Part shown: one piece after another, positions 1 through 13,974 of the stretch
Numbering within the stretch: the first letter of the stretch is position 1
How the letters are laid out: each line of letters begins with the position of its first letter
DNA from: a virus
Lineage: Duplodnaviria; Heunggongvirae; Uroviricota; Caudoviricetes
Strand: one strand, 5' to 3'
IMG/VR virus record: IMGVR_UViG_2531839579_000009
DNA length: 13,974 nt
Notes under the pieces: model-generated
The model's database searches: none
Told to the model about the DNA's origin: nothing
What the model saw: only the letters and a program-made list of their open reading frames with translations
Position numbers and translations under genes: made by a program

Positions 1-1577
1 CGTGGAAAATTGTCCGTAAAGGCAGGCATCAAGTTCCTGCTCCGACATGCCTGCGGGCAAAGGCCACGAAAGGCCAGCTCTCCGAAAGCGCACGAACATA
101 CTACAAACTGTTGATTTTGGTACACCCAGGCGACGCCCGGCCACAACCCGGGGTAAATGTTCTTCAAAGTGAAGACGTAAAGCTTCAGTGATCCAGGTCC
201 GGTGTTTCATACGATAGTGTCCATTAAAAATGATGGACATTATTTTTGTAGAGCCGGAGGAAACAGACCAGACGGTTTAAATGAGCCGGTTACAAAGCCA
301 GTGAGGCGGCGTATCTACTTTGCCCGCACTGCAGCGGCATTATCACTGCGGAGAAAAAGCGTGAGCTCAATAGTGCAGGAGTCTGGTTGCGTGAAGGGCA
401 GGTCATTGATCGTAACGGCAACGTTTCCGGTGAACCGCGCCGCTCCCGTATCGCCAGTTTCTGGATGGAAGGGCCAGCTGCTGCGTATCAGACCTGGGCG
501 CAACTGGTTTACAAATTACTGACTGCAGAACAGGAGTATGAAGCGACAGGAAGCGAAGAAACACTCAGGGCGGTTATCAACACCGACTGGGGATTGCCTT
601 ATCTTCCTCGTGCCAGCATGGAGCAACGAAAAAGTGAATTGCTTGAGCAGCGGGCAGAGCCAGTTCCTTCCCGCAGTGTGCCGGATGGCGTTAATTTCCT
701 TGTGGCGACAGTGGATGTGCAGGCGGGACGTCATCGCCGTTTTGTGGTTCAGGTAACGGGCTATGGCAGCCGTGGCGAACGCTGGATTATTGATCGTTAC
801 AACATCACGCAGTCATTGCGCGGTGACAGCGACGGGGAGAGCCAGCGAATTGATCCGGCCAGCTATCCGGAAGACTGGGATGTCCTGCTGACGGATGTTT
901 TTCATAAAAGCTGGCCGCTGGCCTCCGATCCTTCTCAACAAATGCGACTGATGGCAATGGCGGTGGACTCCGGCGGTGAAGACGGGGTCACTGATAATGC
1001 CTATAAATTCTGGCGTCGTTGCCGTCGTGATGGCCTTGGTAAACGTATTTACCTGTTTAAGGGCGACAGCATCCGGCGCGCAAAACTGATCACCCGTACA
1101 TTCCCTGATAACACCGGACGAACGGGCCGACGGGCGCAGGCCGCAGGTGATGTGCCGCTCTGGCTTCTTCAGACGGATGCCCTGAAAGATCGGGTGAATA
1201 ACGCGTTATGGCGTGACTCGCCAGGTCCCGGCTATGTGCATTTCCCTGACTGGCTGGGGAGCTGGTTTTACGACGAACTGACGTATGAAGAGCGGAGCAG
1301 TGACGGGAAATGGAGTAAGCCGGGTCGCGGTGCCAACGAAGCTTTTGACCTGATGGTGTATGCCGAGGCTCTGGTCATTCTGCATGGATACGAAAAGATC
1401 CGCTGGCCGGATGCACCGGAGTGGGCGAGCCGGGAAACCTGGCTGGAGTGTGTCCCGGACAGTACCGAACCGTCACCCTCACCGGAACCGGTATCCACGC
1501 CTGTTAAAAAACAAAAACGGAAGAAAACAGTAACTGACGATGTTAACCCCTGGCTGACTTCCGGAGGATGGTTATGA
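1..1577 (+). CDS. A: Terminase large subunit (lambda gpA-like), 5'-partial at window edge. Intact frame only from about 286 to 1577; homologous upstream segments lie in other frames.
   Basis: ORF 387..1577 translation (…WLREGQVIDRNG…FLVATVDVQAGRHRRFVVQVTGYG…WIIDRYNI…) aligns with the C-terminal half of lambda gpA as I recall it. A CPHC motif is in the same frame at about 313-324, upstream of the first ATG. Frames 0 and 1 are both open in different parts of 1-300. Confidence 0.8.
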
Positions 1578-1786
1578 ACCAGAATGATATCGAAGCCATG
1601 ATTCAGCGTTATACGGAAGCTGAAATGGCGGTGCTGGACGGAAAATCCGTCACCTTTAATGGTCAGCAGATGACAATGGAAAACTTATCTGAGATCCGAC
1701 AGGGACGGCAGGAGTGGGAGCGCCGCCTTGCGGCTCTGATTACACGACGACGGGGGCATCCCGGGTACCGGCTGGCGAGGTTCTGA
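1574..1786 (+). CDS. W: Head-tail joining / head completion protein (lambda gpW-like)
   Basis: About 70 aa with a C-terminal RRRG motif as in lambda gpW (…QRRRGPAGFYV). GGAGGA at 1563-1568 lies 6 nt upstream of ATG 1574. The start overlaps the terminase stop (ATGA) and the stop overlaps the portal start (TGATG). Confidence 0.75.
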   Translation: MNQNDIEAMIQRYTEAEMAVLDGKSVTFNGQQMTMENLSEIRQGRQEWERRLAALITRRRGHPGYRLARF

Positions 1787-3292
1787 TGGCAATTCTTGAT
1801 GATGTGATTGGCGTTTTTTCACCAGGATGGAAAGCGGCAAGGCTGCGTTCCCGTGCGGTGATCCAGGCTTATGAGGCCGTAAAAACGACGCGGACACACA
1901 AAGCCCGACGGGAGAACAGAACTGCCGACCAGTTAAGCCAGTACGGGGCCGTGTCGTTACGTGAGCAGGCCCGTTACCTTGATAACAACCACGATCTGGT
2001 TATTGGTGTATTTGACAAGCTGGAAGAACGGGTGGTGGGGAAAAACGGGATTATTGTCGAGCCACATCCGGTATTACGCAATGGGGCCATTGCCCGTGAT
2101 CTGGCAGCGGAGATACGTACCCGATGGAGTGAATGGTCTGTCAGCCGGAGTCACCGGGCAGTTTACCCGTCCGATGCTGGAACGTCTGATGCTGCGTACC
2201 TGGCTGCGCGATGGTGAGGTGTTTGCCCAGATGGTTTCCGGGCGCATAAACAGCCTGACGCCTTCTGCCGGTGTTCATTTCTGGCTGGAGGCGCTCGAGC
2301 CGGACTTTATTCCCATGACCAGTGATGAGAGCAACAGGCTGAATCAGGGCGTGTTTGTTGATGACTGGGGGCGTCCCGAAAAATATCTGGTGTATAAAAG
2401 TCGTCCTGTATCCGGACGGCAGATGGAAACCAAAGAAGTGGATGCAGAGCGAATGCTGCATCTTAAATTTGTTCGCCGTCTGCACCAGATGCGCGGGACG
2501 TCTTTATTGTCCGGTGTGCTGATCCGCCTCAGCGCCCTGAAAGAGTATGAAGATTCTGAGCTGACTGCAGCAAGGGTCGCCGCTGCTCTGGGGATGTACA
2601 TCCGCAAAGGCGACGGACAGAGCTATGAAACGGATGGTAATTACAGCAAGGAGAAGGAACGCGAGCTTACCATTCAGCCAGGCATTATTTACGATGATCT
2701 GAAACCCGGCGAAGAAATCGGAATGGTGAAGTCGGATCGCCCCAATCCTAACCTTGAAACTTTTCGTAATGCTCAGTTGCGTGCCGTGGCGGCGGGCAGT
2801 CGTCTGAGTTTTTCCAGTACAGCGCGCAACTATAACGGCACTTACAGCGCCCAGCGTCAGGAGCTGGTTGAATCCACTGATGGCTACCTGATCCTGCAGG
2901 ACTGGTTTATTGGTGCCGTCACCCGCCCGATGTATCGTGCATGGCTGAAACAGGCTGTGGCATCCGGTGTTATCAGGCTACCCCGCGATCTTGACCGTTC
3001 TTCACTGTATACCGCGGTGTATTCCGGACCAGTGATGCCGTGGATTGACCCTGTTAAGGAGGCTGAGGCCTGGAAAATCCAGATTCGTGGTGGAGCGGCG
3101 ACAGAATCAGACTGGGTACGTGCTGGTGGTCGTAATCCGGATGATGTCAAACGTCGGCGCAAGGCCGAAATTGATGAAAACCGCAAGCTGGACCTAGTAT
3201 TTGATACCGATCCGGCCAGTGATAAAGGAGGCAGTAGTGCCGCAACGAAACGACAGGAGCCGCAGCACACCGACGACCAGTCCGAAGATTAA
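1786..3292 (+). pseudogene. Phage portal protein, reading frame broken near 2140-2155 in this sequence
   Basis: ORFs 1714..2217 (frame 1) and 1961..3292 (frame 2) together form one portal-sized protein of about 500 aa. The switch occurs within agccggagtcaccggg. Position directly after gpW and before the prohead protease fits a portal. Confidence 0.8.
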
Positions 3293-3305
3293 TTCCTGGT
3301 TCAGG

Positions 3306-5264
3306 ATGCAGGCTGGTCACCAGAGTGACGCGGATATTTATATTTATGACGAGATTGGTTTCTGGGGTGTTACAGCGAAGCAGTTTATCAGTGATCTGAA
3401 TGCACTGGGCGATATCACCCACATTAATCTCCATATTAATTCACCGGGTGGCGATGTCTTTGAAGGCATCGCCATTTTTAATGCGCTGAAAACACATGGT
3501 GCGTCCATTACCGTTTATGTCGACGGTGTGGCGGCGTCAATGGCGTCGGTCATTGCGATGGTGGGAAATCCGGTCATTATGCCGGAAAACACCTTCATGA
3601 TGATTCATAAACCATTTGGCTTTACGGGCGGTGATGCGGAGGACATGCGCACCTATGCCGACCTGCTCGATAAAGTTGAGGCGGTTCTGTTACCCGCTTA
3701 TGCACAGAAAACCGGGAAAACCACCGATGAAATTGCTGCCATGCTGGCGGATGAGACCTGGATGTCCGGTGCCGAATGTCTGGCACAGGGATTTGCTGAT
3801 CAGGTGACGCCAGCCGTTAAGGCAATGGCATGTATTCAGTCAAAACGTACAGAGGAATTTAAAAAGATGCCGGAATCCATTCGAAACATGATTACTCCGC
3901 CACGCAACAGTGCTCCACGCGTACAGGATGATGAACCTGCAGCCTCCCGGACGCCAGTGCAGGCAGCAGCACCCGTGGTGGATGAAAACAGTATCCGTGC
4001 GCAGGTACTGGCAGAGCAAAAAGCGCGTGTAAACGGTATTAATGATCTGTTTGCCATGTTTGGCGGGCGTTATCAGACGCTGCAGGCTCAGTGTCTTGCC
4101 GATCCTGAATGTTCGCTGGAACAGGCCCGCGAAAAGCTGTTGAACGAGATGGGGCGCGAGTCCACGCCATCCAATAAAAATACCCCGGCTCATATTTATG
4201 CCGGTAACGGTAATTTTGTGGGGGACGGGATCCGCCAGGCGCTGATGGCGCGTGCCGGATTTGAAAAAACCGAACGTGATAATGTCTACAACGGGATGAC
4301 CCTGCGTGAATATGCCCGTATGTCACTGACTGAACGGGGTATTGGGGTTTCCAGTTATAACCCGATGCAGATGGTCGGTGCGGCGTTCACACACAGTACG
4401 TCTGACTTCGGTAATATTCTGCTGGATGTTGCGAACAAAGCCATTCTGCAGGGCTGGGAAGATGCCCCTGAAACCTATGAACAGTGGACGCGGAAAGGTC
4501 AGTTGTCTGATTTTAAAATTGCCCATCGTGTGGGTATGGGGGGCTTCAGTGCTCTGCGTCAGGTGCGTGAAGGGGCGGAATATAAATACGTCACCACCGG
4601 AGATAAACAGGCCACTATTGCACTGGCGACCTATGGCGAGCTGTTCAGTATCACCCGTCAGGCCATTATCAATGATGATCTGAATATGCTGACCGATGTC
4701 CCGATGAAACTGGGCCGTGCGGCGAAATCCACTATTGCCGATCTGGTTTATGCCATTCTGACGTCTAACCCGAAAATCTCCACAGATAATGTAAGTCTGT
4801 TCGATAAAGCGAAACATGCAAACGTACTGGAGAGCGCTGCAATGGACGTGGCATCGCTGGATAAAGCCCGCCAGTTGATGCGCGTTCAGAAAGAGGGGGA
4901 GCGTCATCTGAATATTCGTCCTGCGTTCGTACTGGTACCGACGGCGATGGAGTCTGTTGCTAACCAGGTCATTCGCTCCTCAAGTGTCAAGGGGGCTGAC
5001 ATTAACGCCGGTATTATTAACCCGGTGAAAGATTTTGCGACCGTTATTGCAGAGCCTCGTCTTGATGATAACAGCCTGACCACCTTCTACCTGGCTGCGT
5101 CAAAAGGCTCCGATACGATTGAAGTGGCTTATCTCAACGGTGTGGATACGCCATATATTGATCAGATGGAGGGCTTCAGTGTGGATGGCGTGACAACGAA
5201 AGTGCGTATTGACGCCGGTGTCGCGCCAGTTGATCACCGCGGTCTGGTGAAATGTACGGCGTAA
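3306..5264 (+). CDS. Fused prohead protease (ClpP/S14-like) - linker/scaffold-like region - major capsid protein (Mu gpT-like), single 652-aa ORF
   Basis: The N-terminal ~170 aa (…INSPGGDVFEGIAIFNALK…VDGVAASMASVIAMVG…) looks like a ClpP-family serine protease core. The middle is a low-complexity Q/A/E-rich segment. The C-terminal ~350 aa resembles Mu-like major head subunits. ATG 3306 is in frame, just after the portal stop at 3290-3292. No internal stop. Confidence 0.8.
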   Translation: MQAGHQSDADIYIYDEIGFWGVTAKQFISDLNALGDITHINLHINSPGGDVFEGIAIFNALKTHGASITVYVDGVAASMASVIAMVGNPVIMPENTFMMIHKPFGFTGGDAEDMRTYADLLDKVEAVLLPAYAQKTGKTTDEIAAMLADETWMSGAECLAQGFADQVTPAVKAMACIQSKRTEEFKKMPESIRNMITPPRNSAPRVQDDEPAASRTPVQAAAPVVDENSIRAQVLAEQKARVNGINDLFAMFGGRYQTLQAQCLADPECSLEQAREKLLNEMGRESTPSNKNTPAHIYAGNGNFVGDGIRQALMARAGFEKTERDNVYNGMTLREYARMSLTERGIGVSSYNPMQMVGAAFTHSTSDFGNILLDVANKAILQGWEDAPETYEQWTRKGQLSDFKIAHRVGMGGFSALRQVREGAEYKYVTTGDKQATIALATYGELFSITRQAIINDDLNMLTDVPMKLGRAAKSTIADLVYAILTSNPKISTDNVSLFDKAKHANVLESAAMDVASLDKARQLMRVQKEGERHLNIRPAFVLVPTAMESVANQVIRSSSVKGADINAGIINPVKDFATVIAEPRLDDNSLTTFYLAASKGSDTIEVAYLNGVDTPYIDQMEGFSVDGVTTKVRIDAGVAPVDHRGLVKCTA

Positions 5265-5287
5265 ACGTCGCAGACAACAACTCTGAT

Positions 5288-5307
5288 GGCCCGTAAGGGC
5301 TTTTTTT
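5288..5307 (+). terminator. Rho-independent terminator-like hairpin after the capsid gene
   Basis: GGCCC-GTAA-GGGC stem with a GNRA tetraloop, followed by T7 (5301-5307), 24 nt downstream of the capsid stop at 5262-5264. Confidence 0.5.
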
Positions 5308-5318
5308 GTACCTGAAAT

Positions 5319-5337
5319 CAGCCCCTGAACGGGGCTG
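5319..5337 (+). promoter_or_regulatory. Perfect 7-bp stem-loop (CAGCCCC-TGAAC-GGGGCTG) immediately upstream of the RBS of the next gene
   Basis: Read directly from the sequence. It lies between the terminator-like hairpin and GGAG at 5341-5344. Confidence 0.4.
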
Positions 5338-5350
5338 TGCGGAGACAGTT

Positions 5351-5674
5351 ATGGCAAAGAATTTTGTAGAAGAAGGAAAAACGGTGGCGATTGTTGCCAG
5401 TGCAGCCATCAGCAGTGGAGATCTGGTGCAGGTGGGTGATGTTTTTGCGGTAGCGCTGACCGATATTCCACAGGGTGAAACAGGCGACGGCCTGACCGAA
5501 GGTGTGTTTATGCTGCCTAAGCTGAAAACGGATGACATGAAAACGGGTAAGAAGGTTTATCTGAAGTCCGGAAAAGTTCAGTTGACTAACAGCGGCTCTG
5601 ATCCGCTGGTCGGGGTTGTCTGGGCAGATGCCGGAACCAGTGCAGAAGAAGTGCCGGTAAAACTCAATGTCTGA
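5351..5674 (+). CDS. DUF2190-like small head protein (putative head decoration/cement protein)
   Basis: 107 aa starting MAKNFVEEGKTV…, which I recognise as typical of the DUF2190 family that follows ClpP/Mu-gpT-type capsid genes. GGAG sits 6 nt upstream of ATG 5351. ORF 5306..5674 has an earlier in-frame ATG but no RBS. Confidence 0.65.
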   Translation: MAKNFVEEGKTVAIVASAAISSGDLVQVGDVFAVALTDIPQGETGDGLTEGVFMLPKLKTDDMKTGKKVYLKSGKVQLTNSGSDPLVGVVWADAGTSAEEVPVKLNV

Positions 5675-5942
5675 TCCCTTTTCCCGGCTGGCAGCGCGTA
5701 TGGATGCGATCACGGTTAGAAAGATGGGAAAGACAGCCTCGATTAATGATGCCGATATGACTGTGATCCCGGGAGAAACACTGGCAGAGCTGAATGCTCT
5801 GTCCGGACCTGCGGTATCTCTGGTGGTGTTTTCTTCGGGATACCGCCCACGGCGCGGGGATCGCGTTGTTTATGACGGACAACAATGGACGGTCACACGG
5901 CATGAACGTTTTAACGGTAAGCCAATGATCTTTATTGAGTAA
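5667..5942 (+). CDS. FII: Head-tail attachment protein (lambda gpFII-like)
   Basis: 91 aa with a C-terminal …RRGDRVVYDGQQWTVTRHE… resembling the lambda gpFII RRGD region. Start overlaps the upstream stop (ATGTCTGA), suggesting translational coupling. Sits directly before gpZ as in lambda. Confidence 0.55.
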   Translation: MSDPFSRLAARMDAITVRKMGKTASINDADMTVIPGETLAELNALSGPAVSLVVFSSGYRPRRGDRVVYDGQQWTVTRHERFNGKPMIFIE

Positions 5943-5953
5943 AGAGGTGTGGG

Positions 5954-6535
5954 ATGAAGGGGCTTGAGAATGCTATCCGCAATCTGAACAGCCTTGATAC
6001 CCGTATGGTGCCACAGGCCAGCGCATGGGCGATAAACCGTGTGGCACAGAAAGCGGTCTCGGTCGCCACCCGGCAGGTTGCCGGGAATACCGTTGCGGGA
6101 GATAACCAGGTGAAAGGGATCCCCCTGAAACTGGTACGTCAGCGTGTCCGGGTGTTTAAAGCCAGTCCGTCAGGAAAAATGACGGCCAGGATCCGCGTTA
6201 ACCGGGGCAATCTGCCCACCATCAAGCTGGGGACAGCCCGGGTCAGACTGGCCCGGCGTGGTGGAAAACTGCAGTACCGTGGCAGTATTCAGCAACTGGC
6301 GAATGGCCGCTGGCATGTTCTGAGGCGTCTTCCTGAAGCGCGTTTTGCAACAGGGCATGTGATGCGGCGTATTGATGGCAAAAATCGTTACCCCATTGAT
6401 GTGGTGAAAGTCCCGCTGTCCGGACCGCTGACACAAGCATTTGAAGATGCCCGCGACCGCATTATTGCTGCGGAAATGCCGAAACAGCTGGGGTATGCAC
6501 TGAAACAACAACTGAGGTTATGGCTGACCCGATGA
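5954..6535 (+). CDS. Z: Minor tail protein Z (tail completion)
   Basis: 193 aa. MKGLENAIRNLNSL…NGRWHV…KNRYPIDVVK…LGYAL…QLR matches lambda gpZ (192 aa) along its length. AGAGG sits 6 nt upstream. Confidence 0.9.
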   Translation: MKGLENAIRNLNSLDTRMVPQASAWAINRVAQKAVSVATRQVAGNTVAGDNQVKGIPLKLVRQRVRVFKASPSGKMTARIRVNRGNLPTIKLGTARVRLARRGGKLQYRGSIQQLANGRWHVLRRLPEARFATGHVMRRIDGKNRYPIDVVKVPLSGPLTQAFEDARDRIIAAEMPKQLGYALKQQLRLWLTR

Positions 6536-6931
6536 ACCGACATACACAAATCCGCCAGGCCGTACTGGCACGCCTTCGGAACAGTGTGGAGACAGCGCCA
6601 CGTTTTTTGACGGGCTTCCGGCATTTTTGATGCGCAGGAACTGCCTGCCGTGGCGGTGTGGCTGAGTGATGCTCAGTACACCGGAAAAATGACGGATGAA
6701 GATGACTGGCAGGCTGTTCTGCATATTGCTGTCTTCATCCGGGCACAGGCACCGGATTCAGAGCTGGATATGTGGATGGAGAGCACCATTTTCCCGGCTC
6801 TGAATGATATACCGGCACTTTCCGGACTCATCGACACCCTGATCCCTCTCGGTTTTAACTATCAACGTGATAATGAGATGGCCACCTGGGCGATGGCGGA
6901 AATCACGTACCAGATCACGTACACGAATTAA
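6532..6931 (+). pseudogene. U: Tail terminator protein U, frame broken twice (about 6600 and 6626) in this sequence
   Basis: N-terminus MNRHTQIRQAVLARL… is in frame 1 to 6600, TFFDGLPAF in frame 0 (6600-6626), and FDAQELPAVAVWLSDAQYTG…DSELDMWMES…ITYQITY in frame 2 to the stop at 6929-6931. Each piece matches lambda gpU. The second break is in a T5 run. Confidence 0.85.
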
Positions 6932-6941
6932 GGAGGTGGTA

Positions 6942-7681
6942 ATGACCACACCAAATCCACTGGCAAAAACGAAAGGTGCGGGAACGACGTTCTGGATGTA
7001 ACCGGCAAGGCGATGCGTTTGCGAACCCTTTTCGGACACTGACTGGTGCGTCTTGCGATGGTGAAGGATCTGCAACCTGGCGAAATGACCGCTGATGCAG
7101 AAGATGACACTTATCTCGATGATGAAGATGCAGACTGGAAAACGACAACCCAGGGGCAGAAATCCGTCGGTGATACTTCGGCGACGCTGGCCTGGCGTCC
7201 GGGGGACAGCGGGCAGAAAAAACTGGTTCAGTTGTTCGACTCCGGTGAAGTCTGCGCGTTTCGTATCAAATATCCCAACGGTACTGTTGATGTTTTCCGT
7301 GGCTGGCTGAGTTCACTGGGTAAAACCATTGCCTCAAAAGACGTGATGACCCGCACCGTGAAAATCAGCGGTGTGGGGCGTCCGTATCTGGCAGAGGAAG
7401 GCACTGAAACCGTGGGCGTTACCGGGCTGACGGTGGCACCGGCATCTGCCAGTGTAAAAGTGGGAGCAACCACCACGCTGACCTTTACAGTAAAACCTGA
7501 CGGAGCCAGTGACAAAGCGATCAGTGTGCATTCGACAGATCCACAGACTGCCACGGTGACCCTGAACGGGCTTGTGGCCACGGTGAAAGGCGTGAAGCAG
7601 GGCAGTGTCAGCATTGTGGGCATGACTTCTGACGGCGATTTTGTGGCCGTGGCTGCGGTGGCTGTCAGCGCCGCAGGTTAA
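6942..7681 (+). pseudogene. V: Major tail tube protein V with C-terminal Ig-like domain; four frame breaks within 6998-7049
   Basis: AGGAGG at 6931-6936, ATG 6942. MTTPNPLAKTKGAGTTFWM runs into a stop at 6999. Homology to lambda gpV then continues in frame 2, frame 1, frame 0 and back to frame 2 from 7049 to the stop at 7679-7681. Confidence 0.85.
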
Positions 7682-7701
7682 CAGGACGATACTCATCATT
7701 T

Positions 7702-7725
7702 GCCCCGGTTATCCGGGGCTTTTTT
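7702..7725 (+). terminator. Rho-independent terminator after gene V
   Basis: GCCCCGG-TTAT-CCGGGGC (7-bp GC-rich stem) followed by T6, 21 nt after the V stop. Confidence 0.7.
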
Positions 7726-7741
7726 GCAGGTGGAGAACATG

Positions 7742-8128
7742 ATGTTTCTGAAACAGGGCTCGTTTAATTATGAAAAGCAGTCCGTGGTGCTCAGTGAGCT
7801 GTCCGGGCTGCAGAGAATTGAATATCTGGCGTTTGTTCAGCAGCGAACGGCAAAGTTTGATGCCGAAGAGGGAGAACTGCCGGAGGCTGAACGACAGATT
7901 GCTTTTCTGCGGATGGGGATGGATATCAATGCCTGGCTGGTTTCCCGCTCACTGTGGAATGCGGATCAGTCTAAGGATGTAGAGACGCTTTGCGCATCCG
8001 TTATTACAACATGGTCGTATGATGCCCTGGGTGCGGGGGCGGAGATGGTTCTGTCGCTGAGCGGTATGGGGGCCATTGATAATGCCGGGGATGATGAGCA
8101 TGAGGCGCTGACGCCGGAAAAGTCCTGA
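7742..8128 (+). CDS. G: Tail assembly chaperone G
   Basis: MFLKQGSFNYEKQSVVLSELSGLQRIEYLA… matches the lambda gpG N-terminus (MFLKTESFEHNGVTVTLSELSALQRIEHLA…). GGAG sits 6 nt upstream of ATG 7742. Stop at 8126-8128. Confidence 0.85.
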   Translation: MFLKQGSFNYEKQSVVLSELSGLQRIEYLAFVQQRTAKFDAEEGELPEAERQIAFLRMGMDINAWLVSRSLWNADQSKDVETLCASVITTWSYDALGAGAEMVLSLSGMGAIDNAGDDEHEALTPEKS

Positions 8129-8465
8129 CGCGGGAAATGCAGTTTGTCATGCGGCTTGCCCGGGAGTTCCGGCGGGCAGACTGGCGGCGGATGCTGTCGG
8201 AAATGTCGGCCACTGAGCTTGGTGAGTGGGGCGATTATTTCCGGATGCAGAGCTTCAGTGATGTGTGGATGGATGCGCAGTTTGCCTCGCTGAAGGCATT
8301 GATCGTGAGAATGGTGTCCGGCAGCAGTGATGCTGCGGTGGCTGATTTCAGCCTTTTACCGGAAGAGAACGGGATACCGGAGCGAACGGACGAAGAACTG
8401 ATGCATCTTGGGAAGGTATTTCCGGAGGTGTGCGTTATGGACCAGATAGCCAACCTGGTCATTGA
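8104..8465 (+). CDS. T: gpT segment of the G-T tail assembly chaperone (expressed only as a G-T fusion by -1 frameshift). 3' end uncertain: as written the frame reads through into H.
   Basis: The -1 frame relative to G encodes …REFRRADWRRMLSEMSATELGEWGDYFRMQSFSD…, which I recognise as gpT-like. There is no stop in this frame before 9615. A plausible gpT C-terminus (…GGVRYGPD… with stop at 8463-8465) is in another frame from about 8410. Confidence 0.5.
8116..8122 (+). promoter_or_regulatory. Candidate -1 programmed ribosomal frameshift site (G GAA AAG) for the G-T fusion
   Basis: Heptamer in the G frame 4 nt before the G stop. The -1 frame is open from 8104 and encodes a gpT-like sequence. 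Lambda uses G GGA AAG at the equivalent place. Confidence 0.5.
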
Positions 8466-11400
8466 TTTGGGGATTGATGCGGCAGAGTTTAAAAATGAAA
8501 TTCCCCGTATCAAAAACCTTCTGAATGGTGCCGCCAGCGATGCAGAACGGTCTTCTGCCCGTATGCAGCGTTTTATGGAGCGTCAGACTCAGGCCGCCCG
8601 GCAGACAACGCAGGCGGCTTCTTCGGCTGCAACAGCCGCCTCCGTCCATGCGCAGACGGTGGAGAAGAACGCACAGGCTCATGAACGCATGGCCCGCGAG
8701 GTGGAGAAAACCCGCCAGCGCATGGAGGCGCTGAGCCAGAAAATGCGCGATGAACAGGCGCAGGCCATGGCTCTGGCGGAGGCTCAGGATAAAGCGGCTG
8801 CTGCGTTTTATCGTCAGATTGACAGTGTGAAACAGGCCAGTGCGGGGCTGCAGGAATTACAGCGTATTCAGCAGCAGATCCGACAGGCCAGAAACAGTGG
8901 CGGGATTGGTCAGCAGGATTATCTGGCGCTGATTTCTGAGGTTACGGCGAAAACCCGTGTTCTTACACAGGCTGAGGAAGAGGCTACCCGACAGAAAGTG
9001 GCGTTTATCCGTCAGCTTAAAGAGCAGGCAACCCGCCAGAATCTTTCTTCTTCTGAGTTGCTTCGTGCTAAGGCTGCCCAGCTGGGGGTAAGCAGTGCTG
9101 CAGAAGTGTATATCCGCAAAATGGAGCAGGCAGGAAAAGCCACGCATTCGCTGGGTCTGAAAAGTGCAGCGGCCCGTCAGGAGATAGGCGTTCTGATAGG
9201 TGAACTGGCCCGCGGCAATTTAGGTGCGCTGAGGGGATCCGGAATAACGCTGGCTAACCGTGCCGGGTGGATAGACACATTGATGTCACCGAAAGGCATG
9301 ATGCTTGGCGGGGTTATTGGCGGTATTGCCGCGGCTGTCTATGGTCTGGGTAAAGCCTGGTATGACGGTCAGAAGGAGGGGGAAGAATTTAACCGCCAGC
9401 TGTCGCTGACGGGGCATTATGCCGGAGTCACTGCCGGGCAGCTGTGGACGCTCAGTCGTGCTATTTCCGGGAATGGTATCACGCAACATGCTGCAGCCGG
9501 TGCGCTGGCTCAGGTGGTGGGGAGTGGTGCATTTCGTGGAAACGATATCGGTATGGTGGCGAGAGTGCCGCACAGATGGAGCGATCGGTTGGCCAGTCGG
9601 TCAGCGATACCATAAGTCAGTTTAAGCGGCTGAAGGATGATCCTGTAAATGCCGCGAAGGCTCTGGACAATGAGCTGCATTTTCTTACTGCCACTCAGCT
9701 TGAGCAGATACGCGTCCTTGGGGAGCAGGGGCGGTCCAGTGATGCTGCACGGATAGCCATGTCTGCACTGGCAGAGGAAACCGGTCGGCGTACTGCGGAT
9801 ATTGATAATAACCTCAATGCGCTTGGCAGTACGCTGAAGTATCTGTCTGATTTGTGGAGTCGTTTCTGGGATGCGGCCATGAATATTGGTCGTGAAGACT
9901 CGCTGGATGAACAGATTGCCGCTTTACAGGAGAAAGTGTCGCGGGCGAAAAGACTCCCCTGGACGGCATCATCTTCTCAGGTTGAATACGATCAGCAGCG
10001 TCTTAACGATCTTCAGGAGAAAAAACGCCAGAAGGATTTGCAGGATGCAAAAGAGCAGGCAGAGCGGAATTATCAGGAGCAACAGAAACGCCGTAATGCT
10101 GAAAATGCTGCACTGAACCGGATGAATGAAACGGAAGCAGCACGACATCAGCGTGAAATTGCGCGTATTAATGCCATGCAGTACGCCGATCAGGCTGTCA
10201 GGGATGCGGCGATACAACGTGAAAATGAACGTTACGAGAAAGCCCTGGCATCCGGTAAGAAAAAAACACGCGAAACCCGTAATGATGAGGCCACCCGGTT
10301 ATTGCTGCAGTACAGTCAGCAACAGGCACAGGTGGAAGGACAGATTGCTGCTGCAGACAGTCAGCAGGCATTGCCACTGACAGGATGACAGAAGCGCATA
10401 AACAGCTTCTGGCTCTGCAGCAGCGCATCAGCGACCTGGACGGGAAAAAACTGACGGCAGATGAAAAGAGTGTGCTGGCCCGTAAAGATGAACTGATTCA
10501 GGCACTGACGCTGCTGGATGTAAAACAGCAGGAGCTTCAGAAACAGACGGCACTCAACGATCTGAAGAAAAAAACAATTCAGCTGACCAGTCAACTGGCT
10601 GAAGAAGAGCGCGCTCAGCGTCAGCAACATGACCTGGATATCGCCACGGTGGGTATGGGTGATCAGCAGCGGCAGCGATATCAGGTACAACTGAGTCTTC
10701 GCCAGAAATACCAGCAACAGCTGGAGCAGTTGAGGCGGGATAGTGAGCAGAAAGGAACATATAACACGGATGACTACAGAAAGGCCGAGCAGGCGCTGAC
10801 GGAGAGCCTGAACCGACAACTGAATGAGAATCGCCGTTACTGGCAACAGCTTGAAGTTGCTCAGGGTGACTGGAAAAACGGAGTCCTGCGTGCACTCCAG
10901 AATGTCACTGAGGAAGCGGATAACACGGCAGAAACAGCAGAACAGGTGTTCTCGTCAGCCTTCAGCAACATGGGAAATGGCCTGGCAACTTTTGTCACTA
11001 CCGGCAAACTCAATTTCAAATCCTTCACCTCTTCTGTGCTGTCAGATATGGCGAAAATCCTGGCGCAGATAGCTTTAATGAAAGCGGTAAAAGGTATTGC
11101 TTCCGCGCTGCCTTTTGATCTTGTAGCCAATGCTGATGGCGGTGTTTATCAGTCGGCTGATTTGAGTCGCTACAGTGGCACGGTGGTTAACCGTCCGACG
11201 TTTTTTGCTTTTGCAAAAGGCGCGGGTGTGATGGGGGAAGCGGGACCTGAAGCCATTCTGCCATTGCGTCGTGGTGCTGACGGTAAGCTGGGGGTTGTGG
11301 CGGATATTGGGGGTTCAGGTATGGCGATGTTTGCCCCGCAGTACAACATCGAGATCAATAACGATGGCACGAACGGGCAGATAGGTCCGGCTGCCCTGAA

Positions 11401-11491
11401 GGCGGTTTATGACCTCGGGAAAAAAGCGGCAGCGGACTTTATGCAACAGCAGGCCCGTGATGGTGGTCGGTTAAGTGGAGCATATCGGTAA
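8437..11491 (+). pseudogene. H: Tail tape measure protein H (about 1018 aa) with two frame breaks (about 9560 and 10384)
   Basis: Start MDQIANLVIDLGIDAAEFK matches the lambda gpH N-terminus. Three consecutive ORFs (8137..9615, 9444..10388, 10385..11491) in frames 1, 0 and 2 each continue the homology. C-terminus …NNDGTNGQIGPAALKAVYDLGKKAAADFMQQQARDGGRLSGAYR matches the lambda gpH end. Confidence 0.85.
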
Positions 11492-11820
11492 TGGAGACGT
11501 TTCACTGGAAAGTGCGCCCGGATATGAATGTGGTATCAGAGCCGAAAGTGGTGACAGTGAAGCTGGGCGATGGTTATGAACAGCGTCGTGCGGCGGGACT
11601 GAATAACCAGTTGTCGACTTACAGCGTGACGATACGTGTTCGTAAATGTGACCACCCATCTTTAAAAGCCTTTCTGGAACGGCACGGTGGCGTCCGTGCA
11701 TTTCAGTGGACGCCACCTTATGACTGGAAACCGATCAGGGTGGTTTGTCGTAAATGGTCGGCAAGCGTGGGGGCGCTGTGGGTAACCATAACGGCAGATT
11801 TTGAACAGGTCGTGGCATAG
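11491..11820 (+). CDS. M: Minor tail protein M
   Basis: 109 aa. METFHWKVRPDMNV…GDGYEQRRAAGLN…TYSV…FLERHGG…WTPPYDW…FEQVV matches lambda gpM (109 aa) end to end. Start overlaps the H stop (TAATG). Confidence 0.9.
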   Translation: METFHWKVRPDMNVVSEPKVVTVKLGDGYEQRRAAGLNNQLSTYSVTIRVRKCDHPSLKAFLERHGGVRAFQWTPPYDWKPIRVVCRKWSASVGALWVTITADFEQVVA

Positions 11821-11829
11821 GAGGCTCTG

Positions 11830-12495
11830 ATGCAGGATATTCCACAGGAAACACATCATGAGACGACACGCCTCACTCAGTCAGCCCAGGTGGTGCTCTG
11901 GGAAATCGATCTGACAGAGGTCGGTGGTGAACGTTATTTTTTCTGTAATGAGCAGAACGAAAAAGGTGAGCCGGTCACCTGGCAGGGGCGGCAGTATCAG
12001 GCATACCCCATTCAGGGGACGGGATTTGAACTGAACGGAAGGGCAGTGCTCCGCCACCTGACGGTTCTAACCTGACGGATGGTCACCGGGATGGCGGAAG
12101 ACTGCAGAGTCTGGTCGGCGGAACGGTGGTCGGCGTAAGGTTTACGCCCGTTTTCTGGATGCGGTGAACTTCGTCAACGGAAACAGAGCCGATCCGGAGC
12201 AGGAGGTGATCAGCCGCTGGCGCATGAGCAGTGAGCGAACTGAGGCGGTAGTGCCTCTTTGTCTTCCACCCGACGAAACGGATGGGCTGTTTTTCCGGGC
12301 GATCATGCTGGCCAACACCTGCACCTGGACCTATCGCGGGAGAGTGCGGTTATCGGTCCGGCGTCGCGGATGAATATGACCAGCCACGTCCGATATCACG
12401 AAGGATAAATGCAGCAAATGCCTGAGGGCTGTAAGTTTCGCAATAACGTCGGCAACTTTGGCGGCTTCCTTTCCATTAACAAACTTTCGCAGTAA
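11830..12495 (+). pseudogene. L: Minor tail protein L, multiply frame-broken between about 12039 and 12430
   Basis: AGGAGG sits 5 nt upstream. The first 69 aa (MQDI…VVLWEIDLTEVGGERYFFCNEQNEKGEPVTWQGRQYQ…ELNG) are near-identical to lambda gpL. After 12039, exact lambda-like peptides appear in alternating frames, ending in-frame with …GFLSINKLSQ and a stop at 12493-12495. Confidence 0.85.
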
Positions 12496-12499
12496 TCCC

Positions 12500-13226
12500 A
12501 TGACAAGACAGAATCAGCGATTCTGGCGCACGCCCGGCGATGTGCGCCAGCGGAGTCGTGCGGCTTCGTGGTGAGAACGCCGGAGGGGAAAGATATTTTC
12601 CCTGCGTGAATATCTCCGGTGAGCCGGAGGCGTATTTCCGGATGTCGCCGGAGGACTGGCTGCAGGCAGAATGCAGGGTGAGATTGTGGCGCTGGTCCAC
12701 AGCCACCCCGGTGGTCTGCCCTGGCTGAGTGAGGCGACCGGCGGCTGCAGGTGCAGAGTGATTTGCCGTGGTGGCTGGTCTGCCGGGGGCGATTCATAAT
12801 TCCGCTGTGTGCCGCATCTCACCGGGCGGCGCTTTGAGCACGGGGTGACGGACTGTTACACGCTGTTCCGGGAGCTTACATCTGGCGGGATTGAGATGCC
12901 GGATTTTCATCGCGGGGATACTGGTGGCGTCACGGTCAGAATCTCTATCTGGATAATCTGGAGGCCACAGGGCTGTATCAGGTGCCGTTGTCAGCGGCGC
13001 AGCCGGGCGATGTGCTGCTGTGCTGTTTTGGTTCATCGGTGCCGAATCATGCCGCCATTTACTGGGGACGGGAGCTGCTGCACCATATTCCTGAACAACT
13101 GAGAAACGAGAGAGGTATACCGACAAATGGCAGCGACGCACACACTCCCTCTGGCGTCACCGGGATGGCACGCATCTGCCTTTACGGGGATTTCAACGAT
13201 TTGGCCGCCGCATCGACCTTCGGTGA
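12500..13226 (+). pseudogene. K: Tail tip assembly protein K (JAMM/MPN plus NlpC/P60-type domains), multiply frame-broken
   Basis: MTRQNQRFWR… start. Lambda gpK-like peptides (CGFVVR; GGERYFPCVNIS…EAYFRMSPEDWLQAE; EIVALVHSHPGGLPWLSEA; DRRLQVQSDLPWWLVCRG; PHLTGRRFEHGVTDCYTLFR; GIEMPDFHR; NLYLDNLEATGLYQVPLSAAQPGDVLLCCFGSSVPNHAAIY…ELLHHIPEQL) are spread over all three frames. Confidence 0.8.
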
Positions 13227-13764
13227 AAACGGGGCGAAGCCATCCGGGCGCTGGCCATGCAGTCCCGGCGTTTCGTCAGAACTGAGCGACGGCTGGTATC
13301 AGGTACGCATTGCCGGGCGTGATGCAGGTGAAACCGAATTGTCTGCCCGTCTTAATGAGCCGCTGGCAAATGGTGCCGTGATCCAATCGTGCCGCGTCTG
13401 GCGGGAGCTAAAAGTGGCGGTGTGTTTCAGGTGGTGCTGGGGGCGGCGTTGATTGCGGTGGCATGGTGGAACCCTGTGGGCTGGCTGGGTGCCGCGGCTG
13501 TATCGGGCATGTATGCGGCAGGGGCCAGTATGATCCTGGGCGGGTGGCGCAGATGCTGGCACCGAAAGCCAGGACGCCACGGCAGCCAGTACAGATAACG
13601 GCAAACAGAACACCTATTTTTCCTCACTGGATAACATGGTTGCTCAGGGCAATGTTTTGCCTGTTCTGTACGGGGAAATGCGTGTGGGGTCGCGGGTGGT
13701 TTCTCAGGAGATCAGCACGGCAGACGAAGGGGACGGTGGTCAGGTTGTGGTGATTGGTCGCTGA
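13127..13764 (+). pseudogene. I: Tail tip assembly protein I, multiply frame-broken; overlaps the 3' end of K
   Basis: MAATHTLPLASPG start. MARICLYGD, QRFGRRIDLR, VKTG…PAFRQ, LSDGWYQVRIAGRD, AGAKSGGVFQVVLGAA, VAQMLAPKARTPR and DNGKQNTYFSSLDNMVAQGNVLPVLYGEMRVGSRVVSQEISTADEGDGGQVVVIGR match lambda gpI but in alternating frames. Stop at 13762-13764. Confidence 0.8.
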
Positions 13765-13782
13765 TGCAAAATGTTTTATGTG

Positions 13783-13806
13783 AAACCGCCTCCGGGCGGT
13801 TTTATC
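13783..13806 (+). terminator. Hairpin (AAACCGCC-TCCG-GGCGGTTT) followed by a T-run in the I-J intergenic region; terminator-like or attenuating structure
   Basis: 8-bp stem read from the sequence, followed by TTTTATCGTTT. Lies between the I stop (13764) and the J start (13825). Confidence 0.4.
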
Positions 13807-13824
13807 GTTTATGGAGCATGACGA

Positions 13825-13974
13825 ATGGGTAAAGGCAGCAGTAAGGGGCATACCCCGCGCGAAGCAAAGGACAACCTGAAGTCCACGCAGTTGCTGAGTG
13901 TGATCGATGCCATCAGCGAAGGGCCGGTTGAAGGTCCGGTGGATGGATTAAAAAGCGTGCTGCTGAACAGAACG
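13825..13974 (+). CDS. J: Tail tip / host specificity protein J, N-terminal 50 codons only (3'-partial, runs off the window)
   Basis: MGKGSSKGHTPREAKDNLKSTQLLSVIDAISEGPVEGPVDGLKSVLLN is essentially identical to the lambda gpJ N-terminus as I recall it. GGAG sits 8 nt upstream. Confidence 0.9.
   Translation, partial: MGKGSSKGHTPREAKDNLKSTQLLSVIDAISEGPVEGPVDGLKSVLLNRT

Follow-up and report, generated by a model that had tools for sequence, protein, structure and literature searches.

Single-base frame breaks in a lambdoid prophage late operon as a probable product of collapsed paralogous prophages

The late operon of a lambdoid prophage carried on a 13,974-nt stretch of DNA (hereafter the window, analysed at its full length) is interrupted by many clustered single-base frame breaks. 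These raise the question of whether the prophage is a cryptic element in decay or whether its genes were broken only on paper, during assembly. An initial annotation of the bare sequence had leaned towards assembly errors in segments repeated among co-resident lambdoid prophages, and had kept decay as the alternative.

Source and gene content of the contig

The window is the complete draft contig AQBU01000050.1 (13,974 bp; assembly GCA_000358575.2) of the ETEC isolate E. coli p0305293.11, a 2013 draft obtained by Illumina HiSeq sequencing and Celera Assembler. For this project, PMC4462620 gives HiSeq2000 paired-end reads, Celera Assembler and >200x coverage. The contig is bounded by repeats: its 5' end lies 293 bp inside ISCro1, and its 3' end lies 150 nt into J in sequence common to lambdoid prophages. 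The deposited record itself carries the breaks, with the depositor proteins ENG52084.1, ENG52085.1 and ENG52097.1 corresponding to broken fragments.

The window carries a lambdoid prophage late operon of the phage cdtI/mEp460 kind (Table 1). Phage cdtI matches 98% of the window at 97.5% nucleotide identity, with consistent annotation and colinear gene order, and the succession of terminase, portal, protease-capsid fusion, Z, U, V, G, T, H, M, L, K, I and J is that of cdtI/mEp460-type late operons. Unlike those phages, the window has a terminase cut by ISCro1, and its frame breaks are absent both from cdtI/mEp460-type phage genomes and from complete-genome prophages. Phage homology begins at position 294, directly after the ISCro1 part. 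In strain 120899, whose complete genome is among several from ETEC that match the window from its first base, this IS junction carries the annotation of a partial terminase, and it recurs in other contigs of the locus. The ISCro1 insertion in the terminase gene is the only real lesion of the window. The indels of the mosaic patch in Z sum to -9, so the frame of Z is kept. A lambda-type slippery site (GGGAAAG) was sought at the G/T junction, and none was found there.

Table 1 Features of the window, with deletions placed after the position given.
Feature	Coordinates	Strand	Remarks
ISCro1 (IS66-family) end, including 5' part of tnpA	1..293	-	Identical to 1501-1793 of the 120899 copy (L001), where tnpA is annotated
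Large terminase gene, 3' part	297..1577	+	Cut by IS insertion
Small hypothetical head gene	1574..1786	+	Intact
Portal gene	1786..3292	+	Split by two 1-bp deletions (2144, 2149)
ClpP-like prohead protease / major capsid fusion gene	3237..5264	+	Intact
Two small head genes (DUF2190/Phage_cement_2; Gifsy-2-like)	5351..5942	+	Intact
Z-like minor tail gene	5954..6535	+	Open; natural mosaic patch ~6225-6410
U gene	6532..6931	+	Broken by 1-bp deletions (6579, 6626)
Major tail gene V	6942..7681	+	Four 1-bp deletions (7000, 7008, 7031, 7046)
G gene	7742-8128	+	
T gene	8137-8465	+	-1 frame relative to G, like references; 1-bp deletion (8411) fuses T to H
Tape measure gene H	8437..11491	+	1-bp deletions (9565, 10354); mosaic patch ~10840-11150
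M gene	11491..11820	+	Intact
L gene	11830..12495	+	33 deleted bases, 1 substitution
K gene (C40 peptidase)	12500..13226	+	17 deleted bases, 3 within I overlap
I gene	13127..13764	+	10 deleted bases, 3 common to K
J gene	13825..13974	+	First 150 nt only

Spectrum and placement of the deletions

Indels were called from a gap-friendly pairwise alignment of the window with L001, the closest complete-genome copy (E. coli 120899). This replaced a default MAFFT alignment, which fused adjacent 1-bp gaps into 5-17-bp gaps accompanied by false runs of substitutions. The two mosaic patches (6225-6410 and 10840-11150) were left out because the gap-friendly alignment makes spurious indels there. The window is colinear with the L001 operon and shorter only through small deletions; it lacks 68 bases outside the patches, in 64 deletion events, 60 of 1 bp and four of 2 bp, and has no insertions there. 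The L-K-I segment holds 53 of these events (57 bases, from 12038 to 13576), a number put far too low by an earlier estimate of about twenty. Clustering is far above chance, since 57 of the 68 deleted bases fall within 1.54 kb, or 11% of the window. The four deletions previously noticed within 50 bp of V were recovered inside 47 bp, and three stretches thought to be intact were confirmed, with no frame-breaking indel in 294-2143, 2150-6578 (apart from the in-frame Z patch) or 10355-12037.

The initial annotation had described the typical lesion as one missing base, often in a short homopolymer, and suggested that it could come from a long-read assembly in which homopolymer indels persisted because the polishing short reads could not be assigned within repeats. 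The single missing base was right and the homopolymer was not: 46 of the 57 bases deleted from L-K-I (81%) have no identical neighbour, against 56% of background positions. The breaks are indeed concentrated where sequence recurs among lambdoid prophages, and the window resembles 454 or nanopore data in that single-base indels split genes in a deposited assembly. However, 454 and nanopore errors fall in homopolymer runs and at any codon position, whereas those of the window avoid runs and sit at wobble and variant sites, for which random indels would show no preference. Moreover, the window is a 14-kb draft contig between repeats, and the platform named in PMC4462620 is Illumina HiSeq with Celera Assembler. 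We therefore hold a long-read origin to be extremely unlikely.

Substitutions are rare where deletions are dense, L differing from L001 by 33 deleted bases and only one substitution. Alignment to the closest intact prophage had been expected to yield homopolymer contractions with few substitutions under an error hypothesis, and many substitutions under real decay; the scarcity of substitutions was observed and the homopolymer contractions were not.

The deletions coincide with natural differences between alleles. Within L-K-I, 52 of the 57 deleted bases lie on sites that vary among eight natural homologues, compared with 17% of sites overall. Counted as events in three parts of the window, 2 of 2, 11 of 12 and 43 of 53 deletions are at variant sites (binomial p = 4e-3, 3e-10 and 3e-21, respectively), and codon position 3 accounts for 38 of 50 unambiguous deletions (76%; p = 8e-10). 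In V, the L001 allele and a second natural allele (L009) are distinguished over 170 nt by exactly four bases, and precisely these four are missing from the window. Where L001 and another homologue (L012) differ at 68 sites in L-K-I, the window has a deletion at 37, the L012 base at 17 and the L001 base at 14. A hypothetical second copy of L-K-I, built from the alternative alleles, finds its best natural match at only 98.0%, so that no single known allele accounts for all the gaps. Judged from these alleles, the L-K-I mixture probably involves more than two copies.

This placement also bears on random sequencing errors in a region of low coverage. Errors of that kind might cluster towards one end of a contig, as the breaks do here. 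Yet the coverage reported in PMC4462620 exceeds 200x, the breaks are restricted to wobble and variant sites, and neither insertions nor random substitutions accompany them, which leaves random error with almost no credibility.

The locus in other assemblies and in complete genomes

We compared the window with nine contigs of the IS-truncated locus; these come from seven other assemblies, of which five bear p0305293.x names. Their sets of frame breaks differ from that of the window, as do their checkerboards of two haplotypes, and each break lying upstream of L-K-I is at odds with one or more of the nine. At the 68 bases deleted from the window, the first four of these contigs together show 59 deleted bases, 65 L001 alleles and 41 other alleles. 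The portal gene is intact in all seven other contigs covering it, with both alleles present at the window's two gap sites, and U is open wherever it was assembled, again with both alleles at the window's gap sites. In all six other contigs that span T, it reads as a normal ORF of 109 aa. H is intact (1018 aa) in p0305293.12 and broken at other places in other contigs.

In five contigs of the locus we counted 110 base-versus-base differences over 11.25 kb, 102 of which are natural variant sites against a background of 5.1%. Each of the five is a distinct two-haplotype checkerboard with 9-33 switches. From PMC4462620, which for non-clonal isolates names two other patients, we infer that the P0305293 isolates are clonal and come from one patient. 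Given this clonality, different assemblies of one clone do not reproduce each other's errors.

The V gaps are more uniform. All four are common to five of the seven contigs covering V, which suggests more reproducibility than purely stochastic error would give. Some deletions, most likely these four, could have been made in the cell by heteroduplex processing during recombination between diverged prophages of the one host, with mismatches excised rather than corrected. We know of no mechanism by which heteroduplex excision produces such deletions, and V is intact in p0305293.5 and carries only two of the four gaps in p0305293.12. A cellular origin for any of the deletions seems exceedingly improbable.

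The window is matched at 12 places in strain 120899, which shares the IS junction, including six for L-K-I and three for the V segment; the late genes of this strain are all intact apart from the truncated terminase. The deletions were found in no complete E. coli genome searched. The best complete-genome matches reach 96.2% for L-K-I and 97.6% for V, where the shortfall is made up of the four gaps, and a 71-mer spanning the V gaps had no exact match in GTDB representatives, IMG/VR or JGI metagenomes. In a search with the alternative V allele for a second copy, strain 120899 was not among the matches listed.

These comparisons also bear on genuine decay, the alternative offered by the initial annotation, in which a cryptic prophage gathers real frameshifts after inactivation. 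Defective lambdoid prophages of E. coli, such as Rac and DLP12 of K-12 and the Sp prophages of O157 Sakai, resemble the window in carrying IS elements in morphogenesis genes and tail modules shared with co-resident prophages. Because ISCro1 has truly cut the terminase, as seen also in 120899 and in further contigs of this locus, the late genes could be under weaker selection, and the sharing of the V gaps would fit inherited lesions. Real prophage decay, however, leaves clonal relatives with shared IS elements, sizeable deletions and mutations of mixed type, not 1-bp wobble-site deletions that differ between sibling isolates. It should leave a mixed spectrum with more substitutions than indels and no preference for a codon position, whereas the window has only deletions, 76% of them at codon position 3 and about 90% at sites of natural allelic variation. 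Lesions should also be inherited by clonal relatives, but only the IS insertion is common to them; at identical sites, isolates of one patient's clone have a deletion, one allele or the other. Each gene broken upstream of L-K-I has an intact version in the contigs of other assemblies, and 120899 keeps intact late genes behind an equal IS junction. Decay thus appears very improbable as the source of the frame breaks.

A probable consensus of collapsed prophage copies

On the strength of these sequence comparisons, we consider it very likely that the frame breaks are artefacts and that the contig is a chimera, a consensus into which paralogous prophage copies have collapsed, rather than a biological sequence. 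We hypothesize that the p0305293 clone, and by extension p0305293.11, carries at least two co-resident cdtI/mEp460-like late regions differing by ~1% across head and tail genes, and that additional copies of the lambdoid L-K-I module exist, ~3-7% apart. Celera Assembler would have stacked short Illumina reads from all copies into one contig. Where copies agree, the sequence would be correct; where they differ, the consensus would take one allele or write no base. Allele picks would generate the haplotype checkerboard, and absent bases the frame-breaking 1-bp deletions. We infer the software step that makes a gap from a mixed column. Three elements of the account were observed directly, namely deletions at paralog-variant sites, their irreproducibility between assemblies of the clone, and contig ends in repeats. 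The core of the initial annotation, its link between assembly errors and segments repeated among co-resident lambdoid prophages, stands, although its long-read scenario does not.

A related possibility places the same artefact at another last step, with ambiguity codes (IUPAC letters or N) written at mixed positions and stripped later. Stripping would cost exactly one base per heterogeneous column, add none and ignore homopolymers, all of which matches the data. Against it, a plain allele is called at many mixed sites, and Celera Assembler is not known to us to write ambiguity codes. Since the depositor's proteins already fit the shortened sequence, any stripping must have preceded deposit. 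We regard this variant as very unlikely, and favour gaps arising in the consensus of collapsed copies.

Draft genomes with collapsed repeats and paralogous sequence variants share much with the window: a repeat-bounded contig, probably merged from multiple copies, alleles interleaved, and errors exactly at copy-distinguishing positions that vary between independent assemblies. Such collapses usually show a wrong or switching base, whereas a large share of the mixed columns of the window would have become 1-bp deletions that mimic pseudogenes. The frame breaks are almost certainly not a real feature, and their relevance lies mainly in data quality. A set of indels made up of deletions alone, lying outside homopolymers, at wobble sites and at paralogue-variable sites, would provide a cheap, read-free test for a collapsed-repeat consensus, the joint signature separating it from decay or platform error. 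Such contigs would mislead any count of "degraded prophages" or pseudogenes across this set of about 200 ETEC drafts. This contig and those of the other assemblies contribute dozens of false pseudogenes and fragment proteins that are now in protein databases, some of the fragments with WP_ and UniRef entries.

Source of the window and the terminase lesion

BLAST searches against phage and complete E. coli genomes identify the window as a lambdoid late operon, with 97.5% identity to phage cdtI over 98% of its length, about 97% to mEp460, and 98.2% (gaps counted) to a prophage found in several complete ETEC genomes, e.g., strain 120899. In reference annotation the gene order is large terminase, small ORF, portal, and a ClpP-like protease/major capsid fusion, followed by two small head genes, Z, U, V, G, T, H, M, L, K, I, and J. 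By exact protein matching, the window constitutes the entire contig AQBU01000050.1 (13,974 bp; draft assembly GCA_000358575.2), which the depositor's protein names assign to E. coli p0305293.11; isolate P0305293.1 was recovered in Bangladesh in 2011 from cholera-like diarrhoea (PMC4309559). Sequencing relied on Illumina HiSeq2000 paired-end libraries and Celera Assembler at >200x coverage, with contigs of at least 500 bp (PMC4462620), so the long-read platform supposed in the initial annotation was wrong.

Window positions 1-293 are the terminal part of an ISCro1 (IS66-family) element that truncates the large terminase gene (lesion at 1-296). The junction is exactly that of strain 120899, where it is annotated in the complete genome, and it occurs in the other contigs of the locus. 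Strain 120899 is one of several GEMS-type ETEC genomes that match the window from base 1. The insertion is a real, inherited lesion of the terminase gene, and because of this truncation one copy of the prophage is probably unable to package DNA. The late genes downstream are all annotated as intact in 120899.

Deletions at allele-variant sites

Default global alignment to L001, the operon copy in the 120899 prophage, yielded 201 substitutions and one 12-bp insertion and opened 53 gaps in the window; the mismatch runs flanking neighbouring gaps looked suspicious. A gap-friendly alignment resolved these runs as isolated single-base gaps. Outside two mosaic patches, 6225-6410 (Z) and 10840-11150 (H, tape measure), which were left out of the count, the window carries 64 deletion events totalling 68 bases (60 of 1 bp and four of 2 bp) and no insertions. 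The patches are substitution-dense, with a natural allele other than that of L001 partly common to cdtI or to contig L009 (APZZ01000035.1), and represent either mosaicism of the usual lambdoid kind or a switch of allele between the collapsed copies.

Deletions in the window relative to L001, by gap-friendly alignment
Gene	Window position	Extent
Portal	2144, 2149	
U	6579, 6626	
V	7000, 7008, 7031, 7046	
T	8411	
H	9565, 10354	
L-K-I	12038-13576	53 events; bases lost: L 33, K 14, K/I overlap 3, I 7

Stretches read as intact from the sequence alone were also intact in this alignment, and the four deletions noticed within 50 bp of V are real, while the estimate of about twenty breaks in L-K-I was too low by more than half. 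The breaks are part of the public record, in which ENG52084.1 and ENG52085.1 are two fragments of the portal and ENG52097.1 is an 81-aa stump of L. Gene T is in the -1 frame relative to G (window 8110-8140), the arrangement expected where lambda-like tails use a programmed G/GT frameshift. The junction of the two genes reads CCGGAAAAGTCCTGA and does not contain lambda's slippery heptamer GGGAAAG.

Forty-six of the 57 bases deleted in L-K-I have no identical neighbour, compared with 56% of background positions, and the initial impression of homopolymer contractions was therefore mistaken. Sites variable among eight homologues hold 52/57 of these bases, and only 17% of sites vary. Counted by event against five full-length references, with the window in three parts, deletions fell at variant sites in 2/2, 11/12, and 43/53 cases (binomial p = 4e-3, 3e-10, and 3e-21). 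Third codon positions were hit in 38 of 50 unambiguously placed deletions (p = 8e-10), a result independent of the reference panel. The deletions are thus neither homopolymer errors nor random.

The V cluster is the clearest case of gaps at allele-variant bases. Here L001 and the common allele in L009 have exactly four differences in 170 nt (T/C, C/G, G/A, T/C), and the window lacks exactly those four bases and is otherwise identical to both alleles. In L-K-I, the natural allele L012 (strain 025542-1, Bangladesh) differs from L001 at 68 sites; at these the window has a deletion in 37 cases, the L012 base in 17, and the L001 base in 14. The remaining L-K-I gaps lie where lambda-type alleles differ, suggesting that more than two copies were probably mixed there. 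The scarcity of substitutions anticipated for sequencing error was borne out in gene L, where 33 deleted bases accompany one substitution, the opposite of what mutational decay produces.

Replicate contigs of the locus

Nine additional contigs, drawn from seven other assemblies, carry the same locus; six of these assemblies have neighbouring accession prefixes. Depositor names directly confirm p0305293.3,.5,.6, and.12, and names place.8,.10,.13, and.15 in the same set. Populations were clonal in 10 of 12 multi-isolate patients, the exceptions being P0299917 and P0299438 (PMC4462620), from which we infer clonality of the P0305293 isolates.

Break positions differ among these contigs. All seven other contigs that cover the portal have it intact, U and T are open wherever another contig covers them, and H, broken at variable points, is whole in p0305293.12 (1018 aa). 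Only in assembly AQBZ are M (L019 8213-8541) and the protease-capsid gene (L019 472-1974) broken, both intact in the window. V is intact in p0305293.5 and has only two of the four gaps in p0305293.12; all four are common to 5/7 contigs covering V, plausibly a deterministic outcome for tightly clustered variants within one read length. Across the first four other contigs, the window's 68 deleted bases are deleted in 59 instances, present as the L001 allele in 65, and present as the other allele in 41. Clonal isolates that show three states at a single site cannot owe them to inheritance, and real prophage decay is very unlikely.

Five contigs, including the window, show base-versus-base disagreement at 110 sites in 11.25 kb, 102 of which vary among natural homologues (5.1% background). 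When the sites are coded as L001 or other allele, every contig gives its own checkerboard, with 9-33 switches. This pattern is the signature of two ~1%-divergent copies that were merged into a single path. Upstream of window position 929 the five contigs show no discordant site. This agrees with the alternative terminase allele being strongly divergent in the first 640 bp; the copies are distinguishable there and collapse only in sequence further on.

Repeat copies and a probable collapsed consensus

Among complete genomes sharing the IS junction, the closest is 120899; it contains 12 places that match the whole window, six that match L-K-I, and three that match the V segment. Of 5,426 complete E. 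coli genomes, 4,407 contain L-K-I-like sequence, at a median of three places per genome. None of these genomes carries the window's deletions (best L-K-I identity 96.2%; best V-segment identity 97.6%, corresponding to the four gaps), and exact search for a 71-mer across the V gaps found no match in GTDB representatives, IMG/VR, or JGI metagenomes.

The gaps occupy paralog-variant columns and differ from one assembly of the clone to the next, and the contig spans repeat to repeat. Reads from at least two prophage copies would have been placed in one layout, with the consensus at mixed columns picking an allele or emitting a gap. It is highly improbable that ambiguity letters were instead stripped before deposit, leaving the gaps, and the verdict would be the same: the frame breaks are an assembly artefact without new biology. 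The initial observation was largely right, including the idea of errors in segments repeated among prophages, and failed in its platform and homopolymer details. The artefact is useful as a caution on this set of draft genomes, whose fragment proteins are now in reference sets (WP_024253947.1, WP_001669497.1, WP_001503589.1, and their UniRef entries), and as a read-free test for collapsed-repeat consensus errors.

Breaks in other genes and recurring stumps indicate that the artefact recurs across the project. L009 (GCA_000357485.2, another assembly apparently from the same project) has terminase and L-K-I intact, and small deletions (AAT and A) within the mosaic patch split its Z gene (8828-9414), apparently an artefact of this kind too. 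Z is in three pieces in p0305293.12 (L024 5754-6334) and intact in the window. The annotation of E. coli 2747800 likewise contains the 57-aa M stump, and both p0305293.13 and p0305293.6 have an annotated L stump of 78 aa. The 207-aa V fragment (P0212; p0305293.10 and.12) is also recorded from a different source (Logan/ENA), on a contig of 3.24 Mb; this could reflect a shorter gene call, or an unrelated assembly with a comparable break.

Follow-up and report, generated by a model that had tools for sequence, protein, structure and literature searches.

Portal frame break in a lambdoid prophage contig of ETEC isolate E. coli p0305293.11 is very probably a draft-assembly artefact

The portal gene of a lambda-like prophage in the ETEC isolate E. 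coli p0305293.11 is divided between two reading frames by the absence of two nearby bases. This frame break is really present in the sequence as written. It has very probably been created during draft assembly, as part of a chimeric or collapsed consensus, rather than by mutation in the bacterium, since the missing bases are exactly the columns that separate two near-identical prophage alleles. We infer the artefact from comparisons with related copies rather than from direct sight of it in the reads. The only real lesion of the prophage visible here is an IS66 insertion in the terminase gene.

The window analysed is the entire contig AQBU01000050.1 (13,974 nt) of GCA_000358575.2. It represents a lambda-like morphogenesis block whose tail genes extend on the right as far as the beginning of gpJ, and the contig ends in repeats on both sides, namely an IS66 element on the left and the gpJ region on the right. 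The features considered are given below, where A and B denote the two alleles described later.

1..293, minus strand: IS66-family end (ISCro1-like, tnpA side) inside the terminase large-subunit gene, from the match to 120899 and ETEC-2265.
294..1577, plus strand: 3' part of the terminase large subunit (nuclease part of gpA), severed from the 5' part by IS66, from the annotation in relatives.
1574..1786, plus strand: gpW-like head-tail joining gene, intact, 70 aa, from the gene call.
1786-3292, plus strand: portal gene of the lambda family, read in frame 1 to the stop at 2215-2217 and then in frame 2.
1786..2217, plus strand: 5' piece of the portal as written, frame 1, 143 aa, ENG52084.1, from translation and the PF05136 match.
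2144..2150, plus strand: the lesion, with one base missing at 2144/2145 (T in A, C in B) and one at 2149/2150 (G in A, A in B), from the alignments.
2145..3292, plus strand: 3' part of the portal as written, frame 2, from translation, the gene call and the PF05136 match.
2189-3292, plus strand: deposited gene call within the 3' part of the portal, 367 aa, ENG52085.1.
3237..5264, plus strand: ClpP-like prohead protease/major capsid fusion, from the 675-aa gene call with PF00574 and PF25209.
6241..13577, plus strand: tail genes Z, U, tube, G/T, tape measure, M, L, K and I, with about 70 further 1-2-bp deletions.

On the left the contig terminates within the IS66 repeat, and homology to IS-free phages begins at 294. 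In the closed genomes 120899 and ETEC-2265, the counterpart of positions 1..293 is annotated as IS66-like tnpA/tnpB/transposase between two terminase pseudogene halves, and that of 294..1577 is labelled "terminase gpA endonuclease subunit, incomplete". The called product of this part (396 aa, 387-1577) is matched by PF20454 and is present on seven contigs. Considering that the same IS66::terminase junction occurs in at least five closed ETEC genomes (120899, 103605, 204446, 504237 and ETEC-2265), the terminase defect is, by this shared junction, judged to be real and inherited within a lineage. The gpW-like gene that follows is annotated as head-to-tail joining protein W or head-tail adaptor in phages Ayreon and cdtI. 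Downstream of the portal, the ClpP/capsid fusion is uninterrupted but chimeric at SNP level, with an A/B patchwork that varies among sibling contigs. Its start may be placed at 3237 (675 aa) or at 3306 (652 aa), of which the 675-aa product is on record and the 652-aa product is not. The 675-aa product is also found on a contig of another assembly (L006), which at 98.0% overall is no closer to the window.

The original prediction described the portal as split over frames 1 and 2, truncated at 2217 and explicable by two nearby 1-bp losses, and this description agrees with the sequence in each respect. From the ATG at 1786, frame 1 reads through ...IRTRWSEWSVS and then RSHRAVYPSDAGTSDAAYLAARW to the TGA at 2215-2217; its translation is authentic portal up to 2144, followed by 24 out-of-frame residues before the stop. 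Frame 2 reads ...GVTGQFTRPMLERLMLRTWLRDGEVF... to the stop at 3290-3292, and the rest of the portal in this frame begins GVTGQFTRPMLERL... and ends at 3292. Both called pieces (1786-2217 and 2189-3292) match Pfam PF05136 (Phage_portal_2) in the precomputed hits, and a continuous ORF of about 490-500 codons is absent as written because of the stop at 2217. Nucleotide alignment to intact portal homologues, which had been suggested as a check, shows two single-base losses. At the lesion, the window reads CAGCCGGAGTC (aligned as CAGCC--GGAGTC) where homologues read CAGCCCGGAAGTC or CAGTCCGGAAGTC, and the portal spans 1507 nt in the window versus 1509 nt in homologues from 16 phages and about 1850 complete E. 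coli genomes. Two one-base losses reproduce the window, whereas any single 2-nt deletion needs an extra substitution. With the two bases restored, the 5' and 3' pieces are joined into one uninterrupted 502-codon ORF, the product of which is identical to the copy B portal of ETEC-2265 at 496/502 residues.

The variation at this site was surveyed in IMG/VR with a pattern in which the central positions could take any base; together with a few loci fetched earlier, this gave 128 copies. Only two positions at the site are polymorphic among them, and these are the two bases absent from the window; the variants are CCC..AA (66 copies), TCC..AA (45) and TCC..AG (17), and nothing else. Allele A reads CAG-T-CCGGA-G-GTC (in 120899, 602354 and ETEC-2265 copy A) and allele B reads CAG-C-CCGGA-A-GTC (in L011 and ETEC-2265 copy B), with both SNPs at synonymous third-codon positions (AGT/AGC and GAG/GAA). 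No A/B difference other than these two lies between reference columns 2125 and 2410. Relative to allele A, the portal of the window carries 11 substitutions, all 11 of which are B alleles, leaving none unexplained, and 120899 and 602354 are near-identical in their behaviour as parent A. The two alleles also differ naturally in portal length at 3257-3259, where TAG in A ends the protein after ...ATKRQ (491 aa) and GAG in B lets it run on as EPQHTDDQSED (502 aa). The 3' end of the portal in the window has the B form despite its linkage to the A-type IS66 junction.

The occurrence of portal sequence in both frames across a short overlap is also what might be expected of a naturally split portal or of a programmed ribosomal frameshift at this site, an explanation with next to no probability given that all homologues are continuous. 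No naturally split homologue, which the original prediction had named as a finding that would overturn it, was seen among the 16 phages, the 128 copies or 2003 copies in complete E. coli genomes. No slippery heptamer is found by inspection at 2140-2150 (GTCAGCCGGAG), and neither an X XXY YYZ heptamer nor a homopolymer run is found on direct reading of 2138-2152 (CTGTCAGCCGGAGTC). Moreover, the shift that a programmed event would require consists of two missing nucleotides at SNP columns. With neither a split homologue nor a slippery site, this explanation was excluded. The 2-nt loss itself occurs in 0 of the 2003 copies in 5,426 complete E. coli genomes, where the best match reaches 97.5%, which corresponds to the two gaps. 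Exact searches with a 37-mer spanning the lesion found none in genome_contigs (one genome per species), viral_contigs (IMG/VR) or metagenome_contigs (JGI), and among 15 billion proteins both truncated portal products (143 aa and 367 aa) have exact matches on AQBU01000050.1 only.

An assembly origin would involve the following steps. The strain would hold at least two paralogous mEp460/cdtI-like lambdoid prophages with head and tail genes about 97-98% identical, copy A having the IS66-cut terminase and the 491-aa portal allele, and copy B being intact with the 502-aa allele. Illumina reads of the 100-nt class from both copies would have been merged into one contig by the overlap-layout-consensus Celera Assembler. 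Overlap-based assemblers that tolerate a few percent of mismatch merge the reads of paralogues. At discordant columns, the consensus would take A's base, B's base or none; the last outcome may result if realignment turns one mismatch column into two half-gap columns, each of which can then be called as a gap, whereby the discriminating base is lost. At 2144-2150, both adjoining A/B columns (T/C and G/A) would have been dropped, with the loss of 2 nt and a shift of frame. Where the reads of one copy dominate locally, its base would be called, producing blocks on the scale of reads or inserts in a pattern that varies between runs. The ends of the contig, in IS66 and near the gpJ repeats, fit this picture of merged repeats. 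If it is correct, the reads at the site should be a mixture of CAGTCCGGAGGTC and CAGCCCGGAAGTC. Known consensus errors in collapsed repeats likewise combine merged paralogues, a mosaic, errors at discriminating columns, repeat ends and differences between replicates. Unlike the usual errors of this kind, those in the window consist almost entirely of dropped bases and seldom of miscalled or ambiguous ones, a spectrum that appears to implicate the consensus caller of this assembler.

The isolate comes from a setting in which the same locus was sequenced repeatedly. P0305293 is a patient from Dhaka with cholera-like ETEC diarrhoea in 2011 (PMC4309559), and the genomes of the project were obtained from multiple colonies per patient with Illumina HiSeq2000, 300-bp inserts and >200x coverage, and assembled with Celera Assembler (PMC4462620). 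The mBio paper names P0299917 and P0299438, not P0305293, as the subjects with non-clonal isolates. The colonies of P0305293 are probably clonal, to judge from the absence of this patient among the two named subjects in an article whose main text omits P0305293. Six sibling contigs (L132-L137) carry the identical 396-aa IS66-truncated terminase product under accessions neighbouring that of the window; two bear the names p0305293.5 and p0305293.6, and the other four are linked by neighbouring accessions only.

The portal is intact in all six siblings, with 491 or 502 aa, and at the lesion site four read TCC..AG (A) and two read CCC..AA (B). A genuine pseudogene would be expected to show its lesion again in independent sequencing of the clone or locus, and the siblings are intact. 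A single continuous frame on resequencing had also been named beforehand as evidence against a split portal, and these six independently sequenced and assembled contigs, as the nearest substitute for resequencing, give just such a frame. At the approximately 70 SNP columns compared within the first 6 kb, no two of the seven contigs, the window included, have the same A/B patchwork; there are 12-16 haplotype switches per contig in 5.6 kb, and divergence between contigs amounts to 4-12 substitutions per kb. A fine A/B mosaic that differs among replicate assemblies is what an artefact would be expected to produce. The siblings also have frameshifts of their own elsewhere, with Z split into three pieces, the tube gene split, and the tape measure gene split into two or three pieces. 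Several gap columns of the window recur among them in other combinations: L132 shares 7021/7030/7054, of which L134 has a part, L133 shares 9591 and 10381, and L134 shares 11000 and 11017. Judged from these alignments, differences of this kind at one locus cannot be true differences among the colonies of one patient.

Dropped bases extend well beyond the portal. BLAST was used to project the window onto strain 602354 as the intact reference, and a panel of 124 related copies was used to define polymorphic columns as those with a minor allele count of at least 2. Relative to the reference, the window shows 75 deletion runs, of which 68 comprise a single base, and no insertion. Of these one-base runs, 52/68 lie on, or are shift-equivalent to, a polymorphic column against a background of 11.8% (binomial P = 1e-34), which is the concentration at copy-discriminating columns expected of a consensus artefact; a genuine pseudogene would instead be expected to have lesions unrelated to paralogue sites and to include insertions. 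Global alignment to 120899, the most similar closed genome, gives about 50 deletion events and no insertions outside one indel-rich variable patch. In the alignment to the intact reference, deletions are clustered at 6241-7047 and densest at 12038-13577, and one- or two-base deletions also occur at 8411, 9565, 10354 and 10972-10989. The genes broken in this way (U, tube, tape measure, L, K and I) are intact in closed relatives, and the split gene calls include U at 93 aa, the tube at 211 aa and the tape measure at 488+270+368 aa. The deposited 488-aa product (8149-9615), with Phage_tail_T and TMP_2, is an artefactual fusion resulting from the loss at 8411. At the Z/U boundary (6241-6390), A and B differ by a short, indel-rich divergent patch, and neither parent aligns well there with the window or with siblings L132-L134. 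Homopolymer error was considered and ruled out, as most deletions fall outside homopolymers and the platform was Illumina.

Genuine decay, in which the portal of the IS66-disrupted prophage in p0305293.11 truly lost two bases, has been weighed against these data and is very unlikely. The deposited sequence does carry the frameshift, the terminase is truly IS66-split in several closed genomes, so that relaxed selection on the downstream head genes is possible, and with copy A already defective, selection would not act against a second, real frameshift. However, the six siblings with the same IS66 junction have intact portals, and in closed 120899 and ETEC-2265, which share that junction, all head and tail genes are intact. 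In addition, the two lost bases coincide exactly with the A/B SNP columns, neither truncated product is found on a second contig, and decay would have to account for the contig-wide deletion runs, free of insertions and enriched on SNP columns; we know of no mutational process that yields such a pattern. A real mutation is therefore unsupported, considering the intact siblings and closed relatives and the position of the lost bases on two A/B columns. While the split as described in the original prediction stands, the biology implied by it, a real mutation that blocks head assembly, is not supported.

Two homologous prophages in one chromosome can recombine, and a different A/B mosaic in every sibling contig might accordingly reflect real and frequent short-patch gene conversion between resident prophages during one human infection, with the frameshift as a private by-product in colony 11. 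This possibility is exceedingly improbable. It needs 12-16 short-patch exchanges per 5.6 kb independently in each colony, and gene conversion copies either allele and does not delete the discriminating base. The recurrence of the same gap columns in different combinations among siblings also argues against it, as does the finding that the five relatives with the IS66 junction and 602354 without it, the closest listed closed relatives, match the window at the same identity, 120899 and 602354 serving alike as parent A.

The assembly reading requires two similar prophages in one strain, an arrangement that is seen directly in ETEC-2265, a closed genome from a diarrhoeal stool in Dhaka that carries both the A and the B prophage. 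Its copy A, at 1.27 Mb, has the IS66-split terminase and a 491-aa portal, and its copy B, at 5.03 Mb, has an intact terminase and a 502-aa portal that is 100% identical to the B allele; the morphogenesis genes downstream are all intact in both copies. For p0305293, the presence of two near-identical copies is deduced from the occurrence of both alleles at the IS66-linked locus, and we infer that p0305293.11 itself carries copy B. With the two ETEC-2265 copies as parents, the window has the base of A or of B at 309/353 informative columns, and 50 of its gaps are at or adjacent to A/B differences. These copies explain the half of the window with the head genes well, and the two-parent model leaves 68 substitutions and 35 gaps unexplained, mostly in the tail genes L, K and I. 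The L/K/I genes are common to more lambdoid prophages, and relatives such as 120899 have three portal-bearing places. To account for the remaining differences, one must postulate either a third paralogue or a version of copy B specific to the clone. The stretch from 12000 to 13700, with its 35 gaps and many substitutions outside the A/B model, suggests that reads of a third lambdoid prophage with homologous L/K/I genes were merged there.

Among phages, the nearest relatives are cdtI, mEp460, Ayreon and HannyBb, with 97.0-97.5% identity over almost the whole window, and a colinear prophage is found in about 1800 complete E. coli genomes. The mEp460/cdtI/Ayreon-like phages share with the window the order of terminase, gpW, portal, ClpP/capsid fusion and tail genes. 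Their portals belong to the lambda gpB family (PF05136), and the portal gene of the window is 97.3-98.4% identical at the nucleotide level to those in 16 phage records and up to 99.1% identical to portals of E. coli prophages. In contrast to all of these homologues, the window has 2 nt fewer and a split ORF. The copy A prophage of ETEC-2265, 120899, 103605, 204446 and 504237 has the same IS66 junction and is colinear over the 13,974 nt at 98.2%; in 120899 and ETEC-2265, for which the annotations were read, the genes downstream of the IS are intact, including the 491-aa portal. Unlike this prophage, the window mixes in copy B alleles and has dropped bases.

The finding serves only as a caution. 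The portal fragments annotated in the deposited record, ENG52084.1 and ENG52085.1, together with many split tail genes, are almost certainly absent from the cell. In Celera/HiSeq drafts of strains with two similar prophages, pseudogene counts, calls of prophage intactness and allele catalogues would be inflated. The chimeric portal "alleles" of the siblings have entered RefSeq and UniRef, each being a singleton among 15 billion proteins yet bearing WP_ and UniRef identifiers.

Follow-up and report, generated by a model that had tools for sequence, protein, structure and literature searches.

Frame breaks in the tail terminator gene U of a lambdoid prophage: a probable consensus artefact over near-identical prophage copies

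In the window analysed here, a stretch of 13,974 nucleotides of viral DNA (IMG/VR record IMGVR_UViG_2531839579_000009), gene U is written in three successive reading frames. Comparison of the sequence with its relatives makes it very probable that the two frame breaks are a data artefact, arising from a consensus or contig drawn over at least two near-identical prophage copies, with variable positions lost. An earlier note on this DNA had already suspected the data, and the comparison favours an artefact, with each break consisting of one missing base. The same note had treated the breaks as a local matter of gpU, a view that does not hold: the two breaks are most likely members of a set of about 66 dropouts, nearly all of 1 nt, that are spread over the window and share one cause.

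Gene U and its two missing bases

The window is the head and tail morphogenesis block of an mEp460/cdtI-like lambdoid prophage of E. coli. Its genes run from a terL fragment through portal, a ClpP-protease/capsid fusion, Z, U, V, G, T, H, M, L, K and I to the start of J, and the order Z-U-V-G-T-H is present in the annotations of nine related loci and in the open reading frame (ORF) map of the window. Matches to the gpU region were found in 1844 of 5426 complete E. coli genomes and in 17 phage records, the gpU-region probe hitting a median of one place per complete E. coli genome. The closest complete genomes to the window are ETEC strains, among them 120899 (98.2% over the whole window), in which 12 places were counted for the window as a whole. 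At the left end (positions 1 to ~300 and 297–1577), the end of an IS66-family element (tnpA, minus strand) abuts a terL gene truncated N-terminally, an arrangement common to the window, 120899 and DS26-1; in 120899, the element cuts terL at the same place. This lesion is real and inherited, and it renders the prophage defective.

As written, gene U starts at ATG 6532, overlapping the gpZ stop (ATGA), and stops at TAA 6929–6931. Three-frame translation yields a first segment, MNRHTQIRQAVLARLR, running from the ATG with position modulo 3 equal to 1; a second, EQCGDSATFFDGLPAF, in frame 0, one frame back from the first; and a third in frame 2, FDAQELPAVAVW..., which continues to the TAA. This last segment, one further frame back, reads FDAQELPAVAVWLSDAQYTG...ITYTN before the stop. 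The translation agrees with the earlier description of a gpU gene broken twice, with its N-terminus in frame 1, TFFDGLPAF in frame 0 and the rest in frame 2. Read literally from 6532, the ORF comprises 32 codons and terminates at TGA 6628–6630, so that no single uninterrupted frame is present; a single gene U frame is regained once two bases are restored. The coordinates of the breaks and of the other features discussed below are collected in Table 1.

Table 1. Features of the window, with positions numbered from its first letter.
Feature	Position	Strand	Description
gpZ chimeric A-type/B-type segment	6242–6365	+	lacks 39 nt of the A-type, contains 42 nt of the B-type
Gene U (tail terminator, Phage_tail_U)	6532–6931	+	three frame segments as written; intact in annotated relatives
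First dropout	6578–6580	+	one base missing from CGG[G/A]AA (alignments)
Second dropout	6624–6628	+	A/G lost from GCATTT[A/G]TTGAT, base at 6626/6627 (alignments)
Four single-base dropouts, start of gene V (ATG 6942)	7001–7048	+	at ~7001, 7009, 7032 and 7047
Isolated dropout, G/A column	8410–8412	+	fuses T to the tape-measure frame
Dense patch, tail-tip genes L, K, I	12039–13577	+	50 indel events, nearly all 1-nt deletions

The bases responsible for the breaks were placed by pairwise and multiple alignment to relatives. At the first break, GGG or GGA has become GG: relatives read CTTCGG-G-AACAG (203740 type) or CTTCGG-A-AACAG (120899), and the window reads CTTCGGAACAG. The existence of this break had been recognized in the earlier note, but its placement near 6600 was off by about 20 nt, the aligned position lying upstream of, and outside, the interval 6590–6635; the break is not placeable by eye because both frames are open from 6579 to 6600. 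At the second break, relatives read GCATTT-A-TTGAT (Ile) or GCATTT-G-TTGAT (Val), and the window reads GCATTTTTGAT. As had been observed, this break lies inside a run of T, which is five long and occupies 6624–6628; the run exists because a non-T base (A or G) was lost from TTT-N-TT, and the same loss creates the in-frame TGA that ends the ORF as written. In gpU, the lost columns fall in codon 17 (the G/A site, Glu/Lys) and codon 32 (the A/G site, Ile/Val).

The second break had been attributed to a missing sixth T. Such a base does restore the frame, giving PAFFDAQEL, and lambda does have Phe at this position; however, PAFFDAQEL occurs in no relative, all of which carry A or G. The 5426 complete E. 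coli genomes were searched for the alleles with junction probes, 40- and 41-mers in which every possible seed spans the junction. Neither the GG allele of the first junction nor the T5 allele of the second was found in any of the 5426 genomes (40-mers), and the T5 junction had no match in IMG/VR, the GTDB species representatives or the JGI metagenomes. The TTTATT allele is carried by 1079 of the 5426 genomes, 1072 of them with an exact match, and the T6 allele (41-mer) by none. A homopolymer error shortening T6 to T5 was rejected on this comparison, and with it the proposed change in T-run length; the comparison of the run across homologous prophages, suggested as a check, returns no T5 or T6 run in the 5426 E. 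coli genomes, but TTTATT or TTTGTT instead. An inherited, shared pseudogene was likewise rejected, as the junction-spanning 40-mers are without a match in these genomes.

Beneath the breaks there is most likely an intact gene, a common tail terminator of the lambda type with nothing unusual about it. With a G and an A restored, the product of gene U is exactly WP_001079398.1, of 133 aa. This repaired gpU, identical to the intact relative, matches PF06141 over profile positions 1–130 (E 7.8e-61, 204.5 bits, cut-off 25), and the window fragment 6650–6931 matches positions 40–130 of the same profile (E 1.9e-42, 145 bits). Repaired gpU also matches the lambda gpU entries in the PDB (3FZB, 1Z1Z) over residues 3–131, with an E of about 4e-43. 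The PF06141 and lambda gpU matches, together with the position of the gene in the order Z-U-V, bear out its initial identification as gpU.

Dropouts across the window and the columns they strike

Aligned to strain 203740, the window displays 70 indel events and 285 substitutions; aligned to strain 120899, 68 indel events and 179 substitutions. Deletions in the window account for 66–67 of these 68–70 indel events, and 59 are of a single base. They are strongly clustered, with 50 indels in 12000–13600 against 7.8 expected (p = 1e-32) and 11 in 6200–7100. The clusters span 6240–7050 and 12040–13580, and the patches are separated by long clean stretches that include several 500-bp bins identical to 120899. 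The genes broken by dropouts are portal, U, V, T/H, H, L, K and I. The 492-aa ORF at 8137–9615 is a spurious fusion of T to the tape-measure gene produced by the isolated dropout listed in Table 1, and further isolated dropouts at 9566 and 10354–10356 split gene H. In the portal gene, two bases are missing at 2145–2151 and the gene is split into ORFs 1714–2217 and 1961–3292; the missing columns are not polymorphic in a three-reference panel. Only 14 of the 59 single-base losses lie next to an identical base, against a baseline of 45% (p = 0.001), a depletion that argues against replication slippage and against homopolymer sequencing error.

The lost bases coincide with columns that vary among relatives. 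In a three-reference comparison covering the entire window, polymorphism is seen at 39 of 89 dropped columns, as opposed to 432 of 13491 kept columns (3.2%; odds ratio 24, p = 1e-33), a coincidence that is understated because MAFFT columns merge adjoining 1-nt gaps in the densest patches. Against 14 intact relatives, with pairwise gap placement, 31 of 34 lost bases in the single patch 12000–12520 fall on polymorphic columns (baseline 17%, p = 4e-21). The coincidence with variable columns is slightly inflated in general, as the aligner's gap placement can absorb an adjoining mismatch. With panels of 3–9 references, roughly one dropped column in two showed no variation, and the value of 91% was reached only with the wider panel in that one patch.

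Two sets of copies, denoted A-type (203740-type) and B-type (120899-type), serve to describe the haplotypes of the window. All six drops in 6579–7047 fall on differences between A-type and B-type (G/A, A/G, C/T, G/C, A/G and C/T), the last four being the gene V dropouts in the order of Table 1. In gpU, five further A/B differences were not dropped and are kept as A-type; that some differences were kept implies that the true parental copies are not exactly the references 203740 and 120899. In the allele track, the drops in gpU and gpV coincide with a passage from A to B, with the pattern AA--AAAB---- followed by B only, and those in L-K-I (12039–13577) occupy a zone in which A and B alleles switch at intervals of a few sites. 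Six places were counted for the L-K-I module in 120899, the closest complete genome, with a median of three per genome. At 10990–10996, in the tape-measure gene, the window is 1 nt shorter than 120899 at one site and 1 nt longer at another, six bases away, bordering a segment in which its alleles change from B-type to A-type; this pair of indels is probably local divergence rather than dropout.

The zone of mixed A and B alleles that contains gpU is bounded on its left by the gpZ segment of Table 1, whose arrangement, at 6285–6365, is probably a chimeric join. Its junctions fall at a repeated GGCATG, at which the sequence returns to A-type, and gpZ remains open with the mosaic, at 193 aa. None of 1823 matching E. 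coli records reaches 80% coverage of the gpZ junctions, and no match to the junction was found in the GTDB representatives or in IMG/VR. The gpZ probe is found in three places in strain 120899.

Origin of the frame breaks

The proposed artefact would arise if a single consensus had been assembled from the reads of at least two lambdoid prophage copies that are nearly identical. Such copies could coexist as paralogous prophages of a single E. coli strain, probably ETEC-like and related to 120899, or they could come from a mixture of strains. Wherever the copies disagree, no base would be emitted, either because an ambiguous position or no-call was skipped or because an IUPAC letter or N was later stripped; each lost column would then read as a 1-nt deletion and, hence, as a frameshift. 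The comparison establishes where the missing bases lie and what they are, that they are unique to this sequence, that they cluster and fall on variable columns, and that the gpZ probe and the L-K-I module each have several places in 120899; the software step that lost the bases is inferred.

It is unlikely, by comparison, that the frameshifts are genuine and that gpU and many of its neighbours have truly become pseudogenes as a prophage crippled by IS66 decays. Truncation of terL by the IS66-family element, as in 120899 and DS26-1, makes particles impossible and would leave the tail genes free to decay; as the prophage is already defective, selection would not oppose real frameshifts, and real frameshifted tail genes are known in relatives, as in the L gene of O145:H28 12E115 (T7 vs T6). 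However, real 1-nt deletions have no reason to strike variable columns in 44–91% of cases against a baseline of 3–17%, and they would be expected to be enriched in runs, the opposite of the depletion observed. The spectrum is also unnatural, with 28–29 indels against 3–7 substitutions per 500 bp in 12001–12500, and neither gpU deletion occurs among the ~1840 E. coli genomes that carry the module. Finally, the identical IS66 lesion exists elsewhere with all tail genes intact: in 120899 and DS26-1, every gene downstream of the truncation is annotated as such.

Bases missed at random by the caller in stretches of low coverage or quality, such as read ends or noisy long reads, with no mixed templates involved, appear less likely again. 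The patchy distribution with clean sequence in between would be expected of them, and the excess of deletions resembles that of some noisy long-read consensus sequences, but their coincidence with population-variable columns would go unexplained. On most platforms such dropouts would favour homopolymers, where the losses in the window are depleted, and the patches match the A/B haplotype transitions and the multi-copy module, with a chimeric junction in gpZ. A third possibility, which we regard as very improbable, is that the deletions are physically present in the DNA, through removal of single bases at heteroduplex mismatches during recombination between diverged prophage copies; repair would then leave a trail of 1-nt deletions at sites polymorphic between the partners.

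A functional switch or recoding at the T run (ribosomal or transcriptional slippage, or phase variation) that regulates gpU has a negligible probability, since, despite one break lying inside a T5 run and the use of programmed -1 frameshifting in G-T by lambdoid tail operons, relatives lack the T run (TTTATT or TTTGTT), the first break falls at GG with no slippery heptamer, both shifts would be needed and the annotated homologues compared all encode gpU in one frame. Five T are too short for efficient slippage or phase variation. Neither site carries a slippery motif (X XXY YYZ or a long A/T run), site 1 reading CGG|AAC and site 2 GCA TTT TTG, with five T, and no run of variable length was found in relatives, as a phase-variable homopolymer would present. 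A promoter and terminator scan of 6300–7100 returned nothing above shuffled expectation.

If the co-assembly of near-identical copies is the correct reading, the apparent T-run frameshift is a coincidence of losing a non-T base, and every 'pseudogene' of the window (portal, U, V, T/H, L, K, I) is likely to be spurious, which calls for caution in annotating such DNA and in scanning genomes. Two questions, whether indels fall on population-variable columns and whether homopolymers are avoided, provide a reusable diagnostic for telling such an artefact from prophage decay.

Comparison with known systems

The window resembles the consensus errors, among them the loss of ambiguity codes, that arise at variant sites in collapsed repeats or mixed haplotypes: its drops sit on variable columns, in multi-copy or mixed-haplotype zones. 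As in collapsed-repeat consensus errors, too, the drops are without homopolymer association, unique to the record and beside a chimeric junction.

The programmed -1 frameshift of the lambdoid G/GT genes occurs in the same operon, and in the window T is kept in the -1 frame relative to G. The gpU breaks differ from it in that they are not conserved, have no slippery heptamer and require two shifts. At 8114–8139, gene G ends ...CCG GAA AAG TCC TGA, with T (ATG 8137) in the -1 frame, which fits a G-T frameshift; the lambda heptamer GGGAAAG is absent from this interval, and its two occurrences in the window, at 5726 and 12586, are what chance would give. The slip site in the window lineage may be GGAAAAG or something else.

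Gene L of E. coli O145:H28 12E115 (NZ_AP024921.1; L010 1–650) is annotated as 'frameshifted' and has T7 where all other copies have T6, a real instance of the homopolymer type of break envisaged in the earlier note. Like the second gpU break, it is a single-base break beside a T run in a lambdoid tail gene. In 12E115, the length of the run itself has changed, whereas the run in the window reflects a deleted non-T base, and the dropouts avoid runs.

Lambda gpU (PF06141; PDB 1Z1Z, 3FZ2, 3FZB) forms a hexameric ring between gpFII and the gpV tail tube (PMC10721106). The hexamer caps this tube and binds gpFII on the head. Like its lambda counterpart, the window gene sits between Z and V; unlike it, the gene as written is split over three frames. 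At the T run, the column that was dropped encodes Ile or Val in the mEp460/cdtI-like lineage and Phe in lambda (PAVFDEADFPAVAVY), and it falls within the stretch aligned to the O-loop of lambda gpU (residues 25–37), which contacts gpFII.

Follow-up and report, generated by a model that had tools for sequence, protein, structure and literature searches.

Four frame breaks in the tail tube gene V of a lambdoid prophage contig, a very probable artefact of assembly consensus

The major tail tube gene V, a homologue of lambda gpV, is interrupted by four frame breaks near its 5' end in a stretch of prophage DNA of 13,974 nucleotides, the whole of which was analysed and is referred to here as the window. 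We conclude with high confidence that the four breaks are an assembly-consensus artefact, produced from collapsed paralogous lambdoid prophage modules. The breaks are present in the record and are almost certainly not a biological feature; in the real genome V is most likely intact. An earlier note on this DNA, made from the sequence alone, had implied that the phage gene V was inactivated. That implication was not supported by the analysis, as the missing bases fall on differences between alleles or paralogues and losses of this kind recur about 68 times across the contig as well as in four sister drafts. It was also unsupported by the complete genomes, none of which has the deletions.

Gene V as deposited and as repaired

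Translation from the ATG at 6942-6944 gives MTTPNPLAKTKGAGTTFWM and ends at a TAA codon at 6999-7001. The reading then continues in other frames as VTGK (6998-7009), GDAFANPF (7009-7032), SDTDWC (7032-7049) and RLAMVKDL... from 7049 onward. Direct reading of the window confirmed these coordinates and translations, which the earlier note had listed. The suggestion that the pieces can be concatenated, with one nucleotide shared at each junction, was right in substance; the residues at the junctions were slightly off when compared with the native protein, which reads ...FWMYTG(N/K)GDAFANPLSDTDWLRLAMVKDL. Alignment by BLAST to intact relatives placed four 1-base gaps in the gene (Table 1), in agreement with the proposal that exactly four 1-bp deletions break it. 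The reference for gap placement was L001, the prophage of ETEC strain 120899, which is the closest intact relative. All four breaks of the deposited ORF fall in the first 36 codons.

Table 1. Features of the window, with coordinates in the window
Feature	Position	Strand	Basis or remark
Whole window, contig AQBU01000050.1 of draft assembly GCA_000358575.2	1..13974	.	Contig record (L003) identical to the window
Two single-base losses splitting the portal gene	2145..2150	+	Sites where L001 and Ayreon differ (T/C, G/A)
Gene V for the major tail tube protein, homologous to lambda gpV, interrupted in the record	6942..7681	+	Repair, Pfam and PDB matches
V missing base 1	7000..7001	+	Natural alleles T or C; Tyr codon, third position
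V missing base 2	7008..7009	+	Natural alleles C or G; AAC Asn / AAG Lys, third position
V missing base 3	7031..7032	+	Natural alleles G or A; TTG / TTA Leu, third position
V missing base 4	7046..7047	+	Natural alleles T or C; TTG / CTG Leu, synonymous first position
Residual 211-aa ORF with GTG start, called as the V product	7046..7681	+	Gene calls
About 55 single-base (a few two-base) losses shredding L, K and I	12039..13577	+	Mostly third codon positions, allele-variable sites

When the four bases were put back, a single ORF of 247 aa was obtained, 246 of whose 247 residues are identical to V of the ETEC 120899 prophage. The repair by insertion of four bases, which had been put forward as a check, did restore one ORF; the predicted length of 246 aa was wrong, and the intact gene would be 744 nt long (247 aa and the stop codon). 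A single uninterrupted V ORF is present only after this restoration. It is absent from the record, where the stop codon and the four frame changes leave the full-length tube protein unencoded, as had been claimed.

The assignment of the gene as a lambda gpV homologue was borne out by the Pfam and PDB matches of the repaired ORF. The Pfam family Phage_TTP_12 (PF16461) was matched over its entire profile (224 bits, E = 5e-67, residues 18-152, profile positions 1-135 of 135), and a carboxyl-terminal Ig-like domain, Big_2, was found at residues 161-239 (E = 2.2e-11). The repaired ORF also matches PDB entry 2l04 (E = 5.7e-14) and can be aligned over the full length with solved tube proteins of the lambda type, such as 6p3e and 2k4q (E = 5e-89 to 7e-87). 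The repaired ORF has the same two-domain layout as lambda gpV and the same location between U and G/T, whereas the ORF deposited in the window is broken four times. The gene order Z-U-V-G-T-H was identified on the contig from the Pfam families of the called genes and the annotation of intact relatives.

The 211-aa remnant of V likewise matches Phage_TTP_12. An exact-protein look-up found this product on five contigs only, with the prefixes AQBU, AQBY, AQBX, AQBZ and AQCB. The first is the window, and the neighbouring prefixes AQBY, AQBX, AQBZ and AQCB belong to the sister draft assemblies GCA_000358655.2, GCA_000358635.2, GCA_000358675.2 and GCA_000359075.1. The same four gaps in V are present in all five of the five drafts.

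Just 3' of V, at 7688-7727, a G+C-rich hairpin is followed by a run of T (ccccggttatccggggctttttt). Its counterparts in phages Ayreon and mEp460 are annotated as intrinsic terminators following V.

Missing bases and allele-variable sites

Over the 150 nt that surround the start of V, five sites distinguish the intact allele of L001 from that of phage Ayreon. At exactly four of them (T/C, C/G, G/A and T/C) the base is absent from all five drafts, and at the fifth, L001 position 7141, it is lost from two of them. Over the whole gene the two alleles differ at 11 sites, and the probability that four random V sites would all be among them is 2.6e-8.

The losses are not confined to V. The comparison of the window with L001 gave 75 deletion events, 3 insertions and 169 mismatches. 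All 3 insertions and 12 of the 80 deleted bases sit in two allele-switch regions and are effects of the alignment. The indels at 6242-6368 in Z and at 10973-10996 in H were considered as deletions and rejected, being switches between divergent natural alleles. Once the two regions had been taken out of the count, about 68 missing bases and no true insertion were left. The losses touch the portal gene and genes U, V, T, H, L, K and I. The gene calls on the contig give a split portal gene, a truncated U, a T-H fusion, an H broken into three, and shredded L, K and I. The dense run of losses at 12039-12500 is accompanied by one substitution only relative to L001. The 75 deletion events fall at codon positions 3, 1 and 2 in the proportions 49/19/7, a skew that is expected because the differences between alleles are mostly synonymous.

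A panel of six natural alleles was employed, comprising Ayreon, cdtI, PhiR47_1, mEp460, the prophage of strain 025542-1 and the record CP025902.1. Substitutions among these alleles coincide with 58 of the 68 missing bases, when 5.9 ± 2.3 were expected at random and the maximum in 2,000 trials was 16. The other 10 of the 68 are on sites that are invariant in this small panel. The gaps that the sister drafts have of their own were also found on allele-variable sites (15/17, 7/7, 8/8 and 32/41).

The possibility was considered that the losses are random sequencing errors, unrelated to paralogues, of the kind that low coverage, homopolymer miscalls or a deletion-prone platform would give. The excess of deletions over insertions and the clustering of the losses do resemble low-quality regions. 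However, 53 of the 68 missing bases lie outside any homopolymer, the same positions recur in sister drafts that were assembled independently, and the coincidence with allele-variable sites is approximately ten-fold above chance. Random error was therefore judged to be very unlikely.

Several single losses have large effects on the gene calls outside V. The loss at 8412 joins the tail assembly protein T in frame to the tape measure protein (window 8137-11491), and those at 9566 and 10355 break up the tape measure gene, which is called as three ORFs (8149-9615, 9576-10388 and 10385-11491). The alleles of the natural panel vary at 8412. At 9566 (L001 position 9772) the sister drafts differ among themselves, and one natural allele varies as well.

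One record of the panel, CP025902.1 ('Escherichia phage 500465-3', 13,549 bp, deposited with no annotation), is listed publicly as a 'complete phage genome' but consists of a 13.5-kb piece of this tail module. Compared with L001 it shows 39 gap positions, at 91-96% identity, and it too may be a contig of low quality or a collapsed one, and not the genome of a phage.

Sister drafts, complete genomes and paralogous modules

Outside V, the losses differ among the sister drafts and only subsets of them are held in common. Where the window is without a base, the sister contigs often carry the L001 base in one draft and the alternative allele in another. Such splits were found at L001 positions 6779 (A/G), 6827 (G/A), 8617 (A/G), 9772 (C/T) and 12247 (T/C). 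L001 and the 025542-1 prophage differ at 275 sites, and scoring of these sites showed a different mosaic of the two alleles in each draft, with the gaps interspersed. Just downstream of the V gaps, at positions 7409, 7487 and 7517, the drafts are divided between the L001 and the Ayreon allele, and an Ayreon-like copy of V therefore contributed to these assemblies. The contig is bounded on the left by an IS66-family element and on the right by the start of the variable J gene.

The 72-nt deleted start of V gave 0 matches in an exact-pattern scan of the viral and genome contig collections, so the deleted version is absent from IMG/VR and from the GTDB species representatives. Complete genomes were searched with the 159-nt V start as the query, and the V deletions were present in none of the 2,000 places found in 1,835 complete E. 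coli genomes. The best match there was 97.5%, which corresponds to the four gaps.

These genomes also bear on programmed recoding, in which four successive -1 ribosomal shifts would give a full-length V. A -1 shift is formally needed at each junction, and one of the junctions reads C CCT TTT, a slippery-looking heptamer. However, this heptamer was created by the deletion itself, the native sequence being C CCT TTG or C CCT TTA, and a slippery motif of the form X XXY YYZ is absent at the other three junctions. Moreover, V is single-frame in all 2,000 copies in the complete genomes, the break is not conserved in homologues, and the missing bases are allele-variable wobble sites. Programmed recoding is effectively refuted.

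Paralogous copies of the tail module are present in related genomes. The closest complete genome, ETEC 120899, has three copies of the V-start segment. ETEC 203740 has two complete head-tail modules, at 2.20 and 3.21 Mb, with 2.5% of sites different between them. Of the 68 losses in the window, 26 are on differences between these two modules, as against 2.6 expected. Searches with the L gene of a sister draft, with a Bangladeshi prophage module and with the Ayreon-type V start had supplied natural alleles and this genome with its two modules. The two V alleles were not found together in ETEC 203740, the one genome with two modules that was compared, both copies being of the Ayreon type at the four sites. 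Among the E. coli genomes that carry the L/K tail-gene segment, the median is two copies per genome. The nearest intact relatives of V, at 98-99% DNA identity, are in the cdtI, mEp460 and Ayreon group and in ETEC prophages, not in lambda itself, and a single V ORF is annotated in all of the phage relatives. The phage is a member of the well-known cdtI/mEp460/Ayreon group.

The preferred explanation is that of a collapsed repeat. The source genome would have two or three lambdoid prophage head-tail modules that are about 97-98% identical, and the reads of these modules would have been merged into one draft contig. In columns where one allele is dominant, that allele would have been called, so that the contig would have become a mosaic of alleles. 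Columns with differing copies and no clear majority would have received no base in the consensus, leaving a 1-bp deletion each time. A candidate for this step is the splitting of a mismatch column into two gap-majority columns, both of which would then be voted out. Within V, four such columns in 50 bp near the 5' end would give the four apparent -1 frame switches. From the sequence comparisons we infer both the collapse in the source genome and the exact mechanism of the consensus. If the modules collapsed in this way, losses only, a bias toward wobble sites, no link to homopolymers and a contig bounded by repeats would follow. It would likewise follow that evenly balanced sites are common to the sister drafts and that other sites vary.

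The contig resembles known cases of collapsed-repeat consensus errors in draft assemblies in that it is bounded by repeats, is a mosaic of alleles and has its errors at paralogue-variant sites, and in that the pattern varies between sister assemblies of the same batch. Collapsed repeats usually yield chimeric or ambiguous base calls. Here, in contrast, columns without a clear majority appear to have been left out altogether, with series of 1-bp deletions and false frameshifts as the result.

One observation, taken by itself, counts against an artefact, since identical V losses in all five drafts could also mean clonal inheritance. A defective ETEC prophage may have gained real 1-bp deletions in V and in many other genes, with five related isolates then inheriting them. 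The same four V deletions in five assemblies are consistent with such decay. So is the damage that the prophage had already suffered from a real IS66 insertion in the terminase gene, the junction of which is common to complete ETEC genomes. Interrupted structural genes together with a real IS insertion in the terminase are features that the contig shares with the pseudogenes of cryptic or defective lambdoid prophages. The lesions are nevertheless at odds with mutational decay, all of them being losses of 1-2 bp at allele-variable wobble sites without accompanying substitutions. Real deletions would not be expected to hit the very substitution sites of other alleles, as these do at 4/4 sites in V and at 58/68 overall, nor to prefer third codon positions. 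True insertions, larger deletions and extra substitutions are all absent alongside the losses. Furthermore, the sister drafts have only subsets of the losses and show other alleles at the positions concerned. All these genes are intact in the complete genomes that share the IS66 junction, and the V deletions are in no complete genome. Genuine decay was accordingly rated as very improbable indeed. Still less probable, to the point of being extremely so, is that the deletions are real and were caused by a process that removed mismatched bases, such as faulty heteroduplex repair in gene conversion between paralogous prophages, and that the five isolates inherited them.

With the breaks read as errors of the consensus, the principal concern is data quality. 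This contig and the four sister contigs carry dozens of false frameshifts. The 211-aa 'V' is one example of the spurious truncated products that these frameshifts bring into public protein collections. Such frameshifts could be misread as prophage decay or as recoding. Single-base losses at synonymous allele-variable sites, without insertions and outside homopolymers, can serve as a diagnostic for artefacts of this class.

Other features of the contig

The contig starts inside an IS66-family element with tnpA on the minus strand, and the large terminase gene has lost its N-terminal part to this element (window 1-300 and 297-1577). The same junction was found in the complete genomes of ETEC 120899, 103605, 204446, 504237 and ETEC-2265. 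In contrast to the 1-bp losses, the lesion therefore looks genuine, and it would make the prophage defective.

In gene Z, at 6230-6410, the allele of the 025542-1/Ayreon type gives way to approximately 70 nt of the ETEC 120899 type and then returns, with the frame kept. Either natural recombination or a chimeric consensus drawn from two paralogues may account for the switch.

A programmed -1 frameshift between G and T of the lambda type is expected at the end of G, where the heptamer in lambda is G GGA AAG. In the window, G ends (8100-8130) with ...CCG GAA AAG TCC TGA, and T follows in another frame. The heptamer here is G GAA AAG and not the G GGA AAG of lambda.

The head protease and the major capsid protein are fused in an undamaged ORF of 675 aa at 3237-5264, with a ClpP-like protease and a Phage_capsid_4 domain. 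The fused ORF is also present in the intact relatives and is normal for this phage group.

What the first reader, a model, noticed from the sequence alone, without database searches (positions are those of the whole stretch)
8104..8130. G-T frameshift site is GGAAAAG rather than the lambda-type GGGAAAG
The -1 frame opens at 8104 and encodes gpT-like sequence, so a G-T fusion by -1 slippage is expected. The only plausible heptamer is G GAA AAG at 8116-8122, 4 nt before the G stop. The AAG to AAA slip in the A site is canonical, but the P-site shift GAA to GGA needs a non-standard re-pairing. This is either a variant slippery site or a substitution or indel artefact.
Basis: partly seen in the sequence, partly recalled or inferred. 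Interest (0 to 1): 0.45.

Follow-up and report, generated by a model that had tools for sequence, protein, structure and literature searches.

The report
Known variant phage tail frameshift site
The GGAAAAG at the end of the phage tail-chaperone gene G is the genuine, widely conserved site where ribosomes slip back one base to make the G-T fusion protein; it is already annotated as such in phages N15 and LLS, so the finding is real but ordinary.

Summary
G (7739-8128) ends ...CCG GAA AAG TCC TGA. The -1 frame opens at 8104 and encodes a lambda-T homologue. G GAA AAG (8116-8122) is the only shift-prone sequence in the 22-nt overlap.

It is not an artefact:
- The heptamer is identical in phages cdtI and mEp460 and in the E2348/69 prophage.
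- All 120+ IMG/VR contigs matching a pattern that allowed either GGAAAAG or GGGAAAG carry GGAAAAG.
- In 65 distinct G/T junctions from Enterobacterales and reference phages, the homologous position reads GGAAAAG in 51 and lambda's GGGAAAG in 5.
- The heptamer is the most conserved stretch in variable flanks. Six different preceding codons all end in G.

GenBank already marks this heptamer as the -1 slippery sequence in phage N15 (NC_001901) and phage LLS (PQ299149).

Likely mechanism (inferred): tRNA-Lys slips AAG to AAA, and tRNA-Glu re-pairs GAA to GGA through a central G:U pair. The expected yield is low, as in lambda. No conserved downstream structure was found. An upstream GAGG is present here but is not conserved across the family.

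Separately, the window is error-rich, with about 79 mostly 1-nt deletions against its closest intact relative. One deletion, in the G run at 8410-8412, fuses the T frame to the tape-measure frame. None touches G or the slip site.

Novelty: already known. Interest: low.

The parts
7702..7725 (+). Terminator-like GC hairpin plus T run between the major tail gene and G
   Evidence: One search finds a 7-pair, all-GC stem followed by TTTTTT. The same element is annotated as a rho-independent terminator in mEp460 and N15.
7739..8128 (+). Gene G, tail assembly chaperone, zero frame. Starts at ATG 7739 or 7742; stop TGA at 8126-8128.
   Evidence: Translation. Pfam PF06894 E=1e-39. NCBIfam TIGR01674 phage_lambda_G E=8e-56. 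No indel against relatives in this stretch.
8101..8103 (+). TGA in the -1 frame; it sets the upstream limit of the G/T overlap
   Evidence: The -1 frame is open from 8104.
8102..8105 (+). GAGG, a Shine-Dalgarno-like tetramer 10 nt upstream of the heptamer. Possible stimulator in this lineage; untested.
   Evidence: Sequence. The spacing falls in the 6-17 nt range shown to be stimulatory in E. coli (Sharma 2014, PMC4066793). Only 23 of 65 distinct family junctions have such a motif, against 18% at control positions.
8116..8122 (+). Slippery heptamer G_GAA_AAG, the site of the -1 shift from G into T
   Evidence: Identical in cdtI, mEp460, E2348/69 and 606R10. All 124 pattern matches have A at position 3. 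51 of 65 distinct family junctions carry it, and it is the lowest-entropy stretch. The same heptamer at the homologous site is annotated as slippery in N15 and LLS.
8122..8409 (+). T segment in the -1 frame, up to the point where the window loses one base
   Evidence: Translation. PF06223 and TIGR01715. Aligns from its first codon with lambda, N15-type, phi80 and LLS T.
8410..8412 (+). G run that is one base shorter than in relatives (GGG here, GGGG in cdtI and others). This shifts the T 3' end into another frame, so the -1 frame runs on into the tape-measure frame as far as 9615.
   Evidence: Alignments. ORF 8137..9615. Only 1 of 1831 E. coli records shares the deletion.
8413..8465 (+). True 3' end of T (EGISGGVRYGPDSQPGH, stop TGA 8463-8465). 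In the window it is readable only in the third frame because of the missing base.
   Evidence: Translation. It matches the T C-termini GI(S/T/A)GG(V/I)RYGP of lambda, HK225, phi80 and LLS.
8437..11491 (+). Tape measure gene. It starts at ATG 8437 and overlaps the end of T. In the window it is broken into three frames.
   Evidence: ORFs 8137..9615, 9444..10388 and 10385..11491. TMP_2 Pfam match. Single-base deletions at 9566 and 10355 against an intact 3057-nt homologue.

Best explanation
GGAAAAG at 8116-8122 is the native programmed -1 ribosomal frameshift site of a lambda-type G/GT tail assembly chaperone gene pair, in a cdtI/mEp460-like E. coli prophage.

Most ribosomes read CCG GAA AAG TCC TGA and release G. 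A small fraction slip back one base while tRNA-Glu occupies GAA (P site) and tRNA-Lys occupies AAG (A site). tRNA-Lys re-pairs cognately with AAA. tRNA-Glu re-pairs with GGA through G:C, a central G:U, and A:U. Translation then continues with GTC CTG ACG... to give the G-T fusion.

The site appears to work as a bare slippery sequence at low efficiency, as in lambda. An upstream GAGG may add some stimulation in this lineage.

Shown here: the anatomy, the homology, the conservation, and the prior annotation. Inferred: the tRNA re-pairing scheme and the efficiency.
For: 1. Frames and coordinates are as described.
2. G and T belong to the lambda G and T families. They lie between the major tail gene and the tape measure gene.
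3. The heptamer sits at exactly the position of lambda's G_GGA_AAG. In both phages the fusion continues K-V-(L/F) and reaches the LAREx(G/R)RxDWR motif 12 codons later.
4. The sequence is native. It is identical in four reference sequences, and 124 of 124 matches to CCGGRAAAGTCC... have A.
5. Across 65 distinct junctions from more than 25 genera, positions 2 and 4-6 of the heptamer are invariant and positions 1 and 7 are 62/65 G, while flanking positions carry 1-1.9 bits of entropy. GGAAAAG accounts for 51 and GGGAAAG for 5.
6. Among the GGAAAAG sites the preceding codon is GCG, CCG, CTG, TTG, ACG or GTG. That is five amino acids, always ending in G, as expected if position 1 is selected for P-site re-pairing.
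7. AAG is kept although it is the minor Lys codon in E. coli, at 24%.
8. 34 of 65 junctions have no ATG in the first 20 T codons, so T cannot generally be started independently.
9. GenBank annotators mark this heptamer as the -1 slippery sequence in N15 and LLS.
10. A_AAG is the most shift-prone tetramer in E. coli. NNA_AAG motifs and G_GA-type first halves are documented (PMC4066793; PMC5009743). GAA-to-GGA re-pairing through G:U has been discussed for phage chaperone sites, and XXYYYY ('twofour') is a recognised motif class (PMC10885494).
Against: - No experiment on this heptamer was found in the held literature. Frameshifting at G_GAA_AAG is therefore supported by comparative evidence and annotation only.
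- A central G:U pair in the P site is predicted to be weaker than A:U (PMC6787027).
- No conserved downstream structure was found. The window's 100 nt fold at z = -0.96, and the family mean z is -0.07.
- The SD-like motif is not conserved across the family.
- Morganella prophages have A_GAA_AAG, so P-site re-pairing is not strictly required.
- As the window stands, the -1 frame does not stop at the end of T. This is explained by a missing base at 8410-8412.
Confidence: 0.9

Rival explanations
1. The heptamer is a sequencing or assembly error, or a recent mutation, of a lambda-type GGGAAAG.
For: The window is error-rich, with 79 gap openings against its closest intact relative. It includes a lost base in T at 8410-8412, so suspicion of artefacts was reasonable.
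Against: No indel occurs between 7047 and 8412. The heptamer is identical in curated phage genomes cdtI and mEp460 and in E2348/69. 124 of 124 matches to a pattern allowing A or G have A. 51 of 65 distinct family junctions have GGAAAAG.
Confidence: 0.01
2. There is no frameshift. T is an independent gene translated from ATG 8137, as public annotations of cdtI, mEp460 and RefSeq prophages draw it.
For: An in-frame ATG exists at 8137. PGAP and the cdtI and mEp460 records annotate T as a separate CDS from that ATG.
Against: - The T frame is open and conserved upstream of that ATG, back to the heptamer. The KV(L/F) continuation aligns with lambda, where only the GT fusion is made (PMC5009743).
- The ATG is lineage-specific. 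34 of 65 junctions have no ATG in the first 20 T codons, and in others the Met falls at codon 10, inside the conserved helix.
- The bases before 8137 (GCGGGAA) offer only a weak, closely spaced SD.
- N15 and LLS annotators join G and T at this heptamer.
Confidence: 0.04
3. The shift is real but involves a single tRNA: only tRNA-Lys slips on A_AAG (tetramer or NNA_AAG hexamer mode), and tRNA-Glu does not re-pair. Alternatively, the slip occurs with tRNA-Lys in the P site while the ribosome waits near the stop.
For: - A_AAG alone supports -1 shifting in E. coli, and NNA_AAG sites such as CGA_AAG are used naturally.
- Morganella relatives have A_GAA_AAG_TAA, where P-site re-pairing would be poor.
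- In 27 of 65 junctions the stop is 0 or 1 codon after AAG.
Against: Position 1 is G in 62 of 65 junctions. It is G after six different preceding codons, which points to selection on the base that only a re-pairing P-site tRNA would use. Tetramers give roughly tenfold less shifting than heptamers under the same stimulator.
Confidence: 0.2
4. The G-T fusion arises from transcriptional slippage of RNA polymerase on the A run, not from ribosomal slippage.
For: The site contains a short A run (AAAA).
Against: From general knowledge, not tested here: four A residues are far below the run lengths at which productive transcriptional slippage is described. The conserved frame-specific pattern N_GNA_AAG, with a fixed register relative to the G frame, fits tRNA re-pairing rather than polymerase stuttering.
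Confidence: 0.01

Closest known systems
Phage lambda G/GT -1 programmed frameshift (G_GGA_AAG; Levin, Hendrix and Casjens 1993, as summarised in PMC5009743 and PMC3296357)
   Same: The gene families are the same (G: PF06894/TIGR01674; T: PF06223/TIGR01715). The gene order V-G-T-H is the same. The shift is -1 at the homologous codon pair. The A-site slip is the same (AAG to AAA by tRNA-Lys). The T reading frame after the shift is the same. No conserved downstream structure is found.
   Different: The third base of the heptamer is A, not G. The P-site codon is therefore GAA (tRNA-Glu) rather than GGA (tRNA-Gly), and re-pairing needs a central G:U. The G stop lies 1 codon after the site rather than 5. 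T is about 36% identical and lacks lambda's 34-residue C-terminal repeat.
Phage N15 genes 14/15 (NC_001901) and phage LLS genes 11/12 (PQ299149): annotated -1 slippery sequence GGAAAAG
   Same: The heptamer is identical, sits at the homologous position, and belongs to the same gene families. The depositors explicitly mark it as the -1 frameshift site. HK225, phi80 and Klebsiella phage Kp4865-4 carry it too.
   Different: T is only about 40% identical. The flanking codons differ (GCG or GTG before; CCC after). The G stop is 5 codons downstream in N15 and LLS. Those sites lack the GAGG at -10.
NNA_AAG hexanucleotide and A_AAG tetranucleotide -1 sites in bacteria (IS1222 G_CGA_AAG, B. subtilis cdd A_CGA_AAG; Fayet laboratory studies, reviewed in PMC5009743 and PMC4066793)
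   Same: The A-site AAG-to-AAA slip by the single E. coli tRNA-Lys is the driving event. The P-site codon ends in A and is not part of a homopolymeric triplet. The product level is low.
   Different: Here position 1 is a conserved G, which allows near-cognate P-site re-pairing, so the site is intermediate between hexamer and heptamer. No pseudoknot or hairpin stimulator was detected.
'twofour' (XXYYYY) and GGGGGAA slippery motifs in phage tail assembly chaperone genes (PRFect, PMC10885494)
   Same: GGAAAA fits the two-plus-four pattern. That paper also invokes tRNA-Glu re-pairing from GAA to GGA through G:U.
   Different: Those motifs were derived mainly from actinobacteriophage annotations and were not tested experimentally. 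In GGGGGAA the GAA codon is the second codon of the pair, not the first.

Membership tests
Lambda-type G/GT tail assembly chaperone with -1 programmed frameshift | The upstream ORF is a lambda G homologue. | tested here: met
   PF06894 E=1.1e-39 and TIGR01674 (equivalog) E=8e-56, both above the curated cut-offs.
Lambda-type G/GT tail assembly chaperone with -1 programmed frameshift | The downstream segment is a lambda T homologue, in the -1 frame, overlapping the 3' end of G. | tested here: met
   PF06223 E=8.5e-13 and TIGR01715 E=1.8e-30. The -1 frame is open from 8104 and the G stop is at 8126.
Lambda-type G/GT tail assembly chaperone with -1 programmed frameshift | The pair is located between the major tail protein gene and the tape measure gene. 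| tested here: met
   Annotation of collinear relatives. TMP_2 domain in the ORF that starts at 8437.
Lambda-type G/GT tail assembly chaperone with -1 programmed frameshift | A canonical X_XXY_YYZ heptamer lies in the overlap. | tested here: not met
   The site is G_GAA_AAG, so the first triplet GGA is not homopolymeric. The YYZ half (A_AAG) is canonical. Most family members share this departure: 51 of 65.
Lambda-type G/GT tail assembly chaperone with -1 programmed frameshift | T has no translation start of its own. | tested here: inconclusive
   The window has an ATG at T codon 6 (8137). It is not conserved: 34 of 65 junctions have no ATG in the first 20 T codons.
Lambda-type G/GT tail assembly chaperone with -1 programmed frameshift | A G-T fusion protein is made at a few per cent of G. 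| not testable with these tools
   This needs a reporter assay, immunoblot or mass spectrometry. Lambda's value of about 4% comes from PMC3296357.
NNA_AAG / A_AAG low-level -1 shift sites of E. coli | A zero-frame AAG codon is preceded by a codon ending in A, giving A_AAG. | tested here: met
   GAA AAG at 8117-8122 in the G frame.
NNA_AAG / A_AAG low-level -1 shift sites of E. coli | A flanking stimulator is present: an upstream SD-like element or a downstream hairpin or pseudoknot. | tested here: inconclusive
   GAGG at 8102-8105 lies within the stimulatory spacing, but such a motif is found in only 35% of family junctions against 18% of controls. Downstream folding is no better than shuffles.

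The most novel reading that the evidence does not exclude
G_GAA_AAG, not lambda's G_GGA_AAG, is the standard G-T shift site of enterobacterial lambdoid phages. Both slipping tRNAs, tRNA-Glu and tRNA-Lys, carry mnm5s2U34. This class could therefore set a different G:GT ratio and depend more strongly than lambda on the host 2-thiouridine (IscS/Tus/MnmA) pathway, which would give the host a sharper lever over tail assembly. The majority status is shown here. The functional consequence is speculation.
Probability: 0.2. Interest if true: 0.35.

Novelty: already known. Interest (0 to 1): 0.1.

Why it matters
It matters little as a discovery. The site is a known, annotated variant of a textbook recoding signal, in a very common E. 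coli prophage: about a third of complete E. coli genomes match this stretch.

Three practical points follow:
- Lambda's GGGAAAG is the minority form in its own gene family. Frameshift finders and annotators that demand X_XXY_YYZ will miss most G-T junctions. RefSeq/PGAP and the cdtI and mEp460 records do annotate T as a separate ORF.
- The invariant G at position 1, kept across six different preceding codons, is comparative evidence that near-cognate P-site re-pairing through G:U is under selection.
- The window itself is a low-quality sequence, so frame breaks elsewhere in it should not be read as biology.

Tried and rejected
1. Artefact hypothesis: rejected by alignment with four references and by the A-or-G pattern scan.
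2. A protein-based scan of viral contigs with the T segment returned only 100% identical copies. It gave no information on diversity, so I switched to an alignment-based scan of one genome per species.
3. Downstream stimulatory structure: folding 8123-8222 gave z = -0.96. Sixty nt downstream in 65 junctions gave a mean z of -0.07, with only 2 below -2. Rejected as a conserved feature.
4. Upstream SD-like stimulator: present in the window, but only about a two-fold enrichment across the family. This is partly explained by a conserved Glu codon (GAG or GAA) four codons before GAA. Not accepted as a defining part.
5. Independent initiation of T: rejected as a general mechanism.
6. Literature searches for GGAAAAG or G_GAA_AAG as a frameshift site found nothing relevant in the held library. 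Licznar et al. 2003 (NNA_AAG series) could not be opened, so the measured efficiency of GAA_AAG could not be quoted. Xu, Hendrix and Duda 2004 was not looked up.
7. Source of the window: the only E. coli record sharing the 8410-8412 deletion (CP025910.1, at the record end) is just 96.2% identical to the window over 8052-13970. The exact source was not identified.

Full report
**Observation**

The window carries a lambda-like tail gene block. The G ORF runs from ATG 7739 (or 7742) to TGA 8126-8128. Its last codons are CCG GAA AAG TCC TGA.

From 8122 it reads VLTREMQFVMRLAREFRRADWRRML....

G matches Pfam PF06894 and NCBIfam TIGR01674 (phage_lambda_G). The -1 frame segment matches PF06223 and TIGR01715 (phage_lam_T). 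All scores are above the curated cut-offs.

GGAAAAG lies at 8116-8122 in the register G_GAA_AAG. Only 8104-8125 can support a productive -1 shift, and that stretch holds no other shift-prone sequence. The bare heptamer is not rare: it occurs 4 times in the window against 2.1 expected. Everything therefore rests on frame, position and conservation.

**Is it an artefact?**

No.
- Megablast of 7700-8500 finds 17 phage records and 1849 complete E. coli records at 95% identity or more.
- In an alignment with phage cdtI, phage mEp460, the E2348/69 prophage and phage 606R10, the stretch CCGGAAAAGTCCTGA is invariant.
The sequence just upstream varies among them.
- The window has no indel against its closest intact relative between 7047 and 8412.

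**How it compares with lambda and the wider family**

Lambda reads GCG GGA AAG TGT... and continues after the shift as K-V-F-D-G-E-L-S-F-A-L-K-L-A-R-E. The window continues K-V-L-T-R-E-M-Q-F-V-M-R-L-A-R-E. The two heptamers therefore occupy the same codon pair, 12 codons before the conserved LARE motif.

A tblastn spread over annotated phages, followed by fetching, showed the same GGAAAAG in HK225, phi80, LLS, Klebsiella phage Kp4865-4 and N15. Two records annotate it explicitly:
- N15 (NC_001901): misc_feature 10027..10033, 'slippery sequence for -1 translational frameshift'.
- LLS (PQ299149): 'minus-one programmed translational frameshift site GGAAAAG', with a joined GT CDS.

A scan of one genome per species with an alignment of six T segments gave 80 loci. 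Pooled with the reference phages and reduced to unique 97-nt contexts, this left 65 distinct junctions from more than 25 genera:

| Heptamer | Junctions | Where |
|---|---|---|
| GGAAAAG | 51 | most genera |
| GGGAAAG | 5 | lambda, E. albertii, Escherichia spp., Edwardsiella |
| AGAAAAG | 3 | Morganella; followed directly by TAA |
| GGTAAAG | 3 | Pantoea and an unclassified Enterobacterales MAG |
| GGCAAAA | 2 | Kluyvera, Ewingella; followed directly by TAG |
| GGGAAAA | 1 | Providencia; followed directly by TAG |

Column entropies show the heptamer as the conserved island. Positions 2 and 4-6 are invariant and positions 1 and 7 are G in 62 of 65. Flanking positions carry 1-1.9 bits.

Among the GGAAAAG sites the preceding codon is GCG (23), CCG (16), CTG (6), TTG (2), ACG (2) or GTG (2). 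These encode five amino acids, and every codon ends in G. That is the signature expected if the base at position 1 is selected at the RNA level. AAG is kept although it is the minor Lys codon in E. coli, at 24%.

**Mechanism (inferred)**

The family-wide constant is A_AAG preceded by a G-N-A codon context. In E. coli, A_AAG is by far the best tetramer, and X_XXA_AAG the best heptamers, because the single tRNA-Lys re-pairs cognately from AAG to AAA (PMC4066793).

NNA_AAG hexamers are used naturally, and their efficiency depends on the P-site tRNA. Intermediates between hexamer and heptamer, including first halves of the form G_GA, are described in PMC5009743.

Here the P-site tRNA-Glu would re-pair from GAA to GGA with G:C, a central G:U, and A:U. 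This re-pairing has been discussed for phage chaperone sites. The two-plus-four pattern is one of the motif classes derived from annotated phage frameshifts (PMC10885494). A P-site G:U is predicted to be weaker than A:U (PMC6787027), so efficiency may be below lambda's roughly 4%. G-T needs only a low level.

I found no downstream stimulator. The 100 nt after the site fold no better than shuffles (z = -0.96). The mean z over 65 junctions is -0.07.

The window has GAGG at 8102-8105, 10 nt before the heptamer and within the spacing shown to stimulate. Such motifs occur in only 23 of 65 junctions, against 18% of control positions. They partly reflect a conserved Glu codon. I treat it as a possible lineage-specific helper and nothing more.

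Independent initiation of T at ATG 8137, as many public records draw it, is unlikely. The T frame is conserved back to the heptamer, and 34 of 65 junctions have no ATG in the first 20 T codons.

**What is really wrong in the window**

Against cdtI and others the window lacks one G in the run at 8410-8412. As a result the true T C-terminus (EGISGGVRYGPDSQPGH, stop at 8463-8465) sits in a third frame. The -1 frame runs straight into the tape-measure frame as far as 9615.

Against the closest intact prophage (E. coli 120899) the window shows 79 gap openings. Almost all are single bases missing from the window, and many are not in homopolymers. They cluster at 6242-6376, 7001-7047 and 12039-13577, with single events at 9566 and 10355 that split the tape measure gene into three ORFs.

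Only 1 of 1831 E. coli records shares the 8410-8412 deletion. That copy lies at the very end of the CP025910.1 record, where PGAP flags T, the tape measure and the C40 peptidase as frameshifted. It is not identical to the window. This pattern fits unpolished long-read consensus better than gene decay.

**Verdict**

The 'variant slippery site' reading is supported and the artefact reading is refuted. The variant is already annotated in N15 and LLS and falls within described motif classes, so novelty is 'already known' and interest is low.

The one mildly useful by-product is the census showing that lambda's GGGAAAG is the minority form in its own family, and that position 1 is under RNA-level selection.

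Noticed in passing
window 8410-8412: The G run is one base shorter than in cdtI, mEp460, E2348/69 and 606R10. The T 3' end (EGISGGVRYGPDSQPGH*, stop 8463-8465) therefore falls out of frame. As written, the -1 frame continues into the tape-measure frame to 9615, which would give a spurious G-T-H fusion ORF. Only 1 of 1831 E. coli records shares the deletion.
   Followed up: yes
window 2145-13577 (clusters at 6242-6376, 7001-7047, 12039-13577; single events at 9566 and 10355): There are 79 gap openings against the closest intact prophage (E. coli 120899). Nearly all are single bases missing from the window, and many are outside homopolymers. The tape measure gene is split into three ORFs (8137..9615, 9444..10388, 10385..11491). 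The pattern looks like unpolished long-read consensus rather than biology, so frame breaks elsewhere in this window should be distrusted.
   Followed up: yes
L291 (NZ_CP025910.1, last ~9.4 kb of the record): A copy of this prophage tail block lies at the very end of a 'complete' circular chromosome record. PGAP flags T, the tape measure and the C40 peptidase as frameshifted there. It is probably a low-quality assembly end. It shares the T deletion but is only 96.2% identical to the window.
   Followed up: partly
window 7702-7725: A perfect 7-bp GC hairpin followed by TTTTTT lies between the major tail gene and G. It is annotated as a rho-independent terminator in mEp460 and N15. A terminator just upstream of G/GT could lower G, T and H expression relative to the major tail protein.
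   Followed up: partly
L223-L225 (Morganella), L232/L234/L235 (Pantoea and an Enterobacterales MAG), L219/L220 (Kluyvera, Ewingella), L251 (Providencia): Other natural variants occur at the same G/T junction: A_GAA_AAG followed directly by TAA, G_GTA_AAG, G_GCA_AAA followed by TAG, and G_GGA_AAA followed by TAG. In 9 of 65 junctions the G stop directly abuts the slip site, a 'shifty stop' arrangement.
   Followed up: partly
L271-L285, L288, L289 (genome contigs): Lambda-identical G/T sequences sit on short contigs, several labelled with about 1x coverage. The assemblies are of unrelated organisms (Kitasatospora, Neobacillus, Oceanobacillus, Shewanella, Leeuwenhoekiella, Enterococcus, Pseudoxanthomonas and others). 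This is most likely lambda control-DNA contamination. It would inflate any naive count of GGGAAAG sites.
   Followed up: no
window 8137-8465, with relatives L001-L003 and L292: Public annotations (cdtI, mEp460, RefSeq/PGAP) call T as a free-standing ORF from ATG 8137 and give no G-T join. N15 and LLS annotate the frameshift. The GT fusion protein is therefore missing from the protein sets of most of the roughly 1800 E. coli genomes that carry this prophage type.
   Followed up: partly
window 1-1577: In the collinear relative (L292), the left end of this stretch is annotated as the end of an IS66-like tnpA on the minus strand (1-240). It is followed by a terminase large-subunit gene marked 'missing N-terminus' (297-1577). 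The prophage head module therefore appears to be truncated by an IS66 insertion.
   Followed up: no

Follow-up and report, generated by a model that had tools for sequence, protein, structure and literature searches.

The window, as we call the whole 13,974-nucleotide stretch of DNA that was analysed, carries tail genes in the order V-G-T-H. This is the order in phage lambda, and G matched Pfam family PF06894, T matched PF06223 and H matched PF06791 as in lambda. The underlying G/T/H arrangement is textbook lambda and constitutes an already well-known prophage tail module. The features at the locus were as follows.

7739-8128, plus strand: gene G, tail assembly chaperone (PF06894), intact, with its stop at 8126-8128
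8104-8411, plus strand: T reading frame, -1 relative to G, correct as far as the lesion; annotators place the T start at the ATG at 8137
8116-8122, plus strand: candidate -1 frameshift site from G into T, G GAA AAG, placed by the position of G GGA AAG in lambda
8410-8412, plus strand: lesion, GGG in the window versus GGGG in mEp460 and phage 500465-3 and GGAG in the E. coli 120899 prophage
8412-8465, plus strand: true C-terminus of T in the third frame, EGISGGVRYGPDSQPGH, with its stop TGA at 8463-8465; it aligns with the end of lambda T
8424-8430, plus strand: putative Shine-Dalgarno sequence of H, GGAGGTG, read from the sequence, 6 nt upstream of the ATG and within the conserved Gly-Gly-Val codons of T
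8437-11491, plus strand: gene H, tape measure, delimited from the ORF list, the indel list and PF06791 (TMP_2); one ORF in relatives

The G, T and H reading frames

Two overlapping ORFs are present between V (major tail gene) and H (tape measure), with G at 7739-8128 and the second, T, in the -1 frame and open from 8104. G matched PF06894 (Phage_TAC_2) at 135.5 bits over profile positions 1-123 of 126 and had zero indels relative to its relatives. In lambda, G and G-T arise by a programmed -1 frameshift, as stated in PMC3296357, which cites Levin, Hendrix and Casjens (1993), and the slippery sequence is G GGA AAG (Table 1 of PMC3296357). Because the T frame of the window is open only from 8104, the slip would have to occur between 8104 and the G stop at 8126-8128, and G GAA AAG is the sole slippery candidate in the 8104-8125 overlap. 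At this candidate heptamer, re-pairing of the A-site from AAG to AAA would proceed as in lambda, whereas re-pairing of the P-site from GAA to GGA would need a G:U pair. G GAA AAG was identical in close relatives, and positions 8001-8500 contained no mismatches to the closest relative. A stem with a T-run (GCCCCGGTTATCCGGGGCTTTTTTG) was also observed between V and G at 7700-7727, where mEp460 is annotated with a rho-independent terminator; this stem fits weaker expression of the G, T and H genes compared to the major tail protein.

As written, T has no stop of its own before H. The T frame opens after a stop at 8101-8103, has its first ATG at 8137 (translation from 8083) and remains open to 9615, so that the sequence and the ORF list give a single ORF at 8137-9615 (492 aa, in the frame with codon starts at 1 mod 3). 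The ATG at 8437-8439, the annotated H start in relatives, shares this frame. Translation passes across the junction as ...TDEELMHLGKVFPEVCVMDQIANLV... directly into H, and the T-into-H stretch reads ...TDEELMHLGKVFPEVCVMDQIANLVIDLG... in the window translation. A complete T C-terminus with its own stop, apart from the H frame, was absent as written and present once one base was restored. The original prediction had placed T without a stop, in frame with the H start at 8437 and open from 8104 to 9615, and these positions were all correct. It had also noted that the sequence as written would make a G-T-H fusion; the continuity of the frame held, but a full fusion would not be made even as written, since the open frame ends at 9615 because of a further one-base deletion in H itself after 9565.

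H was split into ORFs at 8437-9615, 9444-10388 and 10385-11491 by one-base deletions after 9565 and 10354, whereas in relatives it is one ORF of 3057-3066 nt. The H sequence matched TMP_2 at 102.8 bits, and no continuous ORF of approximately 1000 aa was present. The GGAGGTG and ATG of H (8424-8439) sit within the codons for GGVRYG, the C-terminal motif of T, and the same is true in lambda; both the motif and the H translation signals thus constrain the same bases.

The missing base at 8410-8412

When aligned with mEp460, an E. coli prophage and phage 500465-3, the window was exactly one base short at CTTGG(G/A)GAAGG. The window reads CTTGGGAAGG, mEp460 and phage 500465-3 read CTTGGGGAAGG, and the prophage of E. 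coli 120899 reads CTTGGAGAAGG. Positions 8100-8600 had matches of at least 99% identity to 17 phages and 1849 E. coli records, and in nearly all of these 501 window bases corresponded to 502 record bases. The loss of one base had been predicted at 8410-8412 and was confirmed there. The base had been taken to be a G; the closest relatives have GGAG, and the alignment suggests that an A may have been lost instead.

The T protein in mEp460 and in the RefSeq annotation of E. coli is WP_001161009.1 (109 aa), which in intact relatives ends in ...MHLGEGISGGVRYGPDSQPGH followed by the stop, 29 nt inside H and in a different frame. One base inserted into the window yielded a T that was 100% identical to WP_001161009.1 over 109 aa. 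The Phage_tail_T profile (PF06223) matched the ORF of the window at 46.3 bits (Pfam gathering cut-off 25.9) over profile positions 1-67 of 73, compared to 56.5 bits over positions 1-73 of 73 for an intact relative; the match stops at position 67 in the window, at the lesion. The third-frame terminus of the window aligned with the lambda terminus ...EGIAGGVRYG and its stop, and with the internal AGLAGGVRFGPDGNE of lambda, and therefore represents the conserved T terminus. The original prediction had named this same third-frame sequence, with its stop at 8463-8465, as the natural end of T, in agreement with the terminus of intact relatives.

T at this locus resembles lambda T in lying in the -1 frame over the end of G, in overlapping the H start in a different frame, and in its C-terminal motif EGI(A/S)GGVRYG, which is EGIAGGVRYG in lambda and EGISGGVRYG in the present family. 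In contrast, lambda T stops 8 nt into H (ATGGCTGA) rather than the 29 nt of an intact mEp460/cdtI-type T, is longer, carries the GGVR(F/Y)G motif twice, and is preceded by the heptamer G GGA AAG rather than G GAA AAG. With one base lost at 8410-8412, T necessarily enters the H frame, so the continuity of the two genes is not a matter of chance.

Deletions across the window and rarity of the allele

mEp460/cdtI and the matching E. coli prophages were 97-98% identical to the window at the nucleotide level over its whole length, and their T is identical to that of the window after the one-base restoration. None of the 75 single-base deletion events of the window (80 bases in total), among them the loss at 8410-8412, is present in these relatives. 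Compared to the closest relative (98.2% identity), the window had 169 mismatches and 75 deletion events but only 3 insertions, and compared to mEp460 it had 75 deletions and 6 insertions. Sixty-five of the 75 positions deleted relative to the closest relative recurred within 3 nt in the comparison with mEp460. For comparison, mEp460 and an E. coli prophage, which are good sequences with a similar degree of divergence, differed by only 12 gap openings.

The deletions were clustered most densely at 6241-7046 and 12038-13576 (the latter comprising L, K and I), with isolated deletions at 2144, 2149, 8411, 9565 and 10354. The portal gene (2144, 2149), U, V, T, H, L, K and I were all frame-broken. 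In gene L, positions 12001-12500 had 33 scattered bases deleted and one mismatch. Of 4338 E. coli records, the one that best matched 12000-12500 aligned 534 of its bases with 501 window bases at 93.8% identity, a difference that consists almost entirely of gaps, and none of the 4338 shared the gene L deletions of the window. Single-base deletions by the tens, almost unaccompanied by substitutions or insertions, are not a product of natural pseudogene decay; they are the signature of a poorly supported consensus.

Slippage in homopolymers was considered as the origin of the window deletions and rejected, because the deleted bases were mostly outside homopolymer runs: single-base runs accounted for 60 of the 80, versus a background of 55%. 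The window errors look like random base drop-outs. A search of the literature on the sister-assembly accessions did not find the sequencing platform. The dense indels at 6241-6368 may reflect genuine mosaicism instead of errors, as they leave the ORF intact with a net change of -9, and they were not counted as proven errors. They fall in an intact Z-like tail gene (ORF 5954-6535, 193 aa) that was unusually divergent at 6150-6480, where the best of 1924 E. coli records was 91% identical and matched in two pieces; the 6001-6500 bin had 46 mismatches to the closest relative. This part of the Z-like gene may be a rare mosaic allele rather than an error.

The allele at the T lesion was assessed in complete E. 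coli records with a 66-nt query across the site, in which the alleles are told apart by identity. The extra base was present in 1830 of 1831 E. coli records, and one record matched the window perfectly. In this sole exception, NZ_CP025910.1, the site is approximately 400 bases from the end of the record, and both T and H are labelled frameshifted by PGAP. Within its first 10 kb, the record also contains these genes with T and H intact. Its first and last 7.4 kb are direct repeats of each other that reach exactly to the two ends of the record and differ by 6 mismatches and 21 gap openings. This terminal repeat is an untrimmed circular-assembly overlap in which the same DNA was assembled twice. 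The copies disagree at the T site, where all other genomes side with the copy that has the extra base. Since only one of two copies of the same DNA is intact, the same deletion is here seen directly, arising as an assembly error. The overlap, at 1-7405 and 5089334-5096741 of what is a "complete" chromosome in RefSeq, duplicates part of the prophage tail module and has given spurious frameshifted pseudogenes at both ends of the record.

The fused ORF was also used as a protein query against a collection of 5.8 billion sequences, which gave 388 matches, 120 of them listed. Among those 120, a single protein (P0001) had an identical junction, and it was the only one to combine a T domain with H sequence. 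Co-linear T-H homologs, which would have spoken against a missing base, were therefore represented among the listed matches by this one fusion only, and it came from an error-ridden contig. The fusion is encoded by one 4.4-kb Logan contig (SRR30949552_283) in which 12 single bases are deleted compared to a good reference, chiefly within homopolymer runs, so that the homopolymer slippage rejected for the window fits this contig instead. The 63-member cluster of P0001 was considered as support for a real allele and rejected, as the other members listed (15 of 40) were short, partial pieces of T, 28-71 aa long. The viral contig collection did not contain the exact deletion allele (GATGCATCTTGGGAAGGTATTTCCGGAGG).

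The overlap of NZ_CP025910.1 and SRR30949552_283 share with the window the same one-base loss at the end of T and the junction ...MHLGKVFPEVCVMDQ..., but both are other prophage variants that differ from the window by 151 and 101 mismatches, respectively, and each has its own separate set of other deletions. The unannotated 13.5-kb record CP025902.1 ("Escherichia phage 500465-3") was one G short at another site, in the TTTGGGGATT run just inside H (locus approximately 2165), and had 25 gap openings over 5.1 kb compared to a good reference. This record belongs to the same prophage family and is likewise short and error-laden.

Origin of the T-H continuity

We consider it very probable that the continuity of T and H is an artefact, in which a base was dropped at 8410-8412 during sequencing or assembly, and that the window is a poor-quality copy of a head-tail module from an ordinary E. 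coli prophage, lambda-like and of the mEp460/cdtI type. That the cause was technical rather than a real mutation is something we infer from the context. At the real locus, G would be translated to its stop as in lambda, and by analogy with lambda a small fraction of ribosomes would slip -1 near the end of G to give G-T. The real T would terminate 29 nt into H, at a stop of its own and in a frame other than that of H, and H would be translated separately from GGAGGTG (8424-8430) and the ATG at 8437. The one base dropped in the window would have shifted T into the H frame and removed its stop.

One observation runs counter to an artefact. The deletion at 8411 is the only indel between 7047 and 9564, an otherwise clean stretch of 2.5 kb outside the densest error clusters. 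It could be a real mutation in a decaying, defective (ETEC) prophage, in which case T would be a true pseudogene and rare G-T products would read into a truncated H. The context of the prophage is compatible with relaxed selection on tail genes. Positions 1-296 of the window begin inside an IS66-family (ISCro1-like) element, with phage matches beginning at approximately 294, and the large terminase gene of the closest E. coli prophages is cut short at its N-terminus by this element. With its terminase truncated the lineage is packaging-defective, and selection would not remove a real inactivating mutation in T. However, strains 120899, 103605 and 204446 carry sister prophages with this IS insertion in which both T and H are intact, 1830 of the 1831 records are intact at the T site, and the error signature of the window (75 deletions versus 3 insertions, with 33 deleted bases in L) leaves a low prior for any single deletion being real. 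We therefore regard a real mutation as improbable; if true, it would capture a prophage in the course of decay and have no functional significance.

A genuine, functional T-H or G-T-H fusion that tethers the chaperone to the tape measure is conceivable in principle, as gpG and gpGT are thought to be chaperones for gpH (PMC3296357), but is effectively excluded: the conserved T C-terminus EGISGGVRYG is replaced by the out-of-frame KVFPEVCV, the fused frame stops at 9615 in an H that is itself frameshifted, no clean homolog with the fusion occurred among the E. coli records or the listed protein matches, and a covalent link to the tape measure is contradicted by the account in the same paper, citing Levin et al. 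(1993) and Xu (2001), that gpG and gpGT act in tail assembly and are absent from the finished lambda tail.

A base dropped from an ordinary prophage thus remains the preferred explanation, and the finding matters as quality control only. Gene calls in the window are wrong for at least 8 genes (portal, U, V, T, H, L, K and I). Fusions or pseudogenes inferred from it should be given no biological reading, and its other frameshifts are suspected to have the same cause.

Follow-up and report, generated by a model that had tools for sequence, protein, structure and literature searches.

The contig and its gene content

The stretch of DNA analysed here (13,974 nucleotides, hereafter the window) is the entire draft contig AQBU01000050.1 of Escherichia coli p0305293.11 (assembly GCA_000358575.2), to which it was traced through its 81-aa truncated L product, known at NCBI as ENG52097.1, Escherichia coli p0305293.11. 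It holds the morphogenesis block of a lambdoid prophage, in the order IS66 end, truncated terminase, portal, protease-capsid fusion, head-tail genes, Z, U, V, G, T, H, M, L, K, I and the start of J. The features on which the analysis bears are as follows.

1-293, minus strand: end of an IS66-family element (ISCro1-like), with the 5' part of tnpA to about 240; one end of the contig lies in it, and it disrupts the terminase gene
387-1577, plus strand: terminase large-subunit gene, N-terminus missing, truncated by the IS
2145-2150, plus strand: site in the portal gene where two single bases are missing, each from codon position 3, so that the gene is split into ORFs of 143 and 367 aa
7001-7047, plus strand: site in the major tail gene V with four single-base deletions like those of L, K and I
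11491-11820, plus strand: tail-tip gene M, intact, 109 aa
11830-12495, plus strand: tail-tip gene L, first 69 codons clean; from 12039 to 12427, 33 bases lost in 30 deletion events
12500-13226, plus strand: tail-tip gene K (JAMM/MPN and NlpC/P60 peptidase), 17 single-base deletions
13127-13764, plus strand: tail-tip gene I, nine deletion events, the last at 13577; 13577-13764 clean
13825-13974, plus strand: host-specificity gene J, first 50 codons; the contig ends inside this gene, which is repeated among prophages

Both contig ends thus lie in repeats, the IS element and J, as is expected of a contig broken at repeats. As the reference for all alignments we used an intact prophage of the enterotoxigenic E. 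coli (ETEC) strain 120899 (NZ_CP025916.1, locus L001), whose tnpA, at positions 1063-1740 of the locus, corresponds to the window up to 240. In genomes that do not have the IS66 element, the match to the window begins at 294. The truncated terminase is annotated in L001 as 'terminase gpA endonuclease subunit, incomplete', and the stored gene call at 387-1577 of the window matches PF20454. The same IS66 junction was found in several complete ETEC genomes from human stool, namely 120899, 103605, 204446, 504237 and ETEC-2265, so that this defective prophage is common to a lineage.

The ETEC isolates of the P0305293 series, which the IGS genome centre sequenced, come from cases of cholera-like diarrhoea in Bangladesh (2011; PMC4309559). 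In the ETEC project several colonies were sequenced per patient, with Illumina HiSeq2000 paired ends assembled by Celera Assembler at a coverage of >200x (PMC4462620). Judging by the strain-naming scheme and by PMC4309559, isolate p0305293.11 would belong to the published set of 208 genomes. Its draft assembly dates from 2013 and was made from short reads.

The order M-L-K-I-J of the tail-tip module is the same in the window as in the phages mEp460, cdtI and PhiR47_1, and the M/L/K/I/J region aligns with theirs at 100% query coverage and 95-96% DNA identity, gaps counted. The reference locus L001 has a DNA identity of 98.8% with PhiR47_1, 96-99% with the mEp460/cdtI/PhiR47_1 type, and 92.7% with lambda. 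An initial annotation of this DNA, made from the sequence alone, had recognized lambda gpL, gpK and gpI peptides in the window; that the peptides are lambdoid is correct, but their closest type is that of mEp460/cdtI/PhiR47_1 and not lambda itself.

Frame breaks in L, K and I

In a global alignment the window (13,974 bases) and L001 (14,051 bases), which share the IS66/terminase junction, are 98.2% identical, and differ by 161 substitutions, 75 deletions and 4 insertions in the window. The indels are far from evenly distributed, as 53 of the 79 events fall within 12035-13700, a region that makes up 11.9% of the window (binomial p = 2e-30); the initial annotation had placed the densest frame breaks of the contig in exactly these genes. 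All 53 are deletions of 1-2 nt, by which 57 bases are gone, with zero insertions and only 17 substitutions in the same region. They span 12039 to 13577 and comprise 30 events in L, 17 in K and 9 in I, three of which are counted twice in the K/I overlap. It had also been stated that the reading frame changes roughly every 50-150 bp; the breaks do run along all of L-K-I, but they are much closer together than that, with a median spacing of 12 bp and a mean of 30 bp, and with spacings of 2-54 bp within 12039-12427. On the other hand, the claim that the first 69 codons of L (11830-12038) and the whole of M are clean holds, since the first break is at 12039 and M is an intact 109-aa ORF, which differs from the M protein of L001 by a single E>D replacement and is widespread (the exact protein occurs in 13,632 indexed blocks of the collection).

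The consequence is that uninterrupted frames for L (232 aa), K (247 aa) and I (about 215 aa) are absent from the window. Past codon 69 of L the longest clean piece measures 62 codons, and no open frame in L, K and I exceeds 156 codons. Pfam Phage_tail_L matches two separate L fragments, of 81 and 69 aa; PF14464 and PF00877 are found on K, and PF06805 on I, of intact relatives. The JAMM motif of K (HSHPGGLPWLSEAD, at 12698-12738) is, as the initial annotation had noted, cut before its Asp, in that a T, the third base of an Ala codon, is missing at 12736, so that HSHPGGLPWLSEA is read in one frame and DRRLQVQSDLPWWLVCRG in another. The motif HSHPGGLPWLSEAD, as well as the protein sequences of L, K and I, can be recovered by restoring the 57 missing bases.

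The gene calls stored for the broken K/I region include the short ORFs 12476-12700 (minus strand), 12671-12799, 13476-13598 and 13636-13764 (all plus strand). None has a Pfam match and one is antisense; they are by-products of the frame breaks. Of the broken products, at least those of 81 and 156 aa have entries among the NCBI proteins.

Position of the deletions relative to variable sites

Most single-letter deletions are not homopolymer errors, as 53 of the 69 found in the whole-window alignment to L001 occurred in runs of length 1. When the 46 single-base deletions that are unambiguous, i.e. that lie in one gene only, were assigned to codon positions in L, K and I, 37 of them were seen to strike position 3 (p = 7e-11). 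This bias calls for a direct test of whether the lost bases are synonymous sites that differ among lambdoid copies. Polymorphism was therefore scored on 20 independent intact copies of L-K-I, the window being excluded; ten of them belong to phages or prophages in the collections, and the other ten are loci that encode the exact M protein of the window. Among the deleted positions 46 of 57 (81%) turned out to be polymorphic, compared with 322 of the 1935 kept ones (17%), which corresponds to an odds ratio of 21 (p = 4e-25). When the deletions were slid by 1-3 bases as a control, only 7-17 of the 57 positions were polymorphic. The remaining 11 deleted positions are invariant among the 20 references.

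Individual alleles reproduce much of this pattern. In the 3' half of L the L015/L019-type allele, carried for example by a prophage of ATCC 25922, differs from L001 at 22 sites, 18 of which are deleted bases in the window, and this allele is a candidate for a second haplotype. Of the 33 deleted positions in the 3' half of L, 23-25 are sites at which alleles of the lambda/434 type do not have the base of L001, and when the alignment was inspected by eye, almost all gaps in 12039-12427 were seen to coincide with a difference in lambda or 434. In 11781-12035, just upstream of the first break, lambda-type L and L001 disagree at 30 of 255 sites; the window has the base of L001 at all 30, and no deletion occurs in this interval. 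The pattern looks as if reads of other copies had been recruited only from about 12036 onward.

Copies of the module in other genomes and in a sibling isolate

A search of 5,426 complete E. coli genomes located 14,828 L-K-I places in 4,390 of them, the copy number per genome having a median of 3 and a maximum of 15; strain 120899, the closest complete relative, has 6. The corresponding median for a Z-U-V query is 1 copy per genome, a difference that fits the concentration of errors in L-K-I. The annotation's remark that L, K and I are the genes most often near-identical between co-resident lambdoid prophages accords with these counts, and they, together with one sibling isolate described below, suggest that second and third copies may reside in isolate p0305293.11.

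The broken version, on the other hand, has no match above 96.2% among the 14,828 places in the 5,426 complete genomes, and the top matches listed are each annotated with intact L, K and I genes. The two broken products that were looked up, an L fragment of 81 aa and an ORF of 156 aa (12982-13452), are each confined to one contig among about 15 billion proteins. A scan of genome, viral and metagenome contig collections for a 55-nt stretch over five of the deletions gave no exact match; it was the truncated L protein that led to the source contig.

Only one other contig encodes a 675-aa protease-capsid protein identical to that of the window, namely APZZ01000035.1 (locus L025). It comes from p0305293.14, an E. 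coli isolate that is a sibling of p0305293.11 within one patient series. In this contig the genes for the portal (502 aa), U, V, T, H, M, L (232 aa), K (247 aa) and I (215 aa) are all open. Its terminase is intact and it differs from the window at 92 sites of the window's first kilobase, for which reasons it seems to represent a second prophage of this lineage, related to the first. Alternative bases are present in it where the window has lost one: at all four deleted sites of V (7001, 7009, 7032 and 7047, with T/C, C/G, G/A and T/C in L001/L025), and at 10 of the 14 deleted sites in 13001-13974, which covers the end of K, I and the start of J. The L025 contig spans, in positions 1-16915, the lysis genes, the intact terminase and a morphogenesis block ending in J, in which only Z is split. 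Different genes are therefore damaged in different sibling assemblies, while the prophage set is probably identical.

Merged prophage copies as the probable source of the deletions

We consider it highly likely that the frame breaks in L, K and I are consensus errors of the draft assembly, which arose from the merging of similar prophage copies, and not mutations. Across the sequences compared, the deletions fall on sites that vary between copies, no other record has them, and relatives carry several copies of the locus in which they lie. The suspicion of a collapsed repeat, which the initial annotation had only implied, is supported by this combination, together with products known from single contigs and the intact genes of the sibling.

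The mechanism that we propose is as follows. The strain would probably carry several lambdoid prophages that are about 90-99% identical in L-K-I and, to a lesser degree, in portal, U, V and H. An overlap-layout-consensus assembler would stack the reads of these copies into one contig, and at the bases in which the copies differ the consensus step would emit no base rather than choose one, so that one nucleotide would be lost per inter-copy SNP, or two where SNPs are adjacent. A likely route is that variant bases were placed in separate gap-padded columns, which were then called as gaps. A majority-vote consensus normally picks a base and not a gap, which counts against this step of the proposal. 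A merged-copy consensus would account at once for the deletion-only spectrum in L-K-I, the loss of one base per SNP, the independence from homopolymers, the bias to codon position 3 and the unique products, and the clean stretches would be those in which the copies are identical or too divergent to be co-assembled.

None of the known alleles explains the deleted sites in full, and since in addition 11 of the 57 sites are invariant among the references, more than two copies or alleles outside the present sample are needed. A hypothetical second haplotype, obtained by filling in the commonest alternative bases, has a best match of 95.7% among the complete E. coli genomes, a value that neither supports nor refutes merging, because the reconstruction is crude, the placement of gaps is ambiguous and probably more than two copies are mixed.

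Errors of this kind have a precedent. It has been reported for Trypanosoma brucei that collapsing diverged alleles produces indel errors and apparent frameshifts (PMC8445201), which likewise lie at or near variant sites. That case concerns a diploid genome assembled from long reads, unlike the bacterial short-read assembly considered here. Compared with collapsed-allele cases, it is also unusual that the window drops essentially one base per SNP and that 12035-13700 contains deletions only.

Alternative explanations

A related account places the loss of bases after the assembly, in that ambiguity codes or gap characters at mixed positions would have been stripped before submission. Exactly one base is gone per variant site, and the deposited record consists of A, C, G and T only, as this account would have it. 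The stripping cannot be the work of the pipeline that supplied the window, as the contig in GenBank is just as long as the window and NCBI's own proteins ENG52097.1 and ENG52101.1 were already translated from the shortened sequence. We regard such post-processing as unlikely; it is in any case a variant of the explanation by merged copies, with mixed copies as the common cause.

Alternatively, the merging may have been the same and the second haplotype have come from another strain or phage in the DNA preparation, through a mixed culture or induced particles. Copies within a genome and copies between genomes are indistinguishable from sequence alone, and 2 of the 12 patients of the project yielded phylogenomically divergent ETEC isolates (PMC4462620). 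The isolates were, however, individual colonies picked from plates (PMC4462620), the 3-6 copies of L-K-I in a single genome of the relatives suffice without a second strain, and the window contig has its deletions only in prophage stretches of a kind that is usually repeated. A foreign source is, in our view, distinctly improbable.

Genuine decay deserves consideration since the terminase is cut by the IS66-family element, so that selection on the tail genes of this defective prophage could be relaxed, and real frameshifts could have accumulated in the tail-tip genes; portal, U, V and H have frame breaks as well. The window does resemble the cryptic lambdoid prophages of E. coli, known for their pseudogenes, in being defective, in carrying an inserted IS and in the disruption of several of its morphogenesis genes. 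Real decay of cryptic prophages, however, proceeds mostly by substitutions, larger deletions and IS insertions, and its indels have random codon positions and are inherited by related strains, none of which is true of the window. Neutral deletions would strike the codon positions equally and have no regard to variable sites, contrary to the 80% at position 3 and to the 81% at polymorphic sites against a background of 17%; nor would they be expected to outnumber substitutions by 53 to 17 without one insertion among them. Moreover, none of these genes is broken in the complete-genome prophages that share the IS66 junction, such as that of 120899, the broken products that were looked up are absent from relatives, and the genes of the sibling isolate are intact. 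We give genuine decay very little credence.

Just as improbable are random errors that have no relation to repeats and stem from a noisy platform or low coverage, for example homopolymer errors of 454 or long reads left unpolished. The excess of deletions over insertions in the whole window (75 to 4) does resemble some long-read consensus errors. Random errors, though, would be expected neither to prefer codon position 3 or polymorphic sites nor to cluster with 53 of 79 events in 12% of the contig, and the 53 of 69 single-letter deletions outside homopolymers argue against platform noise. So does the Illumina coverage of >200x given in the project paper (PMC4462620), which presumably applies to isolate.11 too.

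We also considered that the deletions might be real and stem from a novel process that removes one nucleotide per mismatch when diverged co-resident prophages recombine, e.g. through aberrant processing of heteroduplex DNA, which would leave frameshifts at former SNP positions. With an intact sibling isolate and no such allele in thousands of genomes contradicting it, this is barely credible. Programmed ribosomal frameshifting was rejected, as there are 53 shifts and not one conserved site, and as L, K and I are each an uninterrupted CDS in the relatives that were fetched; for the G-T slippery heptamer of lambda, GGGAAAG, the window has two matches, which is the chance level, and neither is at the G/T junction near 8128.

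Implications

The broken frames of L, K and I are thus attributed to the record and not to the phage. The breaks are almost certainly not biological, and the tail-tip genes of the prophage in the window are very probably intact. The contig provides a clean example of a short-read overlap-consensus assembly that turns SNPs between copies into one-base deletions, with spurious pseudogenes and database proteins, such as ENG52097.1 and ENG52101.1, as the consequence. It also provides a flag by which such contigs can be recognized without the reads, namely deletions only, located outside homopolymers and over-represented at third codon positions and at sites that vary among paralogous copies. Pseudogene counts, and calls of prophages as 'defective', that rest on draft ETEC genomes of the same generation should accordingly be taken with caution.

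Damage elsewhere in the contig

The whole contig is affected, at a lower density outside L-K-I. Single-base deletions of the same type are present at 2145-2150, 6580, 6627, 7001-7047, 8412, 9566 and 10355. By these, the portal is divided into pieces of 143 and 367 aa, U has 93 aa instead of 133 and V has 211 aa instead of 247; in addition, T is fused to the start of H and H is split into three ORFs. A different picture is seen in the tape-measure gene at 10973-10996, where two A deletions and two C insertions occur within 24 bp with no net change in length, which looks like a local scramble of the consensus rather than a simple loss of bases.

Z (5954-6535) retains an open frame of 193 aa, whose protein is found only in the window's contig. 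At 6230-6410 the gene is a patchwork of L012/L013-type and L001-type alleles; it does not have a 42-nt block that is present in three references, and at 6360-6377 it matches none of them. The Z of the window may be a chimeric consensus that stays in frame by chance, and its unique protein is perhaps another spurious database entry. Z of the sibling isolate is split into 121 and 57 aa. The many small indels of Z relative to L001 (6242-6376) are a different phenomenon, as for the most part they are noise from aligning two different alleles of Z.

At the 316 kept sites between 297 and 13960 at which L001 and L025 differ, the window agrees with L001 or L025 at all but one, with one of the two at 204 sites and with the other at 111. 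The agreement alternates in blocks, L001-like at 297-1000 and 11001-12000 and L025-like at 3001-4000 and 9001-10000, which reflects either natural mosaicism or a chimeric walk of the assembler through two prophages.
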